Numbered from the stretch's first letter, positions 1 through 54,404 are shown. The stretch: DNA of 54,404 nt from Gemmatimonadaceae bacterium (GCA_039924445.1 JBDTAW010000032.1:1-54404); one strand, 5' to 3'. A program made the numbers and translations. Notes: generated by a model not told the origin, from the sequence alone.

Positions 1-128
1 ATTCGTCCAGTACGGGGACGGAGTAGGGGCGGACTCCGGATGTCCGGAGTTCACTGCCCAGTGACTTGAAACGACTCTCAGCTCAAGTGACGGTCGCAGA
101 CGCCGCGATAGCGGAGCCTCCGCGAGCC

Positions 129-199
129 GTCTAACCGTCGCGGCCTCACGCCCGAAATCAGCGGAGCGCGTAGCGCGTCCACTGATTGAGTTGTTAGAC
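129..199. repeat. attC-like site (candidate)
   Basis: GTCTAAC at 129..135 and its exact reverse complement GTTAGAC at 193..199, total 71 bp. Contains an internal AATCAGCGG / CCACTGATT pairing. Lies 13 nt downstream of the rhodanese stop. Confidence 0.55.
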
Positions 200-211
200 C
201 GCTGGCCGCCG

Positions 212-592
212 CTAAACGTTTATCGGTTTACCGGCCGCTTGCCAGGCTTTGAACCCGCCATCGAGGTGCGCCACGTTCGTGTACCCAAGCTCACGCAGAG
301 CCAAAATGGCAAGGGCAGACCGACCACCCGATGCGCAATACAGGATGACTCGGCCGTCTGGGTTGAGCTCTGCCTTGTGGTATGGACTGCTTGGATCGGC
401 ATAGAACTCAAGCATTCCCCGTGAGGCGTGTACGGCGCCCGCGATCGTGCCACTAGACAACTCCGGGGCGTCGCGAATATCCACGAGCGTGACGTTGCCC
501 GCGGCTATCTCGGCCTGCACCTGATCTGGCGTGAGATTTTCGATGCGACTCTTTGCATCCTGAACAAGTTGTGTTGCTGTCTTACCTGTCAT
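212..592 (-). CDS. Rhodanese-domain sulfurtransferase
   Basis: 126 aa ORF with the rhodanese active-site loop CASGGRS and the typical single-domain length. Confidence 0.85.
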   Translation of the reverse strand: MTGKTATQLVQDAKSRIENLTPDQVQAEIAAGNVTLVDIRDAPELSSGTIAGAVHASRGMLEFYADPSSPYHKAELNPDGRVILYCASGGRSALAILALRELGYTNVAHLDGGFKAWQAAGKPINV

Positions 593-622
593 AAGTCACC
601 TCCGATTGGTGTTCCCAAAGCG

Positions 623-727
623 GTCTAACGGGTATTAGACTGCAACGCTCTGCTTCAGTAGCGATGCATGATTGCGGCGATTCCTCATCGAGCACCATCC
701 AGTCGCCCGCTACGGATAACGTTAAAC
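623..727. repeat. attC-like site (candidate; alternatively only the 18-nt palindrome 623..640)
   Basis: GTCTAAC at 623..629 and GTTAAAC at 721..727 (105 bp). The flanks GTCTAACGGGTAT and ATAACGTTAAAC are partly complementary. The left core lies 31 nt upstream of the rhodanese start. Confidence 0.4.
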
Positions 728-793
728 GTCAACTTGCCGGCGAAGCGCCAGCCGCGCGGGAAAATTCAGGACGTTGCGGAAATGCTGCGAATG

Positions 794-867
794 TAGTAAC
801 GAGAGTAACGAGGATCAGATCTTGCGCGATAGTAACGAGCGAGTAACGAGGGTCAGATCTTGCGTGA
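794..867. repeat. Tandem duplication (36 + 38 nt) of the palindrome left arm plus its flank
   Basis: TAGTAACGAGAGTAACGAGGATCAGATCTTGCGCGA (794..829) is followed by TAGTAACGAGCGAGTAACGAGGGTCAGATCTTGCGTGA (830..867). Confidence 0.8.
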
Positions 868-906
868 TACACATGCGCAGTTTGCGCCATGCAAGATCTG
901 ACCCCG
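850..906. repeat. REP-like palindromic element, copy 1
   Basis: GGGTCAGATCTTGC ... GCAAGATCTGACCCC inverted arms, downstream of the VOC gene stop at 964. Same sequence family as 2535..2592 and 4221..4274. Confidence 0.8.
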
Positions 907-963
907 AACACCGACGCGCAGCGCCGTCCGCTGCAACCGGCTATTGGGCAACGCCGTTCCAGT

Positions 964-1359
964 TCACCGCCGAACTTCGCTCATGAGCGCAAGAAGGTTT
1001 TCGTCCGGATCGCGGAAGAAAGCCATCCACAATTCGTGGTCGGGTAGTGTTGCTATGAGATGAGGTTTTGCTTCAAAGACGACGCCTCGTGCCGACAATG
1101 CTTCGAAAGCCGTATCGAGGTCTGCGACCCTGTAGTAGATGACTGAACTGTAATTCCCGGATTGCGCTTTGGCGGGAGCATCCAGCATGAGCCGGACGCC
1201 GGCGCAGTCAAAGAAGCCGAGGCCCGGCGGGGCCTGAAAGAGAAATCGCATTCCCAGAGTGTCGCGGTAAAAGGCGACTGCCCGTTCGATATCACTGACC
1301 GGGACGGAAATTTGCCCGATCTGGTTCAGTTCACAGTTGGCTGTCACAGAGCCGGTCAT
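964..1359 (-). CDS. VOC family (glyoxalase/bleomycin resistance/dioxygenase) protein
   Basis: 131 aa. N-terminal motif VPVSDIERAVAFYRDTLGM and overall VOC-like pattern. GGAGG RBS upstream of the start. Confidence 0.8.
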   Translation of the reverse strand: MTGSVTANCELNQIGQISVPVSDIERAVAFYRDTLGMRFLFQAPPGLGFFDCAGVRLMLDAPAKAQSGNYSSVIYYRVADLDTAFEALSARGVVFEAKPHLIATLPDHELWMAFFRDPDENLLALMSEVRR

Positions 1360-1384
1360 GGAGGTTTCCTCCCGTTAGGTATCG

Positions 1385-1448
1385 GTCCACCCAATGCTGA
1401 ATATACGTGACTCGCGGACGACGAGTCCGCTTGATTGAACGGTTGGAC
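1385..1448. repeat. attC-like site (candidate)
   Basis: Left end GTCCACC (one mismatch to RYYYAAC), right end GTTGGAC. Central perfect hairpin GCGGAC-N5-GTCCGC. Lies 17 nt downstream of the cupin stop. The right flank TTGAACGGTTGGACTGC is shared with the 3539..3623 site. Confidence 0.45.
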
Positions 1449-1464
1449 TGCAAGTGACGCACCC

Positions 1465-2028
1465 TTATTGCCGCGTGCTACGTAACTCAAGAACTTTCTG
1501 TGGGTCGATGCGGATAATCGTGTACACGATGTGCGAAGTTGTGATGTCGACGAAGCCGTGCGGTACGTGCGGCGGAATAATGACGATGTCGCCGGGAACT
1601 ACATGACGCGATGTTCCTCCAACGACGGACTGACCCGAGGAACTCGGGCCGATCTCACCCACGACTGCGGCAGCGGTCAGAGGTTTTGGCGACTTCAACG
1701 CCCCGCCCGTAACAAGAACTCCTTCACCTTCGATTATCTGATAAACCTCGGCGACATCGTCATGAATCAGCGCATCGGGCAGCATGCGACCGTCGATTTT
1801 GGTCCGACGAACCACGGCGAGCCCGACGTTGTACTTTGCCTCTATCGGTACTACACGGAGTGGAGAATCTGAAAACGCACCGGTGTTGCTTTTTTCTACC
1901 GCTGCTTTGATTTCTACTGCGCTAACGAAAGTCGCAGGAGTGGCTGTAGCTTGGGTTGCCGCATCATATTTTGCCGAGGCCCCGGTCGATACGGCGAGTG
2001 CTGCCATTACAAGCCAATTAGCCCTCAT
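1465..2028 (-). CDS. Secreted cupin-domain protein
   Basis: Start chosen at MRANWLVMAALAVSTGASA (signal peptide) with an AAGGAG RBS. The C-terminal PGDIVIIPPHVPHGF is a cupin motif. The longer ORF reaching 2163 has no RBS. Confidence 0.7.
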   Translation of the reverse strand: MRANWLVMAALAVSTGASAKYDAATQATATPATFVSAVEIKAAVEKSNTGAFSDSPLRVVPIEAKYNVGLAVVRRTKIDGRMLPDALIHDDVAEVYQIIEGEGVLVTGGALKSPKPLTAAAVVGEIGPSSSGQSVVGGTSRHVVPGDIVIIPPHVPHGFVDITTSHIVYTIIRIDPQKVLELRSTRQ

Positions 2029-2141
2029 AAGCCTACTCCTTGCTGTGGTGACAGACTCCCGCCCGCTGGCGCAGCCAGCGGACGGTCGGCTGGAATGAAC
2101 TGTTGACCTCGCCTCATTTATAGTCCGGTCCGTTCCGCACT

Positions 2142-2466
2142 TCAGCCACTCCCCACTCCCCACTCCCCGTTGACCTTGGTGAACAAGAGGAAGTACGGCG
2201 TTCGTGGTCCTGAACCTGATACCGGGGCGGAGTCTACATCAACAAACAAAAAATTGCCCATCATCAAGACGTGCAACGGCATCCGCGTGCATAGTCGAAA
2301 CCATCCCGGCTACATCGTCTTTCCGTGCGGATGATGCATGCTTTTCTATGAGTAATCTGATCGTTTGCACGTCAGCGGGAGTTTCAGAAACCGTCTGAGC
2401 GCTCGCAGTCATGGCTCCGAGGGCCACTAAAAGCGAAAAACTGCAAATCGCGACGTGTTTTTCCAT
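2142..2466 (-). pseudogene. SnoaL/DUF4440-like secreted protein, apparently frameshifted at a T6 run
   Basis: The 75-codon ORF 2239..2466 (signal peptide, then LIEKHASSARKDDVAGMVSTMHADAV) stops just after a T6 run (plus-strand A6 at 2248..2253). A shifted frame continues with PYFLLFTKVNGEWGV, which resembles a DUF4440 C-terminus, to a stop at 2142. Confidence 0.45.
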
Positions 2467-2534
2467 GCTTTTCTCCACGAGAATCGTTCGAGGTGTGAAG
2501 CATCTTTGATGGGCTACTCTACTGGAATACTCCA

Positions 2535-2592
2535 GGGTCAGATCTTGCGTGATGCACACGCGCGCAATGTGCATCACGCAAGATCTGACCCC
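2535..2592. repeat. REP-like palindromic element, copy 2 (most perfect)
   Basis: GGGTCAGATCTTGCGTGATGCACA-loop-TGTGCATCACGCAAGATCTGACCCC, a 24-bp perfect stem. Lies immediately downstream of the VOC gene stop at 2602. Confidence 0.85.
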
Positions 2593-2601
2593 GAGTTCCC
2601 T

Positions 2602-3000
2602 TCAATCGTGCAGCAGACGATAGAATTGCAGGCTATTGCGACTTGGATCACGGAGATGAAACTCTCTCGTGCCCCACGGTGTGTCAGCAGGTACGGCCCA
2701 TGGGCTACCGTCGCTCGTATCCGGACGGACCGCTCCGCTTTCACGAAATTCCTCAAAGATCGCGTCGACATCACTGACCATGAAGCGGAATGCAGGCCGA
2801 TCGATCGGATATGCCCACTGCTCTGCATCGGCCCACTGAATATGCAACTGCACTTCATCTCGCTGTATGCCAACGTACTTCGGATTCTTCAGGTCGTCTC
2901 GAAAGACAACGACGAACCCGAGAGTCTCGTAGAACCGTACTACTTCACTTACATCGCGAGCACCAAGCACAGGATGCACGGCTTGAAGAGAAGCACTCAT
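2602..3000 (-). CDS. VOC family protein (bleomycin-resistance-like)
   Basis: 132 aa. HPVLGARDVSEVVRFYETLGF and a C-terminal WGTREFHLRDPSRNSL pattern, typical of the glyoxalase/bleomycin-resistance fold. Confidence 0.75.
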   Translation of the reverse strand: MSASLQAVHPVLGARDVSEVVRFYETLGFVVVFRDDLKNPKYVGIQRDEVQLHIQWADAEQWAYPIDRPAFRFMVSDVDAIFEEFRESGAVRPDTSDGSPWAVPADTPWGTREFHLRDPSRNSLQFYRLLHD

Positions 3001-3538
3001 TATACGCCTCCGGAAGATGTCGTCCGTTTATGCGTTCCGATGCAGATATGTTCGTCGCAGGCGCACGCTTGAATGAATTGTCAGGCGGGAGCTCGAGCGC
3101 CTGGAAGACGAATGGAACCAAGCGTTTTGCGTGACGCATGTACTCAAAGTACTCGGGATACGCGGTGACGAGGAACTGTTCCTCAACCACCATTCGCAGC
3201 AACAGCCCCGCGGTTACTGCTATTGCCAGCGAGACAGAAACTACGGTTGGCATCTCCACCTGGCCAGCCCACACGAAATAGATGATGGAGGCATATATGG
3301 GATGCCGCCAATAGCGGTACGGCCCAGTTGTAACGAGGCCGCCGCTGGTTGTGTTGGTAGTTGCGTGAAGGCTGCGAAGACCAAACGTCGAGCGGGCCCA
3401 GAGCATGAGAAGAACGGCACATGCTTGAACTGCTAACAGCAGTTAGTTGGTGGCGAACAGATGATGAATGACAAAAAGCCACACCATGCCCGCAACTGCC
3501 ACCAGGAGCCCGCCAAGTGAAAGCGTTTTTCTTAGCAA
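2945..3538 (-). pseudogene. Isoprenylcysteine carboxyl methyltransferase (ICMT/PEMT) family protein interrupted by an in-frame TAA
   Basis: The 153-aa ORF has the motif LVTTGPYRYWRHPIYASIIYFVWAG. The same frame upstream reads LRKTLSLGGLLVAVAGMVWLFVIHHLFATN-TAA-LLLAVQACAVLL, a hydrophobic N-terminal extension broken by a TAA at 3443..3445. A possible TTG start is at 3538. The 3' end overlaps the VOC gene by 56 nt. Confidence 0.5.
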
Positions 3539-3623
3539 GTCCGATCCTCGGTTGAATCGCCTTGCTGCCTACGGCTGGAGCTAAGCGGCGGCGAAGCCGT
3601 CCGCGTTGAACGGATAGTTGGAC
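3539..3623. repeat. attC-like site (candidate)
   Basis: The right end GTTGAACGGATAGTTGGACTGC closely resembles the right end of the 1385..1448 site. The left arm GTCCGATCCTCGGTTGAATCG is partly complementary to it. Lies 18 nt downstream of the stop of the 3641..4144 gene. Confidence 0.4.
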
Positions 3624-3640
3624 TGCTGAGCGTCGCACGT

Positions 3641-4144
3641 TCATTGGCAGCCGCTGCCGCCGCTACAACTCGTTGTTACATAAAGCTCGGAGCGAATACG
3701 CCACTTCCCATCTACAAGCTGCCACATCACGAGGTAGCGCCCGCCATATGTCAGAACCTGGCCTTTAGCGCGCTCGCGCCACTGCCAAATTCCCGTTTCC
3801 GCCGCATCCTTTGGGCCCCCCGTGGCAACCTCAATTCTATTCGGTGTGCGACGGCCGGATACGAACCTGTTGCCGTTGAAAATTTCCTTGAAGCCCTCGA
3901 CGTTCTGATCTCCGCCGACCCACGAACTTCCGTCTGACCCTGTGGTACTGACGTCCGGAAGCCAATACTTGGCTGTTGTCTCCAGATCCCTATTGGTGAG
4001 CGCAGCATTAAGTTCGGTCCTGGCCGACCGAATGGCTGCTTCGGCCGCGCTCATGTGCATCTGCTTTGCCGCCGCAGCCGGCGCTTGACCGAACACTAGC
4101 GTTGATGTCGCTAAAGAGCAGGCAACACACAGCATCTTGAGCAT
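3641..4144 (-). CDS. Secreted DUF4440/SnoaL-like (NTF2 fold) protein
   Basis: Start at MLKMLCVACSLATSTLVFGQA (signal peptide). C-terminal GRYLVMWQLVDGKWRIRSE is typical of the DUF4440/NTF2-like fold. The longer ORF reaching 4348 runs through the palindromic repeat and is not credible. Confidence 0.7.
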   Translation of the reverse strand: MLKMLCVACSLATSTLVFGQAPAAAAKQMHMSAAEAAIRSARTELNAALTNRDLETTAKYWLPDVSTTGSDGSSWVGGDQNVEGFKEIFNGNRFVSGRRTPNRIEVATGGPKDAAETGIWQWRERAKGQVLTYGGRYLVMWQLVDGKWRIRSELYVTTSCSGGSGCQ

Positions 4145-4220
4145 GGGCGCCCCTGGTTTTTTGAACCACACAATTGTGAAATATGTCGAGCGATCTAACG
4201 CGCAAGTTATAACAAATTTA

Positions 4221-4274
4221 GGGTCAGCTCTTGCGTGATGGACACGCAATGTGCGCCGCGCAGGATCTGACCCC
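4221..4274. repeat. REP-like palindromic element, copy 3 (degenerate)
   Basis: GGGTCAGCTCTTGCGTGATGGACA ... GCGCAGGATCTGACCCC, followed by the same GAGTTCCC tail as copy 2. Confidence 0.75.
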
Positions 4275-4329
4275 GAGTTCCCCGTAATCCTGCCGGTTTG
4301 GATCGTGCAATTTCTGACCCTGGTTCGCC

Positions 4330-4539
4330 CGCGACGAGCGGCCCCCACTCGTGCACGCTTGGAGTCGACATGGGCGGACCGAATCGAGAGCCACGGATTT
4401 CAATCTGATGCTGCCACGCGAAGCTCGCCTGCGGCTCGTCGGCGGCCGTATCCGGGAGGACAAACGCGTTCGGCGACGGGACATCGGTGCCGTTGACTAT
4501 GAGCTGCCCGTGACGCATGAGGAGCGTATCGCCGGCGAG
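4330..4539 (-). pseudogene. Signal peptidase I (S26)-like internal fragment
   Basis: LAGDTLLMRHGQLIVNG ... FAWQHQ ... HEWGPLV resembles the middle of bacterial LepB. The catalytic Ser/Lys regions and the C-terminal GDNRxxSxDSR box are absent. The ORF runs into repeat copy 3. Confidence 0.35.
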
Positions 4540-4678
4540 CGACGCACGTGGAACAGGAGTTGTGCGTGTCGCAGCGATGCGTGCCGCTCGATTCCGTCGA
4601 GACTTGCCCATTCGTGATGCCTCCAGATCGAGTGCGAACTTGACTCTTCCTAACGATAGTGAAAAAACTGCGATGCCC

Positions 4679-4733
4679 GCCTAACGCGTGAGCTCAGCCG
4701 ACGGCAAGCCGCGTAGCGGGTTGACGGTCGGCG
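4679..4733. repeat. attC-like / inverted repeat (weak candidate)
   Basis: GCCTAAC at 4679..4685. Imperfect palindrome GCCGACGGCAAGC (4697..4709) / GGTTGACGGTCGGC (4719..4732). The right arm resembles TTGAACGGTTGGAC of the other sites. Lies 40 nt downstream of the DUF4345 stop. Confidence 0.3.
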
Positions 4734-4772
4734 GCAGCGAAATGTCAGGCGCCCGCCCCCGAAGAGCCGAAC

Positions 4773-5159
4773 TCATCTGCTTGCGTAGTGTGCACCGGCC
4801 AGGACAAACGGCAGCACCAATTCAGGGATGAGATAGCCAAGCCAGACGACGCGCGGCTCAGGCAAACCAACCTTTGCGATAGAGACCAAACGCCCGACGC
4901 CGGCGAGTAGAACGCCTAGAGCCAGCAAATAGACAAGAAAGCCCTGCTGGCGGACGGTGACACCGGCCCATATGCAGATGAAGCCGGTTGACAAATAAAC
5001 GCCGGCCATGAATCTGTGAACGTTGTCGAGGCGCGGCGATGTATCGGGTTGCCCGAGATAGAACTGCAACGAGCCACCGACGATTGAGATAGCGGAGATC
5101 AGAAAGAGGCACACCTGAACGATGTGCTGGCTGATGTTCATCGAAGTTTCAATCGGCAT
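4773..5159 (-). CDS. DUF4345-like small membrane protein
   Basis: 128 aa with four predicted hydrophobic helices. The family call is from memory of the motif pattern. GAGGAG RBS. Confidence 0.55.
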   Translation of the reverse strand: MPIETSMNISQHIVQVCLFLISAISIVGGSLQFYLGQPDTSPRLDNVHRFMAGVYLSTGFICIWAGVTVRQQGFLVYLLALGVLLAGVGRLVSIAKVGLPEPRVVWLGYLIPELVLPFVLAGAHYASR

Positions 5160-5176
5160 GGCGGCTCCTCTTCAAC

Positions 5177-5277
5177 GCCTAATGCCCAGCGCTCAGTTGC
5201 GGGCGCGTCAAATAAGAAGCGAATGCGAAGCGTTCGCAAGTCCTCAGATCGCCCGTCTGCTGCAGCGTTCGTTAGCT
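5177..5277. repeat. attC-like site (candidate)
   Basis: GCCTAAT at 5177..5183 and GTTAGCT at 5271..5277 (101 bp). The arms AGCGCTCAG..CGGGCG and CGCCCG..CTGCAGCGTT are partly complementary. Contains a central GCGAA/TTCGC hairpin. The left core lies 18 nt upstream of the DUF4345 start. Confidence 0.35.
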
Positions 5278-5464
5278 AGCACACGAAACGGAACCCAACC
5301 GACGAGGTCTATGTTTCTCGACGGAGCGTCGAACTACGTGGCTTCGATCAGATCGAAGAACATCGAGTACGTCAGGGCGCGCAAACGAATCGAACAAGCG
5401 CCGCGCTGCGGACGGATCAACACAACAGAGCGTAAGCCGATCCGATCGCGAAGCCCTGCCCTCC

Positions 5465-5884
5465 TCACCCCCGCGCACCAACGCCACCTTCGCCCCCCGT
5501 CGCCACACCAGGCGACAGCATTGCGAACGAACACACCATAGCCAGGAGCCCGAGTCCATACCACTGGGCCTGGCCGGTGATGTAAAAGATTATGACGCCG
5601 ATCAACGCCGCACCCTCGCCGACGGCCCACCCGACGAGTAGCAACGAGGCTCGGCGCTGCGGCTCTCGTTCCCGTCCCACGCGTCCTTTCAGTACCGCGG
5701 CGATCGACACTGCCATAATCGAGTATGCCACCAGTACGTATTCAACAGTGATCGGGAGCACTCCGGGTTTCCAGTTCGGCTTTCGGTGAACGACCAGAAC
5801 GACGGCGCCGAAAAGCAATACGCCTGTCATCAGGAAAAGGCGGATCAGTTGCAATGGCTGAGGCCGTGGATTCGCACGGGGCAT
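5465..5884 (-). CDS. Hypothetical membrane protein
   Basis: Start taken at MPRANPRPQ. Four hydrophobic segments and no recognisable motif. Confidence 0.5.
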
Positions 5885-5973
5885 GGGTTCTCTCAGGTCG
5901 GCGGACACAGAGCAGGAATAGCGGACTAACGCCCAGCTCAACTGCAAGGGCGTGCAATAATCTGCACGCGAAG

Positions 5974-6162
5974 GATGGATTCCGCACTACGGGTCAAGTC
6001 CGACGGCACCACCTGCAGGAGTCCGTTCTACAGCGCGCAGTAAAATCCGCAGCGCGGCGGAGCGGCGTATCGAAGCTAGTGACGTATCACGGTTTCCGGC
6101 ATTCATTCGCAACAAACCTTCTGGCCGATGAATATGACATCCGGAAGATACAGGAGTCGCTC
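5974..6162 (+). pseudogene. intI: Integron integrase (IntI, tyrosine recombinase) C-terminal fragment
   Basis: [63 protein letters not shown] matches the conserved IntI block (RRHH..QRAVK..H-x-x-RHSFAT..GYDIRT[IV]QELLGH). No similarity upstream of about 5974. The LGH...Y catalytic tyrosine region is missing after 6162. Confidence 0.65.
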
Positions 6163-6318
6163 GTGTCTTATGCTGCGAGGCCAGCAGGATAAGACGGCGA
6201 CGATCTGATCGAGAAAATGCGGAACTGCTCGGCACGGAAGCAGAATATCCTTGCGAATGCGATTGGCGTGGGCATCTTATACTGCATGCTCGCAGCGTTT
6301 TTGAAGCAGGGCTCTGCA

Positions 6319-6336
6319 GTCTAAAACGGGTTAGAC
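6319..6336. repeat. Short core palindrome GTCTAAAACGGGTTAGAC
   Basis: Near-identical in design to GTCTAACGGGTATTAGAC at 623..640: both attC-type cores are present but separated by only a few nt. Confidence 0.3.
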
Positions 6337-6373
6337 CGCGCACGAGCCTCCATCGTCTTCGACCCTTTTACGC

Positions 6374-6589
6374 ATGCTAAAGCCTCAGACATGTCCCGAG
6401 TGCCACACTTCGATGGAAGAGGGCGTGACCCTCGACCTCGAAAGCCGCCGGACGCAGACGTGGCTTCAAGGCCCCGTCGAAGAGAAACGGTTGACCGGAA
6501 TCAAAACGCGCGGGAAGGAACTCCTGCGGGTGGTCAGCTATCGGTGTCCCAAGTGCGGGTACCTGAAGACGTTCGCGCCGCCGGTCTAA
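6374..6589 (+). CDS. Hypothetical zinc-ribbon protein
   Basis: 71 aa with CPEC near the N-terminus and CPKC near the C-terminus. No obvious RBS. Confidence 0.4.
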   Translation: MLKPQTCPECHTSMEEGVTLDLESRRTQTWLQGPVEEKRLTGIKTRGKELLRVVSYRCPKCGYLKTFAPPV

Positions 6590-6615
6590 CGAACGCTGAA
6601 GCTGACACGTTAGCC
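6584..6615. repeat. Short attC-core-like inverted repeat
   Basis: GTCTAACG (6584..) and CGTTAGCC (..6615) are separated by 16 nt. The zinc-ribbon ORF stop codon TAA lies inside the GTCTAAC core. Confidence 0.3.
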
Positions 6616-6690
6616 AGCACCCGCGCACTGCTTCGTGATTCAGCCATCAGCCGGTGACGATTCATGATCGTTCTACAAGGTTTCAGCGCC

Positions 6691-7173
6691 ATGTCACGAA
6701 ACGTCTCCGCGATTGGTGCCGCATTCATAGCCCTCACAGCTTGCACTCCAAAGGTGAACCTGATGAGCAACGATGACTTGACAATTTTTGCAAATCGATA
6801 TGCGGCAGCCTGGAGCGGCAAGGATCCTGTCAAGTTTGCTTCCTTCTACGATGAGAATGGCTCGCTAATAGTGAACGGTGCGGCGTCGGTCGGGCGTGCG
6901 GCAATCACGGCGACGGCTCGCGCATACATGGCGGCGTTTCCTGATATGGTCGTCAGGCTCGATTCGCTGCACCAGGAAAAGGATCAGACCATTTTTCACT
7001 GGACGTGGACAGGAACAAATACCGGACCGGGTGGGACAGGCAAGGCGGTCAACTTGCGCGGCTACGAGCGGTGGACGATCGGACCCAATGGCCTCATCGC
7101 TAAGTCGGACGGGCATTTCGACAATGATGAGTACCAGCGTCAGCTGAAGGGAACCTTCCAGCCGAATCCGTGA
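6691..7173 (+). CDS. SnoaL-like (NTF2 fold) lipoprotein
   Basis: MSRNVSAIGAAFIALTAC lipobox. ANRYAAAWSGKDPVKFASFYDENG and AYMAAFPDM are typical of SnoaL-like cyclase/ester-cyclase proteins. Confidence 0.7.
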   Translation: MSRNVSAIGAAFIALTACTPKVNLMSNDDLTIFANRYAAAWSGKDPVKFASFYDENGSLIVNGAASVGRAAITATARAYMAAFPDMVVRLDSLHQEKDQTIFHWTWTGTNTGPGGTGKAVNLRGYERWTIGPNGLIAKSDGHFDNDEYQRQLKGTFQPNP

Positions 7174-7435
7174 CTCGGAGTCTCTCGCAACGCAGAAACT
7201 ACCTCACCCTGTGGCCTGTGCCGGGTTTCGTGAACATCCGCCTACGCTGCGTATCCTCGCCGCTCAAAGTCCATTGGGCTCAAATAGCCGTAGGTTGAGC
7301 GCATCCACAAGGGACCATGTTTACGACGATTGGCTCGACTGCGGATGTCGTATTAAACAGCAGACCTCAGCGTGCAACAAAACAGCAAACTCGCGACACG
7401 CGCAAGATCGCAGTGCACACCCGATTACTACCGGA

Positions 7436-7888
7436 TCAACTTTTCCTCTTCCGAGGTGCCGCCTTCTTTGTCACCGCCTTTTTCTTCACGACCTTCTTCT
7501 TCCCCGCCCCATTCAACTCCACCGCCTCCCGCACCAACTCCATAAACTCCCCCGCATCAACCTCCTCCCCCTCCCCGATATCAATCGCCCGCCTCACCCT
7601 CCCATCCAGACTCGAATTAAACAACTTCCCGGGATCGCTTAGCGCCGCTCCCTTCGCAAACGTCAACTTCACCTTATCCCTGTACGTCTCCCCCGTACAG
7701 ATAATCCCGTCGTGCGACCACACCGGCGTGCCCATCCACTTCCATTCCTCCACAACATCCGGGTCCGCTTGCTTGATCAGCTTGCGCATCCTCGCGAGCG
7801 TCTTACCTCGCCAATCACCGAGCTCCGCGATCCGTTCCGAAATCAACACCGACGCCGACTGACCTGAATCCCCGAGTGATTTCTTCAT
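7436..7888 (-). CDS. DUF1801 (YdhG-like) domain protein with lysine-rich C-terminal tail
   Basis: DWRGKTLARMRKLIKQADPDVVEEWKWMGTPVWSHDGIICTGETYRDKVKLTF is the DUF1801 pattern. The tail is GAGKKKVVKKKAVTKKAAPRKRKS. Confidence 0.75.
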   Translation of the reverse strand: MKKSLGDSGQSASVLISERIAELGDWRGKTLARMRKLIKQADPDVVEEWKWMGTPVWSHDGIICTGETYRDKVKLTFAKGAALSDPGKLFNSSLDGRVRRAIDIGEGEEVDAGEFMELVREAVELNGAGKKKVVKKKAVTKKAAPRKRKS

Positions 7889-7962
7889 CTCATTATCCCC
7901 ACTTGTCGAGTGTCAGCTCGTATATACCTGTCAAGCCATATAACCATCCTCCCCCAAAGACT

Positions 7963-8000
7963 AAACAAAGAGCGCGGCCGTCAACCCGACGACCGCGCCC
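7963..8000 (-). terminator. Rho-independent terminator downstream of the BNR/sortilin gene
   Basis: On the minus strand: GGGCGCGGTCGTC-loop-GACGGCCGCGCTC followed by TTTGTTT. Confidence 0.6.
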
Positions 8001-8059
8001 TCTAGTAGATGATGTCAACGGCGGCGCGACCTACGCCGACGGCCACCTCATCACCCGGT

Positions 8060-11000
8060 TCACGGCGCAACCACCGCCAACCCAAGCGTCTTCGCTCTCG
8101 CATTGAACGCCACGAGATCCGTCGCCCAAACCTTCGCAAGCGCATCCGTCTGCACCTTCAGTTTGCCTGACAGATACTCGAAGATCACCGGTGCGGCACC
8201 AATCGGCGCGCCGTCGCCGTCATCTACCGTGCTCAGCAACGTCGCGATCCGGTTGTTGATCTTGATTGGGAAGTTGAGCGGATCCTGACCGCTCTGATTC
8301 TGCACCTGGTAGATGTTCTCCTCAATGACCGCAGCGTCGGCGTTGAGCTTGTCGCCGAGTTGCTTGAGTGTCGCGTCGTTATTCTTCTTGAGCAACGTGT
8401 CCACCTTCGATCTCACGCTGCGAACGTCAATCACAGCCTGGTTCGCGGCCGACAATTTGTCGCGGATTTTCAGTGCAAGCGCAAACTGCGCCTGCATGTC
8501 GGCGTTTGTTACGTCGGTGAACAACGGATTGGCCTTCACTTCGATCGGTTGCGTGAACGTATGTCCATCCACAACGAGTCGGACCCTGTAATTACCCGGA
8601 GGCGCCGCAGGTCCCTGCGTGCCGCCGCCCCACAGGATCATTCCGGGGAAATCAGTTGCGGATTGATAACGAAGATCCCACGTGAAGTGATTCAGTCCCG
8701 CTGCTTTGGATGGCGCGCTCGGTCCGCGACGGAAGCGGAAGCCTTCGTCGGGTGCGCTGTCAGCCTTCGCTTTCGTGGACGTATCGGGCTTGTACGAACG
8801 AATCACCTTCCCCGACGCATCAAGTATGTCCAGACCAACGCTTTTGGCGGGTTGCTTGAGCCAGTACATGATCTCCGCACCGCCAGTTGAACGGATCGCC
8901 GCAGGTGGTGCGAACAGATGAGCGTCCGCCGCGGCCACTACGGGCGTGTACTGCTCGAGTGGGACGATGTTCTTCAACAGATAGAAACCGCGACCATGCG
9001 TGCTGATTGCAATATCGTGCCGATAGACGATCAGGTCAGTGACCGGCAAGTCCGGAAGGTTGAGCGACAGCGACGACCAGTGGTCACCGTCGTCGTACGA
9101 CATGTAAACGCCGTGTTGCGTTGCAGCAAAGAGAAGTCCCTTGCGGCTCGGATCCTCGCGGACGGAGTGTACGAAGTCATCCGCGCGGATTCCGTTCACG
9201 ATCTTCGTCCATGTGCGGCCGTAGTCGTATGTGCGGTAGATGTATGGTGCGCGATCGTCGAGCAGCGGACGCTTCACAGCTACGTATGCAGCACCCTCAT
9301 TGAACGCCGACGCGTCGATCATGCTCACACGACCGAACTCCGGCATTCCCTTCGGCGTCACGTTCGTCCAGTGTGCACCAGCGTCGCGCGTGACATACAC
9401 CAGTCCGTCATCGGACCCGGTCCAGATTACGTTCGTGCCGAGCTTTGACGGCCCGATCGAGAAGATCGTCCCGTACACCTCGGGCGCGTTCATGTCGTGC
9501 GTGATCGGTCCGCCCGATGGGCCCATGGTGGAAGGATCGTGGCGCGTGAGATCGGGACTGATTCGCGTCCACGACTGACCTGCGTTGGTTGTCTTCCACA
9601 GATGTTGCGAACTTGCGTACAGCAACTTCGGATTCACCGGTGAGAAGATGATCGGGTACGTCCACTGCCAGCGCTCCACCAGCTCGCTCGACGCTTCGCC
9701 GGAGAACATGAGCGGATACGGACTGACTTCGCGTTCCTGACCCGTCGTGCGATTCAGCCGAGTGAGGAAACCGCCGTTGTTGCTTCCGGCGAAGAAGATG
9801 TTGGGATTGAGCGGATCAGGCGCGATGTAACCAGGCTCGGCGCCTCCAGCATTGTACGTCGCGTTCGACGCACCACCGCGCCCGAAGCCACCACCACCAC
9901 CCGCGTTCGCGGTGCTGGAAACGCAGATCGTGGAAGCATCCTGCTGAGCACCGCAGAGATCGTACGGGTAACCGGCTGTGGCTGCGACGTGATAAAGCTG
10001 CGCAGTGGAGAAGTCCTGATCCGTCCACTTCTTTCCGCCGTCGGTAGTTACGGCGCCACCGCCGTCGTTACCCACGACCATGTGCTGTCCGTTATCCGGA
10101 TCGATCCACAGATCGTGGAAGTCGCCATGCGTACCGCGAAGTGTTGTGAGCTTCTTCCCACCGTCAGTTGATTTGAAGAGACTCGTGTTCTGCATGTAGA
10201 TCAGGCTGTCGTTCGCCGGATCTGCATAGACGTGCGTATAGTAGAACGCGCGCTGCTTGATGTCGTGGCTTTCATTCACGAGTTTCCACGTTGCGCCAGC
10301 GTCATCCGAGCTGTACAGACCACCTTTCGCGTTCTCTATCAGCGCGTACACACGATTGTCATTCGCCGGTGAGACGGCAATACCGATCTTGCCGTCGATT
10401 CCGTCTGGAAGTCCCTTGTTCCGCGTGATCTCGGTCCACGTGGTTCCGCCGTCGGTAGACTTGAACAGCCCGCTTCCGGCGCCGCCAGACGAAGCTGTGT
10501 ATTCCTTTCTGAACGCCTGCCACATGGCAGCGTAGATCACCTGTGGATTCTTGTGGTCGATCACCACATTGATCGCGCCAGTGCTGTCGTTCCGGAACAG
10601 GACCTGCTTCCACGTCGCGCCGCCGTCGGTGCTCTTGTACACACCTCGCTCACTGCTCGGCACCGCATATTTGCCAAACACGGCAGCGAATACGATTTTG
10701 GGATTCACAGGATCGATGCGCACCTTGCAGATGGCATCGGTATTCTCGAATCCCGCACGCGTCCACTTCTTGCCAGCGTCGGTGGATCGGTACATACCGT
10801 CGCCCGGCATGATGTCGCCGCGGATCTCGCATTCCCCGGTCCCGATGATGACCAGGTTCGGATCCGTCTCCGACACCGCAACGGCGCCGATCGACGAGCT
10901 CTTTATCTGCCCGTCAGTTACCGGTGCCCAGTCGTCGCCGCCGTTGGTGGTTTTCCAGAGCCCGCCGCCGGTGGCGCCGAAGTATGCCACTTTCGGCTGC

Positions 11001-11212
11001 CCCCGAACGCCCGAAACGGCGATCGATCGGCCGCCGCGCTCGGGCCCGAGGTTCCGCCACTTGAAGCTGTGCAGCAGCACACTGTCGACCGGCGACGCGA
11101 TCGGCGTCTGGGAGGATTGCCCGGCCGCCGAGTACGGAGTCACGGCGGCCACGGACAGAATAAGGGCGCCCGGCACGAGAGCCGCGGCGATAAAACGGGG
11201 AAAGCGAGACAT
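8060..11212 (-). CDS. Secreted sortilin/VPS10-type BNR-repeat protein
   Basis: 1050 aa with a signal peptide and repeated Asp-box motifs (STDGGATW, STDGGTTW, SDDAGATW, STDGGKK, TRDAGAHW). Confidence 0.8.
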   Translation of the reverse strand: MSRFPRFIAAALVPGALILSVAAVTPYSAAGQSSQTPIASPVDSVLLHSFKWRNLGPERGGRSIAVSGVRGQPKVAYFGATGGGLWKTTNGGDDWAPVTDGQIKSSSIGAVAVSETDPNLVIIGTGECEIRGDIMPGDGMYRSTDAGKKWTRAGFENTDAICKVRIDPVNPKIVFAAVFGKYAVPSSERGVYKSTDGGATWKQVLFRNDSTGAINVVIDHKNPQVIYAAMWQAFRKEYTASSGGAGSGLFKSTDGGTTWTEITRNKGLPDGIDGKIGIAVSPANDNRVYALIENAKGGLYSSDDAGATWKLVNESHDIKQRAFYYTHVYADPANDSLIYMQNTSLFKSTDGGKKLTTLRGTHGDFHDLWIDPDNGQHMVVGNDGGGAVTTDGGKKWTDQDFSTAQLYHVAATAGYPYDLCGAQQDASTICVSSTANAGGGGGFGRGGASNATYNAGGAEPGYIAPDPLNPNIFFAGSNNGGFLTRLNRTTGQEREVSPYPLMFSGEASSELVERWQWTYPIIFSPVNPKLLYASSQHLWKTTNAGQSWTRISPDLTRHDPSTMGPSGGPITHDMNAPEVYGTIFSIGPSKLGTNVIWTGSDDGLVYVTRDAGAHWTNVTPKGMPEFGRVSMIDASAFNEGAAYVAVKRPLLDDRAPYIYRTYDYGRTWTKIVNGIRADDFVHSVREDPSRKGLLFAATQHGVYMSYDDGDHWSSLSLNLPDLPVTDLIVYRHDIAISTHGRGFYLLKNIVPLEQYTPVVAAADAHLFAPPAAIRSTGGAEIMYWLKQPAKSVGLDILDASGKVIRSYKPDTSTKAKADSAPDEGFRFRRGPSAPSKAAGLNHFTWDLRYQSATDFPGMILWGGGTQGPAAPPGNYRVRLVVDGHTFTQPIEVKANPLFTDVTNADMQAQFALALKIRDKLSAANQAVIDVRSVRSKVDTLLKKNNDATLKQLGDKLNADAAVIEENIYQVQNQSGQDPLNFPIKINNRIATLLSTVDDGDGAPIGAAPVIFEYLSGKLKVQTDALAKVWATDLVAFNARAKTLGLAVVAP

Positions 11213-11315
11213 TAAGTGCGGTCCTTTTACGGTGGAAAATGCGGTCGTTGAGTTATGGCGTCCGCAGGGGGAGTTGTCCAGTCCCGCAGCAAATCAATAT
11301 CGAGCCGCCGCCGGC

Positions 11316-12233
11316 TCAGTACTGAGCATCGAGCAGCGTCCGCAGGTCGTGGTTTCCCGGGGATGGATTGGCTGCGTGCCCTGAGCTCTGCAGAATAAAA
11401 GTACGAACCTCGCCTGCAGCGAACGTCAGGCCGGCCTGAGCAACGATGGTGGGTGTATCGCCAGCGGCAAGCGTCAGATAGTATCGCCCCGCATCGATGT
11501 TCACGACCGCGCTCCCGCCGCGATAAGGAGCGACAGCCACTGGCGTCAATCCGGCGAGCATCGGTGGTGGCAGTGCGCCAGAAGTGATATAGATCGACAA
11601 CGGTGCGCCGGCGCCGCTCTCGACATCGAATGGCGCCGCATTGATGACGCGGATGCGTGCCTGATATTTCCCGTTCACCACCGGCGGCGCCGATCGATCG
11701 TCGGTAACAATCGCAAACGGCACTGCAGTTTGCGGTGTCACCGCCTGCGTTGCTCCAGGAGCTGCAGTGACTGGTATGATGCCAGCAACAACGATCGTGT
11801 AGTGCGTGCCGGAGACGAGGTTCTGCGTCGGCAGATACTGCGCACCGCTGGCACCCGTGTAAAGCGATGACAGCGGACCGCTGCTCCCCGCAAGTCGTGC
11901 GACGAACGAGTGCATTCCCGCGCTTACCTCCTCATACAGCGCCGCATCTGCCACGCTCGGCTCCGCCAGGAACTCCGGAGCAATTGCGCGCACACTTGGC
12001 GCCGTAGCGCTGGAGTCGATCAGGAAGTCGATCGAGCGGGGCGCAGTGTACCATTGGGATTTGGTCGTATCCGTGTACTGGAAAACTGAGTTGACTATGC
12101 GAACCAGGGCCGGTTTCGGCGCGGGGCCCGTAGGCGTGCCCGAATTGGAGTCCGAAACAGTGCCCGAGCCGCACGCAGAGAGAACTGCGAGGGTGGAAAT
12201 AAGAACACAGCGTGTCAAAGCAATCGATTTCAT
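11316..12233 (-). CDS. DUF4397-like lipoprotein
   Basis: MKSIALTRCVLISTLAVLSACGSG lipobox. Repeated VRIVNS / IRVINAAP strand patterns as in DUF4397. Confidence 0.5.
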   Translation of the reverse strand: MKSIALTRCVLISTLAVLSACGSGTVSDSNSGTPTGPAPKPALVRIVNSVFQYTDTTKSQWYTAPRSIDFLIDSSATAPSVRAIAPEFLAEPSVADAALYEEVSAGMHSFVARLAGSSGPLSSLYTGASGAQYLPTQNLVSGTHYTIVVAGIIPVTAAPGATQAVTPQTAVPFAIVTDDRSAPPVVNGKYQARIRVINAAPFDVESGAGAPLSIYITSGALPPPMLAGLTPVAVAPYRGGSAVVNIDAGRYYLTLAAGDTPTIVAQAGLTFAAGEVRTFILQSSGHAANPSPGNHDLRTLLDAQY

Positions 12234-12329
12234 ACTGTAAAATCCATGATACGTGAAAATTAGCCAGGACTCGTGGCTCATGCGAAGAGCCTACGTGCGC
12301 GCGGCACTACGCGGCACTACAGGATGCCG

Positions 12330-13275
12330 CCGCTGCACCACTTAGCCTGGCTTTCCCCAATGTCATTGAATCACGCAGCTCTCGCGTTTGCAGCGCGCTG
12401 ATCGTCACGCAATATCCGCCGTCTCCTGCAATCCCAGCAGCGACTGGTGCCACTGGAAGCTGGCGCGCACGTCTCGGACGCCAATGATTGTCCACGTGCG
12501 TTTCACTCGATTCTCGTCGCGTTGGACGCGCCGCCGAGCAACGCACAACCCCGCGTCAGTTATTCCCTGGACGCCAGCTTCCAAGCAATAGCACTGCGCC
12601 AGCTACCAGCAACAACGAGAGCGCGATCTGCGCCACGCAGGAGCGAGCCCGAACAGTATTCCTGTCGCGACTGCGACCGCCGCGGTGAATGCAAGAACCG
12701 GCAGGTCAAGCGACAGATCGAGGCCGACCGCGCCGCCCGTCCGGGTGGACATAATGTGCACCAGCACTCGACTGCCCCATATGGCAAACGGCACGCCTAC
12801 CGCTGCACCCAGAAGTGCAAGCAACAAGCTTTCTGTGAGCAATTGTCGAATCAGTTGCGAGGGACGCTATAAGCAGAACGATCCCGACAACCGTCATCAA
12901 CACGACCAGCGCTTTGTTATAGCTGGCCGGCAACGCCGAGAACCCCTTTGCGGCGGACGCGACACTGAGTTGCGCTTTCTGGTAACGCGCGGCGACGTCG
13001 GGAGGCCAGTTCGGCGGAAGGGTCGCTGCCACCAGACCCGGCGTCAGCATCTCAAGCCGAGCGCTCGCCTGGCTCGCGTCTACACCAGGCTTCAGTCGGC
13101 CAACGACTCGCACATACCAGGTGCTGCGGGCATGTATCCACTTGTCATTGCCATCGACGATTGTCTTGGCGCATAGCGGTGCGGAGATCTTGACAGGCTT
13201 TCCAACATCCATGCCGCTGAACGCCGGCGCAATCACACCGACAATCTGGAACGGATGACCGTAGCGACGTGCTCT
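12330..13275 (-). pseudogene. Decayed ADOP/MacB-FtsX family permease
   Basis: Fragments lie in three frames: HPFQIVGVIAPAFSG...VRVVGRLKPGV...VVLMTVVGIVLLIA; then SQLIRQLLTESLLLALLGAAVGV...GILFGLAPAWR; then VAQIALSLLLVAGAVLLLGS; then TWTIIGVRDVR. There is no N-terminus, and internal deletions lie between conserved blocks. Confidence 0.6.
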
Positions 13276-13411
13276 ATGGCGCTGCGTATCTCGTCACGGC
13301 GATGTCTCTCCATTGACAGGACGCCTTTTGACGCGACTACTGGCCCACACTCGAATCCAAACCTCGAGCATGGGCCAGCACGTTACAGCAGAAGTGGTAT
13401 CGCAGTGAATC

Positions 13412-16360
13412 CTACCGGCCGCCAGTCTCCGGTTCCGCAGCACCCTTCCCCGCTCCCAGATCATTCCAGTTCATAATCGTATTGAACCCAAGCATGTACG
13501 TGCCCTGGGTCTGCCATCTCCAGAACGGACGGATCGCGAACATCACGATGTGTCCCTTGCCGATCGACTCATCCACAACCTGCGCACGGCCCGACAGCGC
13601 CTCGCCGCCGGATAGCGTGCCCGACAAAAGCATATCCGCCGGACGAGTCGGGAACTTCATGATCACACGCGGGCCGTCTGCATCTGCAGCCGCCGCGCCT
13701 GCGCCACGACCGCCCTGTCCGCCGAATCCGCCGCCCTGGCCACCCGCAGCAGCGGCGCCCGCTCCCGCACCGCGCCGCCCCTGGCCTGCGGTCGATGCAG
13801 GTGCGTCAGGATTCCAGGGGGACAACTGTTGCACCGTCGCCATTGGCGTGATGTCCTGACTGTTCACACCACCGCGACCACCGAATCCGCCAAAGCCACC
13901 GCCGCCACCAGCACGAATCACCGGTCCCTGATTGAAGTACACCGGTAGCTGGTCATGACCGTAGCCGTACACGATCGGGCTGTTCATGTCGCTGATCTCG
14001 CCGCGCATGATGCTGCCACGCGCGAACAAGCTGTCCGGCGTCTCGATCGTCACGCCGGGCGTGAGGTTGTACCCGGGCATGAGTGTCGCTGTGGACCCTT
14101 CCACAATCAGCGTTCCACCCTGCTGCACAAAGTCATACAGATTCTTCACGCCCTCGAATCCCATCCCGCCGCGAATATCATCGGATGCGTCCGGCGTACC
14201 GAAGCTCTGGAACTCCGCGGTCTTCTTGTATGGAAGCGGAGTCGTACCCGACTTTGCGATTCCGTTCACCATGCTCTGCACACTCCCGCCAACGTGCGGG
14301 AAGATTATCACATCGTACTTCTGACGCAGGTTGCCCTGACGAAGATTGATGTCGCCAAAGTAGGTGTACGGTATGCCGTACGTATCCAACGCTGCACGCA
14401 CCCATCCTTCGTCCTGCGTGCGCGACCAGCTATGCACGTAACCGATGCGCGGAATATCCAGATCATGCGTCTTGACGCTCGGCGCAGAAGCCATCGCAAA
14501 TGCGGATAGTCCGTAGCTCTTCAATGCAGGCTCGAGTGCGGCACGATCCGCATTTGCAATGATCATCGCACCGGCACGGAAGTGGTGACCAGCCGCGTCA
14601 AAATCCGACTCGGCGGCCGACATCTTCGTCTTCGCAAACTTGAAGCGGAACGCGGCAATATTATTGTCGGCAGTGTTGTCGACAACGACGACGTTGCCCG
14701 TACCGGAAATTCCGCCCGCCGCGACTGCATCAGACGTCAGCAGCGTCATCGGCTGAGTCAGCAGACTGTGATCACCAACTTCCGTGATCGTAATGTCGCG
14801 CATGAGCGGGAAGGTCCAGCCTGTATCATCATACGGTGAAGGATTGCCCGGCGAGAAGCGCTGCAGAGCGAAGTACATGTCAGCCAGCGTACGATATGGC
14901 TGATCACCACGAATGATGTAATCGCCCGGCTTCACCGATACCTTGCCAGCGGTGAACGATGTCGTAGCCGTATCGACTTCGAGTCCCTGCTTGCGCAGCT
15001 CGTTGACGGCATCGGCCGCGTCGGCCTTGCGTCGCTGCTCGGCGGGGATCACCCATCCGACAATCGGACCGGTCTTGCCCTTGTCGACAGCGCGCTGCGA
15101 CTTGCGCCAGTAGTTGTCCAGATACATGTCCTTGTTCTTCGCAATATTCGACAGCGAGAACAGAATCGCGGATTCCTGAATGTTCGTGTTGTTGCGCGGT
15201 CCCCAATTGATGCTGTCGAGCGGAGGATTCGGCCGGAACCACTCGCGACTCGTCGTGGTCGAACGCGGCTTCACCACGTAATTGTCGGGCCCGTAGCTCT
15301 GCACTTCGTAGAATCGACCGATCTCGTTGTGCGTATGCGCGATGAAGAAGAGATAATTGGGAGTCCAGCCGTCATAGAAGCCATACGTCCATACGCCGGG
15401 CACGCCGCGCTTCGTCATCTCCATGACGTCGTTCTCGGCCATCAACCACCACTCGTCGACCGTGATCGGATCCACGGCTTCGTTGTACGGGCCAGTGCCG
15501 GTCGATGCGTACAGATAGGTCTGCGCCTCGTGCAGATCGTGCAACACGGTCGGATGCCAGTCGAGGACTGCTTGCGTCGTGTGCTGCGTGAGCTTGAGGA
15601 ACTGCCCCATCCCGTCGCGATTGTTGTCATGCTGCACGTACTTGCCCCAGTACATCAGCGGCAACCGCTCGGCGCCTTTGGGCAACTTCTTGTTGTAGTA
15701 ATAGGTGTCAACCGCCTTGTCGCGACCATCCGGCTCGATAACCGGTGTGATCAACGTTATGACGTTGTTCCGGATGTTCGTCACGAATGCGGATGAATCC
15801 ACTGCGAGCCGGTACGCCAGTTCCATCAGCATCTCGGGACCGCCGAACTCGGGCGAGTGAATCCCGCTCGTTATGTAGTAGATCGGTTTCGCCGTGTGAA
15901 TCAGCTTCTGAGCTTCTGCCTGAGTCGTCTTGCGCGGGTCGCTCAACTTCGCGAGCATGTCGCGATAGGTATCGAGATTCTTGATCGTCGCTTCGTCGCC
16001 GATTGCAGCGATGATCATTTCGCGACCCTCTTCCGTCTTGCCGATACGCCAGACCTTTACACGCGGCGATGCCTTGGCGAGCGCATCGAAGTATTTGTAG
16101 ATGTCAGCCGTTCGATCCAGCTCGCCCGGCGCGCCGATGATGTGGCCCAGCACTTTGAGCGGCGTTGGCACAGTCGACGATGCCGGTAGATAATCCACCA
16201 GTTCCGTCGTGATGCGAGGATCCTCGAGATCCTTTTTGATCTGTGCCGTGTAGGCCGAGTCGATCGCCTGCTGCGCGCGTGCGATCGAAGGTAGGGAGAG
16301 CGCGGCGGCAGCGGCCAGCGTGCAGATCGTCCGGAATTTCTGGATCGACGGTAGAGGCAT
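13412..16360 (-). CDS. Secreted M14-family metallocarboxypeptidase-like protein
   Basis: Start at MPLPSIQKF with a signal peptide. YYITSGIHSPEFGGPEMLMELAYRL and HDNNRDG fit the M14 zinc-binding region. Glycine-rich insert near the C-terminus. Confidence 0.75.
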   Translation of the reverse strand: MPLPSIQKFRTICTLAAAAALSLPSIARAQQAIDSAYTAQIKKDLEDPRITTELVDYLPASSTVPTPLKVLGHIIGAPGELDRTADIYKYFDALAKASPRVKVWRIGKTEEGREMIIAAIGDEATIKNLDTYRDMLAKLSDPRKTTQAEAQKLIHTAKPIYYITSGIHSPEFGGPEMLMELAYRLAVDSSAFVTNIRNNVITLITPVIEPDGRDKAVDTYYYNKKLPKGAERLPLMYWGKYVQHDNNRDGMGQFLKLTQHTTQAVLDWHPTVLHDLHEAQTYLYASTGTGPYNEAVDPITVDEWWLMAENDVMEMTKRGVPGVWTYGFYDGWTPNYLFFIAHTHNEIGRFYEVQSYGPDNYVVKPRSTTTSREWFRPNPPLDSINWGPRNNTNIQESAILFSLSNIAKNKDMYLDNYWRKSQRAVDKGKTGPIVGWVIPAEQRRKADAADAVNELRKQGLEVDTATTSFTAGKVSVKPGDYIIRGDQPYRTLADMYFALQRFSPGNPSPYDDTGWTFPLMRDITITEVGDHSLLTQPMTLLTSDAVAAGGISGTGNVVVVDNTADNNIAAFRFKFAKTKMSAAESDFDAAGHHFRAGAMIIANADRAALEPALKSYGLSAFAMASAPSVKTHDLDIPRIGYVHSWSRTQDEGWVRAALDTYGIPYTYFGDINLRQGNLRQKYDVIIFPHVGGSVQSMVNGIAKSGTTPLPYKKTAEFQSFGTPDASDDIRGGMGFEGVKNLYDFVQQGGTLIVEGSTATLMPGYNLTPGVTIETPDSLFARGSIMRGEISDMNSPIVYGYGHDQLPVYFNQGPVIRAGGGGGFGGFGGRGGVNSQDITPMATVQQLSPWNPDAPASTAGQGRRGAGAGAAAAGGQGGGFGGQGGRGAGAAAADADGPRVIMKFPTRPADMLLSGTLSGGEALSGRAQVVDESIGKGHIVMFAIRPFWRWQTQGTYMLGFNTIMNWNDLGAGKGAAEPETGGR

Positions 16361-16519
16361 CCTGTCTTCCTCGGAGGGTTGAATCGAGTGGCGCCGGGGC
16401 GGCACCGGCTTTGTTGGGGTCTCTGCGCAATAATACGCGTATCCGCATACGGCCGTTAGAACTTGACGACCCCCGGATTGCAACCGCCAATACTTGCGCT
16501 CGTCGGGAGCGGAGTCTGG

Positions 16520-18916
16520 TTATTCGTCTAACCGCAGCGCGACGGTCGGGTCCACGAGCGTCGCCCGGCGCGCGGGGAGGTATGCGGCGAGCAAGGAGGC
16601 CGCGCCCAGCACCGCGATGCTGCCGGCGAGCGCCGGCGGATCTACCGTGCCAATTCCGTAGAGCATCGACGCCATGACCCGCACCAGCAATAATCCCCCC
16701 AACGTTCCAACAACGAGCCCCAACGCGGTGATCCACCCCGCCTGACCCAGAACCAGTCGCAGAATGCGACCCGTATCAGCACCGAGTGCCATGCGCACAC
16801 CGAACTCATGTGTTCGCTGTGATATTCTACGCAGCATCACGCTGTACACGCCGGTGACGGCAAGGACGAGTGCGATGAATGCAAATGCAGCGAACATGCC
16901 GCCAAACAGGCGCTGCTTCCAGAGTGAGCGATGAACTACCTCATCCAGCCCAACGATCTCACCAAGCGCGATTCCCGGGTCGGTTGCACGTACGAGCTTT
17001 CGCACTTCAGGAGCCGTCGCCGCCACGCTGCTTGTGTGCAGCAAGAGCGTGACTGTCTGCGGCGGCCGCAATGTGAACGGGGCATACACTTGCGGGTTCG
17101 GCGGCTCATCCAGATTCGCGATGCGGGCGTCGCGCACAATACCCACGACGGTAAGCCATCGCTCGCCAATGCGAATACGTTTCCCGACTGGATCGACGTT
17201 GGGCCAGAATACGCGCGCGAAAGTTCGGTTGACGACGATTACTGGAGCGGCGGCTTCGACTTCTGCAGTGGTTATCGAGCGACCGCCATCAATGGGCATT
17301 CCGATTGTCTGGAAATAGTCGGCGGATATCCCGCGATAGTCGCCCGACGGTAACTCATCGGTCGTTCCTGGATGCCCCTCGATCTCGAAATGCGCCAACG
17401 CAGTTCCCCCTGTAAGTGGGAGATGAGTGACCACTGCCGCACTCGTTACACCGCGTAATACTGAGGCATCCTGTACGAGCGTAGTAAACAGTCGCTTCCG
17501 AGCCGCTTCGTCGTCGTAGCGTGCGCCAGCGGCGGGGATCTGTGCCGTGATCACCGACGCAGTGCTGAAACCAGGGTCGACCCGCTGCAGCAGCAGGAGA
17601 CTGCGGACCATGGCCGTCGCGCCGACTAGCAGTACTGCGGCAAATGCGAGCTCGAGCACTACAAGCGCGTCGTGCATTCTACCCTGCGTTCGATTCAACA
17701 GCACTCCACGTCGACCAGCCCGAAGTCTTCCTGCGAGATTGGACCAGTCAGCGCCGAGTGCCGGCGCGAGGCCGAACACGGCTCCGGTCATCACGGAGAT
17801 TGCGAACGTGAAAAGCAGCACATTTCCATCGATATCGAAGACCATCCAGAGTGGTGGCTCGAAGGGAAGCGCGCTCAGAATCACACGCAGCCCGACGTAG
17901 GCGACGCCGACACCAGCAACGCCTCCGGCCAATGCGACTATGATGCTCTCCGTCAGTAGCTGTGAGACTACTTGCGAGCGATGGGCACCGAGTGCCATGC
18001 GCACGGTGACTTCCAGTTGGCGTCCCAGGCCTCTCGTCAGGAAGATGCTCGCCACGTTACTGCAGGCGATCAACAGAACAAGGCCGACCGCGCCGAGCAT
18101 AAGCAACAACACTGGCCGAAATCCGCCGCCCTGGACTTCATTGAAGTCGAGCACCCGAACGGTGTGACCAGCATCACTTTCCGGATACAACCGCGTCAGA
18201 CGCGCTGCCACGGTGTTCAGATCCTGCCGCGCCGCGACGATGGAAGTATTTGGCTTGAGCTTCCCGAGCACTCGCAGGTACCGGCTCCCGCGCGCAACTC
18301 CCGCTGCAGTATTTGACAGGGGAAGCCACATCACCTGATTGTCGGGGAAACCGAAGCGCGGTGGCATGACGCCCACAACCGTATGCGGCTGCCCATCGAT
18401 GATCACAGTGCTACCCACTGCATCTGCGCGCGCACCGAACCGTTCTGTCCACAGCTTGTCACTCAGAATCACCACCCTGTCCCGTCCAGGGCCGTCTTCA
18501 TGCGAGAGGAAGAGGCGACCCATTGCGGGCCGGGCGCCCAACATCTGAAAGAGGTTGGTGGAAATCGCTTCAGCTTGAATCTGCTCCGCGTCGCTTCCCG
18601 GGCGAATCATGACGACATCCCGGTCGTGATACGCGCCTATGTCCTGCAGTGCGCGACTCTGCGCCTTCCAGTCCGCAAAGTCAGGATACGAAACAGCTCC
18701 GGCGCTGCGCCGGGAGTTCTGGACATCCCGAAGCACGACCAACCGCTCGGAGTTGATATGCGGCATCGGCCGGATCAGGATCGCATTGACGACGCTGAAC
18801 ACTGTCGTGTTGATCCCGATGCCGAGACCAAGTGTGAGCACAGCGGGGATTACAAACGAGGGATCCTTGCAAAGCGATCGAAATGCGTACCGCAGGTTCG
18901 CAAGCAGTCGTTCCAT
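16520..18916 (-). CDS. ADOP family duplicated FtsX/MacB-type ABC transporter permease
   Basis: 798 aa with N-terminal MERLLANLRYAFRSL and two FtsX-like 4-TM modules, each preceded by a periplasmic domain. Confidence 0.85.
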   Translation of the reverse strand: MERLLANLRYAFRSLCKDPSFVIPAVLTLGLGIGINTTVFSVVNAILIRPMPHINSERLVVLRDVQNSRRSAGAVSYPDFADWKAQSRALQDIGAYHDRDVVMIRPGSDAEQIQAEAISTNLFQMLGARPAMGRLFLSHEDGPGRDRVVILSDKLWTERFGARADAVGSTVIIDGQPHTVVGVMPPRFGFPDNQVMWLPLSNTAAGVARGSRYLRVLGKLKPNTSIVAARQDLNTVAARLTRLYPESDAGHTVRVLDFNEVQGGGFRPVLLLMLGAVGLVLLIACSNVASIFLTRGLGRQLEVTVRMALGAHRSQVVSQLLTESIIVALAGGVAGVGVAYVGLRVILSALPFEPPLWMVFDIDGNVLLFTFAISVMTGAVFGLAPALGADWSNLAGRLRAGRRGVLLNRTQGRMHDALVVLELAFAAVLLVGATAMVRSLLLLQRVDPGFSTASVITAQIPAAGARYDDEAARKRLFTTLVQDASVLRGVTSAAVVTHLPLTGGTALAHFEIEGHPGTTDELPSGDYRGISADYFQTIGMPIDGGRSITTAEVEAAAPVIVVNRTFARVFWPNVDPVGKRIRIGERWLTVVGIVRDARIANLDEPPNPQVYAPFTLRPPQTVTLLLHTSSVAATAPEVRKLVRATDPGIALGEIVGLDEVVHRSLWKQRLFGGMFAAFAFIALVLAVTGVYSVMLRRISQRTHEFGVRMALGADTGRILRLVLGQAGWITALGLVVGTLGGLLLVRVMASMLYGIGTVDPPALAGSIAVLGAASLLAAYLPARRATLVDPTVALRLDE

Positions 18917-19028
18917 CAGATCAGCTCCGGCCTGCGGGTTAGTCCGTCCACACGCTGGTGTTGTCTCAAAACCATCTCGTTCCCGCGAGGGTTATGAGAT
19001 TCGCGCTATGCGAGTAGCGCTCAGCCCA

Positions 19029-20987
19029 TTACTCCGGCTTCATCTCCGCCGAACGCCGAAGCATCCAGCGATACAGCCAGAAAACGAGCCCGACGAAGCA
19101 GATCACACCGAGCCACGGGGCTGCTGCGAAATTCCCCGACACGAGCGCGATCGGTGCTTCCTTCGTGAAGGCCACGATGAGTCCGGCGTTGATCACACCC
19201 CAGATGCTTTCTCCGACGATCAGACCGGATGCAACAAGGGTGGCGAGCCTCCTCGACCGCTCCGGATTTGGCATCGACCGGGAACGCCCTTCGTACCAGT
19301 GCGCGATCACCGCGCCAACGATAACCGCCGCCGTCGCTGACATCGGGAGGTAGATGCCGATACCGACGGCGAGTGGTGGAATGCGGAGCTTCTTGAATAC
19401 GCGAAGTGTCTCGTCCATCAGAACCAACCCGATTCCGATTACCACACCAATGATCAGCATCTTCCATTCGAGCTTCCCACCTATCACGCCCTGCGCAAGT
19501 GCGGCGATCAGCGTCGCCTGGGGCGCAGGAAGCGGATGGGCGGCGATCACATCAACATTCGGCGCTCCCGCAAAACCGTAAGCTTTCGCCAGAAGATTGA
19601 GAACGAATGGAATCACCGCTGCGCCTGCGCCCACACCAACCACGAGCGCGATCTGCTGACGCATCGGCGAAGCACCAACGAGCTGACCTGTCTTCAGATC
19701 CTGAAGGTTGTCGTTCGAGATCGTCGCACACGCGAAGACGATCGCCGTGACGAATAGCGAGAATGCGATCAACGCATGCTGCGTCTCAATAGTCGGCGCT
19801 ACGACAAGACTGAACAGCGATGCAAACACTACAATCGAGAGGATACCAATTCCGGAGATCGGGCTGTTGGATGCTCCGATGAGTCCGGCCATGTACCCGC
19901 AAACACCGGCGATTACGAAGCCGACAACCAGCACCAGCGGAACTGCTACCAACGTCAGCTTCAACGCACTCGGCGCGAGTACAGTAGCATTCGCGAAGTT
20001 GAACGAAAGCCACGCCGCAATCGCAAGGCATGATACGGTGAGTATCAGAATCCATGTTGGCGAGATATCGCGATCGGTGTCGTCGCCGTTCGCCGCAACG
20101 TGTGACGCGGCGAGCGTATTCACCAGTCCGGCAACAACCGGCTTGGCAAGCATCGCGAGCGTGTACACAGCCGCAACACCAATCGTACCGGCTCCAATGA
20201 AGCGAACCTGGGTGCTCCAGATCGCCGTCGTGTGGGCTGCCAGCGTCTGACCGATCGTAGCTGGCTGAGTGGCAGTCAATATCGGAACCGCGATCACCCA
20301 CGAAATCACCTGACCCACGAGCATCGCCATACCGACGGACAAACCAACCAGCTGACCAGCTCCGAGCAGTGCGAGCGACCACGCGACGTCGTATCCGGTG
20401 GACGCGATGGTTCCTATGCGAATGAAGCCAGCCAGACTGCCGGCGACGACCTGCGTCGCGCTCACAATCGCGAGGCTTGCCGATGCTACGGAGCCAAGGA
20501 CAACTGCGACGAGTCCTTCCTTCGCCTCCCCGGTCTCATCCTTGGTTTCGCCACGATTGCCCGAACCAACCTTCAGCACTTCGGCGGCCGCGACTCCTTC
20601 CGGATATGGCAGGTCCGAGTGTGTTACGAGCGCACGACGAAGCGGTATGGTGAACACGACTCCGAGCACACCGCCGCTTACGCAGATGAAGAACGACTCC
20701 CAGAACGGAAACCGCACCCACCAGCCAACTATGATGAGTGCTGGCAGGACGAAGATGATCGCGGAGAGCGTCCCTGCCGCCGAAGCGACAGTCTGGACAA
20801 TGTTGTTCTCCAGTATCGTCGAGTCCTTGAAGGCACTCAGGAGCGCCATCGAGATGACGGCGGCGGGGATCGACGAGGCGAACGTGAGGCCGACCTTGAG
20901 GCCGAGGTACACGTTGGCCGTCGTGAAGACGGTCGTGATGAGGGCGCCGAGAATCAGCCCGCGGATCGTTAGCTCTTTGGGTTTCAC
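19029..20987 (-). CDS. OPT family oligopeptide transporter
   Basis: 652 aa polytopic protein. ELTIRGLILGALITTVFTTANVYLGLKVGLTFASSIPAAVISMA is the OPT N-terminal signature. Confidence 0.8.
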   Translation of the reverse strand: MKPKELTIRGLILGALITTVFTTANVYLGLKVGLTFASSIPAAVISMALLSAFKDSTILENNIVQTVASAAGTLSAIIFVLPALIIVGWWVRFPFWESFFICVSGGVLGVVFTIPLRRALVTHSDLPYPEGVAAAEVLKVGSGNRGETKDETGEAKEGLVAVVLGSVASASLAIVSATQVVAGSLAGFIRIGTIASTGYDVAWSLALLGAGQLVGLSVGMAMLVGQVISWVIAVPILTATQPATIGQTLAAHTTAIWSTQVRFIGAGTIGVAAVYTLAMLAKPVVAGLVNTLAASHVAANGDDTDRDISPTWILILTVSCLAIAAWLSFNFANATVLAPSALKLTLVAVPLVLVVGFVIAGVCGYMAGLIGASNSPISGIGILSIVVFASLFSLVVAPTIETQHALIAFSLFVTAIVFACATISNDNLQDLKTGQLVGASPMRQQIALVVGVGAGAAVIPFVLNLLAKAYGFAGAPNVDVIAAHPLPAPQATLIAALAQGVIGGKLEWKMLIIGVVIGIGLVLMDETLRVFKKLRIPPLAVGIGIYLPMSATAAVIVGAVIAHWYEGRSRSMPNPERSRRLATLVASGLIVGESIWGVINAGLIVAFTKEAPIALVSGNFAAAPWLGVICFVGLVFWLYRWMLRRSAEMKPE

Positions 20988-21053
20988 GCCGTAAATGTGG
21001 CACCTAAACCCACGGGTGACGAGTACCCGGGCCAGTCAGGCCCGGGAATCAGC

Positions 21054-21707
21054 TCAGCCCCGCCGACGCACAAATATGTGACTCGCCCGCTCGCCGGCTA
21101 CGTGATCCGTGCACTCATAACCGAGAGCGCGCATGTCGAGGCCACCCCAGAGATTCTCACCGGCGCCAAGCAGAATGGGCCTTACAGCCAGGTGCATCTC
21201 GTCGATCAGATCGGCGCGCAGGTACTGCCGGACAGTTGATGCGCCGCCGCCAATTCGGACATCGCGACCACTCGCGGCTGCTGTTGCCTGCTCCAGCGCG
21301 GAGTGAATCCCATCGGTCACGAAGTGAAACATGGTACCGCCTTTCATCTCGAGCGGCTCTCGCTGGTGGTGAGTGAGCACGAAAACCTGCGTGTGATATG
21401 GTGGCTCGTCGCCCCACCAACCCTTCCAGCTGTCGTCTGGCCACGGACCTCGCACGGGTCCGAACATGTTCCGGCCAAGGATCCACGCGCCGACATTCCC
21501 AAAGGACTTTTCCGCCATCTGATTGTCGACGCCCGTTTCGCCAACGTCGCCTTGGCCCTCATGCATCGACTGCCACATGTGCGTCGGAAAGAACCATTCC
21601 ATCAGTTCCTCGCCTCTCACACCCAGTGGATGCTCGAGGTCCTGATCTGGGCCGGCACTGAATCCGTCGAGAGAAACTGCAAAACTTGCAACGCGAACAT
21701 TGGACAT
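21054..21707 (-). CDS. Dihydrofolate reductase-like (RibD C-terminal domain) family protein
   Basis: FAVSLDGFSAGPDQ...HPLG and the C-terminal IDEMHLAVRPILLGAG pattern. Confidence 0.75.
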   Translation of the reverse strand: MSNVRVASFAVSLDGFSAGPDQDLEHPLGVRGEELMEWFFPTHMWQSMHEGQGDVGETGVDNQMAEKSFGNVGAWILGRNMFGPVRGPWPDDSWKGWWGDEPPYHTQVFVLTHHQREPLEMKGGTMFHFVTDGIHSALEQATAAASGRDVRIGGGASTVRQYLRADLIDEMHLAVRPILLGAGENLWGGLDMRALGYECTDHVAGERASHIFVRRRG

Positions 21708-21753
21708 CCAGACTCGTCCTCACGGTTGGGTTAATGTGATTTTTACCACGCGC

Positions 21754-22248
21754 TCAGTTTCTGCTGCCGCCGTCCGGGTGACATGCCTCATCAACGACAA
21801 CCGCACTCGCAAGGATCAGCACCGGATCTTCTCCATCGGTTACATCGACGCCGTACGTATCTGCGAGGGAAAACCATTTTTTCGAGACCGTTGCGACCGT
21901 AGTCTCACCTCTGCGGAATACATATTCGTGATCCGTGAAGTTCCCTTCGGCTTCCAGATCATCCGGACCCGGCACGTCAACGGTGAAGCGATGGTGCAGC
22001 AGCGCGAAGATGTGCTGCTTCACTACCGCAACGATCTGGCCGTTGCGACTGATCTCGTATGTCGGACCCCACGAGAAGACCTGCTGCTTGATGAACGCAA
22101 GTTCATGCCGCGTGGAATCCTGAAACGAAAGCTTGTTTCCGAAGCTGATCGCCTTTCCATCAACGAAATAGAGATCCTGGCCCGCTTCGTTCCTGATGTA
22201 ATAATCATCGCCGAGCGAGAGCAGCTTCTGCTTCATGACAAAGCGCAT
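21754..22248 (-). CDS. LURP-one-related (tubby C-terminal-like) family protein
   Basis: MRFVMKQKLLSLGDDYYIRNEAGQDLYFVDGK and the later WFSLADTYGVDV match the bacterial PF04525-like pattern. Confidence 0.65.
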   Translation of the reverse strand: MRFVMKQKLLSLGDDYYIRNEAGQDLYFVDGKAISFGNKLSFQDSTRHELAFIKQQVFSWGPTYEISRNGQIVAVVKQHIFALLHHRFTVDVPGPDDLEAEGNFTDHEYVFRRGETTVATVSKKWFSLADTYGVDVTDGEDPVLILASAVVVDEACHPDGGSRN

Positions 22249-22287
22249 TGCAGATCCTCAAGAATTCTGGTGGAGCATCAACGCGAC

Positions 22288-22719
22288 TTATACCGCGTCT
22301 ATCTCGTCGATGCGCCGCTGATGCCGACCGCCGTCGAACGGTGTGTTCAGCCATGCGTCAAGAATCTGAATCGCGAGTTCCTCGGACACCATTCGCTCGC
22401 CTACCGACAAGACATTCGCATTGTTGTGGTGCCGACCAAGCTGCGCGGAGTCGAGATTCCAGCACAGCGCTGCGCGGACTCCCTTTACACGATTCGCGAC
22501 CATCGCCTCGCCGTTGCCTGAACCGCCAAGCACGATGCCGCGCTCTGTTTCTCCGCTGGCGACCGCCAATGCAACCGGCCTGCAGAAGAGTGGATAGTCC
22601 ACCGGCTGCTCCGAATCGGTTCCGAAGTCCTTGACTTCGTGGCCTAATGCGGTGAGATGAGCCTTGAACATTTCCTTGTAACGGAAGCCGGCGTGATCCG
22701 ATCCGATTGCTATGCGCAT
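22288..22719 (-). CDS. rpiB: Ribose-5-phosphate isomerase B
   Basis: MRIAIGSDHAGF...GIVLGGSGNGEAMVANRVKGVRAA...RHHNNANVL...GGRHQRRI. Confidence 0.9.
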   Translation of the reverse strand: MRIAIGSDHAGFRYKEMFKAHLTALGHEVKDFGTDSEQPVDYPLFCRPVALAVASGETERGIVLGGSGNGEAMVANRVKGVRAALCWNLDSAQLGRHHNNANVLSVGERMVSEELAIQILDAWLNTPFDGGRHQRRIDEIDAV

Positions 22720-22746
22720 TTCAAGATGAGTAAATGTACGAGAAGA

Positions 22747-24006
22747 TTAACTGACAGTTCTTAGAGCAGGATACTTTGCAAACGCCCAGGTGGAGTACAC
22801 GAGCACGATTACGGCGCACCCCCCGAGTGTCCATTCCACGCCGACCGCCTTCGCGAGCGCACCCGAAAGAAACGACCCGATCGGTACCAGGCCAACGGAA
22901 ACGAATATGTACGCCGACACCACTCGGCCGCGCAATTCGTCAGGCGCAATCGATTGAAGCAATCCGTTCGCAAGCGCACCGATCAACATCATCATGAACC
23001 CTACAACTACAAGTACTATCGCCGCTGCTGCCAGTGTGTGCATCAGCGAAAAGAGCACGATGCTGAGAGAGAAGGCGTATGTCGCCCACATGTACAGCTT
23101 GCCGCGCGGTATGCGCTGTCCGAGCGCGGCCAGCGAGAGTGCTCCCATCAGCGCACCAAGTCCAACGCATGCGAGCAATATGCCATAACCGCCAGCGCCT
23201 GTATTTAGTACGTTCCGCGCGACGACCGGCATCATGGCCAGAAATGGCAGGCCGAAAATCGCTGTCACCCCGACGACTCTTATCATCACACGGATTAGCG
23301 GTGCGCCACGCATGTACCGGAATCCTTCGAGCAGCCCTTCGACCGGCGACATACCGGTATCCACGCGTCGATATGCGGGCACGTGAATCATGAACAGTCC
23401 CGCGAGTACCGCCAGATAGCTCAAGGCGTTGAGTCCGAAACACCACTTAGCACCCAGAGTGCCGATCACAATTGCCGCGATGGAAGGCCCAATCACGCGT
23501 GCGAGATTGAATCCCGCTGAGTTGAGCGCGATGGCGTCCACGAGATCCTCGCGACCTACCAGCTCGACAATGAAGCTCTGCCTCGCCGGGATCTCGAACG
23601 CACTTATCGTCCCGTTGATCGTAGCAAGGGTAATCAGCCAGTGGATCGTCAGATGATTAAAGGCAGTGAACCACCAGAGAGTCGACGCCTCCAGCAGCAA
23701 CAACGTCTGTGCAATGCGTACCAGCTTGAGCTTGTCATTGCGATCGGCGACTACTCCGCCGTAAAGAGAGAGCAGCAGGATCGGAAGCGCCGAGGCTCCG
23801 GCGACAATTCCTACCATGAGCGCGCTGTTCGAAAGTTGCAGGGCGAGCCACCCCTCGCCCACCGCCTGCATCCACGTCCCGATCAGCGAGAGCGTCTGAC
23901 CGCCCCAGAATATCCGGAAATTGCGATGCGTGAGCGGGCGGAACGGGTTGGTCCGGGCGTGCATATCCACGCGGGAAATGTATTCGGTGCCGGGTGTATT
24001 ATTCAC
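22747..24006 (-). CDS. MFS transporter (EntS/MFS_3-like)
   Basis: 419 aa, about 12 TM. FRIFWGGQTLSLIGTWMQ and GGVVADRNDK motifs. The start could instead be the Met at 23964. Confidence 0.8.
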   Translation of the reverse strand: MNNTPGTEYISRVDMHARTNPFRPLTHRNFRIFWGGQTLSLIGTWMQAVGEGWLALQLSNSALMVGIVAGASALPILLLSLYGGVVADRNDKLKLVRIAQTLLLLEASTLWWFTAFNHLTIHWLITLATINGTISAFEIPARQSFIVELVGREDLVDAIALNSAGFNLARVIGPSIAAIVIGTLGAKWCFGLNALSYLAVLAGLFMIHVPAYRRVDTGMSPVEGLLEGFRYMRGAPLIRVMIRVVGVTAIFGLPFLAMMPVVARNVLNTGAGGYGILLACVGLGALMGALSLAALGQRIPRGKLYMWATYAFSLSIVLFSLMHTLAAAAIVLVVVGFMMMLIGALANGLLQSIAPDELRGRVVSAYIFVSVGLVPIGSFLSGALAKAVGVEWTLGGCAVIVLVYSTWAFAKYPALRTVS

Positions 24007-24008
24007 AC

Positions 24009-25289
24009 ATGCGGTTCCATACTTACTCCAGGTTCAGCCCGGAGATGGCCGACGCGGTCGATCTTCAGTCGCTTCTGGACAAGATGGCGGACTTCCTCCT
24101 GCAGTCCGGCTTCGCGGGCGGCGAGAACTACAATCCCTATTGGGGAATGACCGGCGAGGACGCCGACCGCTCACTGGACGCGCTCCGCCAGGCCATTCTC
24201 GACGCCATGGTCGAGAGCGGCCAGTTCACACCGGAGATGCTCGACGCCCTGCGCGGCAATGGCGACGATGAGGCTCAGGAGAAGCTGGCCAAGTTCCTCG
24301 ACGAGTTGATCGAACGTCTCACACGAGAAGGATACCTCAACCTCGAAGCTCCGCCGCAGATGCCGGCAGGCCATCAGCAGGTCGAGGGCAAGGGCAGTCT
24401 CTCACACGCCGCATCCAAGTCGGTCCAGTTCAATCTCACCGACAAGGGTGTCGACTTCCTCGGCTACAAGGCGCTCCGGCACATCATGAGCTCGCTGGGA
24501 AAGTCCAGCTTCGGAAGCCACGACACGCCATACCTCGCGACCGGCATCGAGTCCGACGGCTGGAGCAAGCAGTACGAATTCGGCGATGTGCTCAATCTCG
24601 ACGTAAATGAGACACTCAAGCGCTCAATGGCGCGGACCGGCTCGCTGGAGGTGCCCATGGATCTGGACTACGGCGACCTCATGGTGCATCAGGCGGAATA
24701 CCGCTCATCCTGCGCCACGGTGCTGATGCTGGATACGTCGCATTCCATGATTCTGTACGGCGAGGACAGATTCACCCCCGCCAAGAAGGTGGCGCTTGCA
24801 CTCACGCATCTCATCCGGACGCAGTTCCCGGGTGATACGATTCGCGTAGTCCTGTTCCACGATTCCGCCGAAGAGATTCCAATCTCCGCACTCGCACGTG
24901 CCCAGGTCGGTCCGTTTCACACCAACACCGCAGAAGGCCTGAAACTCGCGCGACGAATTCTCATGTCGCAAAAGAAGGACATGCGCCAGATCGTGATGAT
25001 TACCGACGGCAAGCCGAGCGCTCTGACACTTCCAAACGGTCAGATCTACAAGAACTCGATGGGCCTGGACATGAACGTAGTGTCCGAGACCCTGCGAGAA
25101 GTCGCCGACTGCCGCAGATCGGGGATTGTCATCAACACCTTCATGCTCGCGCACGATCGCGCACTGGTAGAATTCGTGAAACGCGTCTCCGCCATCGCGA
25201 AGGGGAAAGCCTACTTCACCAGCACGATGACGTTGGGACAGTTCATTCTCATGGACTTCCTGCGCAAGAAGACGCGAACAGTTTCGTAG
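24009..25289 (+). CDS. VWA domain-containing protein
   Basis: The C-terminal half has MLDTSHSM (DxSxS MIDAS), MITDGKPSA and a VWA-like alternation. The N-terminal helical region is of the type seen in VWA partners of MoxR-type ATPases. Start assumed at MRFHTYSRF. Confidence 0.7.
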
Positions 25290-25295
25290 TTCGCG

Positions 25296-25952
25296 TCAGC
25301 CCGTGAACAGGTAGGTGCAGCCGTGCTCCTGCGCACGCCCAATTGCGATCATCATTGCGGGCACGAGGATCACGCCGGGAAGCAGTGACGCAGTCAGGTC
25401 GCGCTCGATTTGCTTCGCATCGCCCCACTTTTTCTGATCGGCAAGTCCTTCCGCCATTCCACGCAGCATCGTGCGACACGACAGAATAACGACCCCCGCG
25501 GCGAACGCCTCGCGAACGCCGGGATTATCCTTGTCGCCGTTGATGAAGATATTGCGGGTAGCCTGTTTCTTTGTTGCCGGATCCGTTACGTCGAACTCTT
25601 TCGCGAAGCCGTACTTATCCCACGCGGCGTCATTGTAAGTGATCAGACCCGTCTTGCCATGCGCGGCCAGAACCGAGTTGGCATCTTCAGGCTTTACACC
25701 GTACTCCACCGGGTACGCGAGTTTGAACCGCGTGGCGTAGTCGAGTCCCTTGGACCATTTGTCGTGCGAATGAAACAGAGTGCGATGCTTGCCGGTAAGC
25801 GCAAGCAACCACGGCTCCGGTTCGTCGCCAGGTGCTGTGGCACCGGCTGACAAAGATCCGGCGCGCGACGTGTCCGGTAGCATTACGCTTGCTCCCACCA
25901 GAGCTGCGAGATGAGTTACGAAGGTCCTGCGACTTGGTTTGGAATTAAACAT
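25296..25952 (-). CDS. Tat-signal protein, DsrE/DsrF-like fold (tentative)
   Basis: SRRTFVTHLAALVGA twin-arginine signal. GKHRTLFHSHD and GVVILSCRTMLRGMA resemble the DsrE-family pattern. The family call is tentative. Confidence 0.4.
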   Translation of the reverse strand: MFNSKPSRRTFVTHLAALVGASVMLPDTSRAGSLSAGATAPGDEPEPWLLALTGKHRTLFHSHDKWSKGLDYATRFKLAYPVEYGVKPEDANSVLAAHGKTGLITYNDAAWDKYGFAKEFDVTDPATKKQATRNIFINGDKDNPGVREAFAAGVVILSCRTMLRGMAEGLADQKKWGDAKQIERDLTASLLPGVILVPAMMIAIGRAQEHGCTYLFTG

Positions 25953-26138
25953 GGGAAGGATGAGTTGGGCTGAACTGCAAGCGATACGCTCGCAAAATCT
26001 AGCGTTCCACTCAACCGTTCGCCGGTTGGCCCGGGCGTTATCCTTCGAATGCGCACATCGGTCCGGTTCGGGCCGAAAGCAAGCCCGTACGGCCTGTATC
26101 GTGCGAGGATCGCAGTATCACCATAAAAAGGAGTTTCC

Positions 26139-26567
26139 ATGCCTACACGCAAGGCAAGTGCAGTCTGGGAGAAGGGCCTGAAAGACGGCAACGGGTCATT
26201 CACGGGAGAGAGCGGCACGGTAAATGGCTCTTACTCATTCGGCTCGCGTTTCGAAAACGCGAAGGGATCCAATCCCGAAGAATTACTCGCGGCTGCAAAT
26301 GCGGCCTGCTTTTCAATGGCTCTGGCCCTCGGCCTGGAGCAGAACGGGACGCCCTCGGAAAAAGTCGAAACCGAAGCCGCTTGCACCGTTGAAAAGGTCG
26401 CGGATGGCTTCAAGATCACGACCGTGAACCTCATGGTCAAAGCCAGGGTCGCCGGCATCGACGATGCAACATTTCAAAAAATCGCCTCTGCGACGAAGGA
26501 CGGCTGTCCCGTGTCAAAGGCGTTGAAGGGAAACGTCGCGATTACAATGACGGCAAAACTGAATTAG
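26139..26567 (+). CDS. osmC: OsmC family peroxiredoxin
   Basis: 142 aa. SNPEELLAAANAACFSMAL and KDGCPVSKAL carry the two conserved Cys motifs. GGAG RBS. Confidence 0.9.
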   Translation: MPTRKASAVWEKGLKDGNGSFTGESGTVNGSYSFGSRFENAKGSNPEELLAAANAACFSMALALGLEQNGTPSEKVETEAACTVEKVADGFKITTVNLMVKARVAGIDDATFQKIASATKDGCPVSKALKGNVAITMTAKLN

Positions 26568-26596
26568 ACCTGTTCGGATCTGTTCAAGCTGTCATG

Positions 26597-26636
26597 AAGA
26601 CGACGCGCCGTTTATGAACGGCGCGTCGTCTTTTTC
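26597..26636 (+). terminator. Rho-independent terminator between convergent osmC and gltA
   Basis: Perfect 16-bp stem AAGACGACGCGCCGTT / AACGGCGCGTCGTCTT with a 4-nt loop, followed by a T run. Confidence 0.8.
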
Positions 26637-26639
26637 ACA

Positions 26640-27971
26640 TTACTTCTGCTTGCCGCCTACTTCGATCGTCTGGACGAACGGACGCTCGCCGTGGCCCGTG
26701 TAGATCTGGCGTGGTCGAGCGATCTTCTGCTCCTTGTCGAGCAGCATTTCTTCCCACTGAGACAGCCAACCGGCCATGCGCGCAATAGTGAACAGAACTG
26801 TGAAGTACTCCGTCGGGAAGCCCATCGACCGATAGATCAATCCGGTGTAGAAATCCACGTTCGGGTACAACTTGCGCGAGACGAAGTAATCGTCCTGCAG
26901 TGCGATTCGCTCGAGCTCAAGCGCGATCTCGAGACCGCGGTCCACGCCGGTGATCTTGAATACGCTGTCCGCGAGATGCTTCACAATCTTCGCGCGCGGG
27001 TCGTAGCTCTTGTACACACGGTGACCGAAGCCCATCAGCCTGCCGCTACCAGCCTTCACGCTTTCAATGAAAGCTGGAACGTTGCCGATAGTTCCGATCT
27101 CCTGAATCATGCGGAGTACCTGCTCGTTCGCGCCACCGTGCAGCGGGCCGAACAGTGCTGCAATTCCGGCCGACATCGCCGAGAATGGATCGACATGCGA
27201 TGACCCAACCGCGCGCACCGAGCTCGTGGAGCAGTTCTGCTCGTGATCGGCGTGAAGAATGAACAGAATCTCGAGAGCACGCACAAATGTCGGATTCGCC
27301 TCGTAGCGCGGCTCCGTCATACGGTTGATCATCGAGAGGAAATTCTCGACGTACGAGAGCGAGTTGTCGGGATATACGACCGGCAGACCTTTCGAGTGAC
27401 GATACGAGAACGCAGCGATCGTCGGCGTCTTGGCCAGAAGCCGGATCACCGCGATGTTGCGCTGCTCCGGGTCAAAAATCTCACGCGCGCCAGGGTAGAA
27501 AGAAGACAGCGCAGCGACGGCGCTCTGAAGCATCGACATCGGGTGCGCATCGTATCTGAAGCCCTGCAGGAAGCTGCGGATGTTCTCGTGCACATACGTG
27601 TGATACGTGATGTCGTGCACAAATCCGTCGTATTCGGTCTGAGTCGGAAGCTCACCGTGCCGAAGCAACCACGCAACTTCAAGAAACGATGCCTTTTCGG
27701 CTAGCTGCTCGATTGGATAGCCGCGGTAGCGCAGAATCCCCTTGTCGCCGTCGATGAAGGTGATTGCACTGCGGCACGATGCAGTGTTCATGAAGGCAGG
27801 ATCGTACGACAACAGACCGACGTCGTTTGGATCTGCTGTCTTTATCTGCCGAAGATCAATGCCCCTTATCGCCCCGTCATTGATGGCAATATCGTAATTC
27901 TTGTTCGTCCGCTTGTCGGTGACGGAAAGCGTGCCAGCCGAGCTGTCTTGAGTTTTACCGGGTGAGGTCAT
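26640..27971 (-). CDS. gltA: Citrate synthase
   Basis: 443 aa. ILHADHEQNCSTS, GPLHGGANE and GFGHRVYK motifs. Confidence 0.95.
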   Translation of the reverse strand: MTSPGKTQDSSAGTLSVTDKRTNKNYDIAINDGAIRGIDLRQIKTADPNDVGLLSYDPAFMNTASCRSAITFIDGDKGILRYRGYPIEQLAEKASFLEVAWLLRHGELPTQTEYDGFVHDITYHTYVHENIRSFLQGFRYDAHPMSMLQSAVAALSSFYPGAREIFDPEQRNIAVIRLLAKTPTIAAFSYRHSKGLPVVYPDNSLSYVENFLSMINRMTEPRYEANPTFVRALEILFILHADHEQNCSTSSVRAVGSSHVDPFSAMSAGIAALFGPLHGGANEQVLRMIQEIGTIGNVPAFIESVKAGSGRLMGFGHRVYKSYDPRAKIVKHLADSVFKITGVDRGLEIALELERIALQDDYFVSRKLYPNVDFYTGLIYRSMGFPTEYFTVLFTIARMAGWLSQWEEMLLDKEQKIARPRQIYTGHGERPFVQTIEVGGKQK

Positions 27972-28052
27972 CTTTGATGAACCGTTCTTTATGAGTATGG
28001 GTTTCAGGGCGAAATCTAGCGGATGCGATCAACATCTAAAACGTTGAGTTGA

Positions 28053-28580
28053 TCAGCGATGGCCGGTGCTTCCGAAACCACCGTCACGATTGGTCGTACG
28101 CCGAACCTCGCCTTCCTCGAATTCCAGCACCTCGTATCTGGCGATAATCATCTGCGCAATTCGCTCGCCGTGCAAGATGAAGATGGGATGAGCACCGTCA
28201 TTCTTCACCAGTACTCCCCATTCGCCATTGTAATCCGGATCGATCGTGCCAGGCGCATTCGCAATTACCAGCGAGGTCTTGAAACTGGTTCCACTCCGTG
28301 GCCGTATCTGGGCCTCGTAACCCGCCGGAAGGGTAGCGCGGAATCCGAGCGGTACTATCGCCCGTTCACCCGAAAGCAGCTCCAGAACCAGCCCGCCACT
28401 GTCGGGATCGGTCCTGGGTGTGCCCTCGTACTGGCGGCCACCCAGGCTCAGCTTCACTGCCGGTTCGCCCAGCAGGTACGCCTTGAGGTCGTAACCGGCG
28501 CTGTTTGCGGTGGCTCTTGCAGGCAACTCGACGGAATCGTGCAGCCGCTCAAAAAGGATAGCCTTGCGATCGTCGTTCAT
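28053..28580 (-). CDS. dut: dUTP diphosphatase
   Basis: SAGYDLKA, RSGTS, GTIDPDYNGEW and GERIAQMI motifs. Somewhat longer (175 aa) than the minimal trimeric type. Confidence 0.85.
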   Translation of the reverse strand: MNDDRKAILFERLHDSVELPARATANSAGYDLKAYLLGEPAVKLSLGGRQYEGTPRTDPDSGGLVLELLSGERAIVPLGFRATLPAGYEAQIRPRSGTSFKTSLVIANAPGTIDPDYNGEWGVLVKNDGAHPIFILHGERIAQMIIARYEVLEFEEGEVRRTTNRDGGFGSTGHR

Positions 28581-28680
28581 GCGGCCAATCTAGCCCTCGG
28601 CAACGTCGCTGTCGCTCGGACTCGACCCGCACCGGGCGCCGACGGGTCGCGGTCCGCCGCATAGGCTGTATTTTCATTTT

Positions 28681-30653
<1,973 letters not shown>

Positions 30654-30657
<4 letters not shown>

Positions 30658-31031
30658 TTTTTCGATCACTGTTCCCCGAGTCGTTATTTGGCCGGCGTTT
30701 GCACCCAAATGCCGAGCGTCGGCTCCGTCTGGCGCAGGCGCGGGCGGATGAAACGATAATTCGCGCGCACGTGGACAACGCACTGATGTTCGTTGACACA
30801 CTTGCCGAGGATCTGTCGTTTGATCGCGCAATCGACACGTACATACGCGTCATGTCGCTTCCCGAACCGCTCGCGAGCGCTGTTGCAACGCGAGCGCTGG
30901 TGACGCTGGGTCGCGATCTCGTTCCATTCCGCAGACGCGCGCGCGAGGATGGCGAGGAAGATGTGGAAGTGAAGCCTCGCGTGCGACTGGACGACGCGGC
31001 TGCACGACAGCGCGCAATACGTCGAGTGTAG
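30654..31031 (+). CDS. Hypothetical protein (ATGA overlap with acs)
   Basis: 125-aa ORF whose ATG overlaps the acs TGA. No recognisable motif. Confidence 0.4.
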
Positions 31032-31060
31032 CGCGCGAGCGTTACACTCGACTCAATCGA

Positions 31061-31495
31061 TCAAACGGTCTGGCGCGCGCGCCGATGTGCCATTACGTCG
31101 GCCACGCTGACCAGAAAGATCAGCGTGACGATCACTGCAGACGACACGCAGTACTTGCAGATTGCCTCGATCACGTACAACTCCAGGTACGTGAGCCACG
31201 CAGAGAACGCGACTCCCACAAACGACATCGCGGCCAACAGGTACGATAGCTCGGCGCGCTCCGCATACCGAGCCGACGTCCCGACCAGCGCAACCAGGAA
31301 CATGACGACGTAGAACGCGAGTCCCCACGCTGCGACCGGTGCGCCAACGAAAATCGACCAGCTGCTGGTATTGACGCGCTCGCAGCCGCCAAGACCGCAC
31401 GCCAGATGGCCGATCGCACCCATCTTGTACATCGTCAGGTACAGAGCAACAAAGGCTCCGACAAGTGCCAGTGCTGCTATCGTCATCCGGCGCAT
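31061..31495 (-). CDS. Vitamin K epoxide reductase (VKOR) family protein
   Basis: 144 aa, four TM. Loop cysteines CGLGGC and the CKYC redox motif in the last helix. Confidence 0.8.
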   Translation of the reverse strand: MRRMTIAALALVGAFVALYLTMYKMGAIGHLACGLGGCERVNTSSWSIFVGAPVAAWGLAFYVVMFLVALVGTSARYAERAELSYLLAAMSFVGVAFSAWLTYLELYVIEAICKYCVSSAVIVTLIFLVSVADVMAHRRARQTV

Positions 31496-31506
31496 TGTAA
31501 TGCTTG

Positions 31507-32298
31507 CTACTTGGCCGTGGGTGACTTCGGAGCTGCCGCAGCGGCCGCAGTGGCCGCGTCAACCGCTGACTTGATCACGTCATACGGCAGCGCACCGGGC
31601 ATCTTCGTACCGTTGATGAAAAACGTCGGCGTCTGATTCACCGCGCGCTTGAATCCTTCTGCAGCATTCGCATCAACGCGCGCCTGGTACTTCCTGGAGT
31701 CGTAGCACTTTTCAAATTGCGCTGTGTTCAGCCCGATCTTGCTGGCGTAACCCATGAAGATCGATTTCGGGTTATCCGTAACCTGTGTCGCACCATCGGG
31801 GTTGAGACCCCATGAATCCTGACCCGCATACAACTGATCGTGCATCTCCCAGAACTTGCCCTGCTCGTCCGCGCAGGCAGCCGCGTTTGATGCGAACTGG
31901 GTATTGTGGTGCATTGGAAGCGGAAAATCGTAGTACTTGTAATAAGCGAGACCGGCCGCAACAATTTGCTTCCGCACATCGGGTTCGGTGACGGTAGCGT
32001 AGTTGCCGCAAACGGGGCATTCAAAGTCGGCAAATTCCTCGATGACGACCGGCGCGTTGGGGTTCCCCATCACATATGGCTTGGGCGGACCCGCGTTCTT
32101 GTAGTTCGCCTGCAGCGAGTCGTAAGCGGCCTGTGCGGTCGCGCCACCTTCGCCGGTTGAGGGATTTTTCATCAGGTATGCGATCGCGGCGCCACCTACG
32201 ACGACGATTGCGATAAGGACGCCAATGAAGACGCTTCGCTGAGACGACGGCTTTGCTGCCGCGTTTTTTGCATTCCGGGGAGGTTTATTATTCGCCAT
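31507..32298 (-). CDS. Membrane-anchored DsbA-family thioredoxin-fold oxidoreductase
   Basis: N-terminal TM anchor. FADFECPVCGNY (CPVC active site). Thioredoxin/DsbA-like layout. Confidence 0.8.
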   Translation of the reverse strand: MANNKPPRNAKNAAAKPSSQRSVFIGVLIAIVVVGGAAIAYLMKNPSTGEGGATAQAAYDSLQANYKNAGPPKPYVMGNPNAPVVIEEFADFECPVCGNYATVTEPDVRKQIVAAGLAYYKYYDFPLPMHHNTQFASNAAACADEQGKFWEMHDQLYAGQDSWGLNPDGATQVTDNPKSIFMGYASKIGLNTAQFEKCYDSRKYQARVDANAAEGFKRAVNQTPTFFINGTKMPGALPYDVIKSAVDAATAAAAAAPKSPTAK

Positions 32299-32317
32299 AC
32301 CGTGAATTTATCTCCAG

Positions 32318-33193
32318 ATGCAAGCTGACGTTTTAAGAGTTCAGGTCGGCCCCGGGGCGATGCACGTGGAGCGATATGGCCACGGCGGCACTCCAGTAAT
32401 CCTTCTCCACGGTTTCGGGACCTGCACCTTCCTCTGGCGGAATGTTGCGCCGGTCCTCGCCGAAGCGGGCCACACGGCTTACGCGGTGGATCTGTTCGGC
32501 CATGGCGAATCCGACCGTTCGCCCGAGGCCGATTTTGGTATCGCCGCCCAGGCCGAGTACCTGGACGCGGCAATGACTGCCCTGCGGCTCGCGCATGCTA
32601 CAATCGTGGGCCTGGACCTCGGCGGAAACGTCGCCCTGCGGCTGGCTGTGACCCGGCCGGAGCGCGTAGACAGACTCGTGCTAATCAATGTGCCAGCCTT
32701 CGACGAGATTCCAGCCGGTGATATCGCCGCCCTCCAGCGAAGTACGGCCAGATTCGCCTTCAAAGTCACTCGCGGAGTGCTCGGAGCCGCACCATTGCTC
32801 CAGACGGTTCTCGAAGGAAGTGTCGCCAAGCCGGACCAGATGCCGACCCGTCTTCTCGCCCGGTACCTTGCCCCTTTCGCTGGTCGGGACGGCGTTAATC
32901 ACCTTCTCACTCTGGGCGCGTCCATCAGGAAGTCAGATGTCGAGGACCTCGCCCTCTCGGGAATCAGAGCACCCACCCTTGTTTTGCGCGGTGATCACGA
33001 CGGCTGGGTGGGCCGCGATGTTGCCAGCCGGCTTGCCGCGGCCATCCCGGGAGCGACGCTCACGCGGATTCCCGGCGTCGCCCGTTTGATCCCGGAAGAA
33101 GCGCCTGACTTCCTGGCCGAAGAGCTGCTCAAATTCATAGGCGAATTGGGCGCGAATTCAGCAAATATGGCTGCAGCGTCCCCTACTAAATGA
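32318..33193 (+). CDS. Alpha/beta hydrolase
   Basis: VILLHGFGTCTFLWRNV, the nucleophile-elbow-like GLDLGG, and a C-terminal RGDHDGWV pattern. Confidence 0.75.
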   Translation: MQADVLRVQVGPGAMHVERYGHGGTPVILLHGFGTCTFLWRNVAPVLAEAGHTAYAVDLFGHGESDRSPEADFGIAAQAEYLDAAMTALRLAHATIVGLDLGGNVALRLAVTRPERVDRLVLINVPAFDEIPAGDIAALQRSTARFAFKVTRGVLGAAPLLQTVLEGSVAKPDQMPTRLLARYLAPFAGRDGVNHLLTLGASIRKSDVEDLALSGIRAPTLVLRGDHDGWVGRDVASRLAAAIPGATLTRIPGVARLIPEEAPDFLAEELLKFIGELGANSANMAAASPTK

Positions 33194-33251
33194 CCGGCGG
33201 ATCTATTAGTTTACGGTGTTGTAGTAGTGGCACTTTTCTTAACCGGGCGTA

Positions 33252-33524
33252 ATGAACAAGAAGCAGAATTCACCGAGATATCAGGCGCACTCTGCGCCAA
33301 CGACACAGAAGTCGCCGTTGGACGAGGCGCGGGACGAGCTCTTTCAGCACATCATGCGGTGCGGCGTTATTGGCGCCGAACTGGAGCACCAGGCGGAGTG
33401 GTTTGATGCAACGATCACTTACTTCGCTGGACGCTACCCAGAGCTGACGAAGCTTGAGCTTACGCAGCTCCGCACGTTGGGTGAGAGATTCGCCCAACCG
33501 CTGAAGACAAAGCAAGCTGTTTGA
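33252..33524 (+). CDS. Hypothetical protein
   Basis: 90-aa ORF followed directly by a strong terminator. No motif recognised. Confidence 0.45.
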   Translation: MNKKQNSPRYQAHSAPTTQKSPLDEARDELFQHIMRCGVIGAELEHQAEWFDATITYFAGRYPELTKLELTQLRTLGERFAQPLKTKQAV

Positions 33525-33526
33525 CG

Positions 33527-33558
33527 AACGGGCGCCCGAGGGCGCCCGTTGAGTTTTC
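33527..33558 (+). terminator. Rho-independent terminator
   Basis: AACGGGCGCC / GGCGCCCGTT 10-bp stem, 4-nt loop, then GAGTTTT. Confidence 0.7.
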
Positions 33559-33596
33559 CAGCCGTCATCCCCGCGAAAGCGGAGATCCATGTTGCC

Positions 33597-34097
33597 CTAC
33601 TTGTGCTTCGGGCTTCCCGTAAAGCGCATCGTTACGCCCAGCCGAACTCCGCCACCAAATCCGAGCTCGACTCCCGGTGCGATAGATCCGGTGCTTGGCC
33701 CGTTCGCGCCGATAAACCCCAGTAGATATGTGCGTGTTCCTGGACCGCCGCCATCGCCGCGTACAGTCACACCGCCGCCGACGTACGGCTCCCACTCGAG
33801 CTGGTGATATGGATCCAGTGAGAACGTTCCAAAGCCGTCGACGCGGCCGCTGAAACCGGTCGAGCTGATGCCGGCGCCCACATCAGCCCCGAGGTTGAAA
33901 TAATTGCTGAACGGGAAGGCTATCCCCGCACCTGCCTGAAGCGCGGTCGGTTTCCCGCCTAGAACGTCGAGACGAAGTGACGGGATATACGATACCGCCA
34001 CGGCAACCTGCTGCTCCTGCGCCGAAAGCTCCAGTGAGGAGACAGCGGTCGCGGAAAGTATCAATGCGGCAACAAGGGCCGCGCGCTTAATCATCAC
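33597..34097 (-). CDS. Small outer-membrane beta-barrel protein
   Basis: Signal peptide MMIKRAALVAALILSATAVSS. Alternating Gly/aromatic strands and a C-terminal aromatic-rich strand. Confidence 0.6.
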   Translation of the reverse strand: MMIKRAALVAALILSATAVSSLELSAQEQQVAVAVSYIPSLRLDVLGGKPTALQAGAGIAFPFSNYFNLGADVGAGISSTGFSGRVDGFGTFSLDPYHQLEWEPYVGGGVTVRGDGGGPGTRTYLLGFIGANGPSTGSIAPGVELGFGGGVRLGVTMRFTGSPKHK

Positions 34098-34168
34098 TTT
34101 TTCGTTTCCTCTTGCGTGAATTGGTCAACGGCGAGAACAGATCGCTTGCGGCGAACTCGGACGGCTGA

Positions 34169-34696
34169 CTATCGGACCCGCGCGCGCCACAGTGCCAATG
34201 TATAGTCGAAAATCGACATTGCCGACACCACTCCGATCGCGATGATCAATCCATCTGTCGCATTTGGCTTGACCAGCACCGTGATCAGGGTCACCAGTTG
34301 GAGCACCGTCACCGCCTTGCCGAGCAGGCGCGCACGGAATGTTACAGGTCGCAGCCACGGAATGATCCGCGCGACGATGAATCCAATCGCCGTGGCGATG
34401 TCGCGTGAGATGAATATGAAAAACTGTCCGGTGCCGAGCAGCCCGCCGAACAGATATGCCGAAATCGCCGCGAGAACAAAAAGCCGATCCGCTATCGGAT
34501 CAAGCAGAGCACCGACGGCGCTGCGTTGATTTGCCAGCCTGGCGACAAGTCCATCCAGGAAGTCCGTCAGAGCAGCCGCACAGATCAGCGTGATTCGCGT
34601 CGGCGTGGCGCTGATAAGCACGAACGCGACCGCCAGTGCAACTCGCGATAGCGAGATCACATTCGGTACGTTCCACAACCGAGTGCTCCGGTTCAT
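34169..34696 (-). CDS. CDP-alcohol phosphatidyltransferase family protein (PgsA-like)
   Basis: DFLDGLVARLANQRSAVGALLDPIADRL matches the D(x)2DG(x)2AR...G(x)3D(x)3D motif. Confidence 0.85.
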   Translation of the reverse strand: MNRSTRLWNVPNVISLSRVALAVAFVLISATPTRITLICAAALTDFLDGLVARLANQRSAVGALLDPIADRLFVLAAISAYLFGGLLGTGQFFIFISRDIATAIGFIVARIIPWLRPVTFRARLLGKAVTVLQLVTLITVLVKPNATDGLIIAIGVVSAMSIFDYTLALWRARVR

Positions 34697-34720
34697 GGCG
34701 AATTATACCGCAGGCGAAGG

Positions 34721-36289
34721 TTGCAAGCAGCGCCGCCGCCCCATAGCTTCGGCGCGATGCCATCGACATACCGCCTGCTCCTGATAGGCTACTTCGGGAT
34801 CGGTGCCGCAATAGTCGCCTGGAACATCGCGACCGCCAGCCGAATCCTCCAGAGCCGCCGGAAGCTATCCATCTCCATCCTGGCGACGGGATTCGGTGCC
34901 CTGCTCCTCATACCGGGCCTCCTGGTCGCGATTTCCGACGCGTCGCTGGTTTACGGTCGCGCGATCCAGCCGCTGGCGTTGCTGTGGCCGATAGTGACGG
35001 TCCTGTTCGTCATACAGGCCTTCGCCACGCTGTCCCGCGGGCGAGTGAGCGCGATTCTCGGTGTTCCCATTCTGACGTACGACGTACTCGTGGCGATGGT
35101 CGCGATATGCAGACATCTGAATGCAATTGGAATCACTCCGCCATACTTCTCGCTGGTACTCTCAGCCGCGCAGTCGGATGCGCTTGGTGTCGTTGCAGGT
35201 TCCGCAGCGTTGTCACGAGCGACATGGTTGCTCGTTCCAATGTTCGCGCCAGCGCTACCATCGCGATCGCGACTGCGCATTGCTATACGGCATGTACTCG
35301 TACTGGGAATAAGCATCGCGTCGGCACTCGTACTGATCGAGCTCCCCGGCGCCAGCGCGACGATCAGCAGCTACTCCCGCTATGCTGACGACGCACTCAC
35401 AGCACGCAGCGGTTCCGACTTCCAGTTCGGCCTGAAGATCTTTCCTGATCTGCGCTCGCCACCGCCAGCGGTCTCGATCAGGAACGACTTCCAGCTGGCA
35501 GACTCTCTTGGAGTCCAGGTTCTATCGATAGTCGTCGACCCCGAAGCCGCACGCGGCAAGGCGCTCGATTCACTCTCGCATTCTCTGGACAACATTCGCG
35601 ATGACAGCACCGTTTTGATCGTTACACTCGGGTATCCGCGTGGCGCACGCGAAAGCTTCGACCAGTCGCCATCGGAGTATGTCACGCAACGACTGGCCGA
35701 TGTGAACAGGCTGGCGCGTGCATTAAAACCAAACATCCTTGTCCCCGCCTATGAGCCGTACGGCGAAGGTGCACGGGAACTCGGCACAGTGTCACCGACA
35801 TTCTGGATCGATTTTATTTCCCGCGCGGCAACTATCACTCACCACGTAAATCCGAATATCCGCATCGCGGTATCGGCTGCGAGTTTTGGTTCGCGGGATA
35901 GCGTCGTTTATACGTGGGCCGCACTCCGCAGCTCACCGGTCGATGTGCTTGGATTCTCGCTCATGCCGGGCTTCGACGGCGCTACATCGCTCGACACGCA
36001 CATGCACATCGCGCAACGCTGGCTTCGTGCAACAGCGCGACCCAAACCTCACTGGATATTCGCCGCGGGCGGATATCCAGTCGCGCACGGAGAGGCGAGT
36101 CAGTTACTCGCGCTACGTGGCGTGCTGGCCTGGGCGACTTCGCAACCTTCCGTGCATGGTGTGATTTTCACCGATGCAGGCGATTACGATGCTCAACGCG
36201 GATTGCGCGCGCCCGACGGTCGCCTTCGTCCCGCGCTCGGCGAATTCCAGCGAGCGATCTCCGCGGAGCGCGATTCAGGAACTCAGTGA
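34721..36289 (+). CDS. Hypothetical polytopic membrane protein with a large C-terminal soluble domain
   Basis: About 6 N-terminal TM segments, then a roughly 300-aa domain with alternating strand/helix character (possibly TIM-barrel/glycosidase-like; unverified). The start may be the Met at 34757. Confidence 0.55.
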   Translation: MQAAPPPHSFGAMPSTYRLLLIGYFGIGAAIVAWNIATASRILQSRRKLSISILATGFGALLLIPGLLVAISDASLVYGRAIQPLALLWPIVTVLFVIQAFATLSRGRVSAILGVPILTYDVLVAMVAICRHLNAIGITPPYFSLVLSAAQSDALGVVAGSAALSRATWLLVPMFAPALPSRSRLRIAIRHVLVLGISIASALVLIELPGASATISSYSRYADDALTARSGSDFQFGLKIFPDLRSPPPAVSIRNDFQLADSLGVQVLSIVVDPEAARGKALDSLSHSLDNIRDDSTVLIVTLGYPRGARESFDQSPSEYVTQRLADVNRLARALKPNILVPAYEPYGEGARELGTVSPTFWIDFISRAATITHHVNPNIRIAVSAASFGSRDSVVYTWAALRSSPVDVLGFSLMPGFDGATSLDTHMHIAQRWLRATARPKPHWIFAAGGYPVAHGEASQLLALRGVLAWATSQPSVHGVIFTDAGDYDAQRGLRAPDGRLRPALGEFQRAISAERDSGTQ

Positions 36290-38916
36290 GACGACTCGGA
36301 GGGCGCTGACACACCACGCACCATCCCTTCTACCATGCGCTCCGGTTCGAAATACTGCTGGGCCACGCGCTGGATGTCAGCCGCTTCGACGGCCTGGATC
36401 CGCGCCTCGATCTCGGTCAGATCAGACAATCCCGCACCGAACATCCACGCGTTGACGACATCGCCAAGTATCGCGCCGCCACTCTCCTGTCGGATATCGT
36501 TCATCCCAAGCATGTAGCGCTTGCCGCGCGCAAGCTCCTCTTCGGTTACAGGAGTGGACCGCAGCATGTCAAACTGCTCCACAAGGGCGCGACGTGCTTC
36601 AGCCTCCCGTTCCGGGGCGGTAGCGATGTATGCCATGAACGAGCCTGATAGACAATGCTCGGAGCCGAACGCGTGCACTGTGTACGCGAGCGATCTTCGG
36701 TCACGCAACTCATCAAAAAATCGCCCCCCGAGCCCGCTCGTGATGGAGCCCAGCACCCGGGTGACAAACCGATCCGCATCAGTACGACTGGGTGCCGGGA
36801 ATCCCAGTACCAGCGCGGTCTGCGTTTTCTCACGCACAACGATTCGCTCGCTGGCCTTGTCCGGCCAGTGCGGCACCGACAGCGGCTCGCGGTCGGCGAA
36901 CGTGAGTTCTGTAAAACGGCTCGCGATCGTCCTTGCCGTTTCGTCACAGTCGACGTCGCCTGTCAACGCAATTACGAACGGAGCGCGGAGAAGCGCGGAC
37001 CGGTACCAATCACGGATATCCGACGTCACCAGTCCCTGCAATGATTCTTCCGTTCCGCCTGCGGGAATCGAATACGGATGGCTTGGATAGGCTGCCTCAT
37101 TTGCCAACCACATTGGAAATCGAAACATGTCGTCGCGCTTGCGTGCAGCATCGGCCACCATTGCCGATCTCTCGGTTTCCAGTGCATTGTCTTCGAGTGT
37201 CGCGTGTTGAACGACGTCGGCAAGCAGTGCGATTGCCGCTTGCAGATTCGCCGGCGGCACCGACAGCGTCCACCCGAATGACTCGGAACCTACAGAAGCG
37301 CCGATGCTTCCCCCAAGCCGCTCCGACTCTTCAGCAACCTGAAGCGACGTTCGCGTCGACGTTCCGCGCGCCGCCGTACGAGCCGCCAGTGCGCTTATGC
37401 CGGCCCGTTCCCTTGGCTCATATGCCGCACCACATGCCGCGAATACGCCAATGTGCGTGATCGGTGCATTTTCCCGCTTACGGATAAGAACAGGAATCCC
37501 CGACGGCAGCTGATATACCTTTACTCGCGCTTCCTCTCGCAGCAGCGTCACGCTCACAGCGGCCGCTGCCTTGTCAGTCTCGCGTTGCGTGGAAAGATCC
37601 AGCGGTGCAACATCTCCACTGGACAACAGCAACTTGAACGCAGCCGCGTCTTCCGCCACTTGCGGTGCGCTACGAGGACGATACACGACTGCCGCAGCAG
37701 TGTCCTCCAGCAAGTACCGACGCGCAACGGAAACAACGGCCGCCGCATCGGTTCTCATGAATGCATCGTAGTACTGCTGTCCCTTCTCCCAACCTCCAAG
37801 CGATTCCCATTCCGCGAGGTATGCAGCCTGACCTTCCGTACTTTCCAGGTTGCGCGCCCATCGCGACATGAAGAGCTGCTTCGCGCGATCGATCTCATCC
37901 GCCGAAACGTCGCCGGTCCGGAGTGCAGCTACCTGCACCCACATCGCGCGCGCCGCTGCTGCCGCTGTCGCTGGATCACCCTCGGAAGACACAACGAATA
38001 CACCGACTTCTGCCGGAGAGTAGTTGTACGTACCAACCGCCCCGGCCAGTTTGCGATCGCGTACAGCGCGATACAGACGCGACGCACGACCGCTCCCGAG
38101 AACGGCGGCAGCAAGATCGAGCGCGGGCACGTCCGGGTGCAGATTCGGCACGCCGGTCCAGCCGATCTCGATATGCGTCTGTTCGACATCGCCATTCAGT
38201 TCCGCATAGCGAAACCCCGAGTGGCTCGGCTCCGATGGTCCCGGTGTGCGCGTCGGAACTCCTGCCGGCAATCCACCGTAAAGCTGCCTTACACGTTCGA
38301 TCGTCGTTCCCGGATCCACGTCACCGGCGATCGACAATATCGTGTTCGATGGAGTGTAGAAATTGCGATAGAACCCTGCAACATCGTCGCGAGTGAATTT
38401 GCGCAGCTCATCCGGTCGTCCGATGCGCCAACGTCTAATGCGATGTTCGTCATGCAAAAGCGCATAGAGCGTCTCGGTCGCGACAGCATCCGCGTTGTCC
38501 TCCTTTCGCATCGCCTCCTGAATGATTACTTCAAGTTCCTTTGCAAGTGCGTCGGATTCAATTGCTGAATTTGCGTACGCATCCGCCTGTACCGCGAGCC
38601 CCTCTTCAAAACCACGGGACGGAAGCACGGCGTAGTAGCTCGTATGATCGTAGATCGTATGAGCATTCAGATATCCCCCTGCCGCCTTTGTAGCCTTTGC
38701 CACCTCGCCGACCCCATACCGCGCGGTACCCTTGAAGTACATGTGCTCCAACACGTGCGCGATGCCGACGACATTGTCCGTTTCGTCAAAATAACCAGCC
38801 CGGACATAAGTATTCACCGCTACGACTGGCGCGGCCGGATTCCGGTAAACAAGAACTGTGAGCCCGTTGTCCAGTACAATGCGTGTAACGGCAGCAGGAT
38901 TTATGAACATCGTCAT
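36283..38916 (-). CDS. M16 family (pitrilysin/insulinase) metallopeptidase, two-module
   Basis: 877 aa. HVLEHMYFKGT (HxxEH zinc motif) in the first module, with a second inactive-type M16 module. Confidence 0.85.
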   Translation of the reverse strand: MTMFINPAAVTRIVLDNGLTVLVYRNPAAPVVAVNTYVRAGYFDETDNVVGIAHVLEHMYFKGTARYGVGEVAKATKAAGGYLNAHTIYDHTSYYAVLPSRGFEEGLAVQADAYANSAIESDALAKELEVIIQEAMRKEDNADAVATETLYALLHDEHRIRRWRIGRPDELRKFTRDDVAGFYRNFYTPSNTILSIAGDVDPGTTIERVRQLYGGLPAGVPTRTPGPSEPSHSGFRYAELNGDVEQTHIEIGWTGVPNLHPDVPALDLAAAVLGSGRASRLYRAVRDRKLAGAVGTYNYSPAEVGVFVVSSEGDPATAAAAARAMWVQVAALRTGDVSADEIDRAKQLFMSRWARNLESTEGQAAYLAEWESLGGWEKGQQYYDAFMRTDAAAVVSVARRYLLEDTAAAVVYRPRSAPQVAEDAAAFKLLLSSGDVAPLDLSTQRETDKAAAAVSVTLLREEARVKVYQLPSGIPVLIRKRENAPITHIGVFAACGAAYEPRERAGISALAARTAARGTSTRTSLQVAEESERLGGSIGASVGSESFGWTLSVPPANLQAAIALLADVVQHATLEDNALETERSAMVADAARKRDDMFRFPMWLANEAAYPSHPYSIPAGGTEESLQGLVTSDIRDWYRSALLRAPFVIALTGDVDCDETARTIASRFTELTFADREPLSVPHWPDKASERIVVREKTQTALVLGFPAPSRTDADRFVTRVLGSITSGLGGRFFDELRDRRSLAYTVHAFGSEHCLSGSFMAYIATAPEREAEARRALVEQFDMLRSTPVTEEELARGKRYMLGMNDIRQESGGAILGDVVNAWMFGAGLSDLTEIEARIQAVEAADIQRVAQQYFEPERMVEGMVRGVSAPSESSH

Positions 38917-38938
38917 GATTCGATTCGGTGGAACGCAG

Positions 38939-38971
38939 AAAAAAAATCGACCGCATTTGGACTGCGGTCGA
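38939..38971 (-). terminator. Rho-independent terminator downstream of the TPR gene
   Basis: On the minus strand: TCGACCGCA-loop-TGCGGTCGA followed by T8. Confidence 0.75.
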
Positions 38972-39010
38972 CAAAGGTTGTAAACCCTGAGAGCGAGTGG
39001 CAGGTCAGGA

Positions 39011-40081
39011 TCAAGGCGCTACGGGTCCCGGAGTCAGCGGCGTAGTGCATGACGACCAGGTACCATTACCAGCACGAGCCAGAAACTTCTGCGCTTCCGG
39101 CGCGCGGTTGAGGTTCATCAGCGCACAACCGAGATATCCCTGCGCTGCACTGTCGTTCGGATTCAACTGTATAGCGCGGATGAGGAAATTCCGTGCGAGT
39201 GACGGATTCCGGCTCGCGAGCAGAAAGATCCCCATCTCCCGCTGAGCCGGTTCGTAGCCTGGTTCGATGCGGATTGCGGTGACGAGCTCCTGCCGCGCAG
39301 TGCTCATATCGGGCGGCGTATCCGTCCGCGCCAGGCGCGACAGAAATACGTGTGGCGCCGCTTTGTCGGGGTAGTCGGAAACCAGCTGACCAAATGCCTG
39401 TCGCGCAGCTTCCGTGCGACCGGTACTCATCAAACTGATAGCGTTCGCCATGTCCCCGTCGAACTTCTTCCCTTTCTGCATCATGTAAGCTGCAAAGGCC
39501 ACACCGATCACCAGCAGTACAACCAGAATCCCAACGACGATCGGAGCTCGGGAGCGTCGAGCAGCAGCAACCGGTCCCGAAGCGGATCGGGCCAGGACAC
39601 TCGCGGGATCCGCCGCAGCTGGCGTTGCGCCTGCGACATTTGACGTGGATGCGCCGGGGCCTCCGGGTGCGAATGTCGACGCCGGCGTGCCACCTGTAGT
39701 CGTCGTCGTTGCAGCCGGCCGAGCCGTCGAGTCCGCTACAACGCGGACCAGTTCGTTATATCCCGAGCGTGCGAAACCGATGTCGGTCAACGTCGGTTTA
39801 TAAGCAACATCCTCGGAGCGACTTCGCGCATCCCAGAAACTCGCCAGCGTGTTGGCCTGTTCGAGGTTGAGTTCGCCTCGCTGACGCACTTCACGCACAA
39901 GCTCCTGTCCGGACAGCGTTGAGCCGCCGAGCATTGCGCGCATCGCTGCCTCACTCGCAACCCAGAGTTCGAGAATGTCTGCAGCCGCGTCCTCAGGACC
40001 GCGGATCTGATCGAGCCGACCATAAACTTCACGACCCTTGCTCAGCGCCGCCTGTGCGGCGGCGCGGTCAGACGGCGTCAC
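39011..40081 (-). CDS. Membrane-anchored TPR-repeat protein
   Basis: Central TM (IVVGILVVLLVIGVAFAAYMM), a low-complexity Ala/Thr/Pro linker, and C-terminal TPR-like repeats. Confidence 0.6.
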   Translation of the reverse strand: MTPSDRAAAQAALSKGREVYGRLDQIRGPEDAAADILELWVASEAAMRAMLGGSTLSGQELVREVRQRGELNLEQANTLASFWDARSRSEDVAYKPTLTDIGFARSGYNELVRVVADSTARPAATTTTTGGTPASTFAPGGPGASTSNVAGATPAAADPASVLARSASGPVAAARRSRAPIVVGILVVLLVIGVAFAAYMMQKGKKFDGDMANAISLMSTGRTEAARQAFGQLVSDYPDKAAPHVFLSRLARTDTPPDMSTARQELVTAIRIEPGYEPAQREMGIFLLASRNPSLARNFLIRAIQLNPNDSAAQGYLGCALMNLNRAPEAQKFLARAGNGTWSSCTTPLTPGPVAP

Positions 40082-41235
40082 CTTGCGATACGGAGCAGTC
40101 CTGCCGTCGCGCTCCCTTTGATGAAGCTCTCAGGGTCACGCCACGGAATCTCGACTCCCGTCTTGCCATAGCCTCGACGGGCTTCAGTTGCCATGTATTG
40201 GTCGATAGGAAGACCCGCCGCCTTCTGATCTCGCATCTGCTGCACGATTTCCTCCCAGGTGCCCTGGTACGTATGCCCTCCACTTTCGATCATGTGGTGA
40301 GTCACTGGCAACTCCTGGACCTCCGCGACCGCGGACTCCGCTCCAGCCTTCTCCCCATCTACGAGCGAGGTGAGCATCGCACCAAACATCTCAATCTGGT
40401 CCCTCGCCACCTGCTGGTCCCGCTCCATCGCCTTCGCCTCGAGTTCGGCCAGCATCTCGTCGATATCGTCCGGCTCACCGGCCAGCTCTCGAACCCGTTC
40501 TTCCCAAGGCTTCAACTCGGGATCGCCGTCCACCAGCTTGAAAATCGACTTTTTCAGTTCTATAAGGCGCCAGATCCCCAGTTCGTCCCAGTGATCGTCC
40601 GGATTGGACTTGTCCAGATGATACAGCGCAGCCTCGTAGTCGCCGCGATCGTACAGAATATTGCCCAGATAGACCCGGGCCTCAACATGGTCCGAATCCA
40701 GTCTGAGGGCGGCTCTGAGGGTGACTATCGCGGCCTCGTCTTCCCCGAGCCTGTGCTGGGCATAGCCCACGCAGGACACCGCCTCCGCGCTTTCAGGGGC
40801 ATTCTGGACAGCAATCTCGAAGAACTCCCTGGCCGGCTCGATCATCCCCTCGCGGAACAGCGCGCGGCCGATCTGAAGCATCAGGTCCAGATCGTCGGCA
40901 TAGCCAAGCTCCAGCGAACGCCTGAAGCAATGCAGCGCGGCATCCCGCTGGCCAAATTTGAGCAGGGTTTCACCGACGCCAGCAAGGGCGTCCTCGTGAT
41001 CGGGGTCCAGCACCAACGCCTCTTCAAAGGCACGGCGAGCCCAGGCGAATTCCTCGCGGGCGTGGTGGGCGTATCCCACGCCGATGTGAAGCTCCACAGC
41101 GCTGGGGTACAGTGTGAGACCTTCGCGAAGTACCGCTAATGCTTGATCGTACTCACCCTCGTTATAAAGTTGGTGCGCGCGTTCGTCATATTCTTCGGAC
41201 GAAAGGAATGGGTTGGGCATCCTGGACACCTCCAT
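40078..41235 (-). CDS. TPR-repeat protein
   Basis: Multiple TPR units (YNEGEYDQALAVLREGL, AWARRAFEEALVLDPDHEDAL, and others). 4-nt overlap with the downstream TPR gene. The start may be at 41220. Confidence 0.7.
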   Translation of the reverse strand: MEVSRMPNPFLSSEEYDERAHQLYNEGEYDQALAVLREGLTLYPSAVELHIGVGYAHHAREEFAWARRAFEEALVLDPDHEDALAGVGETLLKFGQRDAALHCFRRSLELGYADDLDLMLQIGRALFREGMIEPAREFFEIAVQNAPESAEAVSCVGYAQHRLGEDEAAIVTLRAALRLDSDHVEARVYLGNILYDRGDYEAALYHLDKSNPDDHWDELGIWRLIELKKSIFKLVDGDPELKPWEERVRELAGEPDDIDEMLAELEAKAMERDQQVARDQIEMFGAMLTSLVDGEKAGAESAVAEVQELPVTHHMIESGGHTYQGTWEEIVQQMRDQKAAGLPIDQYMATEARRGYGKTGVEIPWRDPESFIKGSATAGLLRIAR

Positions 41236-41258
41236 TCGATCGGATAAAGTGCTGTCAA

Positions 41259-41288
41259 ATTCTACTCGGCAAAGTACACTTTGTTCAA
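41259..41288 (-). promoter_or_regulatory. Putative sigma70-type promoter for the TPR gene pair
   Basis: On the minus strand: TTGAAC-N18-TAGAAT, about 25-40 nt upstream of the start codon and GGAGGTG RBS. Confidence 0.25.
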
Positions 41289-41468
41289 GAACTTGACACT
41301 ACAAATATTGAGCAAGGACCACTCTGGCAACATCCGCGACCTTTTAATGCTTCTTAATGCTTCGGACCGCCGCCTGCCAAACCACACAGGCGCATCGGGG
41401 TATTATATTGTGAAGTCTCGGCCCGATCGCTCCTGTGATAACAGAGTGGTCGGGCCGATTTGCGTTTC

Positions 41469-42677
41469 TCAAGTAACTGTCGCGGCGCGCGCCGCCTGCG
41501 TGAACTGAGCCCAGTCGCCCGAAGCAATGCACTCGTCGATGGCACCGATGCACGCTTCGAGCTCCTCGTCCCGAGTGTAGAAATGCGGCCCAATTCGGAT
41601 GCCTGCCCCGACGCGATAGTCCACGATGATGTCTCGCGACAACAGGTACTGCGCCACCTCATGACCGTGCGGGACGTCGAAAGCAACAGTACCCCCGCGA
41701 TCAGCTGACCTGCGAGGCGCGTGGACTGGGTAACCACGCGCGTCTGCCGCCCCAATCAACCATTCTGTTTGACGAATGGACTTTGCGCGAATGGCGTCAA
41801 TGCCAGCGCGGAGAAGAATCTCCGGACCAGCCGTCGCGGCAAACAGCGCAGGGATGGCGGGAGTTCCTGTCAGCCAGCGTTCTATCCCCTCCGCATAATC
41901 CATCTCTTGCTCGAACGCGAATGGGTGAACATGCGCCTGCCAGCCCGTAAGCGCAGGTTCCAGCGATGCGCGAACGCTCGGAGACACGTAGAGGAACGCC
42001 GCGCCAGGTCCACCGCAAAGCCACTTCAACACGCCGCCAGTCATGAAATCAACGCCAGACTCTGCGACGTTCACAGGAATTACACCCACAGAATGGTACC
42101 CGTCGAGCGAAACCAGCGCGCCTGCTCCGTGCGCATGCGCACATATGGCGTCTGCATCCATAATAAATGCTGACTTGAACAGCACGTGCGACACGCAGAC
42201 AAGGCGAACCCGCTCGTCGATCGCGGCGAGTAACCGATCCCTGTCGATCGTCAAGCCGTCATCAGACGGCACCACAACTACACGGCCGCCAAGACGGCGA
42301 ACGAGTTCCGCGTACGCATAGCGGACCGATGGAAAATCAAGTTCCGTCATTACAACCGTGTTGCGCGGACCGCTGAAATCCATCGCCGATAGAACAATTG
42401 ATTGGGCGATGCTGACATTGGGTTGCATTGATACGGAGCGCGGCTCCGCACCAATGAGCGGGGCGATGACGTCACCCACACTCACCGGCATCTCCCACCA
42501 GCCCTTGGCCCACGCCCGCACCCCAAGCTCCGACCAGTCGCGCGTGTACTCTGCCATCCTGTCCGCAACTGCGCGTGGCATCGCGCCAAGCGAATTGGAA
42601 ACCAGGTAGTTGGATCGCGCGAGTATTGGAAACTCGTCACGAAACGCGAGCAGTCCGTCGCTCATGCTTTCACCCAC
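41469..42677 (-). CDS. Class V aminotransferase-fold PLP enzyme (kynureninase-like)
   Basis: 402 aa. N-terminal FRDEFPIL...YLVSNSLGAMP and WSELGVRAWAKGWWEMP resemble the kynureninase family. Specific function not verified. Confidence 0.6.
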   Translation of the reverse strand: MGESMSDGLLAFRDEFPILARSNYLVSNSLGAMPRAVADRMAEYTRDWSELGVRAWAKGWWEMPVSVGDVIAPLIGAEPRSVSMQPNVSIAQSIVLSAMDFSGPRNTVVMTELDFPSVRYAYAELVRRLGGRVVVVPSDDGLTIDRDRLLAAIDERVRLVCVSHVLFKSAFIMDADAICAHAHGAGALVSLDGYHSVGVIPVNVAESGVDFMTGGVLKWLCGGPGAAFLYVSPSVRASLEPALTGWQAHVHPFAFEQEMDYAEGIERWLTGTPAIPALFAATAGPEILLRAGIDAIRAKSIRQTEWLIGAADARGYPVHAPRRSADRGGTVAFDVPHGHEVAQYLLSRDIIVDYRVGAGIRIGPHFYTRDEELEACIGAIDECIASGDWAQFTQAARAATVT

Positions 42678-42678
42678 G

Positions 42679-44349
42679 CTATTTCTCGCTCAGCGACTTT
42701 TCGCGAGCTGCGCGGAATTCCGCGTTCGCGTTCCATGTTGGAACCGTCGATGCATTGGCGAGCTGTACGCCGAAACGGTACGCAATCGTTGCGAGTTGAG
42801 CCGTGCCGGTGAGTGGCCATTTCGGATCGTATTCATCAGAAGGCTGATGATAACGATTCGTGACAAAATCCTCCTGATGCGCCTTGCCCCAACCGGCTGG
42901 CTTTCCGACAAAATCTGTGCCCGCACCGATGGTCGCTGAAGGAATCCCGACGCGCGCGAGCGAGAAGTGATCAGAACGATAGAAAGAGCCGGCTTCCGGA
43001 TGCTCGTCCGGAGAAATCCGCATGCTGTCAGGCTTGATCATCGCTGCAATGTCGGGGCCGAGCGAACTCTTGGTATCGCCCATGACTGTAAGGTCACGCA
43101 CCGGGCCATCGGGATTGGCTTCGTCGATATTCAGGTCTGCAATTATGTCGCGAGCAGGAACCGGTGGGTGCTCGCCAAAGTACTGCGAACCCAACAAGCC
43201 CGCTTCCTCTGCAGTGACGAACACGAACATGCGCGATCGTTTGGTCTTCACGGGTTCAAGCGCGGCGGCATGCGCAATCGCCAGGACCGCAGCCACACCA
43301 GACGCGTTGTCGTATGCACCGTTGTAGATGGAGTCTCCCTTGATCGCCGGACCAATGCCGAAATGGTCGTGGTGTGCGCTGTACACCACATATTGCGATT
43401 CCAACTTCGGATCGGAGCCGCTCACGACGCCAACGACATTGTTAGCGGCAAGATGCGCGACGCTGCTGGTGAAGGACATGTCCATCGTAATGCCCGTCGG
43501 CACCGGCCGGAAATCACGTGAATCCGCCTGCTTGACAAGCGCGTCGAGATCAAGACCTGCCTGCTTCAGCAGGCTCGCGGCGACGTCGTGCTGAATCCAC
43601 CCACGCACGCCGATTGGCGCCGGCCCATTCTCCGGTCGCGCAAGCATGCGATGTTCAGTTGAGTTGGACGAAACAACAACCTGCCACGGATAACCAGCTT
43701 CATACGTAGTATGAATGACCAGCATGCCAGCTGCGCCCTGTCGCTCAGCTTCCTCAAACTTGTATGTCCAGCGGCCGTAGTACGTCATTGCCTTGCCACC
43801 GAACAGGTCCGGCTCCGCTGCAGTTGCTGGCGGATCGTTCACCAGTACAAGGAGAATCTTTCCCTTGAGATCAGTCCCTTTGAAATCATCCCATCGATAT
43901 TCTGGAGCAGTTGCACCATAACCTATGAACACCACTTCACCCCTCGCCTCACTCTTCGGTATCGCGGATCCTGCCCACACAACGACATCGCCAGTGGAAT
44001 GAAGGCTTGCGTGCGCCTTCCCCGAAGCAGTTACCCTGATCGTGGCCGGATCGGCCGTCACGACATCGATCGGAACCTCCTGAAAATAGGAACCGTTGAT
44101 ACCGGGCTTGACACCGTAGGAGGCCAGTTGCGCCGCGATATAATGTTCCGCCAGGGCTCCGCCACGCGTCGCCGGCGCACGCCCTTCGAGCAGGTCCGAT
44201 GACAGGAACTGCAGATTCGCGCGAATTTCCGGGATCGCGATCGCAGACGCGCTCGCCTCATGGGTCGACTCTGGCGAGGGCGTGCAAGCGACAAAAACGA
44301 CTGCGAGTCCGGCGAGGAGCGCTGGGCGGGAGACGGGCACGATTGTCAC
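42679..44349 (-). CDS. M28 family metallopeptidase with PA domain
   Basis: Lipoprotein-like signal, LEGRAPATRGG, YSAHHDHFG, AYDNASGVA, TAEEAGLLGS and YHQPSDE motifs. Confidence 0.85.
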   Translation of the reverse strand: MTIVPVSRPALLAGLAVVFVACTPSPESTHEASASAIAIPEIRANLQFLSSDLLEGRAPATRGGALAEHYIAAQLASYGVKPGINGSYFQEVPIDVVTADPATIRVTASGKAHASLHSTGDVVVWAGSAIPKSEARGEVVFIGYGATAPEYRWDDFKGTDLKGKILLVLVNDPPATAAEPDLFGGKAMTYYGRWTYKFEEAERQGAAGMLVIHTTYEAGYPWQVVVSSNSTEHRMLARPENGPAPIGVRGWIQHDVAASLLKQAGLDLDALVKQADSRDFRPVPTGITMDMSFTSSVAHLAANNVVGVVSGSDPKLESQYVVYSAHHDHFGIGPAIKGDSIYNGAYDNASGVAAVLAIAHAAALEPVKTKRSRMFVFVTAEEAGLLGSQYFGEHPPVPARDIIADLNIDEANPDGPVRDLTVMGDTKSSLGPDIAAMIKPDSMRISPDEHPEAGSFYRSDHFSLARVGIPSATIGAGTDFVGKPAGWGKAHQEDFVTNRYHQPSDEYDPKWPLTGTAQLATIAYRFGVQLANASTVPTWNANAEFRAAREKSLSEK

Positions 44350-44442
44350 CTCTTGGGTTGAATGGAAGCGCGTTTTAGGTATGCAGATAAATTACCCGCA
44401 ACGGTGCGATTCCGTATCCGTACGAAACTCAGACTGAGGGAG

Positions 44443-46071
44443 ATGGTCACTTCAACGCCACGCACAACCCGGTTCGAACCACGACAGATCGCCGCGCTGA
44501 TTGCACTTCAGCTCGGACTGCTCGCCGTAGTACTCGCGGCGACTCCCTTCAAGCAGTTCGATCTCGATCGGTTTTTCGTTCCGAAAGAGCTCGCGCTCCA
44601 CGTCGCGGCGTTCCTTGCAGTCGTCTTCTGTCTGAGCAGACTCCGAAGTCTCGCGCTCGACCGGGTGGACTATCTTCTGCTCACGTTCGCGCTGCTGTCC
44701 CTTGTATCCGCGTTCCTCGCCTCGAATCGCTGGCTCTCAATGCGTTCGTTTGCGGAAACGCTGTCGGGACTGGCGATCTTCTGGTGTGCTCGATCACTCT
44801 CCCGCGCCGGACTCAAGCGACCGCTCGTCGCCGTGATCGTACTGGCGACAGTCGTCGGCGCCGCCACATCACTCGTCCAGGCATACGGCTTTGAGAGTGA
44901 ATATTTCACGCTCAGTCGCGCTCCCGGCGGTACATTCGGCAATCGCAACTTTGTTGCACACGTCGCTGCGATAGGCACGCCGCTGCTCATCTGGTACGCT
45001 GTCACAGCCAGGCGAAGTATCGCGGTCGCATTTTGCGCCATAGGTGGCGCAGTCCTCGCCGCTGCACTGGTCCTTTCGCGGTCGCGCGCCGCATGGCTCG
45101 CGCTACTCGTGACAGCTGTGCTGCTCGCTATTCCAGCATGGCGCGCCGCGAGGCGCGTGCCGCACGCAGACGCCTCACGAAGGTTGTTGTTCATTGGCGC
45201 GGTCGCTGTCGGCGGCGTCATCCTTGCTCTCGTGCTACCCAACCGACTCAACTGGAAGAGCGATTCTCCATACCTCGATTCGGTTCGCGGGGTTGTCGCA
45301 TACAACAGTGGCAGCGGCAGGGGTCGCCTGATTCAGTACGGCAACACGCTGCACATGGCTGAGGCCCATCCCATTCTTGGCGTCGGGCCCGGCAACTGGC
45401 CCGTTTACTATCCCAAATTCGCAACACGAAACGACCCGTCACTGTCTCACAACGATGGAACGACCGCGAATCCGTGGCCCAGCAGCGATTGGGCGACACT
45501 GATTTCCGAACGTGGGACAATCGCGGTCGTGATACTTCTGCTGGCGTTTGTCGGCATGATCGCGAATGCATTCCAATCGACTCGCGGCAGCAGTGCAAAC
45601 AATCCTGGTGCCCGTGACCCATTTCTTCCAATCGCGGTAACCGCCACGATACTCATCACGGGTGCGGTCGGCGCTTTCGATGCAGTTCTGATTCTTGCTG
45701 CGCCGACATTCATCGTATGGGCTGCACTCGGCGCGCTTGCGGCACCGGGTCGTCCGCGTAGTCAGTGGTCTCCGTCGCCCCGTGGATTCCGATATCTCGC
45801 CCTGGCCGCATCCACCGCGCTGTTCATATTCTCGGCGCGATCTGCTGGCGCGACCATGGCAATGCAGGCGTTCGGAAACGGACAGCGACTGAGCAGTGTC
45901 CAGCGCTCGTCGATGCTGGATCCCGGTAGCTACCGTATCGAGCTAAGGCTCGCCATCCTCGCGTTCAATTCACATGGATGCGCCATGGCCAGACCACACG
46001 CGAGGCGAGCTGCGGGAATGCTGCCATCTGCAGGAGCGCCTCGCCGGCTGCTCGAACGCTGCGGTAGCTGA
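44443..46071 (+). CDS. O-antigen ligase (Wzy_C)-like polytopic membrane protein
   Basis: About 10-12 TM with a LSRSRAAWLALLV-type Wzy_C segment. Start assumed at MVTSTPR. Confidence 0.65.
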   Translation: MVTSTPRTTRFEPRQIAALIALQLGLLAVVLAATPFKQFDLDRFFVPKELALHVAAFLAVVFCLSRLRSLALDRVDYLLLTFALLSLVSAFLASNRWLSMRSFAETLSGLAIFWCARSLSRAGLKRPLVAVIVLATVVGAATSLVQAYGFESEYFTLSRAPGGTFGNRNFVAHVAAIGTPLLIWYAVTARRSIAVAFCAIGGAVLAAALVLSRSRAAWLALLVTAVLLAIPAWRAARRVPHADASRRLLFIGAVAVGGVILALVLPNRLNWKSDSPYLDSVRGVVAYNSGSGRGRLIQYGNTLHMAEAHPILGVGPGNWPVYYPKFATRNDPSLSHNDGTTANPWPSSDWATLISERGTIAVVILLLAFVGMIANAFQSTRGSSANNPGARDPFLPIAVTATILITGAVGAFDAVLILAAPTFIVWAALGALAAPGRPRSQWSPSPRGFRYLALAASTALFIFSARSAGATMAMQAFGNGQRLSSVQRSSMLDPGSYRIELRLAILAFNSHGCAMARPHARRAAGMLPSAGAPRRLLERCGS

Positions 46072-46234
46072 ACGGCCGTCCACCGGGCGTCCCCGCGACC
46101 TCCAAATAGTATAGATTCAAGAAGCCTGTACGGCCGGAGTTTCGTGCCATACAGTGGCTCCGCTTTCCACCGTGCCCCGCCGGCCGCCGGCGTACTTCCG
46201 GCCGGCCGGGCGCGACCGCACTGAGAATCACACC

Positions 46235-49012
46235 ATGACGCACCCGAATTCGTTCGGATCTCGCGCGACGCTGAATGTCGCCGGACGCGACTACACCATT
46301 TTCCGCCTCGACGCCCTTTCGGGCCCTTCTGGTGGAAACTCGGATCGACTCCCCGTTAGCCTCAAAATCCTCCTCGAGAACCTCCTGCGGAACGAGGACG
46401 GCGCCTTCGTGAAGCCAGCCGACATCACCGCACTGGCAAACTGGCGAGTCAAGGACCGCGCTGAAAAGGAAATTGCCTTCAAGACAGCTCGCGTTCTGCT
46501 CCAGGACTTCACTGGCGTTCCAGCGGTAGTTGACCTCGCAGCCATGCGCGATGCACTCGCCAAACTCGGCGGCGATGCAACACGAATTAATCCGCTTCAA
46601 CCAGTCGATCTCGTAATCGACCATTCAGTTCAGGTCGACGAATACGGATCGGAAGCCGCATTCCTTATCAACGCAGACATGGAACTGCAGCGCAACCGTC
46701 AACGTTACGCATTCCTGCGATGGGGCCAGACGGCGTTCCGCAACTTCCGCGTCGTTCCACCCGATACCGGAATCGTTCACCAGGTTAATCTCGAATACCT
46801 CGCAAGCTGCGTCTTCACACGCGAGGACAACGGTGAAACCATCGCATATCCCGACTCACTTGTCGGAACCGACTCGCACACCACCATGATCAATGGTCTC
46901 GGCGTACTCGGCTGGGGCGTCGGTGGAATCGAAGCAGAAGCGGCAATGCTCGGGCAACCTGTCTCGATGCTCATCCCGGAAGTCATCGGCTTCAAGGTGC
47001 ATGGCAAACTGCCCGCCGGCGCAACTGCAACAGATCTCGTTCTCACCGTTACAGAAATACTTCGTAAGAAAAAAGTTGTCGGAAAGTTCGTCGAGTTCTT
47101 CGGCAACGGACTCTCGTCGCTGTCGCTTGCCGATCGCGCCACACTCGGTAACATGGCGCCTGAGTACGGCGCGACGATGGGCTTTTTCCCAGTCGATGAC
47201 GAGACGATTCGTTACTTGCGCTTCACCGGACGCGACGAGCAGCATGTCAAGCTTGTTGAAGCCTACTGCAAGGCGCAGGGAACTTACCGCACAGATGACA
47301 TGCCCGATCCCGAGTTCACCGACATCGTGGAACTGGATCTGAGCACCGTTACACCGAGTATTGCAGGCCCAAAGCGTCCGCAGGATCGCATCCCGCTGCG
47401 CGATGCAAAGAAGATGTTCCAGGACGCTCTTGAGCAGAATCTGGAGCGCGCGACGCCATCTGGTGCGGCGGCGATCCTGAGCCGCGCAAACGCCGTATCC
47501 GGACAGAATCAACTCTCTGCTTCGGTTGTTGCCACGGAATCGCCCGAAGCCGATGAATCCGTACGCGTAACTATGAACGGAGAGGATTTCTCGCTCCGCC
47601 ACGGATCGGTTGTCATCGCCGCAATCACGAGCTGCACCAACACAAGCAATCCCAGTGTCATGCTCGCCGCGGGTTTGCTAGCGCGCAACGCTGTTGCCAA
47701 GGGTCTGATGACCAAGCCGTGGGTGAAGACGAGCCTCGCTCCCGGATCGAAGGTTGTTACCGACTACTTCAACGCCGCCGGTGTCACCGAGCCACTCAAT
47801 GCCCTCCGTTTCAACACCGTTGGGTACGGTTGCACAACATGCATCGGCAACTCCGGGCCGCTCCCGCAGCCAGTCGGCGACGCTGTCGAAGCCGGCAAAC
47901 TCGTCGTCGCGTCGGTCCTGTCCGGGAATCGTAACTTCGAAGGGCGTATCAATCCGATGACGCGCTTCAATTACCTCATGTCGCCGCCACTCGTCGTCGC
48001 ATACGCGATCGCCGGACGCATGGACATCGACTTCGACACCGAACCACTCGGCATCGGCAAGGATGGACCCGTATTCCTGCGCGATGTCTGGCCCGCACCA
48101 AAGGAAGTCGCGGATGAGATACTTCGCAGCGTAAAGCCTGAGATGTTCCGCAAGCAGTATGCGAACGTCTTCGAAGGCGATGAAACATGGCGTTCGCTGC
48201 CCGTCCCCAAGGGTGTTCTCTACTCATGGGACGAATCTTCGACCTACGTGAAGAACCCGCCGTACTTCGAGGGCATGACGATGACGCCCCCCGGTGTGAA
48301 GCCGGTGAATGGTGCCAGAGTACTCGCCATGCTCGGTGATTCAATCACGACGGATCACATCTCCCCAGCAGGTTCAATTCCGGCAGCGAGCCCCGCAGGC
48401 AAATGGCTCATTGAGCACGGTGTTGCAACCAGGGACTTCAATTCATACGGATCGCGCCGCGGTAACCACGAAGTCATGATGCGAGGCACGTTCGCGAACA
48501 TCCGGCTTCGCAATGAGCTCGCCCCGGGTACGGAGGGTGGTTGGACTTCAACAGCACCTGGTGCAAAAGCCGAAACCATTTTTGACGTATCGATGGAATA
48601 CCAGAAGAATGGTACCCCGTTGATCATCATTGCCGGCAGAGATTACGGCATGGGCTCCTCACGCGATTGGGCGGCGAAAGGCACGTTGCTGCTCGGCGTG
48701 AGCGCGGTTATCGCGGAATCTTTCGAACGAATCCATCGCTCGAATCTCGTTGGCATGGGCGTGCTCCCACTGGAATTCGCAAGTGGAGAAACGCGTCAGT
48801 CACTCGGGCTTACCGGATTTGAAAAGTACGATATCGACGGTATGAACGATCAGATGGGTCCGCACGCTCAGGTGACCGTCCGCGCGACAGCGCAGGATGG
48901 CACCGTCCGCACGTTCAAGGCCCAATCGCGCATCGATACACCAGAAGAAATGCAATACTATCGGCACGGTGGCATCTTGCAATACGTTCTGCGTTCCCTC
49001 GTCGACCGCTAG
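46235..49012 (+). CDS. acnA: Aconitate hydratase A
   Basis: DHSVQVD, GTDSHTTM, ITSCTNTSNP, CTTCIGNSG and SGNRNFEGR motifs. Start at MTHPNSFGS. Confidence 0.95.
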   Translation: MTHPNSFGSRATLNVAGRDYTIFRLDALSGPSGGNSDRLPVSLKILLENLLRNEDGAFVKPADITALANWRVKDRAEKEIAFKTARVLLQDFTGVPAVVDLAAMRDALAKLGGDATRINPLQPVDLVIDHSVQVDEYGSEAAFLINADMELQRNRQRYAFLRWGQTAFRNFRVVPPDTGIVHQVNLEYLASCVFTREDNGETIAYPDSLVGTDSHTTMINGLGVLGWGVGGIEAEAAMLGQPVSMLIPEVIGFKVHGKLPAGATATDLVLTVTEILRKKKVVGKFVEFFGNGLSSLSLADRATLGNMAPEYGATMGFFPVDDETIRYLRFTGRDEQHVKLVEAYCKAQGTYRTDDMPDPEFTDIVELDLSTVTPSIAGPKRPQDRIPLRDAKKMFQDALEQNLERATPSGAAAILSRANAVSGQNQLSASVVATESPEADESVRVTMNGEDFSLRHGSVVIAAITSCTNTSNPSVMLAAGLLARNAVAKGLMTKPWVKTSLAPGSKVVTDYFNAAGVTEPLNALRFNTVGYGCTTCIGNSGPLPQPVGDAVEAGKLVVASVLSGNRNFEGRINPMTRFNYLMSPPLVVAYAIAGRMDIDFDTEPLGIGKDGPVFLRDVWPAPKEVADEILRSVKPEMFRKQYANVFEGDETWRSLPVPKGVLYSWDESSTYVKNPPYFEGMTMTPPGVKPVNGARVLAMLGDSITTDHISPAGSIPAASPAGKWLIEHGVATRDFNSYGSRRGNHEVMMRGTFANIRLRNELAPGTEGGWTSTAPGAKAETIFDVSMEYQKNGTPLIIIAGRDYGMGSSRDWAAKGTLLLGVSAVIAESFERIHRSNLVGMGVLPLEFASGETRQSLGLTGFEKYDIDGMNDQMGPHAQVTVRATAQDGTVRTFKAQSRIDTPEEMQYYRHGGILQYVLRSLVDR

Positions 49013-49169
49013 TTCGAACATGCAGTAGCAGCAGATCCAAACACCGCCGCGGTCCCCAACGGGATCGCGGCGGTGATAATCGTATCGCGGCGGCCGGTTG
49101 TGTCGATACTTTGCCTTGTGCAACACCTCTGGGGGTTGTACTTTCGCTCGCACTCCAACCTGTTTCTCC

Positions 49170-49721
49170 ATGGAAAACACCAGACCGCTGGCACGCGCAG
49201 GATACCTTCTTGCAGCCGCGCTTGTCATCATCCCTATTGCTGACTCAGCGCTGCCACTTCTACCACTTCGGCTCGCAGATGACCGGTGGAGATGGGGAGT
49301 CGTCGGACAACTCAGCAACGTCATGTTGTTTCCATTGGTGGGCTTCATTCTCGCCATCTGTCTCGCTGCCCTATCCGACAGTCAACGGATCAAGAGAGTC
49401 ATTGGAGCAATATGCGGCATCTTCGCCGTGCTGGTGTCAGTCATGACGATAGCCTTCGTCATCGACTACTTCCAGGTACTCAACCTGGTCAAGCCCGAGA
49501 TGCATCACAACATGGCGATTGCCAGCTCAATTGCCACAGCCAAGAACATCCTCACTATCCTCACGCTTGCACTGCTGAGCTGGGCCGGATTCACGGAGCC
49601 CAAATTTTCGACAACCCCCAGACAAACTCAAAAGCCGACTAGCCGACACGCGCCGACAGCCAGTCCCTTGATCGGTGTCGATGGCGGCGGGCCAACCACT
49701 CCGGGATCCCGCTCCAGATAG
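49170..49721 (+). CDS. Hypothetical membrane protein
   Basis: Start taken at MENTRPLARAG. Four hydrophobic segments and no motif. Confidence 0.45.
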   Translation: MENTRPLARAGYLLAAALVIIPIADSALPLLPLRLADDRWRWGVVGQLSNVMLFPLVGFILAICLAALSDSQRIKRVIGAICGIFAVLVSVMTIAFVIDYFQVLNLVKPEMHHNMAIASSIATAKNILTILTLALLSWAGFTEPKFSTTPRQTQKPTSRHAPTASPLIGVDGGGPTTPGSRSR

Positions 49722-49743
49722 CAGTCCCGCTTTCCAGCTTGGG

Positions 49744-49772
49744 TTGACACGCGACCCAGGGTGGTTTAACAT
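49744..49772 (+). promoter_or_regulatory. Putative sigma70-type promoter (TTGACA-N17-TAACAT)
   Basis: Consensus -35 at 49744..49749, 17-nt spacer, and a TAnnnT-type -10 at 49767..49772. Confidence 0.3.
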
Positions 49773-49846
49773 CTACGCACAATCGTTGTCCCGTGGTGAT
49801 TTGCCGCCTATTGCAGCCACGTTAAACAAATCGCTAAAAAGCATGT

Positions 49847-49877
49847 AGCCCGCGGCCCGCCGCGGGCTTTGTGTTTT
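49847..49877 (+). terminator. Rho-independent terminator-like hairpin upstream of panB
   Basis: AGCCCGCGG-CCCG-CCGCGGGCT followed by TTGTGTTTT. Lies 126 nt after the preceding stop and 79 nt before the panB start. Confidence 0.6.
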
Positions 49878-49955
49878 CGAAACCATCCGAGCTTCGATTT
49901 GCTTGACGTTGCCACATGCCGCACACGGGACAGCACCTCAACAAGCGAGACACGC

Positions 49956-50852
49956 ATGGCCAGCAAAGTCACTCTCCGCACGCTCAATACGCTGCGCGAA
50001 CACCAGACGCCAGCTGTATTCATCACGGCGTACGACTACCCGACTGCTACCTTCGCAGAGCGCGCCGGAGTCGACATGATCCTTGTCGGCGACTCTGCCG
50101 CGATGACGATGATGGGGTTTCCCAACACACTCGGCGTATGCATGGATGAGATGATCGTGTTCGTCCGGAGCGTGTGCCGCGCCACAAAACGCGTGTTCGT
50201 TGTCGGGGACCTGCCGTTCCTCTCCTACCAGCCTTCGGATGAAACAGCGGTGTTGAACGCCGGTCGCTTCATCGCCGAGGGATGCGACGCAGTGAAGTGC
50301 GAGGGCGGCGTACGCGTCGCTCCGCGTGTACGCGCAATGGTCGACGCCGGCATCAATGTGATGGGACACCTCGGTCTCACACCGCAGAACATCGGCCAGC
50401 TCAGCGGCTATCGCGTTCAGGGAAAGACGCGAGCGGCCGTCGATCAACTTGTTGACGACGCCATCGCCCTCCAGGAAGCCGGCGCCTTCGCAATCCTGCT
50501 CGAAGCGATGCCGGCCGTTGCCGCGGAATATGTTCGCGAGCAAGTTGATATTCTCGTTTACGGCATCGGCGCTGGCCCACACGTCGACGGCCAACTCGTG
50601 ATTTCGCACGACATACTCGGAAATTTCGTCGGCGACATAGCGCCGCGATTCGCGAAACAGTACGCGTCGATCGGCTCGCAGGTCGAACTGGCTATCCGCA
50701 GCTATGCTGAAGATGTTCGCTCCGCGAGCTTCCCGGCGCCGGAGCACTGCTACCCTATCGAACCCCTCCACGAAGCGGAGATCCAGGGCTGTCGCGCTCA
50801 TAGAGGCAAACCGCGATCCGATCCGGTGCTTACCACTTGCGGACTGAGGTAG
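49956..50852 (+). CDS. panB: 3-methyl-2-oxobutanoate hydroxymethyltransferase
   Basis: ITAYDYPTA, ILVGDSAAMTMMGF, KCEGG and MGHLGLTPQ motifs. Start at MASKVTLRTL. Confidence 0.9.
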   Translation: MASKVTLRTLNTLREHQTPAVFITAYDYPTATFAERAGVDMILVGDSAAMTMMGFPNTLGVCMDEMIVFVRSVCRATKRVFVVGDLPFLSYQPSDETAVLNAGRFIAEGCDAVKCEGGVRVAPRVRAMVDAGINVMGHLGLTPQNIGQLSGYRVQGKTRAAVDQLVDDAIALQEAGAFAILLEAMPAVAAEYVREQVDILVYGIGAGPHVDGQLVISHDILGNFVGDIAPRFAKQYASIGSQVELAIRSYAEDVRSASFPAPEHCYPIEPLHEAEIQGCRAHRGKPRSDPVLTTCGLR

Positions 50853-50948
50853 AATCGCGCTCTGTTCTCTTCATCGGTCGCGACACTTCTCCCCATCAAC
50901 AGGCGATTGACCGGCGTTGTTTCGCCTGCATTCACCAAGATCCTCCAA

Positions 50949-52058
50949 ATGCGATCTGAGGCTTCCACAAGAACGAGCAATCCTGCGACCAACGGCAGAA
51001 TTCGCCGTGGCGTAATCGAGCGTTACGCAGAGTTCCTTCCGCTCACCGCGTCAACACCGCGTCTTTCGCTCGGCGAAGGTGATACACCGTTGCTTGCAGC
51101 ACCTCGATTGGCCGAGTGGATCGGAGTGAATGACCTTCATCTCAAGTACGAAGGCGCGAACCCCACGGGCTCCTTCAAGGATCGCGGGATGGTCGTCGCA
51201 GTTGCGAAAGCGATCGAAGCCGGTTCCACCACGATCATCTGTGCCTCGACAGGAAACACGTCAGCGAGCGCGGCGGCGTATGCGGCCCGTGCTGGGATTC
51301 GCGCGGTCGTCCTGCTACCTGCCGGAAACGTCGCTCGAGGCAAGCTGGCGCAGGCCGTAGTTGCGGGTGCGACCGTGATAATGCTCGACTGCAATTTCGA
51401 CGGCGCTTTGAACGTAGCTCGCGAGTTGGCAGCAAACTATCGCGTCGCGTTGGTGAATTCCGTCAACCCACACAGAATCACAGGCCAGAAAACAGCGGCG
51501 TTCGAAGTCTGTGATGCATTGGGCGATGCACCAGATGTTGTGGCGCTCCCGGTCGGTAACGGTGGCAACGTCACAGCATACGCTAGCGGTTTCGAGACAT
51601 TTCGTAAACTCAATCGTTCGACCCACTCGCCGATTTTTATCGGCGCCCAGGCAGCCGGCGCTGCGCCGCTAGTACTTGGAGCGCCAGTCGCAAACCCGGA
51701 AACAGTGGCGACAGCCATACGGATCGGGAACCCAGCCAGTTGGGATTCGGCTGTTAGCGCCGTCACCGAGTCGGGTGGCCGTTTCATCGCGGTCCCGGAC
51801 GACGCGATCCTCGAGGCCTACCACAACGTCGTCGAGATGGAAGGGATCTTCTGTGAACCAGCCTCGGCCGCCGGAATAGCCGCCCTGCGAATCCAGATTC
51901 GCTCGGGCGCAATCGGGAGGGACTTGAGTGCAGTGTGCATCCTTACAGGCAATGGCCTCAAGGATCCGGACCGCGCAACGCCGGAATCGTTCAATCCCGA
52001 GTCGGTAGAAGCCGATGCTTCTACTGTAGCCAGCAGTCTGGGTTTAGTCGGCCGCTAA
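50949..52058 (+). CDS. thrC: Threonine synthase
   Basis: LGEGDTPL, NPTGSFKDRGM (PLP lysine) and ASTGNTSAS motifs. The start is uncertain (50907 or 50949). Confidence 0.9.
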   Translation: MRSEASTRTSNPATNGRIRRGVIERYAEFLPLTASTPRLSLGEGDTPLLAAPRLAEWIGVNDLHLKYEGANPTGSFKDRGMVVAVAKAIEAGSTTIICASTGNTSASAAAYAARAGIRAVVLLPAGNVARGKLAQAVVAGATVIMLDCNFDGALNVARELAANYRVALVNSVNPHRITGQKTAAFEVCDALGDAPDVVALPVGNGGNVTAYASGFETFRKLNRSTHSPIFIGAQAAGAAPLVLGAPVANPETVATAIRIGNPASWDSAVSAVTESGGRFIAVPDDAILEAYHNVVEMEGIFCEPASAAGIAALRIQIRSGAIGRDLSAVCILTGNGLKDPDRATPESFNPESVEADASTVASSLGLVGR

Positions 52059-52227
52059 GTCAGTAGCGCGATGGCTCTCCGCCCTGCCTGCTGCACGGTA
52101 AGGTCGCCGCCTTTCTTCAACCTCCAGAGATGGGTTACCTGACAGGTCGTCGGTCGTATTCGATAAACGAATCTCTCAACGCTGCCCGGGGCGCCGCCCA
52201 AGGCACGCCCATTGGCGCAACGATCGA

Positions 52228-54393
52228 ATGAAGCAAGCTATACCGCTGCACCAAAGCGATTCCCCCGGGCCATCTGGCTCAGAAGTGGCCGCCACCCGCT
52301 CCGCCCGACGGCTTACCTTGGACATGCCGTCGCCCGCAAATGCGGCTCGCCGAGCTGCCCAGTCCAGCCGCTCAACCGCGACGCCCTGGGAAATCGCCGT
52401 TTTTACAACATCGACCACTGCCCTGATTCTGTTCGTCGTATGGGCAAGCAGCGACGCCCTGAGGCTCGGGAAGCCCGCGCCAAATGTACCCATCGTTACC
52501 CAGGTCCTTCTCGTCTTCCTGTCCGGTGCAGCCACAGCCCTCGGCTTGGGCGCATCGCGACGTCCAAATCTGGGATCCGCTACAAAACGCGCATGGCGCC
52601 TTTTCGCAGTAGCCCAGGCCGCAACCGGAATCGTAAGCATTTCGTGGGTCTTCCGAATGGCGACCGGTAGTACAGCTGCCGGCGGCCTCCCGCTGCAACT
52701 CATCGCGGCCTGCTACGACATCTTCCTGCTCTTCGCGCTCCTGAGCTTCCCTGTGCGCCGGATGCAGAACGCAGATCGCGCAACGTTCTGGTTCGACAGT
52801 GCAATCGTCGCCGGTGTTGCTACAGTTCTGATGTGGCACCTGCTGCTACGTACTGCGCTGGTTGCCGCTGGCTCCGATTGGCGTACTTCGATATACGCGC
52901 TCACATATCCTGTAGCCGACATCGTCCTGCTCTTTGCAACAGTGGTCCTCCTTCTGCGACGACCGCTATCGGGAAGCGTGCGCGCTATTCGCATACTGTT
53001 CGCAAGCATCGTGCTCAATACCGCAGCGGACGTGCTGTACATGTGGGCTTACATCGCCAAGGAAACGTACGGAGCGCGCTTCTTCTACATGGCGTGGGCG
53101 ATCGTAGCATGGATGGCCACCGCCGCAGCTTATTCGCAGGGAAAGAATATCTGGTTTGGGCTATTCTCGACCGACTCCGCTGTACGAGAACGTCGCGGGA
53201 TGGCGCCGAGCCTCATCCCGTACGTCGCAATCCTCGCGATCTACGTCACTCTTCTTGTAGAAGTCTTTCGCACCGAATCGCACAATGCTGCAAGCGCGCT
53301 CACTCTTGGCCCGAACGCGCTGCTGATTGCAAAATATCCGGTGACCGCACTGGTCGTCGGCGCTGTGGTCGTAACAGCGATAGTCATTGCGCGACAGGTC
53401 GCGGCGCAGCGAAAGAATGCGGAACTCGCTGCGGAGCGGCTCGCCCGTGAAGCACACTTCCGTGCGCTCGTACAGCACTCGTCTGACATGGTGCTGGTGC
53501 TGGATGCCTCCGGCCTCGTGCGCGAAGCGAGCCCGGCCGTCGAGCGCGTGCTCGGCCACGGCCCGGAGTCGGTCATTGGTCGGCCGTTTCACAAATTCTT
53601 TGTTGCAGATGAGATGAGCGCAGTCCAGGCCGACATCGCACAGGCGATCGCAGCGACTGACAGTTACGCAGCAACCGGTGGTGCTGTTGAATGGCGCGTG
53701 AGAGACGCGAACGGTAGTGAACGTTGGATCGAAGCGATTTGCACAAATCTTCTCGACGATCCAGTCGTCCACGGTTTGGTTATCAACGGTCGCGACGTGA
53801 GCGAGCGCAAGCAGCTCGAAGCCGAGTTGACGCATCGAGCGTATCATGACCCACTGACAGGCCTTGTCAACGCGGCTCGCTTCCGCCTGAAGATCGCCGA
53901 CGCAATAGCGCACGCTGGCACGGGCTCGCGCCCTGGTGATGGACGAAGTGGCCTCGCGATCCTGTATATCGATCTCGATGGCTTCAAGGCTGTCAACGAC
54001 ATGTTTGGTCACGATGCCGGCGACATTGTTCTGGCAACAATCGCAGATCGCCTTCGCGACGCTACTCGCGGATCGGATACCGCCGCCCGCCTCGGTGGCG
54101 ATGAGTTTGCCATTCTGCTTGAACGCCTGCGCGACGAAGACGAAGTTCGCATGGTTGCTAAACGCGTCCTGCAACTCGTCCATCGGCCCGTACGAATCGA
54201 TCACCGGGAAGCGGTAGTGGACGCCAGCATCGGCATTGTATGCACATCGCTCGGTGTGACCGGTGGCGCCGTCCCGGCCACAATCGACACGGATGCTCTA
54301 CTGCGTCAGGCTGATACTGCTATGTACGCCGCCAAGGCTCGTGGATGCGGACAGTTCGAGTTCTACTCGCCCACTGCCGGCGCTGGCGCCTGA
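52228..54393 (+). CDS. Membrane-bound PAS-GGDEF diguanylate cyclase
   Basis: N-terminal block of about 8 TM, a PAS-like segment (HSSDMVLVLDASGLVREASPAVERVLG), then a GGDEF domain (YHDPLTGL ... RLGGDEFAILL). The start codon is uncertain (52228 or 52324). Confidence 0.85.
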   Translation: MKQAIPLHQSDSPGPSGSEVAATRSARRLTLDMPSPANAARRAAQSSRSTATPWEIAVFTTSTTALILFVVWASSDALRLGKPAPNVPIVTQVLLVFLSGAATALGLGASRRPNLGSATKRAWRLFAVAQAATGIVSISWVFRMATGSTAAGGLPLQLIAACYDIFLLFALLSFPVRRMQNADRATFWFDSAIVAGVATVLMWHLLLRTALVAAGSDWRTSIYALTYPVADIVLLFATVVLLLRRPLSGSVRAIRILFASIVLNTAADVLYMWAYIAKETYGARFFYMAWAIVAWMATAAAYSQGKNIWFGLFSTDSAVRERRGMAPSLIPYVAILAIYVTLLVEVFRTESHNAASALTLGPNALLIAKYPVTALVVGAVVVTAIVIARQVAAQRKNAELAAERLAREAHFRALVQHSSDMVLVLDASGLVREASPAVERVLGHGPESVIGRPFHKFFVADEMSAVQADIAQAIAATDSYAATGGAVEWRVRDANGSERWIEAICTNLLDDPVVHGLVINGRDVSERKQLEAELTHRAYHDPLTGLVNAARFRLKIADAIAHAGTGSRPGDGRSGLAILYIDLDGFKAVNDMFGHDAGDIVLATIADRLRDATRGSDTAARLGGDEFAILLERLRDEDEVRMVAKRVLQLVHRPVRIDHREAVVDASIGIVCTSLGVTGGAVPATIDTDALLRQADTAMYAAKARGCGQFEFYSPTAGAGA

Positions 54394-54404
54394 AGAGAGC
54401 AATG

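Follow-up and report, generated by a model that had tools for sequence, protein, structure and literature searches.

The segment from position 129 to 6336, and on to about 7200, of the window (the whole stretch of DNA that was analysed, 54,404 nt) is very probably what is left of a chromosomal integron, now a fossil, in the genome of a Gemmatimonadaceae-like soil bacterium, namely a CALIN (cluster of attC sites lacking an integrase) with an adjacent intI pseudogene. IntI is a tyrosine recombinase that joins folded attC bottom strands to attI or to each other, a reaction by which promoterless single-gene cassettes are gained, excised and rearranged. A preliminary description had proposed an integron without its integrase, whose array of cassettes is in decay; this core reading is supported by the fit of a gene fragment to the integron integrase profile TIGR02249 and by three attC sites recognized by the covariance model R3. 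The run of small, unrelated minus-strand ORFs on which that description rested is likewise present, from 212–592 through 5465–5884 (Table 1). The array is limited on the left by an Aminotran_5 gene and on the right by ordinary chromosome.

Table 1. Features of the integron remnant and of the DNA adjoining it, in window positions.
Feature	Position	Strand	Remarks
Terminal attC, belonging to the rhodanese cassette	143–199	-	R3 30.9 bits; whole-window E 1.3e-5
Rhodanese cassette ORF, 126 aa	212–592	-	PF00581, E 4.9e-23
Site listed as attC in the preliminary description	623–727	-	Not validated as attC; no R3 match above 7.4 bits
Palindromic repeat, copy 1	812–904		Partial arm and full hairpin
VOC/glyoxalase cassette ORF, 131 aa	964–1359	-	PF00903, E 1.3e-15
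Degenerate attC	1385–1448	-	No R3 match; fold z -0.7
Cupin cassette ORF, 187 aa	1465–2028	-	Gene call on identical contig
ORF with signal-peptide-like N-terminus, 75 aa	2239–2466	-	No Pfam or NCBIfam match
Palindromic repeat, copy 2	2535–2591		Perfect 24-bp stem, 10 nt past VOC stop codon
Second VOC ORF, 132 aa	2602–3000	-	PF00903, E 5.4e-9; same cassette as PEMT pseudogene
PEMT/ICMT methyltransferase pseudogene	2945–3538	-	In-frame TAA at 3443–3445 (translation)
Degenerate attC	3567–3623	-	R3 15.6 bits, marginal; match span 3567–3681
DUF4440/SnoaL-like cassette ORF, 167 aa	3641–4144	-	PF14534, E 1.8e-14
Collapsed attC	4193–4212	-	R boxes 6 nt apart (ATCTAAC GCGCAA GTTATAA); local model matches 7–10 bits (R2/R3)
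Signal peptidase I (S26) remnant	4207–4611	-	Residues 1–26 and ~126–199 of 264-aa orthologue kept
Palindromic repeat, copy 3	4221–4320		Hairpin and extra arm, in place of S26 peptidase gene 3' end
attC of DUF4345 cassette	4679–4750	-	R3 30.2 bits, E 1.9e-5; fold z -2.5
DUF4345 cassette ORF, 128 aa	4773–5159	-	PF14248, E 2e-13
attC of membrane-protein cassette	5177–5277	-	R3 28.7 bits, E 4.6e-5
Membrane-protein cassette ORF, 139 aa	5465–5884	-	Weak DUF2157 match
Truncated attC	5924–5986	-	R'-proximal half alone remains, fused to IntI fragment
intI pseudogene fragment	5989–6162	+	58 codons, residues ~248–305 of a 334-aa IntI
attC-like site (alternative reading attI)	6180–6336	+	Top strand is the + strand; ends GCAGTCTAAAACGG-GTTAGAC
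Zn-ribbon ORF, 71 aa, cassette-like unit	6374–6589	+	Stop codon inside GTCTAAC
Collapsed attC	6584–6615	+	R''-L'' (GTCTAAC GAACG CTGAAGCTGAC) fused to GTTAGCC; R3 12.5 bits, E 0.09 over 8 kb
SnoaL-like ORF, 169 aa	6664–7173	+	PF12680, E 9e-17

The integrase fragment and the attC sites

The truncated plus-strand intI of the preliminary description is confirmed as an internal piece of the gene. TIGR02249 (the NCBIfam integron integrase profile) matches it with 76.7 bits over model positions 228–286 (59 of 315 positions, ~19% of the profile) versus 41.5 bits for XerD and 40.8 for XerC, a margin of 35 bits, and IntI-specific motifs are present in the database proteins closest to it; the closer match to XerC/XerD that had been named as evidence against an integron is thus not what was found. 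PF00589 also matches (E 6e-10, profile positions 101–154 of 172, ~31%). Searches with four full-length relatives as tblastn queries detected no second IntI piece in the 54 kb, and no significant C-terminal continuation of the fragment was found. The locus lacks the intact intI, with IntI-specific domain and catalytic residues, of a complete integron, and because deletions have left 58 internal codons of the gene, it is impossible for it to supply a recombinase. Identity over 58 residues is too short to place the fragment in a clade.

The 34 attCs behind model R3 came from metagenomic integrons with IntIs 55–68% identical to the window fragment, and no window sequence entered the model; the R and L helices of the seed architecture covary strongly. 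When the window was scanned in full on both strands, R3 gave exactly three matches at E<1e-4, at 143–199, 4679–4750 and 5177–5277, with 29–31 bits and E about 1e-5 (E-values of these in-house covariance models are rough, their calibration being short). All three lie inside the array and are oriented as minus-strand cassettes require, and R3 detected no significant attC in the other 48 kb. In full-length alignment to the 16-bp model each shows the R-UCS-L architecture: the L boxes pair, and an extrahelical base bulges from the bottom strand. The preliminary description had listed six attCs, of which these three are significant in this independent model, one is marginal and two are without support; one set of coordinates was exact (5177–5277) and three are re-bounded (129–199 to 143–199, 4679–4733 to 4679–4750, and 3539–3623 to 3567–3623). 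A lack of any covariance-model match at the listed sites, which would have spoken against the reading, was therefore not observed, the model being one built from the clade and not that of IntegronFinder.

Each strong site departs from one of the two conserved triplets, AAC in R'' and GTT in R' (TCAC at 146–149, GTC at 4744–4746, AAT at 5181–5183). The bottom strand of 143–199 is the plus strand; its R box (143–149) reads GCCTCAC, with TCAC in place of TAAC, and its central stem GGAGCGC/GCGCGTCC is similar to those of bona fide attCs. A perfect GTCTAAC stands 14 nt outside this R box, at 129–135, and would form a perfect core pair with 193–199, but with a spacer of 20 nt. One R box of 4679–4750 is GTCAGGC, a variant common to the orthologous attC of related contigs (35.2 bits in L146, L149 and L150), and the 5177–5183 R box is GCCTAAT (AAC to AAT) where the L149 counterpart has GCCTAAC, a change specific to the window; in the fold of 5177–5277 the R and L boxes are paired and the bulges lie on the 3' arm. 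Since one of the three triplet deviations is common to relatives, these alterations need not be mutations that abolish function.

The remaining sites are more eroded. The match at 3567–3681 (E 0.1 over the window, 0.014 over 8 kb) covers a site with an intact apex, AAGCGGCGG-CGAA-GCCGTCCGC, an R box that lacks one base (GCCT-AC) and mismatched L boxes, as seen in a comparison with attCs of L142 and L101. The attCs claimed at 623–727 and 1385–1448 are not upheld: R3 gives them no support, their folds do not exceed shuffles in an attC-like way, and each is attC-like in one half. The inner end of the former, 620–658, resembles a 2R-1R or simple site (GCAGTCTAA-N5-GTTAGAC) and recurs in inverted form at 6301–6339 (32/38 identity to the reverse complement); the latter has a sole attC-like arm, GAGTCCGCTTGATTGAACGGTTGGAC, opposite a decayed arm with R box GTCCACC. 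That arm shares a 21-nt repeat family, D4, with 182–202 and 3606–3626, and the shared right ends (TTGA..GTTGGACTGC) noticed earlier are real members of this family. In the truncated site at 5924–5986, GACTAACGCCCAGCTCA fits the 5' consensus of R3, and homology to L146 ends at window position 5986, inside the L146 attC at 3199–3322. Two attCs (4193–4212 and 6584–6615) are collapsed to 20–32 nt. Cores of the TAAC/GTTA type are concentrated in the array: GTCTAAC occurs at 129, 623 and 6584 with just one further copy in 54 kb, and GTTAGAC only at 193 and 6330.

Cassette genes, related contigs and a palindromic repeat family

The decay of the cargo described earlier is evident in two genes. Reading through the in-frame stop of the PEMT/ICMT pseudogene extends its match from profile positions 40–103 to 7–103, and the S26 peptidase has a 312 nt internal deletion relative to an intact orthologue in L146 (blastn), which corroborates the earlier naming of a LepB remnant; the remnant is 80% identical over 87 aa to the L146 protein (BLASTP), and the latter matches the full PF10502. 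The label SnoaL-like for 2239–2466 is not supported: its product matches no Pfam or NCBIfam family and shows no similarity to the DUF4440 protein. The DUF4345 cassette is the one unit with a significant attC on both sides, and its homologues number thousands (78–98% identity). The membrane-protein ORF region has 91.5% nucleotide identity to L146 3260–3873.

Related contigs, 92–95% identical to this one, carry the same cassettes in another order and with intact genes, and orthologous attCs adjoin the same cassette in them. The membrane-protein and DUF4345 cassettes, for instance, are adjacent in the window and 4 kb apart in L146. This suggests a fairly recent reshuffling of the array at the cassette level. 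An intact intI is absent from the 54 kb examined here and from the 8 kb around the related arrays.

The repeat element of the preliminary description is a real palindromic family, separate from attC and not part of it. The element measures about 75 nt (GGGAGTTCGGGGTCAGATCTTGCG...CGCAAGATCTGACCCTAAATTTGC), has the same direction as the cassettes in every copy and mostly lies directly past a stop codon where attC is missing; the fold of copy 2 has -31.1 kcal/mol (z -11). Given this orientation and placement, it could conceivably be, instead of a generic REP, an element tied to these Gemmatimonadota cassette arrays, whether as a MITE that targets attC sites or takes their place or as a second, non-IntI cassette-end site, although this seems very improbable.

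Geometry of the locus and alternative readings

The fragment lies on the plus strand, opposite the array, as the preliminary description stated; the canonical divergent geometry deduced from this is not established, because the internal fragment joins a truncated attC on its left and an attC-like site with plus-strand ORFs on its right. Under the canonical reading the region expected to hold the Pc promoter is deleted. The SnoaL-like ORF may be a second plus-strand cassette following the Zn-ribbon unit; the R3 scan found no recognizable attC after it. The collapsed site at 6584–6615 belongs to the subfamily of 5255–5277 (21 nt with 90% complementarity to 5255–5275, repeat I10). These rightward units are the basis of a doubtful alternative, an integron of inverted type in which intI would natively have gone with 6180–6336 in the role of attI and with the Zn-ribbon and SnoaL-like units of the plus strand, the minus-strand array being a block of its own or the product of rearrangement. 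Of 20 related integrons in which the model detected attCs, 14 carry their cassettes downstream of intI, on the gene's own strand. Six relatives have a simple site, YYTAA-N5-GTTAGRC, 246–335 nt past the IntI match and then an ORF; the window has this motif at +156, followed by the Zn-ribbon ORF and a collapsed attC. Against it, the right side holds no significant attC, what is present there being an attC-like 3' part (6180–6336) and the collapsed attC (6584–6615); L137, among the best IntI relatives (67%), has the canonical geometry, and the 58-residue identity cannot assign a clade. Moreover, 6180–6336 is 78–83% identical to inter-cassette DNA of L146, L150 and L149, related arrays without a nearby intI, which suggests attC rather than attI, and its counterpart in L150 (7554–7645) is an R3 attC of 18.4 bits. 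The segment 6316–6336 has the form of a simple site, placed where relatives have one, while being homologous to inter-cassette DNA elsewhere; neither an attI nor a Pc promoter was identified with confidence at the locus, and we know of no attI profile against which the segment could be compared.

Another reading, which appears unlikely, is that the array is still alive as a satellite beside a dead intI, with an intact IntI from another part of the genome acting in trans on some of its attCs. The differing cassette order in close relatives would fit this, the conserved GTCAGGC variant may be tolerated, and half of the known CALINs sit in genomes that encode IntI elsewhere; however, the broken genes, the collapsed and half attCs and the window-specific AAC-to-AAT change point to relaxed selection, and the lack of an intact intI over the distances given above also speaks against it. 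Scarcely credible is the idea that no integron is involved, and that the region is a variable island of small genes with REP-like palindromes in which a piece of a phage or Xer-type recombinase happens to lie. Palindromes that are not attCs do stand out most among the repeats, the majority of candidate sites do not exceed shuffled sequences in folding, and a gammaproteobacterial-only attC model is not significant at the array sites (~10–11 bits, E ~1). The IntI margin over Xer profiles, the confinement of the three R3 matches to the right strand of this 6 kb, and the orthologous attCs beside the same cassette in other contigs nevertheless argue against it. The same gammaproteobacterial model scores 24–35 bits at the attCs of a planctomycete; attC detection here depended on a model drawn from the clade of the IntI itself.

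Proposed history and comparison with known systems

For the fossil integron favored here, a plausible course, by analogy with known integrons, is that an active IntI would have recombined the attC hairpins and moved the promoterless cassettes. Once deletions had cut intI to 58 codons, the array would presumably have been frozen unless another genomic IntI acted in trans. Without selection for recombination, sites and cargo would then erode, and the palindromic repeat family would have spread among the cassettes; three attCs are still recognizable, others are down to one arm or two R boxes, and at least two cassette genes are broken.

CALINs that have an intI pseudogene close by are an already known category, and erosion is a known fate of integrons. 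CALINs are defined by at least two covariance-model attCs less than 4 kb apart and no functional integrase nearby; here 4679–4750 and 5177–5277 lie 427 nt apart, 143–199 is a third site (R3 serving as a proxy for IntegronFinder's own model), and no functional integrase is near. An intI pseudogene accompanied 15 of 279 CALINs, for which loss of intI by deletion was the proposed origin (Cury et al., 2016; PMC4889954). The present locus resembles these in its attC-bounded cassettes, absent functional integrase and IntI remnant within a few kb, and differs in that the attCs themselves are partly decayed and that the remnant, 58 codons or ~19% of TIGR02249, falls outside the pseudogene definition of that study (PF00589 coverage ~31%, TIGR02249 59/315, versus >50% profile coverage), so that its pipeline would probably have missed it.

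Integrons have already been reported in Gemmatimonadota. In Xanthomonas, as recounted in a preprint, intI was inactivated by deletions, stops or frameshifts, after which the arrays are frozen and vary from lineage to lineage (Gillings et al., in bioRxiv 10.1101/2025.06.18.660453). The likeness lies in a sedentary chromosomal integron of fixed position with an inactivated intI, whereas the present case is from a Gemmatimonadota-like phylum, its erosion is far more advanced (half and collapsed attCs, broken cargo) and cassette-like units occur on both sides of the remnant. The inverted integron-integrase integrons of Treponema and others (PMC4889954, PMC3607928) are comparable in that most close IntI relatives have attCs downstream on the same strand, the position in which an attC/attI-like site and plus-strand ORFs are found here; unlike in those, the main array is on the other side and the other strand, and a fragment of 58 residues cannot settle membership. 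Relative to the canonical attC (R''-L''...L'-R' hairpins with extrahelical bases), each strong site has one altered AAC/GTT triplet and several other sites are one-armed, while the three strong sites share its architecture: the 7-bp R box and the L box, one base of which bulges out, are spaced from GTT as usual, the lengths are 57–101 nt and the orientation is fixed relative to the ORFs.

Integrase fragment and attC sites

The array of small minus-strand genes is very probably a degenerate integron array with a remnant of the integron-integrase gene (intI). On the + strand, the stretch 5974–6162 matches the NCBIfam integron integrase profile TIGR02249 at 76.7 bits (model positions 228–286 of 315) as against 41.5 bits for XerD and 40.8 bits for XerC, which agrees with the IntI-like character assigned to it in the preliminary description. 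When four full-length IntI proteins from related metagenomic loci were used as tblastn queries, 5989–6162 corresponded to residues about 248–305 of 334, and no further IntI pieces were found in the window or the extended contig; a continuation past 6162 in another frame was not significant (21–65 of 300 shuffles scored as well). The gene is whittled down to 58 internal codons.

Covariance models for attC specific to a lineage are standard practice, and the attC test was rebuilt in three steps, from a gammaproteobacterial set through model R2 to model R3. The starting sites were bona fide attCs from gammaproteobacterial chromosomal integrons reached through the IntI fragment. RNAalifold on their raw MAFFT alignment gave no structure, which was then set by hand and checked by covariation: pairing in the R and L helices reaches 86.9% of cells as against 64% in shuffles, a strong covariation whose score was equalled in 0 of 500 shuffles. 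A model (R1) for which attC ends had been trimmed and linked through GAAA was discarded because its capped loop length allowed only short attCs to be found. R2, built from 39 of the gammaproteobacterial sites, scored no higher than 10–11 bits within the window (E about 1); it found attCs at 24–35 bits in a planctomycete, and detected 34 across 20 metagenomic loci that encode an IntI 55–68% identical to the fragment. R3 was built from these 34 attCs, free of any window sequence, and run unfiltered on each strand of the 54-kb window.

R3 gave three matches with E<1e-4 (see table), a marginal one beginning at 3567 (15.6 bits) and, on both strands of the rest of the window, nothing else with E below 0.5. 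The attC sites proposed in the preliminary description were recovered in these matches (3539–3623 by the marginal one) with the exception of 623–727 and 1385–1448, which R3 did not detect. By eye, 1385–1448 and 3567–3623 each have one good arm (GTCCGC..TTGA..N5..GTTGGAC, of the 21-nt repeat family D4) and a decayed partner, and 623–727 retains little apart from a good RYYYAAC-N5-GTTRRRY end. Strict pairing of RYYYAAC/GTTRRRY cores combined with folding, which is too strict for use even on real integrons, returned only 129–199 in the array, plus an unrelated hairpin at 33492–33554. The latter, a G+C-rich perfect hairpin outside the array (GGGCGCCC..GGGCGCCC stem, RYYYAAC/GTTRRRY-like ends), looks like an ordinary terminator-type structure, not an attC. 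Rfam has no attC family and gave only spurious miRNA matches, to a palindromic repeat.

Features of the array, its right flank and related contigs (window positions unless a contig is named)
Feature	Position	Strand	Remark
attC	143-199	+ (bottom strand for minus-strand cassettes)	R3 30.9 bits, E<1e-4
attC	4679-4750	+ (bottom strand for minus-strand cassettes)	R3 30.2 bits, E<1e-4
attC	5177-5277	+ (bottom strand for minus-strand cassettes)	R3 28.7 bits, E<1e-4
attC collapsed to core boxes	4193-4212
attC collapsed to core boxes	6584-6615
Rhodanese	212-592	-
VOC	964-1359	-
Cupin	1465-2028	-
75-aa ORF	2239-2466	-
VOC, second	2602-3000	-
PEMT/ICMT	2945-3538	-
DUF4440	3641-4144	-
134-aa ORF	4207-4611	-	signal peptidase I remnant
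DUF4345	4773-5159	-
Membrane protein	5465-5884	-
Zn-ribbon ORF	6374-6589	+	right of tyrosine-recombinase fragment
SnoaL ORF	6664-7173	+	right of tyrosine-recombinase fragment
Palindromic repeat	812-904
Palindromic repeat	2535-2591		middle copy, perfect 24-bp hairpin
Palindromic repeat	4221-4320
Palindromic repeat	L146 4997-5064, 7263-7342, 10606-10687
Palindromic repeat	L150 1192-1269, 1965-2034
Palindromic repeat	L149 11853-11932, 13264-13337

Cassette genes, their decay and comparison with known integrons

From ~129 to ~5950 the minus strand carries a succession of small ORFs with unrelated functions, and the G+C content is level throughout the region (about 0.56–0.60). The run ends at ~129, the next gene leftward being a class-V aminotransferase encoded on an identical metagenomic contig that reaches 680 nt past the left edge of the window. 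Right of ~8 kb lies ordinary chromosome (BNR/sortilin protein, aconitase, acetyl-CoA synthetase, peptidases), and the host is Gemmatimonadota-like since the aconitase is 88–90% identical to proteins named from Gemmatimonadaceae MAGs. The 75-aa ORF, previously termed SnoaL-like, matches no Pfam or NCBIfam profile. The PEMT/ICMT frame overlaps the first 56 nt of the VOC gene downstream of it (2945–3000), with no attC between them; judging from this arrangement, they appear to be two genes in one cassette.

Each of the strong attCs has one conserved triplet off: TCAC in place of TAAC at 146–149, GTC in place of GTT at 4744–4746 and AAT in place of AAC at 5181–5183. The GTC change is common to the orthologous attC of related contigs whereas, in the same comparison, the AAT change is found in this contig alone. 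Among the cargo, an in-frame TAA (3443–3445) interrupts the PEMT/ICMT gene, whose Pfam match covers profile positions 7–103 with the stop read through, vs 40–103. The 134-aa ORF matches no Pfam or NCBIfam profile either, and its designation as LepB was later borne out through an intact 264-aa orthologue, of which it retains residues 1–26 and about 126–199; relative to that gene, 312 nt are deleted internally and the 3' end is lost.

Clusters of attC sites lacking an integron-integrase (CALINs) are common; one survey recorded an intI pseudogene close to 15 of 279, and deletion of intI has been proposed as a way in which such clusters arise (PMC4889954). In the classic case, from Xanthomonas, the intI of the integrons is inactivated and the arrays are frozen (bioRxiv 10.1101/2025.06.18.660453). 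Integrons have already been reported from Gemmatimonadota. The present locus is a further member of this CALIN/frozen-integron kind, unusually eroded, with an integrase fragment shorter than the coverage cut-off applied to intI pseudogenes in the CALIN survey (PMC4889954). As the fragment falls below that cut-off and a generic-style model (R2) misses the attCs, counts of integron remnants in soil lineages are probably too low. The locus leaves the general understanding of integrons unchanged and provides a well-resolved case of late integron decay from a soil phylum that has been poorly sampled, comprising reduction of the integrase to 58 codons, attCs losing one arm or collapsing to core boxes, and breakage of cargo genes.

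Layout around the integrase fragment

Homology between the window and L146, a related contig with the same cassettes, ends at 5986 within an L146 attC, and therefore the IntI fragment is fused leftward to a truncated attC. On the other side, the top (+) strand of 6180–6336 shows 78–83% identity with inter-cassette DNA of related arrays and terminates in GCAGTCTAAAACGG-GTTAGAC; the Zn-ribbon ORF begins 38 nt further on and has its stop codon within GTCTAAC. Six relatives show the same simple-site motif 246–335 nt after the stretch matching the fragment. Both flanks are occupied by cassette-type units directed away from the IntI piece. Location of attCs downstream of intI, on the gene's own strand, defines the "inverted" type known from Treponema (PMC4889954, PMC3607928). 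Of the soil and sediment integrons whose IntI shares 55–68% identity with the fragment, 14 of the 20 with detectable attCs have cassettes downstream on the intI strand; these relatives often carry a YYTAA-N5-GTTAGRC site ~250–330 nt past the conserved RHSFAT region.

With outward units on both sides and attCs downstream in most of these related integrons, the canonical divergent geometry first proposed is possible rather than established. The decayed-integron interpretation is supported, the observations behind it hold in part, and the site list is corrected. The two-sided layout could not be derived from a single inversion or deletion, and the IntI C-terminal relic that an inversion model predicts at the left array end is not present. 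A 38-nt inverted repeat (620–658 and 6301–6339, 32/38 identical), which includes an RYYYAAC-N5-GTTRRRY site, brackets a 5.6-kb block with most cassettes and the IntI fragment; this pair could be an inversion substrate.

Related contigs and the palindromic repeat

Related contigs (L146–L151), with shared DNA 92–95% identical, were reached via the DUF4345 protein. In these contigs DUF4345 has attCs of 35–40 bits on its flanks, followed by an intact peptidase gene, and no IntI occurs within 8 kb of it; the window cassette proteins were not found in the 140 integron loci compared. In the window the membrane-protein cassette adjoins DUF4345, but in L146 other cassettes separate the two and the membrane-protein one is 4 kb upstream, so cassette order varies among closely related contigs, which is what an integron array would be expected to show. 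These contigs share the cassettes but arrange them differently, and could serve to date and reconstruct the inactivation. The DUF4345 protein has thousands of homologues at 78–98% identity, some named from Burkholderiales and Rhodocyclales MAGs; together with a host chromosome of Gemmatimonadaceae-like appearance, this suggests horizontal transfer at the level of cassettes. In the L149 stretch that adjoins the shared DUF4345 cassette on its upstream side (1168–7016), an NgoFVII-like endonuclease and an Eco57I-type methylase (a restriction-modification pair), as well as a 698-aa reverse-transcriptase protein, take the place of small cassettes.

The "repeat element" of the preliminary description is a separate palindromic family of ~75 nt that lacks the AAC...GTT arrangement of attC. 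The array has three copies, the remaining 48 kb of the window has none, and related contigs contribute at least seven more independent copies. The palindrome is absent from the integron loci of IntI relatives and was seen only in same-lineage contigs. It has asymmetric conserved flanks, all copies share the cassette direction and most lie directly 3' of a stop codon; in L149 it is also present past the last detectable attC.
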